Source: Tricharina praecox
Taxonomy: Eukaryota
Direction: 5' to 3'
DNA: 64,000 nucleotides
Assembly: GCF_024521635.1 (NCBI RefSeq)
Contig: NW_026250413.1
Span: 434,001 to 498,000 of the forward strand
In this document: in pieces, positions 1 through 64,000 of the stretch
How positions within the stretch are numbered: the stretch's first letter is position 1
Layout: every line of letters starts with the position of its first letter
Program-made: the position numbers and the translations under genes
Notes under the pieces: model-generated
Told to the model about the DNA's origin: nothing
What the model saw: the letters and a program-made list of their open reading frames with translations, nothing else
Database searches by the model: none

Positions 1-339
1 ATCCTGATCCACTGATCCACTGATCCTACCTAGAGTATGTAGAGTAGAGTATCGCGTGTCGCCATCACGAATCGCGATCGACGGGTGAGCGGCATCGATG
101 CGAGTTTGCGGGAGTAAAGAAAGAAGAAGCCCGTACATAGAAGTCTTGCCAACTCGGCAGGCGAACGTTCAAACCGAACGCACGAACTCTCTTCTCTCTT
201 CTCTCCCCATGAGTCCATGACGACGATGAGTAAGGGATGTGGGCGGGGAGGGGGGGAGGATCCTCGAATTCGAGTACCCGGCATGTACCAGTGTACCACC
301 CGATAGGTAGAGTAGGGAACGACACCAGTCACGACAGCC

Positions 340-341
<2 letters not shown>

Positions 342-393
<52 letters not shown>
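342..393. repeat. (GGCA)n microsatellite
   Basis: About 12 consecutive aggc/ggca units. Confidence 0.95.
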
Positions 394-2607
394 TCTGTCG
401 GAGGTCGCAACGTTTCCTCTACTTTGCTACCAGGTAGTACTCCAGAGTGTGCATTCCTCAGCAGCGCCCCATCCCACGGGCCATGGCCCATGGGGGGAGG
501 GGCCGCGGGCGGCCAATCGCAAACTGCGCACATCGATATCTACATTTCAAGGTATGTAGAGCAAGTAGAGTACTTGCCGGGCCGTATGGAGAGTAGCATC
601 CCAGCCACACAGGCATATCTAGCAGAGTAGAATGGAGTGGAGTGCAAGAGTGGAGTACTCTATGTATGCTTAGGAATCTACTCTACGGGGACGGGGCCAG
701 TGGCAGTGGCAGGCTGGCAGCGAGCACGCGATATTCAGACTCCACTGTCCACTCTCCATTGCCAGAGTACTCGATTCTACACATCCACACGCGGCGGCGG
801 CGGAGGAGGAGGAGGAGGATGAGCCTGGAGGAGTGCGAGCGGCGAGAGAGTGCGAGAGTGCACATTCACATCCCATCGTGCTCTGTATACGTAGAGTACA
901 CGGTAGATATACCACGCAAAGTAGATCGAGTAGATTGACTCTCGAGTAAATAGGATGTAGGGTAGATACTTCGGTACATCGGAAATAAAAATAAAGCCGC
1001 ACTTCTCGACTCTTGAATTCAAGAGTTTTATTCCCGCCCCCTTGTAGCTGGATTTTGTGTGCACTGTAGAGAACTCCAGAGTCCACAACAGACTTGAGGC
1101 TGAAGGCTGAGATCACTCCTGAAACGAAGGATACCTGTCTAACTGTCTCATCCACCATACCAAGACCTATTTCGCGCTCAAACTTCACGGTTCGATTCCG
1201 TTCCAACTTCCAGGAAAAAGAGTAAAAGAGACACGGTACCTAGAGTACGGTGGGCGGGCCCGGCCCGACTGGGGTGGGATCATTGGGGATGATGGCATCC
1301 ATTCCTCCATCCTTACCCGCCGCCACTACCGCTGCACGTATTCTATGTAGGGTGGCTGGTGGCTACATAGGTGCGCCGTGCGCCGTGCGCCGTGCGGCAT
1401 GGCATGGCATGGCATGGCATGGACGGACGGAAAGGCAAGGTAGCACTCAAGTTCGAGTTCGAGTTCGAGGTCGACGTCTGAACTTGAACTTGAACTTTGA
1501 ACTTTGAAGTTGAGACATGACACAGTGGAGAGGAGGGCAGCTGGCGTCCGGCCCACCGCCCACGTGCCGGGCCGGACCGGACCGGCGCGTCAAAGTTGTG
1601 GCTAGCAGCGGCGAGCGCTGGGACACATGGTTGAGAAGGACTTTCGGGGGGCGGGGGCGGGTTCTTGGCTACGGGATAAGCTCGTGCGGTTGGCGGAGAT
1701 GAGGACTGCCCAGGGCCCACGGGAACCTCACGGCGCCCGTCGACGGGGGACGGAGGACGGAGGACGGCAGTCAACCGACGAGCTCGACGCGGTTTGGGCT
1801 GGGCACTGGGCAGTGAACATACACCGGCCCGGCCCGGCCGTCCTGCCCGGGAAACGGCCGAATGCAACCCTCGGAAAGCAACCCTCGGTCCCTCGGAGAG
1901 CAATACAGGATGCGTGCTGTGCCGTGCCCGTCTACGGGATACGACACTCCCAAACTCCCACTGGCCTCCCACGCGGTGCGGGAGCGGGACTAACCCCCCC
2001 TCCCGTGTATCGTGCACGCAAAGCGGAGCTGGCTATCGCCTAGGTATTATCTTGAAGTACCTATGACGATAACTGCAGTGAGCAAGTTGTAGATACAGAG
2101 TATCCGCCAAGCACACTCTTCATTGGCTGTAAAGGTTGTCTGTACGCAGAGCACTTGGCAATTTGACTGATGGTCCCTGATGCATAACATATGTAAGCAC
2201 ATATCAAATGACCTGGCACTCGACTGGCACTCGACTGGCGGAGGCACATCTACCAGGTACTTATACGGTACATACTTCATCGGTTGCTCATGAGCGCGGC
2301 ATCTGTGTAAGATGTATGCATTCATATGTAGAGTACAAGATGTAGCTGCGCTACAATTGGTCCGCCGCCACTATGCACATAACTTCTTCTGCTAGGCATA
2401 CGATATCCAACAGCACACAATCGACTCCAGAGGGCCGGCAGTGAGCCACCCACAGTGTCATAATAATACAAGTACAAATCCCATTTCCTATGCGAGCACG
2501 AGCCCAAACGCAGCGTCCAATCCCAACCCGTGTAAACGCTCTCGCACATCACATCACATCATCTATACGCCTCAATTCAATTCAATTACAACCACTCCTA
2601 CTCGACC

Positions 2608-4347
2608 CTACTCGACCTTCATACTTGTCTCCTCCTTCTCCCCCTCCCCCTCCTCCTCGACCCTCCGCTTCTTCTTCTGACTCGCATACGCGCCCCTAGC
2701 ATCGACCTTTCCAGCGACGGGCAGCACCCTCGTGCCATGGAAGACGTATCCCTCCGCGCCGCCTCTCGAGGTCATGACCGGATGTGTTCTTCCGGGGAGC
2801 ACCTGGTACTGCCGCATATTCAGCCTGTGGACGGTAGGCGCCAGGACGAGTGTGGGGTCGGGGATTTCATCGTCCCAATTCGCGGCGACGTCTTCGGCCG
2901 TGGCGGTAGTGGTGGTGGTGGTGGCCGGAGGCGTGGCCGTTTCGTCGTTTTTCCGCTGGATCCAGGTGGTCCTGCGGGCGCTGCTGTAGAGGTCCGCGAG
3001 CTCAGTGGCTTGCTCGAGGGAGGGCGAGTAGACGACCACCTGTCCGCTGCCTTTGACGAGCGGGACGACCGCCTTGAGCACGCCCGGCGTCGAGATGTGT
3101 GCGGCTACAAGGACGGCGTCGAAGTTGCCCTCGCGCGCGTCGGCGACCGCGCTAGAGACCTTTTGCCAGCGCCGGAGTTTGCGGTAGTACGCGGAGCGCT
3201 TGCCGGATTTGAGTGCGGCGAGCTCTTCGGGCGTCGACGTGGGCGGCTTCAAGAGCGAGGTGTCGTTCTCCGGGTCGAGGAGTTGCAGCCACGATAGCGT
3301 TTTGAGGTGCGTGTAGAGTGGGTGTGTTGCTGGCGGGCTGTTGGCGTCGTAATCGAAGTTGGTGAGGAGGGAGAGGTTGGGCTGCTCGTTCGCGTGCACA
3401 AGGGTTATCGTGTTGCGGACGGGCGGGGGAACGTCGAGTTTGCGCTTCTTCTGCTCGGGTTCTGTGGGCTCGGCCTCGCCTTCGGCGTCGGAGGCGGCGG
3501 CGGCAAGAGTCGACGATGGAGGTGCGTTTAGTATTCCCAGACGCTCGGCCACGGCTGCCACCAGTAGTCCGCCGGTTTCGTCGACGACCAAGTAGCGACC
3601 GCCGTAGACCACGTTTCCTAGCGACAACATCAGTCCCAGATGGTGATTCCGCATATCCAGGAACCTGTAGGGCTCCTTCTGCATAGGCAGGTAATCGGTG
3701 AGCGACGACACCGTAAGCCTGTGCACCGAGAACCTCCGCAGAAACTTTGATGCCTTGCGCAGGGTGTATTTCTGCAGCGAGAACGGCGTCTTCTGGCCGA
3801 TAGCGCTGTGCCCCGCCAACAACTTCTGGATGAGGTCCTTCCCCGAGTTCCCGGCCGTTTTCTTGAGCTCCTCAATCTCCTCCCAACTCAATGTCTGGCT
3901 GTCGGGGGTGTCGACCGTCAGCCTGTTTGTGCGCATCACCTCTTCGGTCGGAGTAGCCACGGCGCCGGCGGGCGTCGTGGGGGTAGCGGAGCCGGAGGCG
4001 GGCGAAACATAACTCAGGTCGTAATGGGTCTCGTCGGCAACACCCTGCTCCTGCTCCTGGCGCAAGCCACCCCCGAGAATATCGCGCGTCACCTCAGCGG
4101 CCGGCACCACGCGCAGTCCAGCATTGTTGTCGAGGATGTCGTAGGTGAGATTGTAGGGTCTGTGCAGCAGCGCGTTGGACGGGAACGTGCCGAATTTTCC
4201 TAGCGAGATTGTCGTGTCTGCCGAGACGCGCACGATCTTGTGGACACCGCTGGGCAGGCGCAGGAGCACGTTCTGGCCCGAGAGGATGCGATCGCCGGTG
4301 GGAGGTGACATTGCTGCTGCTGTGGTGGGGTTTGTGGTAGTCTCCAT
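2608..4347 (-). CDS. TRM6: tRNA (adenine-58-N1)-methyltransferase non-catalytic subunit Trm6/Gcd10
   Basis: Single long ORF, ATG at 4347 (METTTN...). Gcd10-family motifs ISLGKFGTF, SQTLSWEEIEELKK, KTPFSLQKY, YLVVDETGGLLVAAVAERLG and RQYQVLPGRTHPVMTSRGGAEGY. Confidence 0.93.
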   Translation of the reverse strand: METTTNPTTAAAMSPPTGDRILSGQNVLLRLPSGVHKIVRVSADTTISLGKFGTFPSNALLHRPYNLTYDILDNNAGLRVVPAAEVTRDILGGGLRQEQEQGVADETHYDLSYVSPASGSATPTTPAGAVATPTEEVMRTNRLTVDTPDSQTLSWEEIEELKKTAGNSGKDLIQKLLAGHSAIGQKTPFSLQKYTLRKASKFLRRFSVHRLTVSSLTDYLPMQKEPYRFLDMRNHHLGLMLSLGNVVYGGRYLVVDETGGLLVAAVAERLGILNAPPSSTLAAAASDAEGEAEPTEPEQKKRKLDVPPPVRNTITLVHANEQPNLSLLTNFDYDANSPPATHPLYTHLKTLSWLQLLDPENDTSLLKPPTSTPEELAALKSGKRSAYYRKLRRWQKVSSAVADAREGNFDAVLVAAHISTPGVLKAVVPLVKGSGQVVVYSPSLEQATELADLYSSARRTTWIQRKNDETATPPATTTTTTATAEDVAANWDDEIPDPTLVLAPTVHRLNMRQYQVLPGRTHPVMTSRGGAEGYVFHGTRVLPVAGKVDARGAYASQKKKRRVEEEGEGEKEETSMKVE

Positions 4348-5316
4348 GGTGGTGGTGGTGGGGGGTGGTGAGTCGTGCAAGTGCGAGACTGAATCTTTTT
4401 TGTGTGGGGCTGAACGAGAGGCTAAACGTGCAGGAGTCACGCGATGATTGGTTCGGTGCGGATGGCGCAGGGCAGTCAGGCCCCAGGGGCAAAGAGGCAA
4501 AGCGTGTTGTTTTGTTTGTCCATCTCAGCTCAGCTCAGCTCGGAACACTTACGGGGCGAAGGTGAACGGATACCAATGTGTTCTGTGTTCCGCATGAATC
4601 GATTGATTGAAATCAATTAACCGTTACGTGTTCCAAGCCGTCAGGAGGAAAGCTGTGCTCAACGCCCAACGCTCTCCGAATCACTCGCCTCGAATGCCCA
4701 TTGTTCTCGCGCTGCGTCGTTGGTGGGGGTGATCACATGCATGGTCGCTGAGGCTAAATGGCCGGTGATGTCAACGGAAGGCGGAGAGAAGAACAAGAAT
4801 CAACACAGACAGAAGCCAGTCAACGTCGCTGAATCGTGATGCAACGTCGGACTTGCAAGGAAGCAACTCGAAGAAAGGCGAAGAGAGTTGCCTGAATAAA
4901 AAACGACAGATGAGCCCCGCGTGAGAGATAAAGTGAAGATGTGTGCGTCGGGCCCTCTGCCATCCTTACCAGCACCTCATCGCCTACTTCCCCGACGGCT
5001 TGGACCCTGCTTTTAATAGCAACCCCTCTCTGTCCCCCGCCAGATCTCCCTTCCGAGCGTTACAGCACTGCTCCACCCACTCTGCGCCGTCATCGTCGCC
5101 ATCAGCCGCAGCCTCCAGGCATACACTCATATATAATTCGAACAAGACAGCTTATAGTCCCCGCCTCTCCCGTTTTCCGGACGCTGTTGTCGTCGCTTAC
5201 ACACGTATATCTTTTCACTGCTGCACCGCCACAGTCACTCAACTTGCGCATCCCTCCATTCCCGACAACTAGCCGCGTCATCCCACCGCCACGGAAAGTC
5301 GTGCGTCAACTTCCCG

Positions 5317-8274
5317 ATGATGCCTTTCAAAAAGGGCCCTTCGAGTGCCAATAATGCCGCCCTGCCATATCCCCTCACCACGGAGGAACAAGCGAGACTT
5401 ATGCTACAGGAATACGCAGACAACAACGCCAATAGCTACAGGACGGAACCATATTCGCCACCGGCAGCACTCGCTTCGCCAGACTTCGACATGCGGAACC
5501 TCAGCGACGCACTGCCAACGCCTCAGCAATCGAAAGGCAAAGGACTGGAGATACCGGGATCCCTCAGGGCTGGCGGTGCGCCTCAGAGCCCACTGAAAAG
5601 CAAGGAGAAGGAGATTCCCGATTCGCTCAGAGTCGGCGGGGGAGGGAGTGGACGAGTATCGCCGGCGGGAGACAGATCGGATGGAGAGGTCAAGAGGTCG
5701 AGCACCGAGCTACGGAGAAACTACCAGAGGGGTGATGTACCGGACATCCTGCGTGCCGGTGCGAGCCGAAAATCCGCCGAGCTGCAACGACCCGTGTCGC
5801 CCGGGCTTCCGTCGTCGTTGATGGCCCCAAGTGCGCCCAAATCGACGGCACCAAGTGCACCCAAATCGATGCTGGCACCAAGTGCGCCCAAGTCGATGTC
5901 GGTTCCACTAGTCCCAGCGGCACCACCGCTGCTGCCATCACCTGCATCGCCGGCACCCGCACCGCAAACGCCGGCGCCGCAAACACCCCAGCCGTTGCAG
6001 ACTACTCCCAGTTCGGATCACTGTAAGCTGCGCCCTGTATGACGATCAAACTGTCGGGTGACTAACATGCCGCGTGTACATATAGCTTCACCCGCATTGA
6101 TGACGGCCAGTTTATCTGCTACCGACCGCCCTTTCCATGAGTATTCGCCCTTCTACAGCCCACCCAATATCGTAGAACGTTCCGACCCTTCGCAACAGCT
6201 CCCGCCTGTGCGTCCACCCATCGCGCCCTCGAACTCAGACGACGAGAGGCAACGGAACTATTCGATTGCATCCACCGCATCCACCTTCTCTGTTTTGGAG
6301 CCTGGCGCGGATCTGTCTTCGTTCGACGCTTCGTTCAGTCGCGCATTGCCGGGGTGCCGCGGGGAGCCAGTGGTGGGGATGGCAGGCTGGCAGGAAGCGG
6401 CGCATGAGGAGGAGAGTGCGGCAAAGACTTGGGAGGAGGATCTCGAGCGACGGGCTAAGGTTGGCACGGAGCTGCAACGTAGGGCAGAAGAGGCGCAGAT
6501 GAGGATGCATGAAGAGAAACTGCAACAGCAATTCTGGGAGCAGGAACAGCTCGACTGGACCCAACAGGCCGAGATGACTGCACCTGCTAAGCCGCCAAAG
6601 GAGCTCATAACGGGGCCTGGAGTGGCCGTTCCGGCTGCGCTGGCGCCGAACAATCCATGGAATGATCGAGACGGGATGGTGACGCCGACGCCAACTCACC
6701 CTCCTTCACGTCAACCGTCGCCAGCTGTGCCTGTGCCCGCTGTAGTATCATCCACGCCGCTGCTTCCTAGGAGGACGGTAGATCCAACCACGGAAATTTA
6801 CACAATCAAGCAAGTAAACCTAGTCTCGCCGCTTTCGGGCTCGCTGCACCGGTTTCCAATCCTGCTTCAGAATGCAAATGGACCATGCCCGCTCATGGCG
6901 CTCGTAAATGCAATCACTATATCCACCCCTCCTTCGGAGAGGTCGGCTCTGTCCGAGGTTCTGCGGCAACGGGAACAAGTGTCATTATCGCTACTCCTCC
7001 AAGGTGTGTTCGAGGAGCTGATGACACGCACCCAAGACGGACGACCCATTCCGGATGTTGGGGACATGTTTGCGTTCCTGATCACCCTGCACACGGGGAT
7101 GAATGTAAATCCGCGCTTCAACGTGCCAGCCGGTTCTCTTGGGGCGTTTGAGCCCACCACAGAGCTAGACCTCTACGCAGCTTTCTCGATACCACTCGTC
7201 CACGGCTGGCTCCCGACTCCGGGCTCTCCTGCCGCCCAAGCACTCGAGAAGTCGGCGAAGACATATGACGAGACGCAAACGTTGCTCTTCGCGGAAGACG
7301 AATTGATCACCAAATTGACGACTTACAGCAATGCGGTAGCCTCCTCAGCGGAAAACCAAATTCTCCGTGACGCACCAGTAGTGCGCGAATTCATCGAGAG
7401 CACGGCAACGCAGCTCACGCCATACGGTCTGGACACGCTGCGGCGCTTCCTCCCTGAACTGAGGCCGGCGATCCTGTTCCGCAACGACCACTTCTCGACG
7501 ATCGTGCGGCTGCACGACGGTGACCTCGTGGCGCTGGTTACGGACATGGGCTTTGCGGGGCACGAAGAGGTGGTTTGGGAGCGGATCGCGGACGTGAACG
7601 GCCGGGGGAACGTATTCCTCTCGGGCGACTTCCGCGCCGTCGGCGGCAACGGACAACCCACGGGCTCTCCGCCTCCGCCGCAGCCACCGAGACCCCCGCC
7701 GCAGCAGGTACAGAGCATGCTCAACCCCGACGCGGCGCCGCCGCCCCCGCCGCCCAGAGCCCCCTCCACACAGCACGCACCCCCGCCCGACCACCACGAC
7801 GAAGACTATGACCTCGCACTGGCAATGCAGCTACAAGAGGAGGAGGACGCGCACGGGCAACAACAATACCAGCAACACCAGCAGTACCCACCACCGCAAC
7901 ACCCACCACCGCAACACCCCCACCCCCAAAACGCCCACCAACGCAGCCAATCCAGCAGCCACCTCCAACAGCCACCCACGCTTCCCCCGCGGCAAGCGGG
8001 CGGCACCACGCCCCCGCCACCCTACGACTTCGGCCCCGCCCGCAACCGCGCACAGAGCGCTGGCAACCCTCCAGGACCCGCAACCAACTCTGGCGGCGGC
8101 GACGGGAGAAGCGCTTGGATAGAGAGCCAGCAGCGGCTTACGGCGAGACGTGGCAGCGGCGTTCACAGGATCGATCCTATTGCGCCGACCGCGGCCGGGG
8201 GCCCGGGACATGGCAATGGACATGGCAATGGCAATGGCGATAGGCCTCCGAAGGAGCCGTGTGTTATTATGTGA
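5317..8274 (+). CDS. MINDY-family (DUF544) Lys48 deubiquitinase with low-complexity N-terminus, MIU-like motif and C-terminal CaaX
   Basis: ORFs 5317-6042 and 6058-8274 are joined in frame by intron 6023-6085 (GTAAGC...ACTAAC...TAG). Catalytic motifs QNANGPCPLMALVN, LVHGW, LFRNDHFST and LVTDMG; DYDLALAMQLQEEE (MIU-like); ends CVIM. Confidence 0.9.
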
Positions 8275-8816
8275 TGTGGGCGGTATAGCGAGGGCAGGGG
8301 TGGGGTGGGGGACGGGTGCTAAGGTGTTGGGGTGTATTTTTATTGTGGTTGTGTGCTTTCTCGTTGTGTTGGGGACTCTCCTCGATTTTATTTGCTTTCG
8401 TTTACTTTGATGGATTGTGCGTGGTTGGATGGGGATTTATGGATTTATGGATGGGGGGTATTTGGGCGGATTTGGGGTGGGCGGATTTGGGTTATAGCGT
8501 ACCTACCTAGAGATTTGAATGAAGATATGATATCACTCGACGGGTGGTTCTCGTGGGATAGTTGACCTCGCAGGGCGGGCAGTGAAGGTTTGTTAAGTGC
8601 CTCCGCCATACATGCCGTATGCGAAATAAGTCGACAATATCTCTCTCAGAACGCTTTGTTTTCAGTCATCCTATGTCGAGCGTTCCCATCATAGAGGAGG
8701 ACCCGTCTCCTCAATCTTGCTTGCGCCAGGATGAAAACGTAGATCCAGTTAGTTTCCGCGAGTTATTCGTGATGATCCATGATGATTCAGCGAACCAAGG
8801 AGCCAGATCATACGAT

Positions 8817-9970
8817 ATCACTCTGAGCGGGCACACTTTTGAGGAAAAAAAATAGAAGAAAAAAGAAGAAAAAAGGGTAGGCTGAATAGACGCTTAAGAA
8901 GCAAGCATCCACTGGTCTGGCAATGGCCATTCATCTTCAACCCGGTAATTTCCAAATGATCAGAGTTGCGATACCCACCACTCTGAGCACACTTCAAAGA
9001 AAGAACGGGAGGTTATGTAGGCTGAATAGACGCTGAAGAGGCAATCCCCTTCCCAATAGCCATCTAGAGGTACTCTATATTCAGCTCGGAGATATGTAGT
9101 CTCCCAGCCGTCAGAGCGAGATACACAACATCACATCACTCTGAGCAGATTTCAAACAGAAAAGGTTAGGTAGGGAGGCGGAATAGACGCTCGAGAGGCA
9201 AGCCCCCACTGCCCTAGCAACAGCTATATAGGAGTATGATAGGTACTCTAACCTCAGCTCTGTATGAGGTATGTATGCAAGCTATCAGAGCTGCGACACA
9301 CAAAATCACTCTGAGCAGACTTCGAAAAAAAAAAGAAGAAAGAAAAGAAGAAAGAAAAGGGTAGGCTGAATAGACGCTTAAGAGACAAGCACCCACTGCC
9401 CTGTCAGGAGCCTTCTAGGTATCTTCAGCCCGGTAGTCTCTAAAGTTCAAACTAGGTATCAGAGCGGCGATACACATCACATCACTCTGAGCACACTTCA
9501 AAAAAAAAGAGAAAAAATAAGAGGGGGAGACTGAATGGACGCTCAAGAGTCAAGTCCCCTCTTCCCTGGTAACAGTTATTTACTCTACCTTGATCTCGGT
9601 GGTTTCCAAGCTATCGGGGCTGCAACACGCGACATCACTCGAAGCACACTTCAAAAAAAAAAAAAGAAGAAAAAAAACAGGGTTGGGAGGGTAGGCTGAA
9701 TAGAAGCTTCAGAGGTAAGCACCCACTGCCCTGGTAATAGTGATTGAGGTAGATAAATACCTTCAGCTCGATATGTAGTCTCCAAGCTATTAGGGCGGCG
9801 ATACACATCACTCTGACACACTTTGAAAGAAAGAAAAAGAAGAAAAAAAGGTTGGGCTGAAGACTGAAGAGACGCTCAAGAGTCAAGCCCCTACTGCCCC
9901 GGCAAAGGCTATATAGAGGTACTATACCTTCAGCTCGGTATGTAGTTTCCAAACTGTCAGCTGCGATACC
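8817..9970. repeat. Degenerate tandem array, 7 units of ~150-175 bp
   Basis: Units start near 8817, 8977, 9135, 9305, 9481, 9634 and 9807 with ATCACTCTGAGCACACTTC, then an A-rich tract, GGGTAGGCTGAATAGACGCT, CCCACTGCCCT, TTCAGCTCGG and TCAGAGCTGCGATAC. Confidence 0.9.
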
Positions 9971-11798
9971 TACACCGCCGCCTATATAGCCAAGTATCAC
10001 TCGGCCGGATTATACGCTCTGCCAAAATCAGAGGCGTAACCCTGTGGTGATAAAGGCTGCCGGCGGAGCGTGGGTTTCGTCTATCCTCAGTGCTCACTCG
10101 TGGGCAAAAAATAACCTGATGCCCCCTTCGTCGGTACGGGCATGGTCGACTCTCAGGTAGATATGTAGCTGCACGGGATGGTGGACGAGCAGTCCCGACA
10201 CTGAAACCGGGATATCGGCAGTTAAGAGATTTCTTCTTCGGATCTGTGCCGGCGGCGGCGGCAGCAGCGGCAGAAGACTGTTCTTAGAGTCTAGGGTCTG
10301 GCGTAAGCTCGCGGAAATGGGAGCTCGGTGGTGGGTAATCCATGCAATATGGGCCCTGGCGGCTGCAGGGCTGTGGGGTATATACTGGTATGCTCGTCTA
10401 ACTGCGGTACACTGCAATAGCGCGCGTTAAAGATGTCGATGAGATAATGGGTTGGCAAGCGCGGCCCCCGTCTTCCCTTCCAAACGTGCATCCGCTCGGT
10501 AGTACACACGTCGTACCCTGCATACGAAACGCCCGCGGCACGATGCCCGAAAAGGAATCGTAGTCTAGCTACCTATGTAGTCTCAGGCTTGCGGGGCAAT
10601 TGAAGGCCCGGGGCCGAGTGATACCCGCTGGATGATGATGTAGGTATTCGGCTCGAACGACGAACGGGATCGGCGAGGGGCTAACGTATTGGTCGCAGAG
10701 CGCTGTTGGGCTCTTGGGGAGAGAGAGAGAAAACATCGATTGATTGTCGCATGCAGCCTTACTAGACTATGGCGAGCTGGGCTCTTGGAATTTCCCCAGA
10801 GCTCCGTTGTTGAAATTAAGAGAATAACCTGACTTGATTGATGTATTGATACGAGAAACATGAGAAAGAAGACTGCTTATAAAGGGAAACGAGCTCATAT
10901 ACACGAGGAGAAGACTGGACCTCAGATAGAGGATGCGACGATACTCGTCGCCGTATACTCGCCGCAGGACTGCGCTGGTGACTTGAGAAGCCAGATACTG
11001 CTAAGCAGCCACGAAGGAAATGAGGGCAGTATGCAAAGGATAGTGGAAAGTAGCAGTGACACCGGAAACAGACAATAAGACGCATAATATCAACACTCGT
11101 CAACGCTAACGTCATCAGTGAGAATTCATGATCTCGAAGCACGGATGTAGAGCACAACCACAGCCCGTCTATATACCCCGGGAAAATAAATCGCATTTCC
11201 CACCGCTGCGTCAATTAGAGTATATAGTAGTAATGCTCCGAACCCCCATCCCGCAACATATTTACCGCGCCCGGGCGTTCGGTCAACCGGTCAATCATAT
11301 ATTCGCTGCTGAGAACAGCGTAGTATCGTGATACCGGTAGCCCCACACCCGACACCCGACACTAGAGTAGAGTAGAGTACCGGTAGTAGAGTAGTAGAGT
11401 AGTAGAGTAGTAGTCGGTAGTCTGGCCAGCGGGCCCCCGGTATCAAAGGTTTCGCGATGCAGCCTTACCGGACTTCGCCGCCAGGGGTGATGTAAGTCTG
11501 CGACAGACCACAGTAATGCAACATAACTACACCGGATCCTCAGCACAATAGTCGTAACAAAACTTTGAACAAAGTTGAACAAAATGGATGGAATTGACAG
11601 GAGATATGCATGGTGGGTGCGTGAGAAATCTGGAGTGACCTCTGGCGGTTATTATTGACCGAGTCGGTATGTGGCTGACAAGGCTGACATGGCTGTGGCG
11701 TTCAGCTGTTTGCACCGTCGATGGATGAGCGAGTAACTGCCTACATAACCTACCTAGGTATCACAGGCCAACTTCAAAGTACCCAAGTACCCAGGTGC

Positions 11799-11978
11799 CA
11801 GTGGGTCCGGCGATTATCCCAACCGCCGAAACCTCCGCACGGAGCCCTAGATAGAGTATCCACCGGAGCCCCCACCCACCGGACCTCGCCGGCCGGCCGG
11901 ATGCTAGTCGGTGGGTCGGTGGGTCGGCGGGTCGGCGGGTCGGCGGGTCGGCGGGTCTGGTAATTATCCGGACTACTG
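11799..11978. mobile_element. Possible ~180 bp MITE-like remnant
   Basis: Imperfect inverted ends: CAGTGGGTCCGGCGATTATCCCAACCGCCGA vs reverse complement CAGTAGTCCGGATAATTACCAGACCCGCCGA. Internal (GGGTCGGC)n repeats. No clear TSD. Confidence 0.45.
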
Positions 11979-12880
11979 GGGGGAGCTGCAGTCTTCGATA
12001 CTCTATAGAGTAATAGTACTTCACCCCGGCAGGCGCACTCGGGCGCAATATCTTAGAGTTGGTAGTTTTTCCGGAACTTGCTGGAGTATACCTATGGCTG
12101 GCACGACTCACGAGCACCTACTTACTCACCTATGAGGTATGTAGTAATAGTAGAGCTGTCTAGTCACCATCCAGTATGCATAGGTAAGCACATATACATA
12201 CATACCTGGCAGCCTGGCAGGTACATACTCTAAATACCAGTAGACGAGCTGTGTACCACCATACTCTATCGATAGTTATGACTGCAGGGACCGCTGTAGA
12301 GTAATAAGCTGTAAGGCTCCCGGGGTGAGGGGGGCATTATGTTTACTTACCTACCTAGTTCAAAAGGGGGGGCTTCCCGGTGGGTAGATACTCTACTCTA
12401 TTCTACTCTATTCTGGCGGTAATGTGTAATATGTAGTTACCGGTATCGGGGTATTAGAAACACGTATTTTGACTGTGTTGATGCTGCTTTACCACCGGTA
12501 TATGTCACTATTGCTTGCTTGAAGATATGGTATGTAGCACTTCTTTTTACCCCTCTTGGACTACCTATACAAGTACAAAGTATGTAGAGCCCGTGATTCC
12601 AAACAAAGCCAAAACCAAAACCCCGTATCCATTCCCAAAGAGCAGAGCAAAAAGTTGTATCTGAAGAAAAGAAGAAGAAAAAACCAGAAACGCCGATAAA
12701 AAACATAAAAGGTAAGAGGAAAAAAACTCTTTGCACAAGATTACGTGCTACATGATGTATGGTACGTACCAGTACCGTATGTAGCGATCCACTCCCTAGC
12801 AGAAAGGTGGAAAGAAAGGCCTCCAGCGAAAAATGCATCGTGAGAAAAAAGAAAAGAGAAGAAAAGAGTGAGCATCATGA

Positions 12881-14586
12881 TCAGTTGTAGCCGTTACCAC
12901 CCAAGCCCACCAACTTGGCGCCGTTGATGACCTTCAGCTCCTGCTCGATCTGTCCGTTACCAAACACGATCGGCCTGTTCCAGTACCACCACGGCGCCCA
13001 GTCTCCAGCGGTCTGGTCGTTCTTCGCCTTCTTGAAGGCCTCGAACTCGACCCTCATGATTTCCAGATGCTGGAACGCTTCGTCGCGGCTCATCGGCACT
13101 CGCATGATGACGCCGTTCTCGAACACGGGGAAATCGATGGTAGTGCCTTGCGGTGCCGTGTCCCAGAAGCCCTTCGTCGTCGCCTCATTCCACTCCGCGT
13201 CAGCCTGGGCGTCGATCATGTGCTGCGGCACGGTGCGCTCCTTCTCGAGCCAGCGCCAGTACGCGGCCGCCCACTCGGTGGTGCGGGTGACGAACTGGGC
13301 GTCGAACTCGCTCGGCCCGCGGCCGCGCATGGACGCATCGCGAATGAGGACGAGGTACGTCTTCCACGCACGGTGGGCATCGACGAGTCGGCAGTCAACC
13401 CAGCCGTTGTGGAACTTGTCGTCGAGCGTGCGGGTCTGGCCGAGATCGCCGAGGATGATCTCGTGCAGGCCGTTGCGCAGGAAGAGGTTGTCGATCTTGA
13501 TGTCGTCGTGGCAGAAGCCCGTGTTGTTGAGCAGTGGGTCCTGCGTCGTGTGCATGCGTGCCAGACCCTCGAAGACGGTGCGGTATCGCGGCCGGTACAG
13601 GAAGTCGATGGCCGTGGTGGACATGTTGAGGTATGAGAGGGCCTCGGTCGGGGAGTCGAGGGCACCGCCGTAGAGCGGCAACACCATCTTCCAGAGGAGC
13701 GGACGGGACTTGTCGGTGCTGTTGCTGGGAACGTAGAATGCATCTATGGCGTGAGTTGTGAGATCCTCGCCGGTGAGGGAACTGGAGTCGTTGTTGTAGC
13801 GGCGCAGGGTCGCATTGATGTCGCAGGGCCATTTAGTGTCGGTGATGTTGTGTTCATAGTACAGACGATCCGACACTCTCCGTGGTGCCAGCTGCATGCA
13901 AGTTGTGGAGAAGAAGGTCTTGATGATTACCGTCTTCTTTGTGCGTTGGCACGTGTAGACGTCGGCTTGACCTTCGTATCCACGGCCCAGCCGCCTATGG
14001 TAGACATAATCGGGCTCAAAATCCTTTGAAGTCTCGTTGATGATGCGGACAATCTTATGGTCCGGGGATAATAACTATGACAGGAAACGAAAGAAAAGAA
14101 ACCGTCAGTCATTGTTGGACCACAGATGGTACAAAAGTTCTGTGTTCCCACCGCCGCCGCCACCACCGCCACCACCACAACGTCCAGTGGTACGCATGTT
14201 ACCACGCCAGCAACTCGGCCAGAATATGGTCAAATAGCCGCTATGGATAGAAAAAACAATCGTCTCCGGATCAGACTACCGATTTGATGGGGGGTATGGG
14301 GGGGTGCAGACGGGGTTGAACTGTCGGGGGAAGGAAGCTGATATGTACTTACGTTGTCGAGCGTCAACCTGGAAGTCTCCATGGACGGAGCCTGCTTGAA
14401 GACCTGAATCTTCCCATATCCGTACCCCCTCAACAAGGAGGCGGAGGGAGATGAGGACGAGGATACATGGATCAAGAGAAGAAAGACTATGAAAGCGCCG
14501 GCGAAGATGAAGGAACGACGCCGTTTCGCCGACATGAGGCCGCTCATGCACGAGCGCTGCTTTTTGTTGAAATCGTGGACACCCAT
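12881..14586 (-). CDS. Protein kinase-like protein with N-terminal signal anchor (~475 aa, candidate secretory-pathway kinase)
   Basis: Exon 1 14586-14353; intron 14352-14075 (GTAAGT...CTGAC...TCATAG, phase 0); exon 2 14074-12881. Motifs LGRGYEGQADVY (G-loop), VIIK, CHDDIKIDN and GDLG. Hydrophobic segment FIFAGAFIVFLLLIHV follows KRRR. Confidence 0.8.
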
Positions 14587-16578
14587 TATGTACGAAAAGG
14601 ACTGACGGACGAACGAACGAGCGAACGATACAGGAACGAATGAGAGTGAGCCCCGAACAGAGGGGTAGTGGGTGGTCGATTGATCTTCGAGATGGCCGAA
14701 AGTACACGGTCAGGAAAAGTCGAATCGTCCACGGGAAGGAGAAGGAGAAGGAGAAGAACTTGGGCTGTCCGTCAGGCGCTGCTGCAAACCTTCGATTGGA
14801 GTGGGGCGACACAGAGCAAGTGGTGGGGGGAGCGGTCTTCAATATAAACAACCAGAGTAGCCGACTCACGATTCCGTCAGCTGGCTCGGCCACCAGCACC
14901 ACCACCACCAACCCTGCTGCTGGGCCGATCGAGACGGCAGCTAAAGTGTAGCTAGTGGATATCACGCTGCTGGAGAAGAATTCCTTCCCCTAGGTGCTGC
15001 CGAGGGGGGAGAGACCCCATGTGCAGAGTTCCCCTTTCTGGACTGATGTGTCTGTATAGTTGGTTACTCTACTCCAACTAGTACCTACCTCGCGAGCAAC
15101 GATCGGTAGGTGGCGGAAAGCAATTCGCTGGGCGTCGCTAAGAGTCCAGTTACGTTCCTCGCCGGGAAATCTCTCGCATGACACCCTTCCGTTCAGGTGT
15201 TCAGGTACGGACAGCAGCACAGCTGCGGGCCAATAAGGGCCGCTGGACAGTGGAAGGGCCTGGTTTCCGTGTGAAGTCGGTCAAGCCATCGCGCCTGCCA
15301 AGGCGCCAAGGCGCTTGTGTCAAGATGAACAACACGGAGCTTCCTCTTGTTGCAAACTTGCATTTTTGTGTGTGCCTCGAGCCCTTGAAAAAGCATCGTG
15401 AGATTGCGCTTGCGAGATGGTTATGGCTGGCTGGAGCCTGGTATGGCATGACATGGCTGGCCCTAGGCCGACCGCCGTGGAAGCGAACAGAAGCACCACC
15501 GTGTACGAGCACGCGATCTCCCGAGTCCCTATCGAAACAAGGCTGTATCTTGAGCAATAAGTCAGGCATCTGGGCCCAGACCAACGCGGCAACAACAGCC
15601 TCCTCCGCAGCCTCCTCACTATGTTCTGCTGACTAGTAGTATCGGTATCGTCGCTACTCGGAAAAGTTGTCAGCTGTCGTTTGCGGCGCCGTGCAATAAT
15701 CAGCGTCCCGGCTGCGTGCTGCTGCGACGCCTCGCACGTCAGATTTACTCCATCCGGGAGAGGAGAGCAGAGTGGGAGTGGGTTAGCGTCGTGCCGCCCA
15801 TGTCTAACGGCCATCCTTTGGACCTATGAGTAGAGTGGAGTGGGGTTCACTTGGTATGTAAGTGCTCGTGGTGGCAGCTGGGCGTGAAGTTTTCAAACAT
15901 GCAGCTAATTCCTTGGCCTTATCCTGAGGCCTTTCCCTAGGGAGTGCCCAAATATTTAAGCAGTTTCTCATCCAGAATTTGCCGTTCACGCAAAGATTTG
16001 CACGTCTCGGAAATCCTTCGCGCTAAGACGGTTCGAAAACTCTATGCCGACCTCGAGTAGAGTACTCACACATGTGCTTGGGTTGGTGGCGCCAGAAGCC
16101 CACCGAGACGAGACGCCCTGGCACCTGCAGGCTCCTTGCGCTGTCCTGTCCTGTGACTCCTGTGCTGTTCTATCCCGTCTTATCTGCCTCTCCACAATAG
16201 GGGGCAGGCAATCAGTTGCAATCAGCCTAATCGGTCGGATTTGAGTGGTGGTTCTTGCCGACAAGACGTTCGGCCGGCCTTGGTTTTCCATGGACGGGCC
16301 CTCGGTCAGTCAGTCGCGCCCGCCCGCTGTCTTGGGTCCTGTGAAATCCCTGCTAACTAGGTATAGTAACCAAGCAGTTGTTGATCCCATCCAGATTCGA
16401 GCTCTTGGTTACCCAGTTGTCACCTTGAAGTCGAAAGGCGAGTGGAGATTCGAGAACCATGAAATCTACCAGCCACTGACCGATAGGTATGATACTATAG
16501 TTATATCTACCTCGTACCTATCTATGCGGTCAGCCACACATTCCAATTTCTGATCACTGGTTACTGGCAGGTACTCTA

Positions 16579-18037
16579 ACCCTAGGGTACAAGCAATGCG
16601 TTGATCACGCGTTTATCGCATCCGAAATGTCGTAAAATACGTTACAAAGCTTTAGTGACAGATACACACCGTGAAAATTGCGCTATTGTCAAAAAATGCG
16701 TGAATTCTGCCAAGTTTTACTCTCTAAACTTTAAAGGTAGACGGGGAGTAGCTTTGAGAAGGAAAGTTGTTGTATTAGTCTTTGTTACGTACAAGTGTCA
16801 TCCAGGAAGCATTGGAAGAGTCAATCAACCCACACACAGGGAATGACTCTAGTCAATGAATGAATGACTCTAGTTAATAATCAGGAATGACTCCAGTCAC
16901 CGAGTAGGAATGACTGAGTAAACCAATAAAAACCCGACCTCGACGATCTGTGGAAGTTCATGTCGACAGTGCGATGATTGGCCTTCGCGATGCGCATCAC
17001 GGTGATGTTGGAGTACTCCTGTCTAGGTATACTGCCGCCGTGCTCTGCGCTCTCTCTCATCACCATCATCATCACCACATCCACCACCGGTGAGGCTCTT
17101 TTGGTGAAGCACCGGCGGCGGTAGGCCATCGTGGTTAAGTTTGTGGCCTCGTCACCTAGTTTTCTGGCCTCGTCACCTAGGTTTGTGGCCTCGTCACCAA
17201 GAAGTTAAACTCGTTATCACAACGTGTCCTTTTATACACTCTCTCTTTTACTTCTGTATCGTGCGCTGTCTTTACATCACCGTCAATACATACACTCACA
17301 TCAACACTGTGCCAATCTTCTCCAGGTCGACCGGCGTGGCGAGGATGGGAGCACACACAGAGGAGAGAGCGGAGTTGGGAGGTTAACCGTCTATTCGATA
17401 GATGATGATCAAGAAAGAAGAAGAAAACCCGTGGGTGACAGCCCAAGTCCCTCCCTCCTCATTTGGCCGACCCCCCAATGCCCACCAAAGTTGATGCCCA
17501 CTACTACCACATTCGTTTCCTCTCGCTGATAGCTCCACTCACAGACAGCTCCTGCTCACCAACTTGGCTGGCAGCCGGCATAGGACAGCAAGAATAGCGC
17601 CGAGGATGGCTACGGCACTGGCGACGAAAATGTGCTATCCGCCGAGACGGGTGGAGTGTGGTATCCATGGCGGGGAGAGTCTGCTATCAGCGGCGGCGAG
17701 AGTACGGTGTGCAGCGAGGCAACTGTAGGAAGGCATGGGAGAACAAGGCGAATAGTACCACGGAATCATGTGTATAACGCATTTGATAGCACTGCAAATT
17801 ACATAAAAGAACGCATTTGATAACATTGCAAATTACCTACACAAACGTGTTTTACAACCCAACGCATTGCAAAACGCATTGCAAAAAGCATTTCAAAACG
17901 CATTGCAGACGCACTGCAGACGCATTGCAGACACATTGTAAACGCATTGTAGACGCACTGCAAAACGCATCGAAAAACCCATTAAAAACCCCATTCTCCT
18001 GCAATGCGTATTTGACGCATTGCTTGTACCCTAGGGT
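16579..18037. mobile_element. Non-autonomous TIR DNA transposon (~1.45 kb)
   Basis: Perfect 23 bp inverted ends ACCCTAGGGTACAAGCAATGCGT / ACGCATTGCTTGTACCCTAGGGT. Subterminal ACGCATTGCA repeats at 17861-17970. No transposase ORF. Confidence 0.8.
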
Positions 18038-18295
18038 AGTCGACACGATTCGATATCAACTCCGAAGGCCTCTGCTTAACCACTGTACTTACCTACCGGT
18101 ATTTGCTGTCATGCCCCTATGGTTACAATAAATTGTCGTCAACATTCGATTCTTGAGCGCCACTGTTGATCCCCCGTCAAAAACGACCGACCGAACGAAC
18201 GAGCGGACGTTCTCCGATGGTTCTTATCGAGCGTCTCATGAGGGACCTAAGAACGGATGTGGTCAAATAAAACGGATCAATTGAAAAGGAGGTCT

Positions 18296-18296
<1 letters not shown>

Positions 18297-18331
<35 letters not shown>
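18297..18331. repeat. (GAT)n microsatellite
   Basis: About 11 GAT units. Confidence 0.9.
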
Positions 18332-20972
18332 TCTGTTGTTTTGAACAAGAGACGGACCGACAAGACGAACAACAGAAAAGCCACAACAGAAAGCATTTCA
18401 ACGTTCAAACGACCGCATCATGTCTACCCTCCATAACGAATGGGTAGGTCCCACCAGGTCCCAACAAGGTCTCTCCTCCCAAATACAAGGTCTCAACAAG
18501 GTCTCCTTCTCCCTCCGGTGCAGGTATGTACTAAACATACACATGTAATGGCACCGAGCCTACAATACCGTCACGGCCTGAATTGGGGGTGTATCCGAAT
18601 GGGCAGCAGGAGGACGGACGGACGGATGTGGATTTCCGGACTCCGGTACGGTTCTCCTGACTCGATACTCAATATTCGATACATACATGCCCACCGGCTG
18701 CCGTGAGACCGCTCCGCCCGCCCCATAAGTGCCCCTGCATATAGATGCACCCACCTACTAGTAAGCACTCTATCCAGCACCAGTTGCTCACCCCGAAGCT
18801 CACCGGTCAGTCGGTCAGTCGGCAACTGGAGATTTTCATCACCAACGCCCGAAACCCGGTGAAGCCTCGACACCCTCGACACCCGCAGTCACCGTAGAGT
18901 ATATAACTAGTACATACATAGTAGCTTCCTTGCCGCCTTCCCACCGGCTGGTTATCGTACATAAGCGGAAATTTTGCTCCATATGGAAGCATATAGCCAT
19001 CCAAGTCTTTGGCTGCTCTGTGCTCACTGGGATGTGGGAACGCAAGGTATGCCATGGTCAGTAGGTACCGTACTCTACTATACACCATGTACATACGTGT
19101 TTCACAAGCCACAATCCGTCACGACCGGCCACAATCCATCACGGAGCCAAATCGGTGCGCAACTGCGGACTGCGGACTTGGCAGCCACCACTGACCAGCA
19201 TCGCCAAAATGGCCATCCCGAATATTCCAAAATTCCAGATAACTGGACTCTGAATTTCAGACCCAAGAAACAATTCGTTCGGCGCCGAGCGGGGACCTAG
19301 ATTCTGCTATATATACTAGCTCCCCAGGCCCAATGCCCATCGGATCCGGACACCCTATTTCAGGCGCACTCGAGTCTGGGCGCGCTTGGAATGCGCGCCG
19401 CGGCAACTGCTCCGCCTCCCATAAAGCTTGGCTGCGGGCGGGCGGGCGGCGCCAATGTTTCCTCTCCCAATGGAACGGAAGATGGGTTGGGTGGGGTTGG
19501 GTCACGGAAATTGGTAACGCAGTGGTCGGTCGCGTTCGCCGCGCAACGTCAGGAAACACTACCTACTTGGCTGGCGGGAAAGGTCGGACGAATCACGGGG
19601 CTCGAGTGTCGCAGTGACGACGACGATGGTGATGATGATGGTGGTGGTGGTGGTGCATCGCTCTGGCCGCTGGAGGGGTCGGTTTGTTTGTTGGCTGGAA
19701 CATCTGTCTTGGTGTCATACCAGCGTTAGATATTCTATTCCTATGTGCATAGAGTACTCGGTCACTTCAAAAGTGACCGGATCCGCCAGTAAATATGGGG
19801 CTGATCAGCGCCCCAACGGCCAACGCTGTGTCGCTCACTAGTTAGTGTGTCCGGGAGTAGATATATGCATATTCTCCACGGCGGCAGGACCGAACAACAT
19901 CCAGCATTTTAGGTTTTAACCTACATTTGTTTCTTTCAGACCTCCTCCTCTTCTTCCACGGCCACCGCCGAAGGGATCAAGGCTGTTCTGCATTCTACGG
20001 ACCCACACAGTGACAGTGACAGTGCCACTCGACCTCAACGTCTCAGTACTCTAGTTAGTATCTATTCTTGCATATCCAGCTCTATGGAAAAAAAACCACC
20101 ACGAAGAGCTATTCACGTCATGTAACTCTATCGGGCGAATCCGATTGCGTGCTCACGATGAACCCGAGTGGAGTGCCAGCGGAGTCCATCCTAGGACTGA
20201 CACTATCTAGAATCTAGATATTCCTACGCGGCGATCCATCGATCTACATATTTACGTACTAACGGCGGCATGTCCGTCGCTACAGTTCTGGGCTGCATAT
20301 GTTTCCACCTCCTCTTTCTCTGTGGCCACCGTTGAATGGAGTGACTCGGCCAAGGCTCGTATTTCACTCTTCCCGTTCTATTATTGAAAATCTCTTAAAC
20401 ATAGTAGATATTTCGATTCGACTTCGACATCTGAGTACATACCGTAACGCACTGCTAAGTCCTAAACATGTATGCATGCCTACGTGGGGATCAACGTTTC
20501 ACTCGTCGGTTCCTATTCCTCTCTCTCTATCCGCTGCGTCCCGAGTGGTGGTATCCCATGATCATCGCATCGCCGTCTTGTCCTCTACACTGCCCCCAGT
20601 GTGCAGCGGCTTCATCCATTGATTGGATTTGCGTTCGCATCCATATGCACCACTGAGTACTAAGCTCTGCTTCCATTCGTCCGGAAGTTTTGGTATGGAC
20701 GTGACCGCAATATGTACACACGTGGTGGACGCCGGCCACGGCTTGGTGCGGGCTTCGAATCCGATCGAGCCCATCCATTCTTCGGTATTCCTCAGCCTGC
20801 CGTTTGATCGTCGGACTTGCCCGGGCAGAATCGCTAAGGCAGACAGATATAGACTTCCAATGCACGAATGAGGCCCTCGAACCACCAGAGGATATCACGA
20901 TTAACATTGCGTGGCTAGTGAAATACACCTAAAAGGCTGAAAGCATAATCTATTTCCAGCTACATCTAGGTA

Positions 20973-23285
20973 CTGTGCCAAAAAATAGTAGAAATTGACA
21001 CGGTATTAATGAAGTATCAGACCCGACACCATGTCAGTAGGGTGATCTACCAACCACTCGTGCAAACTCAAATGCTTAAAATTACAGACTGCGGTGTTTG
21101 AGCAAATCCGGTGTAAACCTCGTGTTTCTAGCGTGAACTTCGTGTTTTTGACAACCGGTATCCTGCTTCAAAACCGATTTGCGTGAATCCTTAGCCAACA
21201 CCCAAGGAACACGGATTTGTACTTATTCCGCAGTTGATCATCGCCCCTTTGCATGAACATGAATAAGAATACGAAAGAAATAGCGGCAGAGACACCACAT
21301 TAATCCCGAGCAGCTATGGTACCAAACACTAATACGGTAGGCAAGAGGGGGATCTCCAGGGCGATACCACAGCAGCTAGTAGGGGGTCTCCATAGCCACT
21401 CCATGGCAGCGAAAGGGGGGGTCTCCGGTACGTCTTTGGAGCTACTCCCGTGCTGCCTACATGGCAACAAGAGGGGCATCTCCCGGACAAGACCATCGCC
21501 GCCACGGATACTACTACACCATTGTTTCCGCGGATACTCCTACACCACCGTTGCCGTGGATTCCACGCTGTCACCAGCGGTGGGGGGTCCAGCGTTGGTA
21601 GCCAGCACCAGCGATGCGTAGTTGAGCGGTGCCGTTTGCTGTCATAGCCGTCGGCCTCTGTCCCCCCGCCCCCCCTCCTCTCTTCTTCTCCTTCTTCTTC
21701 TTCCTCTTCTTCTTTTCTTTCATCCCATCACCAGCATCATCCAGATAGACGCTCAACCCTACCACCTTCTCTTGTGAGTACTCCTTCCCTACTACTACTC
21801 TCCCTACCGGCACCACCGCGGATAACGTCTCCTCCTACTGCTTCCACGACTAAGAGAGCAGACGAGGCGCAGGACCCTCAAATTTTGATGTTCCCTACTA
21901 ACCACATCCGCTTCCTCCCGCCAACACAAACCCTCCATCACTTCCTCTTCTCGCATATTCGCAGTCACGATGCATCACTCCCATGACTCCCCTTCTGCGC
22001 TCGACCTTAACGTTTAGCGGCGCCAGCTCTACGCCGCATAGCTCCTCCTTCTCTCGCTGACAGTTTCTTTTCCTCTCGCTGACAGTTCCTTTCTTCTCGC
22101 TGATATCTCCTCCTGTTCTCACCAACAGTCCCTCCAACACTTCCTCTTTTAACAGATATCTCTACCTACTCTCGCTGACAGCTCCTCCTCCTCTCGCTGA
22201 TATCTCCTCCTTCTCTCATCTATAGCCCCGCCACAACCCCCTGCGGATACAGCACTGGCTGCCGTGTGAATGCTGTCTCTCACTAGTAAGTACTGCTCCT
22301 CGCCCTGCCGGCACCACCGCGGATATTGTCTCCTCCTGCTGCTCCTCTCCCTCCTGGACCGTTTTGGGGCGGTAACACTTCCTTTTCTTAGGGACAGCTC
22401 CTCAGTCGCTCATCACAAACCGCCGCGGATACTCTATCTCTCCACCTACGGCTCCTTGCCCTGCTGGACCGGCCGCTAATATAACGGTGTGAATATTGTC
22501 TCTCCCTACTAGTAAGTACTGCTCCTCGCCCTTTTGGACCCACTGCCGATGCCATCTTCCCCCTACTACTACTCATGCTACTGGACATGCTAACGTCTAC
22601 TGTAGATGCCACAAATGTTCGAAGATAGCTAAGTGCGTAGTAACGATGGGGAGTGGATTTCCAGGAATTCCATGAATTTGGGGTCGAGCCAGATCCTGTA
22701 GCAAATAGAAATTAAAATAGGACATCAATTCAAATATAAAGTCCATCTGTATACTAGTGTAGACCTTGCAACTGGGACCTGTATTAACACTCATTTTTTC
22801 GAATTCTGATTTACTTATGTACCCACTAAAACGAGTAGATTACGGATTGGTACCGGAAGCATCCAGTATTATTTTCTGACACTCGTTTGTAATAATGCTG
22901 CATGATAGAAGACATGGGATCAACACGGTATACCTTTTGTGATTTCTTCAACACGGATTTATTGAAGTACGGTAGCAACACCAGGCTGACACCGGATTAA
23001 ATCAAAAATTTGAGTTTCATGATCTCGGTGTTTCTTCGGTGTTGATCCGGTAATGATCTAGATATAAATTTGTTGAAATCCGTCATGGACCCCGTGTAGA
23101 CCCCACAATCATAAAAATAAAGAGTTTCTTGCAAGTGGTATCGAAAATAGATACCGAACCTGAACAAATTATAATTTGCATATGCACCGGATTAATACGA
23201 GGTTTAGTCTAAATGCCTGGAAAAAAAATATTCCGTATAGACATGGTGTAAATCCAGTGTCAATTTCAACCCTTTTTTGGCACAG
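20973..23285. mobile_element. Non-autonomous TA-flanked TIR element (Tc1/mariner-like, ~2.3 kb)
   Basis: TA|CTGTGCCAAAAAATAGTAGAAATTGACAC ... GTGTCAATTTCAACCCTTTTTTGGCACAG|TA: ~29 bp imperfect TIR with TA on both sides. AT-rich subtermini, internal degenerate repeats, no recognisable transposase. Confidence 0.78.
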
Positions 23286-23616
23286 TATATACATGCTCAA
23301 TCCTATCTTCCCCGCTTCCCTACGATAAACCTAGTCCTAAACTCTTATTTGCTTCCTAAAGCTAGAGCATGTACACTCGCCTGCGCTCCGTAATCCAAAC
23401 CCAAAGGCCGGTTGAGCGGTAGGCAGACTCATGCGCCTGGCAGGCGTGTTGCTTTGGATCAACGGTTCTTCCTCCGGTGGTGACGGAGCCTGAGAACCCG
23501 GAATCACTCCAAAGTTTCGGAGCTCGAAGTATCTATCGAACGATTCGGAATCGTCCATGAAGCGCCATTCGAGTGATGGCAGCGGCAATCACTCATGATT
23601 CATCACTTCGCACTCC

Positions 23617-26562
23617 AACAACAACCCGAACCAGTTACGTGTGTGTATTCATACCTTAGCACTCGACGGACATGTTTTTTTCTCTCCAGGAGTAGCTTTT
23701 CTAGTCTTTCTATGGTGCATTGGACCATATCTCTCGGCCGCTCCAGGCTTCAGCTGATTCGGTGATTGAGTTCGGACGGAAGCGGTGATCTAGCCGTTCA
23801 ACGAAACTCAAGATCGAGTATCATGGCGACTACACATTTAGTTATAGCCGTATTAGGTTTGCTGAACGGCGAGACTCAATGTAAGCTTAATACTTGTATA
23901 AAGTGGAGATCCCAAGGTTTAATGAAACTCAAGCTCGAATATCGTACTACTCGTAGCCTTATTGAAGCTGCTAAAGGGTGTCTCAATCGAAGTTCAATAC
24001 TTGTATAAAGCGGCAGAACTCGTCCCCCTCTTTCCTCCCTGCCTCTCTTCCCACTTCCACACTTCCAGACTTCCAGACTTTCCGACTTCCTTTCCCCTAA
24101 CTCCTCTTTTCCATTTTATATTTCTCCTCCGATCTTTCGAAATGAGTACTTCCGTCCGCAACATCCCCACTCCCACCGCAAATCAGCGGTCAGACGTCCA
24201 AACCGTAAGTCCTTCCGCGCCCTCGCGATCCCCCAACTCTCGCCGATACTAAGTTTTGTGAAGGTCCGCGCCGGAAAGATGGACATCGAGCAGCTCGCCG
24301 ACATTTTCTCTCTCGGCCTGACCAAATATTGTTCGCCCTTCCTGTGGAATCACACCACCGAACAGGCCTGTAGGCTACCGATGGGACACCGTATGTATTA
24401 CTGTTTCCCAGCGCTGCCGCCGCAGTGTCACTGACAACCACCGCAGATTCCTGGGACTTCCTGTGCGACTTGGCGGAGCTGTGGCCGCGCCATCGCAGCT
24501 GCGAAGCGCTGCTTTACGCCGTGACTAATGCGTACAACCGCACGCACGCGGATTCGCTGGCGACCGCGACCCGCAGCCGCAAGATCACCGCCGACGTCGG
24601 GAACATCCGGCTCATCGGTACGGCGGACTGGGAGGTGAGGACGGCCGGTCTTCATCGCCGTCATCGAGCCGGATACGGAAAGGTTCCATCGCCGCGGCTG
24701 CGCTCCGCTGCTGAGTATCTTGCTCATGGATCGGGACGGGTCCGGATTCGCTCAGGGATTAATGACGGACGGATGGAGGTTCTGCTTCATGGCCGTCGAC
24801 CACGGCTTGGTGTACCAGTCGCCCCCCTACGACTACCGCCGCCGGGGAGATCTGATCGTCATCATTAACCGCCTCCTCGATATGCTCCGGTTCTACCCCC
24901 ACCCCCAACCCCAACCCCAGCCCCAGCAGTAGCTTGAGAAGCCAAGCCCTACGGAGGAGAAGCTGCGATATGTTGCCGCACAGCCCATAGCTGGCGAATC
25001 GGGGCCCAGACAGTAGTTAGTTTGCAGTCTCGGTCCAATCTAGGTAGTATGTAGGTTGCATAAACACTCAACCGACATGGTATCAATCGCTAACCCTTCT
25101 ATTCTAGGTTTTTCGAATCCGCGTTTTGTTTTTTGTTATTGCCACCTGTTATGTTTGGCTGCATATCCTATGGAATGAAAGTTTGAACATCGATGCAACC
25201 GCGGTGACCATCGAGTGATCCCGCATGCTAGGTACTATGTAGTCGCGCCTAATCCCCCAACAACCACCTAGGAAGGGCCATCATCGCTGAACACCGCTGT
25301 AGGCTGTAGCAAGTGAATGCCAACATCCCTGGAATAGAGGGATAATAATCCCCATACTTCATCCCCACACTCAATCAAAAAAAATCTGACATTCGTTGTG
25401 CGCAAGATCCAGCCAAGCATTGATACCATGATACCAGTACATACCGTCGAGTACTTCATGGGTAAAGTATGGTGCCAGATAGAGTACCGGAAACACAGCA
25501 GAAAAGAAAGGAAATAGAGCCAACTATTCAAAGTTTGCCCCCCCCATATCACCGGGGGTGAATTCTGCTCCGTAATGACGTGCAAGTTTGAAGTCGCCGG
25601 AAAGGCACAGCCTCGGGTGGTCCAGGCTTAGTGGAGCTACTATGCTATACTATAGGGCACTGCGTAGACGGGAGTGCGGATGCGCGGCTTGGGAGTTGGG
25701 ACCGGGTTGGAGCCTCGCGGTGCCTGCCTTGCGGGAAAGGCGGGCGTGTATGATGCACTTAAGACGGGTGGCAGGCTGAGGAGAGTAGGCGTTTGACCTG
25801 CAAGGCGGGTCTGGAAGAAGTGTGGGCTTGAGCGAATGGGATGGGTTTGGAGGAGCGGGCTGGCTACGTGTGTAAGTACGTGAAAATACTGCTCCGGTGG
25901 TGGTGGTAGTGGTGGTGAGGACTTAATCGGCCTAGCCGGGCGATTGAGCCTGAGGCTTCGATTGACGTCATTATCCCGGCCTTCATTGTAGGTGGTTTGA
26001 ATGGGCCGTCTAGGCTTGGAGCCTTCTTTGAGTTCGCACCGCGGGTGATGTCATGTGAACCTCGCGAATCGCTTGTTGTCGCTCGGCAGGCTCTCCGGTC
26101 TACGCAGGGTACCTACAAGGCTACGATTTTTTTAAAAAAAAAACGAGGTTCTACACGGCTCAAATAGAATCATGCATATCCAGGCAGAAGAAAGGTGCGA
26201 TGACCGCACGGCTGCTCTGTCCGACCGACCATTTGGCTGCTATATGGGCGGGGAGTATCTGGTCCAATCAACTACAGCCCTGAGCCCCCTTTTAGAGGCG
26301 ATGTACTAAGGTCGGTAATGACTGGTCGATGCGCCGATACGTGATACCAGTAGCCATTCAGTTTCAATTAACTCCCGTTTTTTTACTATCGTATGAAGAA
26401 CGAATCGACTTGCTCTGGCTGCTCAAGTGACTACCTGGGCCGTATGCGACAACAAAATGACGTTCTCTCTTTCGATGGCTCGAGTGGTTGTTTATGCATT
26501 GCTTACCATACTTCCGGTGGGTACATATCCTCAATTATCTGATAGGTACCGTATGCTGTCGT
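23617..26562 (+). repeat. Copy 1 of duplicated ~3 kb cassette (inverted relative to 58687-62168)
   Basis: Colinear blocks match the reverse complement of 58687-62168, e.g. ctccaggagtagcttttctagtcttt, gtagtcgcgcctaatcccccaacaaccacc, gatgtcatgtgaacctcgcgaatcgcttgttgtc, gcattgcttacca and tatgctgtcgta. Confidence 0.9.
24142..24932 (+). pseudogene. Frameshifted paralog of the cassette gene at 60798-61594 (REase-fold-like hypothetical protein)
   Basis: Same ATG context and two intron positions (GTAAGT near 24205, GTATGT near 24391). A ~17 nt deletion near 24640 (GTGAGG-ACGG-CCGGTC vs GCGAGG-ATTACCGCGGTCGGGGACAGG-CCGGCC) splits the frame into ORFs 24425-24868 and 24720-24932. Confidence 0.75.
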
Positions 26563-28147
26563 AATCTAGCTGTATGGTGGAGTGCCAACCAGCCAGTAGT
26601 TGCACGCAGTGCGCACTAACCGACGATTGACGCTTTCTAGAATCTGCAGGAGTTTCTTCACGTTTCAGCCATATTGCCGTTCTCGACCCGGATTTGCGAA
26701 CAGACGGTTTGCAGGAGAATTCCGAGGATCACAGGTACATACATATGCATGTGGGCAGTGGAACCAGCGACGTGATTCGGGCAAATGGGTGCATTTGTCG
26801 CCATGTAGCTATCGGTATACCTACCTAGTACTGCTACGGACCTACGGTGGCTAGCGGATGGTCGGTAGACGGTGGACGTTGCATGCGCTGTGCGGTACGG
26901 TATTTTCACTGGGCCATGCGAAAGAGCCTGGAACCTCCTTCACACGGCCGAGCCATTCCGAGTATCTTCTGACCTGTGAACCGGCACACCCGCTCCCTTG
27001 CGACGAATGGCTGGTGTCCTCGACACCGCATGTTGTTTCGGCAGAGCAGCTATCACCTGGTGCTCTGCAACGTTGCATATATGTACTCGCCCCGTGGAGT
27101 ACCTCACAAGCTCCACTTCGTCCTGAGGGCCGATGATCGATCCGAACTGGACGAACGGCAGCCACGGCAGCCACGGCTGGATGTGAGTGGGCTGATCGTA
27201 TCATAAGACGGGCTTTCTATCGAACGTTCTGCGGCATTTCGGACAAAGGAACCCGGGTACGAGTTGGAATTCCGATAGGTAGATGGTTGAAACCTTCCGG
27301 TACCGTAGACGTGTTTGGCACTGGAACGCAGGGGAAAGATTCTTCTCGATCTACGAGCGCATTCCACGGACTCGATCTCAAATTCCCACTTCGGCACCCG
27401 TAATATCGGATGCGACTGGAGGTATGGAGGAAAATGACTCGGGCAGCTCTTGCGGCTTGACCACAGACAGCGCCGAACGTGTATCCGGATATAAGTGCAG
27501 TTGGTCTTTCGCTCGGAAGATCGGTGATGGTATGCAGTGCAGCGTGCCGGATCATGTGTATTGGCCAAGGGAAGTCAGCACCCTCCACCTCGAGTGGTCG
27601 TTTATATTGTATGAACCCGAGAGAGCAGCCCCCGGCGCCGTCTGGCTCTTTCTCCGATGTCCGGGTCCGCAAGCCCCCATGGAGCACGTGATCTCTTCGA
27701 CTGCGTCAGCTGGTGGCGTTCTTCCCGAATAACTGTGGCGGTGGTTCGATTTATGTCGTCTCTAAGATCGGTATTATTTCATGCACAGCGGGAACAATAT
27801 ATCGCGCTCAATCCGCGGGGTCATGAAGTTGCGACCGATGACGACATCCTGGCCAGGGAACTCTAATCTCGAGGTCGCACAGGGAGTTGCTGGATGCCAA
27901 GGGCGGGTTCAAGAAGAGGCTAGCGTGGAACTAACCACGGGCGAACAGAATAGAAGGAAGGTGAAGCGTCCGCCGACAAAGAAGAGAGAGACAGTTGATT
28001 CCGTCATCACCATCACCACCACCATCAACTCATCTGTATCCACTATCCCCCATCGACCTCCCTAGCTTCTCCAGTGACAACTTCAATTCGACAGTTGCCC
28101 ACGAACCCGATACCGACGACCAGACGAAGCTCAGCCGCAGCTCAGCC

Positions 28148-29413
28148 ATGGTACCTCACCCCACCTCCCCCGCCGCTCCTCCAGCACGCGTTCGAGCTCT
28201 GCTGACATCCGCAGTTTAGCGGAGGCTTCTACGACGACGACATGATGGGCAGCTTTGGCGGGGCGCCGCCGATGCGAGCCGGCGGCACTCGCCGACGATT
28301 CGACTCCTACTTCCGCTGCTATCCCATCGCGGTGCTGGACCGGAAAGAGCTCAACTACGGCGGAAAGATCATCATGCCGCCGTCTGCGCTAGAGAAGCTG
28401 TCGAAGCTGCATATCACCTACCCCATGCTGTTCGAGATCCATAATGGCAAGAAGGGCAAGGTTACGCATGCCGGTGTTCTGGAGTTTATTGCCGAGGAGG
28501 GCAGAGTGTATCTTCCGTACTGGGTGGGTGGTAGCGATGCTCCGAGGTGGATGTGTGTGCGTGTTGCTGACGGAAAGGATGCCGGCAGATGATGCAAACG
28601 CTTTCCCTAGAGCCCGGCGAGCTCCTCCAAATCAAGTCTACCGACCTCCCCTCGGGGTCGTTCATCAAGTTCCAGCCGCAGTCGGTGAAATTCCTCAACG
28701 CGATCTCGGACCCCAAAGCGGTGCTCGAGAACGTGCTGCGCAACTTCAGCGCGCTCACCAAGGACGACATATTCCAGTTCAGCTACAACGACGAGACGTT
28801 CTCGATTAAAGTGGAAGACGTGAAGCCGGTGAACCCCAGCGGCGCGGTCTCGGTGGTCGAGACGGACGTGGAAGTCGACTTCTCTCCGCCACTGGACTAC
28901 GTCGAGCCCGTGCGGTCTGCCCCCGCCTCTGCCGGCAGCTCCCGCCCCGGCTCCGTCGTCGGCGGCGGCCGCGTCACCCCAATCACGCAGGAAGGCAGCA
29001 TGGCCAAGTCGATCGGCTACAGCTCGCTGGCCGTCGCCGCCTCCACCGCCGCTGCAAACCAGTTCGCGGGCTCGGGGCAGAAGCTCAAGAGCTCGCGCAC
29101 CGGCACCCCCACCGCGAAGCCGTCCACCCCCGTCGCGGGGGTCTCCTCCAACCCCAAACCCTTACCTGCCGCCGCTACCACCGCAGCAAGAAAATCAGGC
29201 CCACAACCCCTCCGGCTGCCCCCTGGAAAACTGTTTTTCGGTTACCCCCTCAAGCCAGTCAAGAAAGACGGCGACAAGGATGCCGAGGAGAAGAAGCCGA
29301 GCATGTTCTCGACCGGCGGAGGACAGTCCCTCCGCAGCGCGGCGACGAAGAAGAGGAAGGGCGAGGACGTGGCTGCCGGAAGGAGTAAGGACGCGGCTAT
29401 CGAGATTGACTGA
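28148..29413 (+). CDS. UFD1: Ubiquitin fusion degradation protein Ufd1 (Cdc48 cofactor)
   Basis: ATG-only first exon 28148-28150; introns 28151-28214 and 28524-28588. Motifs FRCYPI, LNYGGKIIMPPSALEKL, THAGVLEFIAEEGRVYLPYW, ISDPKAVLENVLRNFSALT and LRLPPGKLFFGY. Confidence 0.95.
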
Positions 29414-30939
29414 ATCGGGTTCGTAGCGGGGGGGAGCAAGGAAGGGAGGAAACAATCTACAGGTTGACGGGGATGGCGTTTACTGGTCGTGATTGGGTGT
29501 GATTGATTCATTGATTGATTGATTGATTGGGGTGTTTCGTTTCGTTCGTTTCTTTGACTTGTATTTTCTTTCTTTCTTTTCTTTCGTTCAATGGTTTCGT
29601 TTCGATGGTTTGGTTTTCTTATGCGGTACGGTACACGTGTTTTTACGAACGGGGATAGGTGGGGTGGGTAGAGTAAATGGGAGTGCCCCCGCCTTTACTC
29701 CGCAGTACCTTTACTCCGCAGCACCTAAGAAGTACCTATTGTGTGTCTGTCTGCCACCCCGAATAATGACGTACCGTAAAACATTTAGATCAGGATAAAC
29801 GTATGATACCCACGTGGACCATAGCGAAATCCAGAGTCCAGACATTTCCCCGGCGGCGGTGCCGTTTCCGCCGTGCACTGTTGCACCGTCTGGGTCGCCA
29901 CGGCGCCGATGCCGCAGAATTGACACGTCAATCACTCGCCCCTGACCCCGCTCCGTCGCCTCAAACTCGCCCCGCTCCGACTCGCCACACGGCAGGCTGT
30001 GAGTGGCTCTGCTGTGCTCCACTCTGCTACGGTCGATGGCGTCACATTTCACTTCATGGGGGATCACTCGCGAACTTGCGATATACTCCAGAAAGATACT
30101 GGATCGATTGAGTTAAAACCCCCCCAAAAACCGAAGGGAAACAAGCAGCAGTAAGTAAGCAGAAATACACGCTGTTCGTTACGTGAGACTTGCAAGCCCA
30201 TAAAATATGATAGGTACATAAAGTATGATAGGTACGAAGAGTCGTTACCCCAAGATTCCAAGAAACAAAACGGAAACTAGAAAACGGAAAACCCCAAAGG
30301 CAATGGAAAACCCAGAGTCAATGCACAAATACGAATGCAAGAAACAAATCTCCCTTCCCCCTCACGCGCCCCCCCCCCCTCCTCCCCCTCCCACCCTCGC
30401 AGCGCCCTACCCCTTCCCCGCCAACGCCCCGCACCTAGCCCTGCGAACCCCGCACGATCCAGACTCCAAGACTCCCGTCCCATGCACAACATAACACAAC
30501 CATAAAATCATAAAAACCGGAAATGATATAGCATAACTAGATCTAACCGAGGAACAAGCAAGCAAACAATATCGAACAAGCAAGTAAAGCAGTCAATCAA
30601 TCAAGTAGCCAAGTAAACAAATCAAGCAAACAAGCACCGAACCAATGCAGATGAGAATGTGATAGAAACGCGACAAAAATATATATACGAACCGTCAAAA
30701 GATGACATGAAAGTCGAGAGGAACACCGCACCGGACATGATCAAAGCACAGAACAGAAGACCCGCACATGACAACGCATGACAACACATGATGAAAACGC
30801 AAGGAAGTAAGGAAAGCGGGCAGCAGAGAAAAGAGGAAGCCAAAAAAATAATTCAAATCAAATCAAATCAAACCCAATTCCGTCTAAAATACGCAACCAA
30901 AAGCAAAAGCAAAAGCAAAAAGGAAAAAGTATTATGGTG

Positions 30940-30980
<41 letters not shown>
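30940..30980. repeat. (GAT)n microsatellite
   Basis: About 13 GAT units. Confidence 0.9.
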
Positions 30981-31263
30981 TACAGCCCCTTCCCTTCCTC
31001 TCTTCCCTCTCTTCTCTGCTCCCCAAACGCCTAACGCCGGGGGGTATACTTGTACAGTTTCGTTTTCGTTTCGTTTTCGTTTCGTATGGGTCGTAACTTC
31101 GTTTCGGTCGTGAGTTTGTAGAGGACTGGCCTCGATGTTGTAGATGATGGACAAAAGAAATAGATGGTAATGATCGTCGTAAAGGGGGGCAAAAGGAATA
31201 AACGGATCCGTGAATGAATGTGTGTGTGCACGTGTGTGTGCGGGAATTTGGGTGAAGAGTCAA

Positions 31264-33821
31264 CTAAAAGGCAATGTTGAAGCTCTCAACCCGCTCGCGG
31301 CAGGAGTCGATCGGCGTCAGCTCGTAGGCATCAGTGTCCCAAGCGCAGTAGTCCATATGTTCTGGCGGCGAGGGAACGGTGAGGGTCAGGATCGAGTTGG
31401 CGTCACACTCGGTGTCGTCGTCGTCATCACGGCACCAGGAGTCGCGGTAGGCGTGACGGGAGATATCTGTGGCTGTTAGGAATGGACGGTTTTGCGCACG
31501 GAGAGAGAGGAACGTACTCAATGGATTGAATTGATCCATCTGGTTGTCTTCAAGGGTCTTCTTGAAGATGGCCGAGAGACGGCGGTGCAGCGACTTCTTG
31601 CCTGATGACCACGTCTCTTTCCAGACCGTCTGGTCACTGTCGGACATTTTGTCTCCTTGACACCCGGTGGCTTTGTATGAGATCCAGTGGGAGCTCTCGT
31701 CGCCAGTCTTGGTCGAGCTGCAACCAAGAGGAGGTGTCGGCGGGGGAGTGAGCATGTCGGATGGTGGGGACAACACAGCTTGAGGATGTCAGTTTAATCT
31801 ACTTTGTACAGGCTGAGAGCGGCGACATACCTAGGATTGCACGCTTGACGGTTCGAACGGAAGACCCAGAATCTAGTAGAGAGTCAGTCCTGCAAATACG
31901 ACAGCATTATACAGCGGAGACTGACCCTGTTCCTTCTCGTCCTTGTTATCGCCTTTAGACTCAGGCTTCTCCCGAATGGTTGCCGAGTCCGATGCATCGT
32001 CTTCGATGCTGACTTCACTCTGCAACTGTTTCGACGCATCATCATCGACGCCGTTCGCATGCCCTTTTACACCATCAGCTTCATATCCTCAGCCCATGCA
32101 ATATCCGCGGAGACACACCGTTCTGCTCGTCATCTCCCCCTCGGATGGTTGCTGCGTCGTCGAGGTCCATCTCTTCAAGGATGCTCTTGGTCTCGGCCAG
32201 TGAGGCGGCGTACGAGAGCATGTCGACGTCTTGGATCGAGGTGGCCGAAGACTTGGCCTCCTCCTTCTTCTCCTCTTTCAACGACCTGACCGTCCCGATG
32301 GACGAGACCGAGAGCCGCTTCTTTGACTTGTATTCCTCCTCCCGTTCCGCCTCCTTCTTCGCCTTCTTCTCCTCTTCCTTCACCTTCTCTTCCTTCACCT
32401 CGTCCTTAGCACTCTTCTTCTGTGGCTTCTCAACCTCCGTCTCATCACCGGAATCATCCCTCCTCACATCCTTCGTAGACCGCGACGATCTCTTCGGCTT
32501 ATCCTCATCCTCGGAGTCCTCGCCGGCTGTCGATTTCCTTGCCGTCTTCTTCTCCTTCTTCGACTTCAATCTGCTCCTCAGACTCTTCTCCTTCTTTTCC
32601 CTGACCTCCTCTTCAGTATCCTCAGACTCGACCTCCTTCTTCGCCTTCTCCACCTTCTCCGCCTTCTTAGCCTTCCGGATCTTCTTCTCATCAGCCGCTG
32701 CCTTCTTCTCCTCCTCCTTCTTTTCCTTGCGCTCCTTCCACTTCAGCACGCGGGAGCCCGCCTTGGTGACCGCGTTCTTGAAGCCCTTGAGGCTGCCGAT
32801 CTTGCTAAGCACCGATTTCGCCTTTTGCGGCGGCGACGCCAGCGAGTCCTCGTCGTCCTCCGTGGGACAGTCGTTGTGCACCGACTCTGTGGGCGAAGAT
32901 GCTAACCAAGGGTGTCAGATTTGCTTCCGTTAAATACCGGGCAGCGGACATGCGACTTACGGGTTATGATGACTTTGGGTGTGGGTTTTGGCTGCTCCAC
33001 TACTTTCTCCGGTACAGGCTCCTCAACCACCGGCTTCTCAACGATGGCCACCATGGGCACAGCAGTCTCTGCTTCCCGAATGCCCAGCTCAAACACAGCT
33101 CGCACATCCGCATCCTTTCCGGTGGGAAAAGCCTGTATATCCATCAGCATCCATCCACACCCGTAACCACAGTCGCCGGTAGGTCGGGGCACACTACCTC
33201 CAACCCCAACTTCCTCCCCCTCGCCGCCTCCTCCACCCTCCTAAGCTGCTCCTCGAACCCAGTCTCCTCCTCTCCCCCCTCCTCCTCACCAGCCAGTACA
33301 AAATGCAACCTCCCATCCGCGCGTACCCTAGCCTTCAACCCCCTCTCATCCGCGATCCTCCCCCTTCTCTTGCCCAGCACACAGCTCTCGGCCACATCGA
33401 ACCTGGGCTCGGCAACAAAAACCTCGCTCCTGGGCCCGGTAACCCGTGCCCGCGAATGCTTCCGCGGGCGGAAGGCGCCATACCGGCGCTGCCGCTTCGG
33501 CTCCGACGCCTCGGAGCCAACGGGGAGCCCGCGTTTATGGCCGGCATAAACTGTGGGCGCGAAGACGGGTGTGGTTGTGGGCGTGGGCGTGGGCGTGCTG
33601 GCAACGAGCGGCACGCTGGGGGCGGGCTTTACCCGCCGGCAGCCGGAGCCGGAGCTGGCGGTCTTCGAGGGCTTCAGGGACATGCCCGCCGCCGCTGCAA
33701 GTGGCCCCGCAAGCGGCCCTGCCAACACAGTGCTCGTTGTCGTCGTTGTCGTCGTCGTCATCGTGAAGTTCGCTACGTGGATGAAGGGCGCGAAGCCTGC
33801 GGGGAGAGACAGGTACGACAT
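31264..33821 (-). CDS. Multi-exon hypothetical protein with Lys/Glu-rich middle region
   Basis: Probable ATG 33821 (MSYLSLPAGF). ORFs 33144-34367, 32902-33192, 32081-32881 and 31264-31776 link through canonical introns (33197-33133, 32960-32887, and further ones near 32119 and 31925). No recognisable domain. Confidence 0.6.
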
Positions 33822-34834
33822 CTTCTTCTTCTTGTTCTTTGCTCTCGCTCTTGCTCTCGATCTTGCTCGCTTGCTCTCTTTTTGGCTTGCTGGTTCCTTC
33901 CGTCTCTTCCTTCCGTCGTCTTCGTCTGTGTTCGGTATCCGTTGTCCTTTTTCCTTCCTGCCTGGGTGGATGAAGTCAAGACGATGACGGGGTGTGGGCA
34001 GGCAAGTGTATGTATATAAAGTAGGACAAGGTGGGCTGGGATTGTGTTTGCAGTTTGCAGAAGCAGGCGGCGGGGGGGACAAGGCGTGTATATCAGGCAG
34101 GTATAAAAGCACTTCGTTGGAACTCCGCTGGAACCTGGCAGAGGGTGGGTGGGTGAGTGGGTGAGTGGGTGGGTGCGGATATGTGGCTTCGGGAGTTGCG
34201 CTTGTTACGGAAAGGGCGGTGGGAGCTCCGGTTGTTCTGTTCTGTTCTGTTCTGTTCCTCTCTGCTCTCGTCTCTGGGCACGGACGGCCTGTGGGCTGTG
34301 GGTTCGGATTGGAGGATAGCAGTATGGACCACGGACTGCCCGGCTGGACGGGGCGGATGCGAATCAATTGAGGTATGTACGGTGCTCCAGGGTAGGTACA
34401 GGTGGTGTGGTATGGTATGGCAGGTATGGTATGGTGAAGAGGGGATGGGAGGGGGAGAAGGATCAGCGAGTGGTCGGTATGACTACGACGATGGGATATG
34501 ATTGAACGACGCGATGCAGCAGTGATGAAGATGTGATTGTGTAGCTACATGAGTGGACGGGCGCGGGGGGTTTCGGGCGCGGGGGGGAGGGACGAGGGCT
34601 TTAAGAGGTCAGACATACAGACGTGCGATGGACGACATGGACATGGACATGCGGTACCTATGTACCTAATGTATGTACACGACACACGACACACTGGTCG
34701 GGGTGGGTGGAGGACCCTTCCTCGGTGCGGAAAACGAGTGTATACCGGCCCCGAGTGCTTTGTTTTTGCTCTGCTTTTCCCAACAAAGCCCTCCCTTACC
34801 TTGCCTTCCTTTGTCTTCCCCATTGCCCTCTCGA

Positions 34835-34975
34835 ACCTCGCACCTCAACCTCGCACCTCGCACCTCGCACCTCGCACCTCGCACCTCGCACCTCAAACCT
34901 CAAACCTCACACCTCAAACCTCAAACCTCAAACCTCAAACCTCAAACCTCAACCCTCAACCCTCAACCTCAAACC
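34835..34975. repeat. 7-bp minisatellite (CACCTCG)n grading into (CAAACCT)n
   Basis: About 20 heptamer units read directly. Confidence 0.9.
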
Positions 34976-36594
34976 GGGCAATCGCCCGCAATCAATCCGC
35001 ACCGAAACCTCCCAATCCGTGCTCGTTCCGTCCGTCATCATCGTCGTCCATCACCAGGCGAACCAGAGACAGAGACAAAGTTCCAGACAGGTGGGATCGG
35101 GGCGGTGGGGAGGGGAGGGTGGGGGGGGGGGGGGGTCGACCACGCTCTCGCGTCTGATTGGCCGGCTGCGGCTGCGATTGGGGGGAGGGGGTGTGATATG
35201 CGGAGCGCGGGATACGTGGTGGTATGTACTCTACTTAGGTATCAAAGTACTCTATGTATGTACGTGGTGAGTGCAGGTTCACACACCGTTGCTGGCCTGG
35301 CCTATGGCGGGGAAGTGATGTGATGTGATGTGTGATGTGTGATGTGGATCGCTGGGCGGACGGGGGGTGGATCATTGGCCGGGGTGGGTGGGTGTGGTGG
35401 GTATTTGTGTGGGTGTGTGGTGGTTGTGTGGGTGGTTGTTTGAGAATTCCCGACGAGAGACCTGGCCGTGCGTGCCGTCGCTGGTGCTACTATGTTCCTA
35501 TTGTTCCTAGGGGCGATGATGCTCGATGATGGCCTCGGAGCTCTGTGCGCTGCTTTTCGGCCCCGGGTTTCGCTTCGTAGCTTGGTGGTAGTTAGGTAAG
35601 TACGGTGATGTAAACCGAACGAGTGCACGTGTGGGATTCTGGCTGGAATTGAGTCCGCTCGAGCTGCCTATGATGCGGTACTAACCAGTACATAGAGCAC
35701 CTCAAGTACCTGGGTACGCTCGATTCGCCAGTGCTGGTGCGGGACTATCTAGGATTCTAAGTACCTCGGACGATCACATCACCACACGATGGCTGGTCAG
35801 GAATACCCAGTTAACAACTATCAGAATAGCTATTCTGCGGCACAACTCACAACATCTGCTGCAACTGTATTCTGCACGCTCTGCCCGGCCCTGCACTCAC
35901 TCCCCTGCCCTGCACTCACTCCCCGACCGTGCCGGAACGGAAAGGTCCCACTGTCTCAGTTTCCAGCGTACCTGCTCTTGCCGCCGCCGCCGATGAGAAG
36001 AGCAGCACCAGCAGCAGCGGCGGTTGGTTCATGATGTATGTACCTAATGTATGAGGTACTCTACCTAATGTACTCCGCAATCGGAGAGGTGCTCACTGCC
36101 GGTACCTGAAATCTGGATAGGATGGCGTTATTGGAGGTATTGGAGGTAGTTATGTGCCGGTGGTGGTAGTGGTGCGAAAGCAACAGCTACCAGCCGACTG
36201 TTGGATTGTTAGAGCTCATAGATCGACCGGGTGCCATTGGAAGCTGTAACTAGGTGGTGGGGGATTCGGGCTAGGCATGTGCTAGTATGTAGAGCACATA
36301 CATCATGCACACCGGTGAAGATGAATTCGTGCTCTTGGGTGTGGATGAGAGGTGACTAGAGTAATAGCTATGGGTGTGGGCAGGTGCCATGTACTCTAGT
36401 ATGTAGAATGGAGTGGAGTACCCTAGAGTGACTAGAGTACCTAGCACACAACGGACGATCGATCGCTTGGCGAACCGGTGCTCACGTTCGCGATTCCCGA
36501 CCTTTCTCTGGCGACGCGACTTCTCCGACTCCGACTGCGACACTGCCGCCGCATCACCACCACCGTCAACACCACCCCGTCACCCCCTCCCTCA

Positions 36595-38408
36595 ATGGCG
36601 CAGCTCTACACGCTCGAGCCGCAGACCAAGTGCGTTCTCCGTTCCATTCCCTCTCCCATCTTCGCTAACGCCCGTCCAGCGCCAAGGTCCTCCTCAAAAC
36701 GAACTTCGGCGACCTCGAGCTCGAGCTCTGGGGGCAGCAAGCACCGCAAACCACGCGCAACTTCCTACAGCTATGCTATGACAACTACTACAACGATACG
36801 ATATTCCACCGCCTAGTGCCAGGGTTCATCCTTCAGGGCGGCGACCCGACAGGCACGGGGCACGGCGGCGAGGCGATCTATCCCGGCGGGTTGTTCGCGG
36901 ACGAGTTCCACTCGCGCCTGAAGTACAACCGCAGAGGGCTCGTCGGCATGGCGAACTCCGGGAAAAAAAACGATAACGGAAGTCAGTTCTTCCTGACGCT
37001 GGGGGATACGCGCGAGTTGACGGGAAAGAACACGCTGTTTGGGAAGATCGTCGGCGATACGATATATAATCTGGTGCGGATGGGAGAGTTGGAGCTGGAG
37101 GAGGGAGGCGAGAGGCCGCTGTTTCCGCCGAAGATTTTGAGTACGGAGGTGCTGGTCAATCCGTTCGAGGATGTCAAGCCCAGGGAGGTCAAGAGGAAGG
37201 CGGAGGAGACGCTGGAGAAGCCGAAGAAGAAGGTCGTCAAGAAGAAGGGTGGGAAGGCGCTGCTGTCGTTCGTGGGCGAGGAGGAGGAGGATGCAGCGCC
37301 CGTGCTACCCGTCAAGAAGAAGCCGAAGTTCGACACGCGGTTGGTGGTGGATGCGGGACAACGGCCGGCACCGAAGCCACGGGAGCCACCGGCGGCGGAG
37401 GAGAAGGGCAAAGGCAAGGAAGTCCTCCCACCCACCAAACCCCGCCGCACCCCCTCGCCACCGCCGAAAAAGCAAAAGACCTCCGCAGCGGTGCCCACCC
37501 GCGCATCCCGCTCACCCACCCGCTCACCGACCCCACCACCCACGCGCTCCGCACAGCTCCTAGCCCAAACCAACGCGCAGATCGCGGCGCTGCAGAAGTC
37601 CTTGCGGCGGTCTGCATCGCCGCCTGCCGCGTCGGCAGCCAGCGGCGCCGCCGCAGCAAAAAAGAAATCCCTGCTGGCCCTGCAGAAAGCTATGCTCCCA
37701 CCGACGTCCGTCCAGGGCCGCAAAAAGCTCCGCCGCCGCGGCGACAAGGCCGAGGATGACGACGAGGCGGCATTTCTCGCCCTGCAGAAATTCCGTGCGA
37801 AGCTCGCCGCCGCACCACCCTCCCCTCCACCTCCCCCTCCCCCTGCAACCACCACCGACACACACACACCCACAGACTCGGCCATGCCGGATGCGGCCGA
37901 CACCCCCGCCGTGTCCGCCGCCGGCGCCGATCCCGCCCCGGAACCGGAGGAGGACTCAGACGCGACGCTCTGCGACCTGCATTTCATCCCGCACTGCCAG
38001 AGCTGCAGCAAGTGGGATCTGCAGGACGCCGACGATGACGACGCAGGGGAGGTCACGAGTGACCTGTGGAGCCACACGCTCAGCTTCGAGAAAGATCGCT
38101 TGGGCAAGGATCTTACTTGGAAGAAGAAGAATGAGGAACTCGTCGTCATTGATCCGAGGGATAAGGAGAGGGAGATTTTGGGGAAAAGGAAGGGGCGGGG
38201 TGGTGGAGAGGGCGGGTCGAGGGGGGGCGGCGGGCATAGGGGGGAGGGTCATCGGGACGGACTGAGGGGTGGTGGTGGCGAGGGCAGCTCGAGGGGGGGC
38301 GGACATCGCGGAGGAGGAGGTGGTGGTGGTGGTGGTGGCGAGGGCAGCTCACGGAGGAGGGATGATAGGCGGGACGATGACCGCGGCCGTGACCGTGACC
38401 GTAGGTAG
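36595..38408 (+). CDS. CWC27: Spliceosomal cyclophilin-type peptidyl-prolyl isomerase Cwc27
   Basis: ATG 36595 (MAQLYTLEPQT), short intron ~36630-36679, then RNFLQLC...IFHRLVPGFILQGGDPTGTGHGG, DEFHSRLKYNRRGLVGMAN, NGSQFF, GKIVGDTIYN and the fungal CDLHFIPHCQSC motif. Confidence 0.93.
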
Positions 38409-38569
38409 TGCGTGGCAGGATCGTCGGGCTCGGTTGCAATCGCAATACCTATGCCTACCACCTTTCAAAGGTTTCAATCTGTGTTGGTGTTTGGTCCCCC
38501 ATATTTGACAAGAGCACGACGTGGTTTCCCATAGGATGTAGGTACTCCACGGATGGAAGATGGATGACG

Positions 38570-39050
38570 GGCCCGTGTTTGTAAATTGTAAATTGTAAAT
38601 ATATCATCTCATCGACGCAAATTGTTCCCTCAGTCTTCTTCCATATTTCACTCAGGGACTGCCGCGAGCTCCCTTCCGTCCACTCCAACCACATAATCCC
38701 CTGTCGGTCGGCTTGTTGGCTGCTTGGGTTTGGGTTTGGGTTTGGGTACGCTGTAGAGTACAGTCGTGATTGCAATTATTATTCAGAATTCTAGCACTTC
38801 CAGAACTTCACTTCACATCCCATCACTTGTTTGAGTCTTGACTGTCGAGACCGGCACCTCACCCTTCAGCTGGTGTTTGCAAATTGTAAATATGTCATTT
38901 CATCTCATCGACCCGAATTGTTCCCTCAATCTTCCTCAATCTTCTTCAATATGTATTGAGCTCATGGCGACTGCCGCGAGCTCCAACCACATAGATACAG
39001 TCCCCTGTCGGTCGCCCGCCGGTCGGCTCATTGTACAGTCGTGATTGTAA
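38570..39050. repeat. Diverged direct duplication (~190 bp units)
   Basis: gtgtttg(t/c)aaattgtaaat...catctcatcgac.c.aattgttccctca.tcttc...gactgccgcgagctcc...tcccctgtcggtcg...tacagtcgtgattg occurs at ~38575-38775 and ~38873-39050. Confidence 0.8.
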
Positions 39051-39055
39051 TTGAC

Positions 39056-39116
39056 ATCCAGCATCCAGCACATCCAGCACATCCAGCACATCCAGCACAT
39101 CCAGCACATCCAGCAC
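39056..39116. repeat. (CATCCAGCA)n 9-bp minisatellite
   Basis: About 6 units. Confidence 0.9.
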
Positions 39117-40159
39117 TTCACTTCACATTCCAGCACTTCACTTCACACCCATCACCATCACTTGTTTGAACTTGACCGCACCCTTCAGCTTTCAGCCGGT
39201 GTTTGCAAATCCGAGTTTGCAAATTGAAAAATCCGAGTAGATTATCATGACCGCATATTCCAAAGTTTCATTTTAACAACATCCACCTGCATCTCGTTCC
39301 GTTTTGTTACGTCATCTCGTTTCGTAGAGTAGTAGAGAGTATTTCCCACCGCTGAAGACTTTCGTATTCCGCATTGCACACAGGAGTGGGGGACCTCGAG
39401 TTTGATTTTCCAATTCGATTTTCCGAATCCAAACCCAGATCCAAACCCGGAACCGGGCAGGGAGGGGGGGCTGCAACGGTCGGCCGATGGGAGAGTTGTG
39501 AGGGAGTTGGCGCCCCACCCCCCCTGGCTGTCGGGCCAACAACGTCGACAGCGACAGCGACGACGACCGACACGTGTACGATACACGATACGGACGTTTC
39601 TATTTCCAGCCGGACTGGGCGGGACAGGATGGGACGGGCCAGAGAGAGAGAGACAGGACAACGGTGCGTAGCCGTCAGCCGGCTGGCCATCACTACTGTA
39701 CTTATGAGTTGCGTACTTGCATTTCTTTCATGGACATCGGACAGTACTGGACACTGGCAATTGAACATACTAGTAACCAAAGTACTCTACTTGGTTACCT
39801 AATTCATTCCATTGCCTTTTCATATTTTATTTTTGGCGCGCGACGGCATACCGTTGATGTTCCTGAGACTGTTCCTGTCGCCGCTCGCTAAAAGCGAACG
39901 AACGTCATCGCTGAAGTGGTTTGTAGCGTATGAACTGTATGAACTGTATGCAGTTTTTGGAGTGTGTGAAGTATGAAGTGTGCGAAGTCCATCCAGAGTA
40001 GTTGGTTTACTAACAGAGTAGAGTACGGTACTGTATGTCTCGTGTGTTGTGCTGACGGTTGACATGGTAGAGGGTGGGCTGTGCTGGGTTCGGTGGGGTC
40101 ACTGGGGCGGGGTGTATGTAAATGGGTGGGGTGAGTGCCTGAGTGCCTGAGTACCTGAG

Positions 40160-40755
40160 TGTGGGGGGTACGGGGTTTACGGTATCACTCGATATCGCCC
40201 CCGTTCACTCGGTATTGCCCTGTTCACTCGAAGTCGCTCCATTCGCTCTTGTTCGCTCCATTCACCCCCGTTCGGAGCGCTCCATTCGCTCTCATTGACC
40301 TGGTATGCAGCCCAGTAGGTATCCCACGGCGAGTACGTACCTCTTACCGAGCTGGCAAAAGTTATTCCCTGCCGATCGCCCGGAACGGACTTCGGAGTAA
40401 TAAGTAATGCTCCCGCTATGGCTTGTGCTGGGTTTACTAGAGTATGTGCGATTTGGTTGGTGCGTTGTGGTGTGCTGTGTGTTAATGGGGGGGGCAAGGG
40501 GTTTGCGGTATCACTCGATATCGCCCGTTCACTCAATATTGCCCTGTTCGCCCTCGCTCGCTCCATTCGCCCCCGTTGGCTCAGCAGGTAGAGTACGTAC
40601 GCAGCCCGTACCGAGCTAGCGAGTATGTACAATACTGGCCGCCGATCGCCCGGACCGGACTTCGGAGTATTAATTACTTAAGTAATACTCCCGCTGTGCC
40701 GTGGCCTGTGCTGGTTTTACCAGGTATGTATCTGCGATTCAGTTCGGTTGGTTGG
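40160..40755. repeat. Diverged tandem duplication (~320 bp units)
   Basis: cggtatcactcgatatcgccc...tattgccctgttc...gccgatcgcccgga.cggacttcggagta recurs at ~40180 and ~40506. Confidence 0.8.
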
Positions 40756-41347
40756 TGGCTTTTTCTTCGTGTGCTGTCTGTGTTCGTTGTGCGTGTGAGG
40801 GGGGGGGGGGGTATGTGTTGTCCGACTGTCGTATGCAGTGCGCATTGCATGGAGACACTGGAGACGTTGCTTAGGCCGTTTGGTTGGCTGGTCGTGTTGG
40901 TTGATTTGTTGGCAGGGTGAAAGAGCACGGCAGAGAATGGCAGCTACCGCAGGGTACTCTGGATAACCGCCGTGGCTTGCATTGTCCATTCATGCACTGC
41001 ACTCCAAGTCTCCGAGAGTTGAGTGATATTTGGTGTCGGTGCACTCTTTTGCACCCGTCACTCGTCACTCGTCATGCAAAAACGAAGTGGACGATGAGGA
41101 TGATAATAATCGTAAACGTGAAATCATTTCCACAAGTAAACATTGAGATAACTCCGACCCTGTACTATGATAGGTGATGCATATGCCATGACAAAAAAAA
41201 CGAACGTCGTGAGAGAAGGATGGAAGGATGGAAAGATGGAAATGCAGACCCAAAAAAAAGAACGTCGTGAGAGAAGGATAGATTGACCGAAATGCGACCC
41301 AAAACGCCCGACAAAACACAAACCCAAACCAAAGTAAAAATAAAAAA

Positions 41348-44300
41348 CTAAACCCCCGACCCAGAAAGAATACTCTGCGCCTCCTCATCCCAGAGGACCT
41401 CCATCCTCACGACGGCATCGGGAAAGATGATATCGAGGACCATCATCTCGCTCGTCTTGACGACCTCATTAACCCTGAGGGGGGCATCGCCCTTTCGCCT
41501 TCTCATAGTGGGCTCGTCCATCTTCCTCTTTCTCAGCCCACTTCTAAGCCTGAACCCGCGACACTGCACCATCTCTCCCTTGAGGTTGATGTCGCTCAGC
41601 TTCCCCGAGAACACTGCGTCACCGATCGATAGCCCCTCGCTGTAGTTGCCCGCGAGGTAGATGGTGTACTCCGTCTCTGCCTCCTGAGGGCTGGGCGTGG
41701 GCAGGGGCGAGTCGAGCCATGGGTTGCGAGGCGCCTTGATGGGCGATGATGGAGGCGTGGCGTGCCGCTCTATCGTGAGATTGAGGGGGCCGAGCGGCGT
41801 GTGCGGGCGCGGCGGTGGGGGAGTGCTGGTGGCAAGGCTTGGAGTGGCCGCGGCACGGAATTTTCCTTTTTCTTGCCGCCGCCGTTCCCGCGCGGAGGGG
41901 GTAGGTGTGGGCGGATGGGAGGTGCTGGTGGCGGAAGTGGATGTTGTCCGGGTGGTGTTGGATTTCATCGAGTTGGGGGTGGCGGGCTCGGAGGGGGGTG
42001 AGGCGTGGGCTTTGATGCTGGCTGCAGAGCGGAGTGGGGTGACGGTTCGCCGCGAGTGTTTGTCTGGAGGGGCCTTGGGAGTGCCTCTACCTTTGGAAAT
42101 TTGGACCTCCATTGAGGCTATGCCGGTTGCGACTTCATCGATGGATGTGGCCGAGGGGTGATGTGATGAGAGACCTTGAGTGAGAGCTGCCATGGCTTTC
42201 ATTGCTGGCGAGGCGGAGCGGTGCTTCTCCTTTGGCGCGCGGGAGAGCTTGCTGAGGGGAGAGATGGCATGCGATCGCACCGCCGATACGGCGTCGAAGC
42301 GCTTGGAGATGGTCTTTCGCAAGGTTGGCGTTGCCGGGGATGCCGCTGGGAAAAGCGATACACCGCCGACCTCCTCCGGTGGAGTGGGTGGAGGGGTTTG
42401 GAACCCGGCCAGCAGTGGACCAGCAGGAATAGGAGTGGAGATTCTGGATGCCCGCACGGACGGCGGAAGTGGCATGCCTTCCGGCGACTGGGGCGGGGAC
42501 AAAGACCAATCCTGTACCTTCTTCATCGACAACTGAGATACCCCCGTCGGTGTCTGAACGGATGGTCGAGGTCCCGGAATCGATTGGCGAGCCTTGATCG
42601 GGGTCGACGACCTTGGTCCTGCGATGCCGGAAACTCCGGAAGCGTTTTCCTTGCCCATGCTGAGGATGCTGCGGTTGGGCGTCTTGAGCTTTCCTGAACG
42701 ACGGACGGAACCGTTGAGACTGGACAAAGGCTGCTCAGCAAGCAATGGTGTCGGCAGTATTATTGGGATCGGGACAGATACGACGGAGACCGGGGCAGAC
42801 ACGATCGAGACGGCCTTCTTAGGTGCGACGGATACCACCGAGGATTCTTTCTGGCAGAGCGAGGCGGTGCAAGACGTCTCCAACATGGAAGTCATCTTGT
42901 TGACCACAGCGCTGTATTTACCAACATCCGCCGATGAGCTGCAAACGATCGTTGGCACGGTCCATCTGGGGTACAGGTTCTGGCACGACTTTGACACGGC
43001 GAACTTTCCGTGCAGCTCCAAGAACATGTTGCACAAGTGACAGGCCTTTTTGCTGGAGCCAATGAATCTGGGCGGGTTGGTAGGCGGGTTCTCCTCGTAG
43101 TACTTGACCAATTGGATCTCAGCGTGAATCTGGGGCCGGCCGAGATACAGCTCCTCGTACTTGGTGAGCAATTTTTGTGCCGAGAGTCCGGACCTCTTCC
43201 TGAGGCTTTGACTGGCTTCCTCGATCGTGTTACCGACCAAGTCGGAGGCGACTTTTGAAAGTCCGGTCTCGGGGTTCTCCGGCAGGGCGAAGGACTCCCG
43301 TACTGATGGAGAAACGGTCTGGACGTCAATGGACTTGAAGGCTTCCACGTTCTTGCGTGCGAGGGATACGAGCGTGTGGCTGGCAATCTTATATCGGCCG
43401 AGCTTGTCGATGAACTGTACGAGTTGCTTGCGGATTTCGATGCTGCCGACGAGTGTCTTGAAGCCCTGCACCAATCATCAGCTGTCGGTTCATCCCGTCT
43501 CACCCGCCCGTCTCACCCGGATGGGGGGAAAGTCCATACCCTCGACCTCTTTGCCAAATAGCAAGTATCCAACAACCTCTCAACGCCATCTCTGCACTGG
43601 GTGAAATCGGTTTGATGTACGACATCCTGGCACTGATCGTAGATCTTCTCGAGCAACGAGCCGCCATCCATAAGGGTGGAACTAGTCTGGGCGGTAAGCG
43701 CCGATTCCAGGGACACCTCGGAGGGCCGCTTGTTTTCGCAGGGAAGTCGGTCCTTCTGCGCAAGGGCTTCTTGAAATAGCTCGGGTAGGGGCTTCGATGC
43801 GCGTTTAAATTTCTGGCGGAGATCCTTAACGACCTTTTGGCATTCCAGGTCCAGCACTTTCTGCCAGACGGCTTCCCGGGAGCTGCGCTCGCTTCGGCCG
43901 GCTGTGTTGTTCCCACACTGTTAGTATATGCCGAAGCCGCCCCGGTAGGAGAAACAAAGGAACAGAAGGAGGTACTCACTATCGACAGCGGTAGTTTCCA
44001 GCTCTTTGCAGACATCCAACAAGCCGTCCACGATCCTGCGGGGAACGCCTTCGTTGAGGACACCTTCGGTCATGGCCAGCCTGAACAGGATACCACCGCC
44101 CCTCCTCTCCTCAACACAGACGGCCGAGATGAACTCAGCGCCGACATCGGCGGCGGCCAGGAAAGCGAAGTTGTCTGCGATCTCGCGCTCGACCTTTCCG
44201 GGCAACAGTCGCCAGCCTGGCTGCTTATCCGTCAGGCTCTCCCATTCCTTCAGCTTGGCAACGCGGTCTGTCGGGTCGGCGCTGAGAGTGACCCGTGGGA

Positions 44301-44475
44301 GAAGCGATTGTAGTGCTACCAGCTCCACGAACCGCGTTCGGCTCTGTGAGGGCCACGAGAAGGCGTTGGCGATTGGTGGTGGTGGCGGTAGTGTTACTTT
44401 GGGTAATCTGGATTTCCGGATGGAAGATGTGCGCCGGGGCGAGGACGCTGGCGAGGTGCCCGTGGATGTCGACAT
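41348..44475 (-). CDS. OTT_1508-like zinc-dependent nucleic acid/nucleotide deaminase domain protein with long Pro/Ser/Thr-rich tail
   Basis: ATG 44475; introns 43979-43902 and 43539-43466 give one continuous frame. Motifs EREIADNFAFLAA...ISAVCVEE...FRLA, IHAEIQL and IGSSKKACHLC (HxE...CxxC). Confidence 0.82.
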
Positions 44476-45138
44476 TGTGCTTTGTATGTATGTACGGTGA
44501 TTCCGGGACGAGTTGCAGCTACTGGCTCTCTTATATGGGCGTTTTTCTTTCTCGAAACACACCCGTATGGGAAGAAACGAAGGCAAAGAAGGCGCACAGG
44601 CGGACTTGACTTGGCCCAGATGAGGGGGAGAGGGGAAAGGGACCTTTTTGGCCTGCGGAGATGTAGTCAGACACAGAAGCGTTATTGATGAGCTCTACAT
44701 TCACCAGCAGGGCCGCTGGGGAGGGATATATTTAAAATAAAATAAAAGGCGAGACGATACGAGAAAGCCAGCTAGGGTATATGGGCACTCTAAAGCATGT
44801 ACAAGCGCAGTATGAAGCTGCAACAACTACAGAGAGAGGGTAGAGTGATGTGCGAGGAGCGGGCTGTATGGAGGGCCGAGTGTACATACTACAATGTAGC
44901 ATAGGACACCCCAAGGACACCCACCGACGGCCAACCACCCGCGCATAGTCCTGCCTACCTGCACCTCTCATGCGACGCTCCCTCCGAAGAGAATAGGTAC
45001 GGAAGCAATCCACACCGCCCCCCTGTAGCGTACCTGATCCGTGTACCGTGTCCGTTTTGTTGGGCGACACCATTCCTCTGCCCGGTCATGACGGATGGCC
45101 GTCGTTCGCTTCCGCGTGGAGGTGGCTCCGGGAGTGGG

Positions 45139-45175
<37 letters not shown>

Positions 45176-47587
45176 TTTGGCTTCCCTCGGCCATTCTCCC
45201 ACTAGGCTGCAATGTGCATACCAAGCGACCACGTCAGTCAGTCAGTCGCATACAAAGGCCTGCTTTCGAATCAGCACTGGTGAACCAGTAAAGCAGGGGC
45301 GAGGGCATGGTTCTGGCGGTAACTCCGAGTACAGTACCTATTCCCGTTCGTTATCTGTCTATTATTTTTCTTTTCGCTCGAGGACAAAGTCCATTGCTGC
45401 AGATTCCATCGTTTTTGGAAATGCTCCTATGTAAGCTTCGGCGTCGTCGTGGTCGTCGTTCGTTAGTAGCCGAGGCCACTAGAGTACTGGTACCTAGCGT
45501 GCGCGCGCCCCCAAAGGGAGGTGGTGGGAGATCGATACTGGGAACCACGTATTCCAATATCTCAGCAGCACGATGATGGTTTGTTGATGGCGTTGGATGC
45601 GTTAAGACTGCAGTTGCAGTTGCAGCAAGCAACTGCAATATAAGTCAAGAGCAGATCGTTCGATCAGCCCTAACCCTTTTGCACATTGGACAATTCAAAG
45701 CTCTAATCTAATCGCAACGACAGCAGCAGCCAGCCTATAGGTATCTGTAGCTATACCCCGCGCTGGGAAAGCCGACGACACCCACCCACCACACCCACCC
45801 ACCCACCCACCACAAGTGGCGGGACGTGGGCATCAGTGGTTCAGGGCGAAACACGATACCGAACGCGTGATGAAATGATGGGACGACGTGTGTGGTGTGG
45901 GGAAAGGGAAGCTCCAAGAAGCCCGGAAGCCCCAGGCCCAGGGGGGAGAAAGATCCAATCGTGCGCAAGTACTCTATCGTGGCCGGCGGATATCGATTGC
46001 CGGTACATATAGCACCTAACTACATCATATCCGGTGATTCGCCCGCCCGCCGTGGGCTGGCTGCAGCGGAAAAAAGCACTCTGACATCGTCAACGTTGAT
46101 TGATCCATCCGATCCTTCCGTCCAAACTACCTAACTCCTCCCCCACGGCGGCCAGAACTTTGATCGTATGTATGGAATCGAAACTGCCCTGTTCCCCGAC
46201 CGGGAGGAAGTCCTCGACGGTTCTTCCGTCCAGAGTCCAGAGTCCTTCGACGACCACCGGCCCCACTGGATCGCGGGGTAACAATGCAGCTACGGATTCC
46301 AGCTGCACTGCACTGATCACTGCACTGATCACTGCACCCCAGGCAGAGGCGGCTTAGGTGGGGAGGTATGTTACATGTAGGCAGGTTCGAATCCGTTCGC
46401 CGGATCCCCTCCGGAGAGCTCTCTGCTCTACCTACTCAGCAGCTAAAGCAAGCCAGAAGAATATATCCTCGCGCATTTGCCATCCAATGGAAAACTGTAA
46501 ACGTGGAGGACTTGTTCCCCGCTGGTTCGACGGCCAGATCGTCGTTCATTAGCTGCTGCGTCTCGGGCGGTAAACGTGAGATCACTCGCTGACCGATTCC
46601 TCGTCCTCCTCTACTAGGTACCGCCTTGTTAAAATCCACGTCCACGTCCGATTCAGTATGGTCGGGGTGCTTCTGTGAGGTGCTGTGGGGTGCTGTGGGG
46701 TGCCTCTGGTGGGCCCCATTGCTCCTGATATCATACCTTCAACCTTGTCGACAACTTTGGAGTAAAGTAGGCAAACGCGCGAAAGTGGAAGTGTGGTTTG
46801 CTCGAGAGATGAGGCGGGGAGTGCGAGTAGCCGCCTACCTAGTGTCCGATTGCGGTATTCCAAACCCGTGCGGTATCTCGCAAGGTGTGCAGGGAGGGAG
46901 GATGGTGGCGGCCTAGCCAGGCTTATTGTCTCTTCAAGGGAGGACCAGTGATATTCAATGGCAGCTTGCGATTCCATCAATGATATCTTGCATCTTGTCA
47001 TTCAAAGGTTCGTCCCTTCACTTGCCACCTAGGTAGGTAGTGGCAAAATCTTCTCACAGTGTCATTCACCTTTCACAAGAGAGTAGAAAGCATGCACGAC
47101 ATCCAGATCATCATCCTCAGAACGCGCTCCATATAAATGGTCCTACTGTTACAACACTTCGGTGTTCCCCGTACCTCACTCGCCGCCCCCACCTCCTCCA
47201 GAAGCATCCAGCAAAGCGAAAAGAATACAAGAAAACAGTGGCACACACAAACCAGAATGAGTCCACGCCGGTATTCCGCAAAAGAAGAAAGGGACCCGAA
47301 AAAAAAACCCTGCCGAGAAGAAGAAAAAAAAAAGAAAGAAAAAAAAAACCAGGGCAAAAAACATAACATAACATGACAAGTAGAAGAAAACCTTGCAACC
47401 CCCCGTAGAAACAGAAACGAAATGGACGGACCAACGCGAAGATTTACTGATGGATGAAGGAAAAGGCTGTCGTCGAAATCGATTGATCGATCGGTTCTAA
47501 GAATGACGCCGCCGTAACATGAAAATCATGATACTTTTGAGGATCGAACGAAAACCAGAGGATCTAAGACCAGCGCCGGAAAACAGC

Positions 47588-48273
47588 TCATGCCTTATTC
47601 GTATTGCTCTTCTTCTTCTGCTCGACCTTGAGGAGCAGAGCGCGATTGATGTGCGGAAGGACACCGCCAAACGCAATGGTAGCGCGAATCAGTGTGTCGA
47701 GTTCTTCGTCACCGCGGATGGCGAGCTGCAAGTGACGTGGGGTGATACGCTTGACCTTCAGGTCTTTGGCGGCGTTTCCGGCGAGTTCGAGGACTTCGGC
47801 CGTGAGGTATTCGAGGACCGCAGTAACGTAGACGGCAGCTATTTGACATCAGCGCAAGGCGTGGCAGCGGGCAACGATGGCAACAAACCCTTCGCGCCGA
47901 CGCGCATCTTGTTCTGGGTGTTGTTCTTGAGGAAACGCTTCACACGACCGCAAGGGAACTAAGAGCAACGATGTCAGCCATCAGCAACAGGGATAAGTCA
48001 AAAATATGACGATCGAGGCCAGTGCGCATTTGCAGTTGCAGTTGCAGTCGAGCGCAGGGCCGAACGCCGCCACAAACGAGGTCGCGCCACAGAACTCGAG
48101 GTCATTTGCGGCCTTCAGATTCCAAGCGCGAACCGTCGGAGCGAAAGTGTGCAGAGGGGAGAAAAACCAACCTGCAACCCCGCCTTAGCCGAGTGAGAGA
48201 CTTGCGTCCGGCCCTCGGTCCCAGCCTTGTGGCCAGCCTTGCCACCATGAGACTTTCCCTTTCCACCTGACAT
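47588..48273 (-). CDS. HTZ1: Histone variant H2A.Z
   Basis: Absent from the ORF track. Manual translation over 3 exons: [12 protein letters not shown]...SHSAKAGLQ | [23 protein letters not shown] | [71 protein letters not shown]. Confidence 0.96.
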
Positions 48274-48990
48274 TGTTGCTGATTCTAATTGCTTTTCGGA
48301 GTCGTAAATTCGGTAGGTTTAGTTGGCGGCGCGTCGCGCGTAGCAGAGCTCGAAGTGCTTGTTGTTTTTGTTTGGGTCGCGTGAAGAAAAAATCGGGGAT
48401 TCGCTCGTTATCGCGTGGCTACGTATCCGACCGATTTTGAGGACAGGAATCAGAATTGGACTGGAAGATGGGGTAGGAGTGCGAAAGGTGGGAGGTTGGG
48501 TGGGGGAGGTTCGTAGTGGGATGAGTGATGATTGTCCAGTCAGTCCAATGTTAGTTGCAAGACTGCGAGTGGCTGCGGTGCATTAGTTGGAGAGGGAGGG
48601 ATGACTGCAGTGGAGACCATATCAAGCGAGGGAGACTCTGCCAAGACAACAAAGGCGACACAGCAAAGGGCTTGGTGACCCGGCCTGGCCTTCCTCGCTG
48701 CTCGTCCTCGTCGCCAAAATCGCTCAAGAGCACCTACTTGCTGTGTTGAGCGGCAAGTCGTCATAACGTTAGAGATCGGTGGAGAGATGAGGGAGAATTC
48801 ACCACGTTGTTGATTTTGAGGAAAACGGAATCAGCAGTCGAATGAACACTCCCACCTGTCCGGACTCAGTTTTGCAAGGGCCGAAGTTCTTTCCGTTTAG
48901 CCCGAGGTCGATCCGATGGAGCACTGATTAATCACCACATGACACTCGCTAATGACAAACCTGGTTAGCACAATGCTGCCGAGTGGGTGA

Positions 48991-49003
48991 GAAACTTCGA
49001 GAA
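48991..49003. promoter_or_regulatory. Heat shock element upstream of HSP60
   Basis: GAAacTTCgaGAA (three inverted nGAAn units) ~255 bp upstream of the HSP60 ATG. Confidence 0.65.
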
Positions 49004-49256
49004 GTGGCACCGGTTGCGCAGAGCCGATATTTTTTTACCGACGGGATCCCCAAGTTCTCTACATCTCCATTTCAACTTCTCTTCACTCCATCGCCCTCTA
49101 CCTCAATTAAATCGTAAGTAGTTTCCATTCTCCCCCGTCTCTCCACCTTCACTTGCTTCACCTGCTTCACACGCATTGGACGTTGCACCTTGTCAGCCGT
49201 TACGTTACATTCTTGTCCGAATCTCCTCTGACCAAAGTCCCACCACCTAGACAAAC

Positions 49257-51179
<1,923 letters not shown>

Positions 51180-52270
51180 ATACAAACCCACGAATGATGG
51201 TGATGTAGTGTACTTTTAGGGAGGGGTATAAGGAATGATTTGGATGGATTCAAAAGTGGCAGCGAGTGATTTCGTTTTCTTTATTTTTGTTATTGGCGTT
51301 GGAAAGTTCTGTGGTGTGTTGTACATAGTGGAGTTTGTTGCAGGGCCCTCTTACTTCTCTTCTCTCTCCTCACTATTCCAAAAACCCCCATCAGTGTACA
51401 ATACTCTACCATTCACACCCATCCGTCTCTACCGAAGAAATGGAATATTGGTTAGTGGAATCACTGTCGTTTCGAGCGGTACGAGGTTGTAGGCTTGATC
51501 TGGTTATTTTGGAAGCCAGATCTTGATGCAAAATCGAATCAGATCATGTGATATTACTCGCACGATATACCTATACGCGGACTCTTGGCCGGACTGCAAA
51601 TACTAATTACAGAGTTATGCATAAAAGAGTTTAGGCGGGTAGGACGGGGAAATTATTTTCCGTGAGTTTACGAGGTTCGCCAGGCTTTTATCCTACATCC
51701 ACACTGTGCTGGTTGATTGTCTCTAAAACTTCCATTATCAGTCGTCAATCCTCTTCTTCATACTCCTGAAATTCCCAGCGTCAGGTTTTCTGTTGCGGCG
51801 TGGCCACATCGTGCCGATTCTGACTGGACAGGTTCGGGGCAACATTCTGCGTCCTGGTGAGTTGACGGCCAATTGTTGTCCTTCTTTGGATATGGTATTC
51901 TGAAAAGCAAAGTTCTAGTAGAAGCTACCAGTCTATCCTGTTGGGTTTAGCAAGAATTTGATGCTGAAGTCGTTCGAACTTCGTTTACTGTTACTCCAAA
52001 GGGGAAGACGATCATTGATTATCCGGTGTGTCGGCCTTCTCCGTAGGCGCGGCGCCTTCCTCAGGCCTGATTTGCATTAGACCTGCACATGATCGTGAAT
52101 CGGGGGAATACGCGGACCGACTTTCCGCCTTCCGCCTTTCATACATACAGACCCCACGATGTCCCCCGCATCTGTTTCACCTTCAAATGGGATGGCATAA
52201 GTACTTCGCGCGGTAATCTCTTGCCAGATTGTTGCTTGAATCGTGTACTCCAATTCGCAGGCTGCCTACC

Positions 52271-53670
52271 ATGTCGAGCACCCAGACCACCATCATCACC
52301 ACTCCCACTCCAGCGGCGATCGAGCTCTCGCGGATCCCAACGAAGTCTCGGTCCAGTGAACTCGAGCAAATAACTGTCCACGATGAGGAGCAATCGCGGC
52401 CATCATCCCCGCAGCCGCCAGAAGGCGCTGTCGTCTTCTCGCGCCCCGACGTCTCCGCCGTCAAGCTGCAATTGATCTCGATGAACTTCTCCGTCTTCCT
52501 CTGTGGGGTGAACGACGCAGCGACAGGCGCGCTCGTTCCGTACCTGCAGCCGGCCTACAACATCGGCCTCCTCTTTGTCGCGCTGGTCTATCTCTTCAAC
52601 TTCGCGGGGTGGACGGCCGCCGCATTCTCGAATGTCCATCTCACGGCGCGCGTGGGCACCGGCGGCGTAATGTTGATTGGGGCGGTGTTGCAGTTTATCG
52701 CGCACTCGCTGCAGTTTTGGAAGCCGCCGTTCCCGCTGTTCGTTATCACGTATCTGATCGCTGGAATGGGCATTGCGCTTCAGGATGCGCAGGCGAATTC
52801 GTTCGTGGGCGGCGTAAACGATGCGCATCGATGGCTTGGTGTTCTGCATGCAGTGTACGGCTTAGGCGCCTTGATCTCGCCGCTGATCGCGACGAAGATT
52901 GCGAGCTCGACGCCGTACTGGCACTACTTCTATTGCGTGCTCATGAGCATTGCGGCGATCAATATTGGCCTTATTTTGATGGCGTTCAAGAAGGGATTGG
53001 GCAAGGGAGCTGCGGGCGCGAGGGAGCGTGCCGGGAGCGATCTGAAGAAGACGATTTCTAACAGAGTCGTCATCCTGATGAGTCTCTTCTTCTTTGTCTA
53101 CGTTGGTGCTGAGGTTACTGCCGGCGGTGAGTCAACCCCTCCATAAGTCGACAGAATTTGTTGCTTACATGGTGTGCAGGTTGGGTCGTTGAATTTTTGA
53201 TCCGGGTGCGCGGCGGTGAACCCTCGCACGTTGGCTACGTAGCCTCCGGTTTCTGGGGAGGTCTGACAGCCGGCCGCATCCTCCTCGCAGACATCACCTT
53301 CCGTCTCGGTGAGCGGCGCATGGTCTTCTTCTACCTCATCGCGGCGCTCGGAGTGCAACTGGTGTTCTGGTTCGTGCCGAACATCATCGCGAACGCCGTC
53401 ATGATCTCACTTCTGGGCTTCTTCATCGGCCCGTTCTTCCCTACCGGTATCAGCGTCGCCACGAAGTTAATACCAAGAGAATTGCACGTGGCTGCCGTCG
53501 GGTTCATGGCGACTACTGGACAGGCGGGGAGCGCGGCGTTTCCCTTCCTGACGGGTGCCGTGGCCTCGAAGGTGGGCGTGCAGGTTTTGCAGCCGATATT
53601 GGTCGGCTTGTTGGTGGCAATGGCGGTGCTGTGGGCTATGATCCCTAGGGTCAACAGGAGAACAGCATAA
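52271..53670 (+). CDS. MFS transporter (BSC6/TsgA-like)
   Basis: ATG 52271; intron ~53127-53179; ~12 hydrophobic segments; motifs GVNDAATGALVPYL, LHAVYGLGALISP and YVGAEVTAGGWVVEF. Confidence 0.88.
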
Positions 53671-55135
53671 GGGGATGCGTCATGTATTATCACTTGGCCC
53701 AACATCCCTAGGAAATGGCGGGCAAACATTGCAGGCTTCATGAATTATCTACGGTCGTAAAAAAAACATTCTGATAGCACTGGACCGGAGAGCATACACT
53801 GTTTGAGCTGTGAAGTTGACTCGTGAAACAGCCTGGCCAACGGCTTTCAGCAACCCAGGATCTGGCAACACACCACCTGTGCCAGCCCATAGCCGGCCCA
53901 TCCTCATGTGCCAAACATCGAGTGTTCCGAGCCCTTCCCACAGCACCTCCACCACACCGGGAGTCCTCATCTCATGACAGTAGGTATCCAGCTCAACCGC
54001 ACCCTGCTCACGCACTAGTTCACATGCCAACCCGCAAATCCCCGCGCGACTGTACCCGCGGCAACGGTTGTTCTCGCTGCCACATGCGTGGGCAATGGGC
54101 ATAAGGTGTGAATGTAACACAGTGGTTGATGGGGCATATATGTTCCCTCGAGCTTCCCTCGAGCTCTCCCGCAATTCCCATCTCCATCTCCATCTCGCTG
54201 GCCGCTCCCTCAAATCCAATATATACCACATACATACGTTACCACGAATAACAAACCACAATGAACACCATCCTCCGCACCATCCCCCGCCGCGCCTCCC
54301 TCGTAGGCCTCCGCTTCTCATCGACACAGACGCACTCCGCTGCGCACGCAGCCCCCAACGAGGCTGCTGCTGCGGGAAACGTAGCCACGGAGGTGGGTTC
54401 TCATGAGTGGAGGAGTTGAGGAGTAGACACTGACGTCCAGCAGGGCCAGAACGGCACTTACCCTTCGTACAAGGAGTGGAGGGTCGAGGTTACCCAGGAG
54501 CAGGAGCAGGAGGCCCTGAGGCGGGCGGAGGAGAGTGTCAGGCAGCCATCGCGGGCATGATTTGTGCGCACTCTGTGCTGCGGGAGGGGGCATCGTCACG
54601 GCGAGCTGGTTTCTCACTGTAACTACCATACGCTTCACTGTACGCTTCAATGTGCTCCGGGCTGCATATATCCTCGGGCTGGGCGTGAATATAAAGCTCG
54701 TGTTCATGGTCGATGTCGACGCCCTGGGCTACCTACTATCTAGGAAGAGTGCATGTACGCAATTTGTGGCTAGATTAATTCCCGGCTGCGGTAAAGGGAC
54801 GTGCACGTAATCTACATCCCCTCGGTAGTCGTCGATCATGATTCATGCCGTTGCGCCGGTACGGTCATATGGATAGATAGATTGAAAGGTTGGATGGCGG
54901 GGTTGGCTAGGTACGGGCAGATGGGCCTCTGGTTCCGATTGTTTTGGTGGTATGCTACCATGTAGTTACGGGTGGCTGGGATCCAAGGCATGAAACATCC
55001 GGAGGCCCGTGGAAGATGTCAAGATCGCCGATGTGGCGAGAAGCACCGGTGAACTGAACTTATATTGGGAGATGATATGGAGAAGCATGGAGAAAAAAGT
55101 TCCAAAATATGAATCCCACCGCCCCACACACACAC

Positions 55136-57089
55136 TTATACCAGCCGGGTCCGGTGGATCTTCCCACTGTGCACATCGTATCAATCGTCAGCTCGGAAGG
55201 TAGTGCGGTTGGTCTGCGGGAAGGGATCACTCACGCCAAACTCTTGGGGACTGTCTCTATGTAAGCAATCGCGTGCAATTGCTGAATCGCCGATAGCTGT
55301 ATAACTGTTAGCCCAGAATCGACCGTAATATTCGCTGCGGATAAAAACCTTTGCGTTCACAAACATAAGGATCTCCTCCAATAGCTCTGCTGTTTGCTCA
55401 ATGCCCTCATTCACGACCACGAATGCCTTTGGCAATTTCTCCCCATCCACTACAACGGGAACCATAACGCTCTCTTTCATGCTGGGGTGCGTATCGATGA
55501 CTTCCTCCACCTCCTGGGGAATGACCCAGTTCCCCTCACGGTAAATCGCTTCGATCCTTCTACCATGGACACTAACCGCACCGTTCACATCAACGGAGGT
55601 CAGGTCGCCAGTCTTGAAGAACCCATCCTTGGTGAACACCTTCTCGTTGATATCGGGCCTGTTGAAGTATCCCTTGAACACAGCGGGGCCCTTAATCCAG
55701 AACTCGCCGACCTGACCGGGCGCCCTGGCTTCCTCTCCGGTCTCGAGGACGATCTTAGCCGTCAATCCGGGAATGAGGAGCCCGGATGTGTCCATTGTCT
55801 CGTAGTCGATGGAGCTCGAGTATATAAACACGCCTTCGGTCATCCCGTAGCCGCTGCGGATCTTGAGCCCAAGTTGGGCTTCGACGGCGGTGCGGATCGG
55901 CATCTTCAGGTTCGCGGCGGTAACGAAGATGTCGGTCAGCGCGGAGAAGTCGATGGACCTGGCCGCCGGATGCAGGAGACCAGCGATCAGTGCGGGGACC
56001 AGAGGGGCGTTGGTAACTTTGTAGTCAGCGATGCTGTGAAGGATCTTTGAGCGGAGTTAGCGCGGGTCAGAGGAAACAGTATGTAGGTCCTTGGTTCATA
56101 TCTGACCGTTATGAAATCTGGTTTCTGGAGTAAGACAGTTTTAATTCCTAGGTGGAAGGAATATACTGTGAGCACCAGGAAGCCATAGTAATGAGACCAT
56201 GGAACGACGAGCTGCGAGAAACGCCATTAGAATCTCCACCACTCAGCTCTAGAAGTGCCCGTGCTTCCTACCAATAATGAGCCGTTGAGTTTGACTTGCG
56301 GCCCGTCGATCGCCCCAAGCTGCGAAACGAGGAACATGATGTTTGCATGGGTAGTCATAACGCCCTTCGGCGCAGATGTGGTTCCGCTGGTGTAATTGAG
56401 CATCGCTACATTGTCTCTTGACGATATCAGTGGCTTCGGAACACTTCCCACGCCCTTCGAGAAGTCTTTCCACGATGGAAACGACTTTGACTCTCCTCCC
56501 AGGATGAAGATATTCTCACGTCCCACACCCGCTTCATCGGCCAGTGTGGTGGCTAGGCCTTCGAAATACGCATGTACCACGAGCACCTTCGTACTCGAGT
56601 CCTTGAGGTGATAGACGAGCGCTTCCTTGGTGGCAACGGGAGACAGGAGATTCATCAGGGCTCCGGTCCACGCAATACCGAAGGCCACGATGACTGAGAC
56701 AGTACAGCGAATTAGCTCGGAACTGTAGGTGCGGTTCGCAAAATAGTGCCGGAGTATCCGGCATTAGCGCAACATACTTGCGTCGGTATGGTTTGGTGAG
56801 AGGACTGCTACGACATCGTCTTGCTTGATGCCAAATTTCTTCACCAGGGCAGCTCCAAACGCGCGGGAACCATCTCGGACTTGCGAGTAGGTAACGGTCT
56901 CGGAAGTCTCGCTCTGAACGAGGACGACTTTGTCTTCGTCGAAGCTGTGGGAGGTTAGACTTGACGGTTTCCAACCGATGGAACAACTGACCTTCGGTGA
57001 GGATTCTCAAAAACTTGGGTCCAGATATCTGGAGCGTCGCAGTATGCGGCGGGGGAGGTGTTAAGCTGGCGGAGCTGTGGGATTGGCAT
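55136..57089 (-). CDS. Adenylate-forming enzyme, 4-coumarate-CoA ligase/luciferase-like
   Basis: About 6 short introns. Motifs YTSGTTSAPKGV, PWSH, GYGMTE, GEFWIKGP, FKTGD and PKSLAGKI. The 3' end is uncertain (a further small exon toward ~54966 is possible). Confidence 0.82.
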
Positions 57090-58217
57090 CGGTGTAGGAG
57101 TTGGGGAGGAGCTTGATCAAAGAAGGATGATATGCTCAGAATGGATTCACGACTGGGCTCCAGCTCTTTTATGAACAAGATATAGCAAGATACATTGGCT
57201 TGTAGTGCCGGGCCGTGGACCGGCGTTCAAGCACCGATCGGGAGGCACATCCGTATACCCCAAGGCCTCCCAACTGCCGTAACATTATCCCCACTGCTCA
57301 CCTGTCAGGCTACATATCAGCCCCGTCATTGGGGATCAATGCGCGGCCCTTCCTTCCCACTTGAGGAAAGATTCCCCTCGCTGACGTGAGAGTAGTTGAC
57401 ATTAGAAATAGACTTGGTATCCAGCAGCACCTACCACCGACGAATGCAGTTTTTAGCTGTTATCGATGGCTAGTACAGTGAATGTTGACGGCTGCCATCA
57501 ACTTGATGCCCTATCCGGATACCCGGTCAACGGGAAATCACTTCTTCGGGTGGGGCTTGGGTTATGTTATTGGTAGCGGGACCCGCCGACATGGTGAGCT
57601 TTCCGTTCCGTGTGGCTACTTCGTGACTTCGTCAGTAGATACCCTAGTTGATGCCTGGGCGGTCTCCGGTCAGGACACCATCCTTACAGATCACATCGTG
57701 GTTCCATTCTCTGACAAGAATCTCAAGATTTTAACCAACATGGGAAGCCTGAAGTCTTCTCGATCGAGTGAGAAAGAGTGTTAGTTGCCTTAATATTCAC
57801 TTCTTTTATGGACTGTTGCCTGATTCTGTGGAAGTTTTATGCTAGAGATTATCGGCGTTGAGAGAATTCCTTTGTAGGTTCTCTGGCAGCTCAGACCTGT
57901 CAGTTCAGGAGATCCGCTGACCGGTTGCGGTTTTAGTTGAAGCTCTCAGCCGTGGGGGCGACTTACCGTTCGACTGCCAGTGGCTGGGTAGCCAAGTGGG
58001 TACCGTAGGTATATGTTAAATGTATGGACATTACTCCAGCTCCACGAATATTAGCATCGCTAGGACGCCTGCCTCACCCGCTATACGGCGCCTGGCATCT
58101 TAGTACGATCTTCCCCATGCTGATTCCTAGACTCACATCTAGAAAATTAGTAAAGTCAACATTCTCCGGGCTTTGTGGGAGGGCTTGAATTTATATTAAG
58201 CTAGTTGCTAACAGGAA

Positions 58218-58303
58218 TCCGTTATGGTGTAGTGGCTAGCATCGGCCGCTCTCAAGCAGAGCAATAAACCGGCCAGACCGGGGTTCAATTCCCCGTAACG
58301 GAA
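58218..58303 (+). tRNA. tRNA-Glu(CTC) with ~14 nt intron
   Basis: Acceptor TCCGTTA/TAACGGA, A-box TGGTGTAGTGG, anticodon stem GGCCG/CGGCC around CT-CTC-A plus intron agcagagcaataaa, T-arm CGGGGTTCAATTCCCCG, downstream T7 Pol III terminator at 58311. Confidence 0.93.
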
Positions 58304-58565
58304 GATCATCTTTTTTTGTCTTCCGAATCGCTGCTGCTAGTAGACGAGAACATCCAAGCTCACAGCTTTGCTGTCTGTTTGCCATGAAGTCTTTCGGTCT
58401 CGGTGTTGCGGCAAATGGCAGAGGTAGTATCTTCAATTTTCAAATTCCGGCGCTCCATCATTTCTTGGTATTCCTGCGTAACACAGCGCTGGCCCCTTCA
58501 AGACCAATTCCGGGCGATTGCGGAACTTCACCGGATGATGCGAATGGCGCTTTGAAGCTATCACA

Positions 58566-58668
58566 CAGCCTTACCAACCGGACACAACTATGTACATGTC
58601 AAATCCCGGGCCATTGGAGCAGGGCCGCCAGCGATTCACCAGTTCTTATAGAGTAGTATCGCGCCACA
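58566..58668 (+). repeat. Left copy of ~100 bp direct repeat flanking cassette copy 2
   Basis: Core gggccattggagcagggccgccagc(g/t)attcaccagttcttatagagtagtatcgcgccaca is shared with 62169-62267. Confidence 0.9.
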
Positions 58669-59851
58669 GCACTCTAGTAGAGTACTCTACGACAGCATAT
58701 CAGAATCCAGATAACTGAGAATATGTACCCACTGGAAGCATGGTAAGCAATGCACAAACAACCACTCGAGCCATGGAAATTTGAAAGATAGAACGTTATT
58801 TTGTTGTCACATACGGCCTAGGTGCGGTAGTCACTTGAGCAGCCAGAGAAGAGAAAATGGATTCTTTATTAGTGCTCCATACGATAGTAAAAAAACGGGA
58901 GTTTATTGAAACTGTACGACCAACTACTGGTATCATGTAGGCATTGGCGCATCGACCAGTCAATGCCGACCTAGGTACATCGCCTCTGGAAGGGTTGCTG
59001 TAGTTGATTGAGTCAATACGGCGAACAAATGGTCGGACATAGGTACATAGCAGAAGCTGTGTGGGCATCGCACATTTCCTCTGCCTGAATATGCATGATT
59101 CTTTTTGAGCCGTGTATGTACAATCTCTCATGCCCTGTCGTGTATAATTAGCACTCAGCTGAGGCCGGAGAGCCTAGTTTCCGAGTGACAACAAGCGATT
59201 CGCGAGGTTCACATGACATCACCCATGGTGCGAACTCTGCAGCCAGCCGCGTTACACGCTTACCCACGCAGCGGGGGTACGATTGGCGGGGTTCTCGGTA
59301 AACAAGCCTGGTCGGCCCATTCAAGCTATGCAGAGTAAAGTACAACGAAGGCTGGGATATTGGCGTCACTCGAAGCCCCGGGCTCAATCGCCCGGCGACC
59401 TACCTACCTGGTAGGTCGATTAAGTCCTCACCACCACCACCGGAGCTGTATTTTCACGTACGAACATAGCCAACCCACTCCTTAAAACCCACTCTCTCTT
59501 CGGAACCTTATTCGCTCAAGACCAGTCACCGCACTTCTTCCAGATCCGCCTGCTCTACTCAGCCTACCACCCGTCTTGCGTATATACACGCCTGCCTTTC
59601 TCGCAATGCAAGGCCGGGACCACGAGGTCCGCAAGGCTCGAGCCCGGTACAAACTCACAAGCCGCCCATCCACATTCCCGTCCGCAGGTGCCATAGTAGC
59701 TCAGCGAGGGCTATAACGGGAGGGAAGGCATAGCTCACTAGATTCTGCTCCGCAAGTCGTGTCTTCCCTGTGACTTCAACCTTGCACGTCATTATGGAGT
59801 AGAATTCGCCTCTAGTGATGGGGCGGCAGATGTTGGGGGGGTATCATTCGT

Positions 59852-60287
59852 AGGCCCGTTTGGATGGCTTCGGTTTGCAGTTCCAGTTTCAGAGCGAAAT
59901 TCAGTTCCCCGCCGGGACACCGAATACTGTCCAGTTACAGTTTCCGGAGAACTGTGAGGCGAACAGAGTGTTTGGCAATTCTCAGTATACTCAGTAATAA
60001 GTCTAAATAATAGGCTTCGCCAGAACTTTAATAGTGGACACATTGTAGCCCCGCTTTTTTCTCTTCACCGTGATGGGAGTCCATGGTTGAAGTTAAAATG
60101 CGATACTGAGTGGCGGCAAAGAAATGACCTCCTGAGGTCAGTACATACCAGTTTCATTTCTGGAGCCGCACAGTTTCAGTTTTTTAAAAAAGTTTTCGTG
60201 CCACCCAAACGGGGTTACAGTTTTGTTTGCTCAGTTTCTCGAAAAACTGACAGTTTTCGCTAAAACTGAGGCCATCCAAACGGACCC
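59852..60287. mobile_element. Tourist/PIF-Harbinger-like MITE (~435 bp) inside cassette copy 2
   Basis: Ends AGGCCCGTTTGGATGGCTTCGGTTTG vs reverse complement GGGTCCGTTTGGATGGCCTCAGTTTT. The segment is absent from copy 1. TSD not clear. Confidence 0.65.
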
Positions 60288-60797
60288 TCTATTCCAGGGG
60301 TGTTGGCATTCACTTGCTACAGCCTACAGCGGTGTTCGGCGATGTTGGCCCTTTCTAGGTGGTTGTTGGGGGATTAGGCGCGACTACACAGTAGCATGCG
60401 GGATCACTCGATGGTCACCGCGGTTGCATCGATGTTCAAATTTTCAAACTTTCAAACATTTTCGCCATAGTCTAGATAGGCTGCACGCGAAATAAAAACA
60501 AGATCTCTCTCTCTCTCTCTCTCAAACTTTCAAACTTTCATCCCATACTAAATGCAGCCAAACAAGACAGGTGGCAAAAACAAAAAACAAAACGGCGGTT
60601 CGAAAAACCTAGAATAGAAGGGTTAGCGACTGATACCATGTCGGTTGAGTGTTAATGCAACTTACATACTAGATTGCAGACCGAGGATCGGTGATATTAG
60701 GAGCAGTGCGATGACTGTCTGTACCTGATTCACCAGCTATGGGGGCGGTGCGGGCGAGATATCGCAGCTTCTCCTCCGTACGGCTCGAATTCTCGAG

Positions 60798-61594
60798 CTA
60801 CTGCTGGGGCTGAGGCTGGGCATCTGGCCAGAACCGGAGCATATCGAGGAGGCGGTTATAGATGACGATCAGGTCTTCCCGGCGATCGATGTGATAAGTG
60901 GGCGACTGGAACACCATGCTGTGGTCGACCGCCACGAAGCAGAACATCAATCCGTCCGAGACAAAACCCTGAACGAGTCCGGTCCCGTCCCATTCCATGA
61001 GCAAGGTATTCAGCAGCTGATCGCGGCCGTAGCGAAGGAACGTTTCCGAATCCGCCACGTCGACGGCGATGATGGCCGGCCTGTCCCCGACCGCGGTAAT
61101 CCTCGCCGCACAGTCTACCGTGCCGATGAACCGGATGTTCCCGACGTCGGCGGTGATCTCGCGGCCGCGGGTCGCGGTCGCCAACGAATCCGCGTGCGTG
61201 CGGTTGTACGCATGAGTCGCGACGGAAAGCAGCGCTTCGTTGGTGCGATGGCGCGGCCACAGCTCTGACACGGCGCACAGGATGTCCCAGGTCTCTGCGG
61301 TGGTTGTTAATAACACTGCGGCGGCAGCGCTGGGAAACAGGAATACATACCGTGTCCGACCGGTAGCCTACGGGCCTGTTCGGTGGTGTGACTCCACAGG
61401 AAGGGCGAACAATCGTAGGTCAGGCCGAGAGAGAAAATGTCGGCGAGCTGCTCGATGTCCATCTTTCCGGCGCGGACCTTCACAGAACTTAGTAACGAGT
61501 TGGGGGATCGCGAGGGCGCGGATGAACTTACGATTTGGACGTCCGACAGCTGATTTGCGGCGGGAGTGGGGATGTTGCGGACGGGAGTACTCAT
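60798..61594 (-). CDS. Hypothetical 228-aa protein with PD-(D/E)xK/REase-like pattern
   Basis: Exons 61594-61532, 61477-61351 and 61294-60798 (687 nt, introns of 54 and 56 nt). Pattern GTVD...PAIIAVD...GRDQLL...VQGFVSDG.MFCF..VD...VFQS..Y...L..IY..L. Confidence 0.72.
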
Positions 61595-61707
61595 TTCGAA
61601 AGATCGGAGAAGAGATATAAAATAGAAAGGAGGAGTCGGAGGCAGAATTTAGAGGGAGAGCGGAAGATTGTGAATAGCAAGCTTGAGCTGAGTGCTTCCA
61701 GATGATC

Positions 61708-61830
61708 GAAAGTGAGGGTGTGAGGAAGTGAGGGTGTGAGGAAGTGAGGGTGTGAGGAAGTGAGGGTGTGAGGAAGTGAGGGTGTGAGGAAGTGAGGGTG
61801 TGAGGAAGTGAGGGTGTGAGGAAGTGAGGA
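61708..61830. repeat. (GAAGTGAGGGTGTGAG)n 16-bp minisatellite
   Basis: About 7 near-perfect units upstream of the cassette gene; absent from copy 1. Confidence 0.92.
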
Positions 61831-62168
61831 GGAAGTGAAGAAGTCTGGAAGTGTGGAAGTGGGAAAGAGAGGAACGGGGGAAAGAGGGGTCGAATTCTGC
61901 CGCTTTACACAAGTATTAAACTTCCGTTGAGTCTCACCATTCAGCAGGCCCAATATGGCTATGACTAGTCACTACGATACTCGAGCTTAAGTTTCGTCGA
62001 ACGGATCACCGCTTCCGTCCGAACTCTATCACTGGACCAGCTGGAGCCTGGAGCGGCCGAGAGATAGGCTCCAATGCGCCATGGAAAGACTAGAAAAGCT
62101 ACTCCTGGAGAAAAAAAAAACATGCCCGCCATGTGATAAGGTATGCTACACGCATAGTTGGGGTTGTT

Positions 62169-62267
62169 CAGCCCCACCACCCAGACACAACTACATGTGA
62201 AATTCTGGGCCATTGGAGCAGGGCCGCCAGCTATTCACCAGTTCTTATAGAGTAGTATCGCGCCACA
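62169..62267 (+). repeat. Right copy of ~100 bp direct repeat flanking cassette copy 2
   Basis: Matches 58566-58668. Confidence 0.9.
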
Positions 62268-63150
62268 ATACACACGTCAAGATAAGCTTTTCGGCTGAAC
62301 GAAACGGGTAACGGCTATGTGCTAGTAACTACTCGCTTGTTCGGGACACCTTCTCTTTCCCAACGTCCTGTGATCATCCACAGGACCGCTGGGTTGTACC
62401 ACCAACTACGTCTCGTTGCTGAGCAAATGCTAATCACAGCTTCCGCAGGTTTGGGTTTGTATAACCACCGCCGCACCCGCAAATAGACACTGCCGGTACA
62501 TACTAAAACTACTTCCCGGGAAACTGGGTGTGGAGGTCGGCTTTGTCACTGGGAACTGCTGAACATGTGTCAAGTCCGATGGGCTCAGATGCGGAACTGC
62601 CAGGTCCGAACGGCCTGGACGTGGCCGGAAAAAAGCCATCCTCCGCACTGATGGCAATGTGGTTCGGGGAAACCGTAATATCCAAAGTTTTTGCACGACA
62701 ACAAAGTTCCCCGGGTTTATAATATCTATATAATGTATATGCACTACGAACGGCACATCTACGGGCCAAAAGTCTGACCAGGAGAACGACGAAACCCCCA
62801 AGCTTCTGCCAGCAATCACTCGCTGCTACATACCATGATAACAAATAGGTAGTAGCCCGAGCAAGGAAAATGAACCTATCGTAACTCCCAGTCTCCCACA
62901 GCCAAATGGGACTATCTATATGTATTGTACAGATTACACAAGTATTAGAGAAAGGGATCAAGAATGCGGCAGACCGAAAAACGCCACAACATGTTTTCTA
63001 CTCAACAATAGTGACCACGGCAGAACAACATATGGATGTAAAAGGAAACTGGCATTTCCCTCAGAAAAATGAAATACGGTAAACGAGCCCACCAGACGCC
63101 GAAGAGCAAACAAAATCCTCTGCAATCCACCACTCAAACGCTCCACTGAC

Positions 63151-64000
63151 CTACGGCGTACGTTCGTCCCCCGAGTCGTAATTTGAGCCCGAATTTGGCG
63201 TCTCCACCTTTTTGCTATCGGCAACGACGCACATTGGGCACACCCAGTTCATGGACCACCGGGTGACCTGGTAACACGAGCGATGAAACCACCGCGTGGA
63301 ACAACTCTGCAGGTTCACGTTAGCTGCTTGGTGGTGGTGGTTAGGCGTGCAGGATCTGGAAAAAATCTCACCTTTCCGCGGCAGAGCACCATCTGCGTCC
63401 GATCCCACGGTCCCTTACAAATGCAGATGCCGAAGGGGGACGCCGTTTTATCTGCCAGTGCTTTGGCTGCGAATTGCTTCACTTTGTTGGCCTGGCCGAG
63501 TTGACTCGCCGATAGCAGGTCACTTTCGGCATCGACATCGATCGTATCCCCGCGCGTTACACGCCCCGGTCTCCGCATGCTTGACCGCCTCCGGTTCGCC
63601 ATTGCCACCGGCGATGGCGGCGGCGAAGGACTCGGCTCGTCCAGCACATAGGGGCCTTTGAGTCCGACACCGCACTCGGTCTTCCCCGCCGACGACCAGT
63701 TGTCCTTGCCGCCCTTGACGACTTCCATCACCACGCGCAGGCACTCGGCATCGATTGTGCGGTACTGGATTTGGTTCAAACAGTGCTTCCAGAATTCGAC
63801 AAAAAGTGGCCCGCTGCAGAGAAGTTCCCGGTGTTTCTTTGCGAAGCGGTACACCGAGGGGCCGAGGTGGGACATGCTGGGTATTCTGTTTTCTCGTTAA
63901 ATTCATTCAGTCTCAGTCTCAAGAACCCTCGGAACGCAAAACCATGCAGAGGAGTTTACCGTTCTTCGAACATGTGCTTATCCCACAACTTCATGAAGGT
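63151..64000 (-). CDS. PHD-finger protein, probably 5'-partial (continues beyond window)
   Basis: Intron 63371-63307 (GTGAGA...CTAAC...CAG, phase 0) joins CICKGPWDRTQMVLCRGK to SCSTRWFHRSC...WVCPMC, giving C4HC3. A likely further intron lies at ~63960-63886. Confidence 0.72.

What the first reader, a model, noticed from the sequence alone, without database searches (positions are those of the whole stretch)
12881..14586. Candidate fungal secretory-pathway (lumenal/ecto) protein kinase
Seen: splicing 14352-14075 joins a basic-then-hydrophobic signal anchor (KRRRSFIFAGAFIVFLLLIHV, then a Ser-rich stem) to a kinase fold with G-loop GRGYEG, VIIK lysine, HDDIKIDN catalytic loop and DLG. The ORF track misses the N-lobe. 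The domain carries many NxS/T sequons (NETS, NITD, NATL, NDSS, NSTD, NMST, NNT) and several Cys. Known: animals have secretory kinases (FAM20, POMK, PKDCC/VLK), while fungal equivalents are poorly defined. Inference: a type II membrane Golgi/ER or surface kinase acting on secreted proteins or glycans. No APE-like motif is evident, so the C-lobe is atypical.
Basis: partly seen in the sequence, partly recalled or inferred. Interest (0 to 1): 0.78.

Follow-up and report, generated by a model that had tools for sequence, protein, structure and literature searches.

The report
Membrane-anchored, probably lumenal fungal kinase
A two-exon gene in a cup-fungus (Pezizales) genome encodes a protein kinase held by an N-terminal membrane anchor that probably points its intact catalytic domain into the secretory pathway, a kind of enzyme known in animals but not found described for fungi.

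Summary
The spliced product aligns without a gap across the junction to the annotated Pyronema protein. Two metagenomic relatives keep the start, the anchor exon and the intron site. dN/dS is 0.22 and 0.24 for the two exons. Two distant members carry anchor and kinase in one uninterrupted ORF.

Exon 2 folds (AlphaFold2, pLDDT 91) as a complete protein-kinase domain (Z 18 to RIPK3, MST2, PIM1). All catalytic residues are conserved in 85-89 of 89 relatives. The activation segment is truncated and has no APE motif.

The protein belongs to an uncharacterised family of filamentous ascomycetes (117 clusters). Of 71 full-length-looking members, 60 have an N-terminal hydrophobic anchor, usually with a basic N-flank, which predicts type II topology. 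Sequons are enriched only in the Pezizales subgroup.

No specific kinship to Fam20, FAM69, POMK or VLK was found. Lumenal orientation and activity remain inferred, and a mitochondrial or cytosol-facing location is not excluded. No description was found in the searched literature.

The parts
14353..14586 (-). Exon 1: start codon, basic cytosolic tail, hydrophobic anchor and Ser-rich stem (78 aa).
   Evidence: Read directly. It is conserved in L002 (79% nt identity, one 3-nt indel, dN/dS 0.22) and in L003. It aligns to the N-terminus of Pyronema P0009.
14515..14526 (-). Basic cluster KRRR (residues 21-24) directly before the anchor.
   Evidence: The N-flank holds more K/R than the C-flank in 48 of 60 anchored relatives.
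14464..14514 (-). Hydrophobic signal anchor, residues 25-41 (SFIFAGAFIVFLLLIHV).
   Evidence: Kyte-Doolittle 19-residue mean is 2.22, the highest in the protein. An equivalent segment is found in 60 of 71 relatives.
14075..14352 (-). Intron, 278 nt, phase 0.
   Evidence: GTAAGT donor, CTGAC branch 34 nt from the 3' end, YAG acceptor and an in-frame stop. The site is the same in L002 and L003. Identity to L002 is 66% with 21 gap columns, against 79-85% in the exons.
12881..14074 (-). Exon 2: whole kinase domain plus C-terminal extension (397 aa) and the TGA stop.
   Evidence: ORF listing. AlphaFold2 mean pLDDT 91.2, pTM 0.91. Kinase fold at Z up to 18.1. dN/dS 0.24 against L002.
13970..13987 (-). 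Glycine-rich loop GRGYEG (exon-2 residues 30-35; full-length 108-113).
   Evidence: In 89 relatives: G32 in 85, E34 in 82, G35 in 84.
13919..13921 (-). ATP-binding lysine of VIIK (exon-2 K52; full-length K130).
   Evidence: K in 88 of 89; the remaining row is a gap.
13820..13822 (-). Probable alphaC acidic residue D85 (in WPCDI).
   Evidence: E or D in 88 of 89. It lies in helix 84-90 of the model. The assignment as alphaC Glu equivalent is an inference.
13487..13510 (-). Catalytic loop HDDIKIDN (exon-2 residues 189-196).
   Evidence: H189 89/89, D191 89/89, K193 87/89, N196 89/89. Aligned to HRDLKxxN of WNK and CDKL3 by HMMER.
13439..13447 (-). DLG, the DFG equivalent (exon-2 residues 210-212).
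   Evidence: D210 89/89, G212 86/89.
13511..13513 (-). Conserved Cys188, immediately before the catalytic His.
   Evidence: C in 88 of 89.
13391..13393 (-). Conserved Cys228, at the start of the helix that carries Asp232. It is a candidate disulfide partner of Cys188.
   Evidence: C in 83 of 89; D232 in 85 of 89. The disulfide could not be tested because no coordinates were available.
13619..13627 (-). Sequon N150-M-S, the only sequon present in all 10 close relatives.
   Evidence: 10 of 10 in alignment A1. It lies in a loop between helices 140-146 and 153-176 of the model.

Best explanation
The locus is a real two-exon gene for a 475-aa single-pass membrane protein.

Shown:
- A short basic N-terminal tail and a 17-residue hydrophobic anchor (exon 1) are followed by a stem and a complete kinase domain of the eukaryotic protein kinase (ePK) type (exon 2).
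- The catalytic machinery is intact: G-loop, Lys52, acidic residue 85, His189/Asp191/Lys193/Asn196 and Asp210.
- The protein belongs to an uncharacterised family of filamentous ascomycetes (Pezizomycotina), whose members usually share this anchor-plus-kinase layout.

Inferred:
- The basic N-flank sets a type II orientation: tail in the cytosol, kinase domain in the ER/Golgi lumen or on the cell surface. There it would use lumenal ATP to phosphorylate a secreted, membrane or cell-wall substrate.
- It is a non-RD kinase (HDD instead of HRD) with the activation segment cut to about 15 residues and no APE motif. That segment is replaced by a conserved Arg/His/Trp-rich loop that ends at Cys228.
- It should therefore be constitutively active, with an unusual substrate site. 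The Lys193 signature favours Ser/Thr on proteins. A glycan hydroxyl, as for POMK or Fam20B, is the main alternative.
For: Gene model:
- Splice signals are canonical.
- The spliced product aligns gaplessly across the junction with annotated Pyronema omphalodes P0009 (RLTLDN|LLSPDH against RLTIDD|FLNPDH).
- L002 (75% aa identity) and L003 (56%) keep the ATG, the anchor exon, the GT donor at the same codon and the acceptor.
- dN/dS against L002 is 0.22 for exon 1 and 0.24 for exon 2.
- Distant members L005 and L007 encode anchor and kinase in one ORF.

Fold:
- AlphaFold2 gives pLDDT 91.2 and pTM 0.91.
- VIA-align gives Z 18.1 to RIPK3 (235 aligned residues, rmsd 3.3) and 18.0 to MST2; 269 chains reach Z >= 8.
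- Foldseek probability is 1.00 for ePKs.
- A profile of the family hits CDKL3, PAK1 and MAPKs at E about 1e-10.

Catalytic residues are conserved in 85-89 of 89 relatives.

Topology:
- 60 of 71 relatives with an M start and at least 60 aa before the G-loop have a hydrophobic segment.
- The N-flank has more K/R in 48 of those 60 (4 ties, 8 fewer). The net charge difference is positive in 53 of 60.
- 7 of the 60 have 12 or fewer residues before the segment, like signal peptides.
- In the Pezizales subgroup, sequons run at 4.2 against 1.25 expected, with N150 in 10 of 10 and N76 in 8 of 10.
- Two Cys are nearly invariant (88 and 83 of 89).
Against:
- No localisation, glycosylation or activity data exist for any member.
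- Sequons are at chance level in the wider family (1.53 against 1.30, n = 78).
- The pre-anchor region is Arg-rich and acid-poor: median 29 aa, 5 Arg, 1 acidic residue, and none in 25 of 60. This also fits a mitochondrial bipartite presequence.
- 11 of 71 full-length-looking relatives show no anchor, among them the annotated Trichophaea hybrida protein P0005.
- A Cys just before the catalytic His also occurs in cytosolic kinases (recalled), so Cys188 alone says little.
- The co-occurrence of a second Cys pair is not significant once relatedness is allowed for.
- The window protein scores below Pfam's Pkinase cut-off (16.1 against 31.7 bits).
- In the window protein and its closest relative, position 219 is Asp. 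It is His in 82 of 89 relatives.
Confidence: 0.55

Rival explanations
1. The protein is a mitochondrial kinase. The Arg-rich, acid-poor N-terminus acts as a matrix-targeting signal and the hydrophobic segment as a stop-transfer anchor. The kinase domain would then sit in the intermembrane space.
For: The pre-anchor region has a median of 29 aa, 5 Arg and 1 acidic residue, and has no acidic residue in 25 of 60 members. The window's 24-residue N-terminus has 7 basic and 1 acidic residue. The intermembrane space also allows disulfides (established knowledge).
Against: 7 of 60 members have 12 or fewer residues before the hydrophobic segment, too short for a presequence. In the Pezizales subgroup, position-conserved sequons are enriched 3.4-fold, which would have no use in mitochondria. 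No targeting predictor could be run.
Confidence: 0.13
2. The protein is a cytosol-facing tethered kinase. The N-terminal segment anchors an ordinary signalling kinase to the cytosolic face of the ER, the mitochondrial outer membrane or another organelle.
For: The closest structures and sequences are all cytosolic Ser/Thr kinases. The wider family shows no sequon excess. The Cys count in the core is odd (3) in 46 of 89 members.
Against: The positive-inside rule points the other way in 48 of 60 members, and only 8 of 60 have the more basic flank after the segment. In P0037 the kinase keeps its own RRRR-plus-anchor after a transporter domain.
Confidence: 0.15
3. The location is as in the best explanation, but the substrate is a glycan or small molecule rather than a protein, or the protein acts without catalysis as a scaffold.
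For: The activation segment and P+1/APE region that bind peptide substrates in ePKs are missing. Pfam Pkinase matches in 19 relatives all stop by profile position about 160 of 263, and the model has no helix between residues 212 and 228. A conserved Arg/His/Trp-rich loop takes their place. Weak side-hits to Kdo, APH and ABC1 models appear in 7 of 20 relatives. POMK and Fam20B are precedents for sugar kinases among secretory kinases (abstracts of PMC5142810 and PMC5865150, seen in the listing).
Against: Lys193 of the catalytic loop, typical of Ser/Thr protein kinases (established knowledge), is kept in 87 of 89 members. Near-invariance of every catalytic residue argues against a pseudokinase.
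Confidence: 0.2
4. There is no such gene. Exon 1 would be an unrelated upstream ORF, and the real product would start inside exon 2 as a truncated, cytosolic kinase remnant.
For: A prokaryote-style ORF call gives only the 338-aa product P0001. No RNA evidence was obtained.
Against: That product would lack the G-loop and Lys52, which are conserved in 84-88 of 89 relatives. Exon 1 is under purifying selection (dN/dS 0.22) and is conserved in L002 and L003, with the intron at the same codon. The Pyronema and Geopyxis annotated proteins carry the anchor.
Confidence: 0.03

Closest known systems
Canonical eukaryotic Ser/Thr protein kinases (ePK; best structural matches RIPK3 4m66, MST2 5dh3, PIM1 4a7c, BubR1/Bub1, Wee1/Myt1)
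   Same: The fold is bilobal over about 235-258 aligned residues (Z 16.5-18.1). It has a GxGxxG loop, the beta3 Lys, an HxDxKxxN catalytic loop, the metal-binding Asp of DFG and the alphaF Asp.
   Different: Identity is only 14-17%. It has HDD instead of HRD and DLG instead of DFG, and a conserved Glu at the tip of the G-loop. The activation segment is cut to about 15 residues with no APE. There is an extra helix before alphaC and a C-terminal extension of about 110 residues. The N-terminal membrane anchor predicts an extracytosolic domain.
Animal secretory-pathway kinases with an ePK-like fold (PKDCC/VLK, POMK/SGK196)
   Same: The predicted layout is the same: an N-terminal signal or anchor, then a lumenal kinase domain with divergent motifs. 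The presumed working mode is also the same, namely phosphorylation inside the secretory pathway. The architectures of VLK and POMK are recalled; for POMK, only the abstract of PMC5142810 was seen.
   Different: No specific similarity was found. Neither appears among the 60 best profile hits to PDB sequences or the 50 best structural matches. This family keeps the canonical catalytic residues. It occurs in filamentous ascomycetes, so it is probably an independent recruitment of an ePK to the lumen.
Fam20 / Four-jointed and FAM69 (DIPK) secretory kinases
   Same: They are type II or secreted kinases of the Golgi lumen, which is the functional analogy proposed here.
   Different: These are atypical kinase folds with their own Pfam models. 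Neither matched the window protein at E <= 10 nor any of 20 relatives at E <= 0.01. Fam20 evolution is described only for animals in the passages read from PMC5865150. A review abstract states that Fam20C is absent from yeast and plants (PMC12292773).
Secreted kinases of apicomplexan parasites (ROPK, WNG, FIKK families)
   Same: They are another case of ePK-derived kinases sent into the secretory route, with altered motifs (recalled from memory, not tested here).
   Different: They belong to different lineages and were not seen among the listed matches. Those are effectors or organelle-biogenesis kinases of parasites. This family occurs in saprobes, mycorrhizal fungi and plant pathogens alike.

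Membership tests
Eukaryotic protein kinase superfamily (protein kinase-like fold) | Bilobal kinase fold | tested here: met
   AlphaFold2 pLDDT 91.2. VIA-align Z 18.1/235 aa to RIPK3 and 18.0/242 aa to MST2, with 269 chains at Z >= 8. Foldseek probability 1.00.
Eukaryotic protein kinase superfamily (protein kinase-like fold) | Catalytic residues: G-loop, beta3 Lys, alphaC acidic residue, HxD Asp, Asn, DFG Asp | tested here: met
   All are present in the window protein and conserved in 85-89 of 89 relatives. The alphaC assignment of D85 is inferred from the model's helix 84-90.
Eukaryotic protein kinase superfamily (protein kinase-like fold) | Pfam PF00069 Pkinase at the gathering score (31.7 bits) | tested here: not met
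   The window protein scores 16.1 bits, E 0.0075, over the catalytic loop only. Among 20 relatives, 7 pass and 19 match at E <= 0.01, always ending near profile position 150-160 of 263.
Eukaryotic protein kinase superfamily (protein kinase-like fold) | Activation segment ending in APE, with a P+1 loop | tested here: not met
   There is no APE motif. Only 15 residues lie between DLG (210-212) and the helix that starts at 228.
Fam20 / Four-jointed secretory kinases | Match to the family's Pfam model (accession recalled as PF06702) | tested here: not met
   No such hit for the window protein at E <= 10 or for 20 relatives at E <= 0.01.
FAM69 / DIPK secretory kinases | Match to the family's Pfam model (accession recalled as PF12260) | tested here: not met
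   No such hit.
PKDCC/VLK and POMK (lumenal ePK-like kinases) | Specific sequence or structural kinship beyond the shared kinase fold | tested here: inconclusive
   Neither is among the 60 best PDB profile hits or the 50 best structural rows. Lower ranks were not shown.
PKDCC/VLK and POMK (lumenal ePK-like kinases) | Kinase domain located in the ER/Golgi lumen or outside the cell | not testable with these tools
   This is predicted only, from the anchor and charge flanks and from subgroup sequons.
FunK1 fungal kinases | Match to the Pkinase_fungal Pfam model (accession recalled as PF17667) | tested here: not met
   No such hit.
Uncharacterised Pezizomycotina anchor-kinase family (defined here) | Significant full-domain sequence similarity to members | tested here: met
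   phmmer against 1.84 billion representatives found 117 proteins at E <= 1e-3 and 52 at E <= 1e-10. Named members come from Pezizomycetes, Sordariomycetes and Dothideomycetes.
Uncharacterised Pezizomycotina anchor-kinase family (defined here) | N-terminal hydrophobic anchor with a basic N-flank before the kinase domain | tested here: met
   Window: KRRR plus a 17-residue segment. Family: 60 of 71, of which 48 have the more basic N-flank.

The most novel reading that the evidence does not exclude
Filamentous ascomycetes have their own secretory-pathway protein kinases. This would be a Pezizomycotina-wide family of type II-anchored, constitutively active non-RD ePKs. It would have been recruited to the ER/Golgi lumen independently of the animal Fam20, VLK and POMK lineages, and would write phosphate onto secreted, cell-wall or glycan substrates. 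Its substrate site would be rebuilt from a truncated, possibly disulfide-stapled activation segment.
Probability: 0.4. Interest if true: 0.8.

Novelty: new variant of a known kind. Interest (0 to 1): 0.6.

Why it matters
Phosphorylation inside the secretory pathway and outside the cell is well worked out in animals (Fam20C, VLK, POMK). A 2025 review abstract states that Fam20C is absent from yeast and plants (PMC12292773).

The held literature searches that targeted fungal secretory or lumenal kinases found no fungal counterpart. Searches did not bear on the question: one search carried no fungal term, and one search returned only fungus/hyphae papers.

A conserved, catalytically intact, anchor-bearing kinase family would give a concrete candidate for who phosphorylates fungal secreted and wall proteins. 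It spans truffles, soil saprobes and major plant-pathogen genera (Colletotrichum, Verticillium, Bipolaris). It would also be relevant to protein production in fungal hosts. The test is simple: topology, glycosylation and a kinase assay.

If the domain instead faces the cytosol or the mitochondrial intermembrane space, the family is still an undescribed, lineage-specific branch of the kinome with an unusual, APE-less substrate site.

Tried and rejected
- Own genome: none is held, so paralogue counts and synteny could not be examined. tblastn of exon 2 against the window finds only the gene itself.
- Secretory-kinase kinship: no Fam20, FAM69 or FunK1 Pfam hits. Neither POMK nor VLK is among the listed PDB sequence or structure matches.
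- Disulfides:
  - The tools return no coordinates, so the Cys188-Cys228 distance could not be measured.
  - A second Cys pair co-occurs strongly (34 both, 3 and 5 single, 47 neither; Fisher p 8e-16).
  - That pair changes only 5 and 7 times on a FastTree tree, and the independent-pairs test is not significant (median p 0.5). It was dropped as evidence.
- Family-wide sequon enrichment: rejected (1.53 against 1.30 expected).
- Profile search of the 5.8-billion-protein set with A2 added only two new proteins.
- Conserved block in the intron: no Rfam family at E <= 1, and only a weak hairpin from three sequences.
- Literature:
  - Seven searches found no description of this family.
  - One search was badly framed and returned irrelevant papers.
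  - SltB of Aspergillus (PMC4557415, listing only) is a different protein by recall.
  - Supplements were not consulted, so kinome tables in supplements could list members.
- Earlier scan findings: nothing relevant.
- Neighbouring genes: only a MINDY deubiquitinase was recognisable, with no functional link.
Full report
**Observation.**
The minus strand between 14586 and 12881 reads as a two-exon gene.
- The ATG at 14586 is the first in-frame ATG after an upstream stop.
- Exon 1 (14586-14353, 78 codons) ends on a codon boundary directly before GTAAGT.
- The 278-nt intron has a CTGAC branch point 34 nt from its end, a pyrimidine tract and a CATAG acceptor. It contains an in-frame stop, and its length is not a multiple of three.
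- Exon 2 (14074-12881) is an open frame of 397 codons plus TGA.
- Exon 1 encodes a basic tail (7 K/R, 1 D in 24 residues) and then SFIFAGAFIVFLLLIHV. That segment has the highest hydropathy in the protein (19-residue mean 2.2).
- Shuffles of exon 2 give 2.4 +/- 1.4 sequons, and 0.55% of 2000 shuffles reach seven.
- The ATG-initiated ORF call (P0001, 338 aa) indeed starts after the G-loop and the lysine.

**Is the splice real?**
The RNA route was closed, so the support is comparative.
- The spliced product aligns without a gap across the junction to the annotated Pyronema omphalodes protein P0009 (RLTLDN|LLSPDH against RLTIDD|FLNPDH). The two also share the MG start and the RRRSF-hydrophobic stretch.
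- Geopyxis carbonaria P0010 has an equivalent anchor.
- Metagenome locus L002 (75% aa identity) keeps the ATG, exon 1 with a single 3-nt indel, the GTAAGT donor at the same codon, the CTGAC branch and a CAG acceptor.
- Nucleotide identity to L002 is 79% in exon 1 and 85% in the start of exon 2. It is 66%, with 21 gap columns, in the intron.
- L003 (56% identity) has an 81-codon anchor exon ending PRLTLDD|GTGAGT, with the acceptor at the same position.
- dN/dS against L002 is 0.22 for exon 1 and 0.24 for exon 2.
- Two distant family members, L005 and L007, encode anchor, stem and kinase in one uninterrupted ORF. The architecture therefore does not depend on any splice model.
- One annotated relative, Trichophaea hybrida P0005, lacks the anchor. 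Its first 31 residues match nothing in the 77%-identical locus L003, which does have the anchor exon. I read that as a mis-modelled first exon, but it counts against.

**What the domain is.**
- Sequence searches of the window protein alone are weak. Pfam Pkinase gives E 0.0075 and 16.1 bits against a cut-off of 31.7, over the catalytic loop only. WNK kinases in the PDB come up at E 0.36.
- With an 89-sequence alignment, AlphaFold2 gives a confident model (mean pLDDT 91.2, pTM 0.91).
- The model is a complete protein-kinase fold:
  - VIA-align Z 18.1 to RIPK3 (235 aligned, rmsd 3.3), 18.0 to MST2 and 17.2 to PIM1.
  - BubR1/Bub1, Wee1 and Myt1 follow at 16.5-16.9.
  - 269 of 48,161 chains reach Z >= 8, and alignments reach model residue about 345.
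  - Foldseek agrees (probability 1.00, TM 0.33-0.41).
- A profile of the family hits ordinary Ser/Thr kinases (CDKL3, PAK1, MAPKs, GSK3, Myt1) at E about 1e-10, over the G-loop/beta3 and the alphaE-to-DFG region.
- None of the listed matches is an animal secretory kinase. No Fam20, FAM69 or FunK1 Pfam model matches.

**Catalytic competence.**
Conservation across 89 aligned relatives:

| Position | Conserved in |
|---|---|
| G32 | 85 |
| G35 | 84 |
| K52 | 88 |
| E/D85 | 88 |
| H189 | 89 |
| D191 | 89 |
| K193 | 87 |
| N196 | 89 |
| D210 | 89 |
| G212 | 86 |
| D232 | 85 |

- This is the pattern of an active enzyme, with the catalytic-loop Lys typical of Ser/Thr kinases (established knowledge).
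- The departures are family-wide:
  - HDD rather than HRD (D in 76 and N in 10 of 89).
  - DLG rather than DFG (L in 70).
  - A Glu at the G-loop tip (82).
  - Only 15 residues between DLG and the helix that begins at Cys228 and carries Asp232.
- There is no APE motif and no helix between residues 212 and 228.
- Pfam Pkinase matches in relatives all stop by profile position about 160 of 263.
- In place of the activation segment there is a conserved loop: R215 (86), H219 (82; Asp in the window protein), H222 (80), W225 (81), D227 (76) and C228 (83).
- A non-RD kinase with such a loop should not need activation-loop phosphorylation, and should bind its substrate in an unusual way. This is inference.

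**The family.**
- phmmer against 1.84 billion representatives finds 117 proteins at E <= 1e-3, 52 at E <= 1e-10 and 3 at E <= 1e-30.
- Members that carry names are all filamentous ascomycetes:
  - Pezizomycetes: Pyronema, Trichophaea, Geopyxis, Choiromyces.
  - Sordariomycetes: Lomentospora, Colletotrichum, Verticillium, Clonostachys, Sodiomyces, Trichothecium, Fusarium decemcellulare.
  - Dothideomycetes: Bipolaris, Boeremia, Periconia, Coniosporium, Eremomyces, Macrophomina, Botryosphaeria.
- They are annotated as hypothetical or generic "protein kinase domain-containing" proteins.
- The language-model atlas also puts the protein next to two Ascomycota clusters of that name.
- The window's closest relatives (37-75% identity, 10 sequences including the window) form a Pezizales subgroup. 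It has a conserved C-terminal extension: a beta hairpin at 313-328, a long helix at 330-352, and the PWWWW and ELKVI motifs.

**Topology.**
- Of the 88 relatives in alignment A2, 17 were set aside because they are fragments or lack an M start.
- Of the remaining 71, 60 have a 17-residue hydrophobic segment (mean hydropathy >= 1.6) before the kinase domain.
- In those 60, the 15-residue N-flank has more K/R than the C-flank in 48, the same number in 4 and fewer in 8. The net charge difference is positive in 53, zero in 3 and negative in 4.
- By the positive-inside rule (established knowledge) this predicts a cytosolic N-terminus and an extracytosolic kinase domain.
- Seven of the 60 have 12 or fewer residues before the segment and look like plain signal peptides.
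- In the Pezizales subgroup the core domain carries 4.2 sequons on average, against 1.25 expected. Positions are conserved: N150 in 10 of 10, N76 in 8, N183 in 6, N13 in 5 and N373 in 5. N150, N76 and N183 lie outside helices and strands of the model; N13 is at a short strand.
- In the 78 wider-family sequences there is no excess (1.53 against 1.30), so this argument is local.
- The anchor is short (16-17 residues). By recall of published organelle comparisons, that fits ER/Golgi better than the plasma membrane.
- Cys188 and Cys228 are nearly invariant and could staple the catalytic loop to the following helix. I had no coordinates to check this.

**What speaks against a lumenal reading.**
- The pre-anchor region is Arg-rich and acid-poor: median 29 residues, 5 Arg, 1 acidic, and none in 25 of 60. 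This also fits a mitochondrial bipartite signal.
- All close structural relatives are cytosolic kinases.
- A second co-occurring Cys pair loses significance when relatedness is taken into account.
- My odds are about 0.55-0.6 for secretory lumen or cell surface, 0.15 for cytosol-facing, and 0.13 for the mitochondrial intermembrane space.

**Comparison with known systems and novelty.**
- By layout and presumed mode of action, the protein works like the animal lumenal ePK-like kinases VLK/PKDCC and POMK. It is not demonstrably a member of any of those families. It fails the tests for Fam20, FAM69 and FunK1.
- It is best filed as a divergent, lineage-specific branch of the ePK superfamily that carries a type II anchor.
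- Of the seven literature searches, the five that carried terms for both fungi and secretory or lumenal kinases, or the fungal kinome, found no description of a fungal secretory-pathway kinase or of this family. Searches did not bear on the question.
- A review abstract states that Fam20C is absent from yeast.
- The passages read from the Fam20 evolution paper treat animals only.
- Supplements were closed, so kinome tables there may list members without comment.

**Verdict.**

Noticed in passing
window 14196-14292 (-), inside the intron: A block of the intron stays well alignable in the 75% relative L002 and partly in the 56% relative L003, while the rest of the intron diverges. RNAalifold draws a small hairpin with one compensatory pair. 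No Rfam family matches at E <= 1. It could be a splicing or regulatory element, or an undescribed small RNA.
   Followed up: partly
window 14140-14185 (-), inside the intron: A (GGT/GGC)n microsatellite-like run is present in the window's intron. It is not conserved in L002 or L003.
   Followed up: no
window 6043-8274 (+): A 743-codon open frame with a MINDY deubiquitinase domain (Pfam E 2e-64). It is an unrelated neighbour.
   Followed up: partly
protein P0037 (1368 aa): A family kinase domain (residues about 781-1042) follows an MFS transporter domain, yet keeps its own RRRR-plus-hydrophobic anchor at about 700-726. This is either two genes merged by a gene caller or a true fusion. If it is a true fusion, the kinase would sit on the side opposite the transporter's cytosolic C-terminus.
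   Followed up: partly
protein P0005 (Trichophaea hybrida annotation) against locus L003 3568-3810: The annotated protein lacks the anchor, and its first 31 residues match nothing in the 77%-identical locus L003, which has an anchor exon upstream. The first exon in the public record is probably mis-modelled.
   Followed up: partly
alignment A2, lumenal end of the anchor and the stem after it: Many family members end the hydrophobic segment with His (for example ...FHF...LHV), as the window does (LLLIHV). The wider family also has a conserved K-Y/F-S/T-P-T-x-F motif in the stem, which the Pezizales subgroup lacks. The role of both is unknown.
   Followed up: no
window 12881-13673 (+): Two long antisense open frames (251 and 260 codons) lie opposite exon 2. 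I read them as a by-product of the G+C-rich coding strand, not as genes.
   Followed up: no
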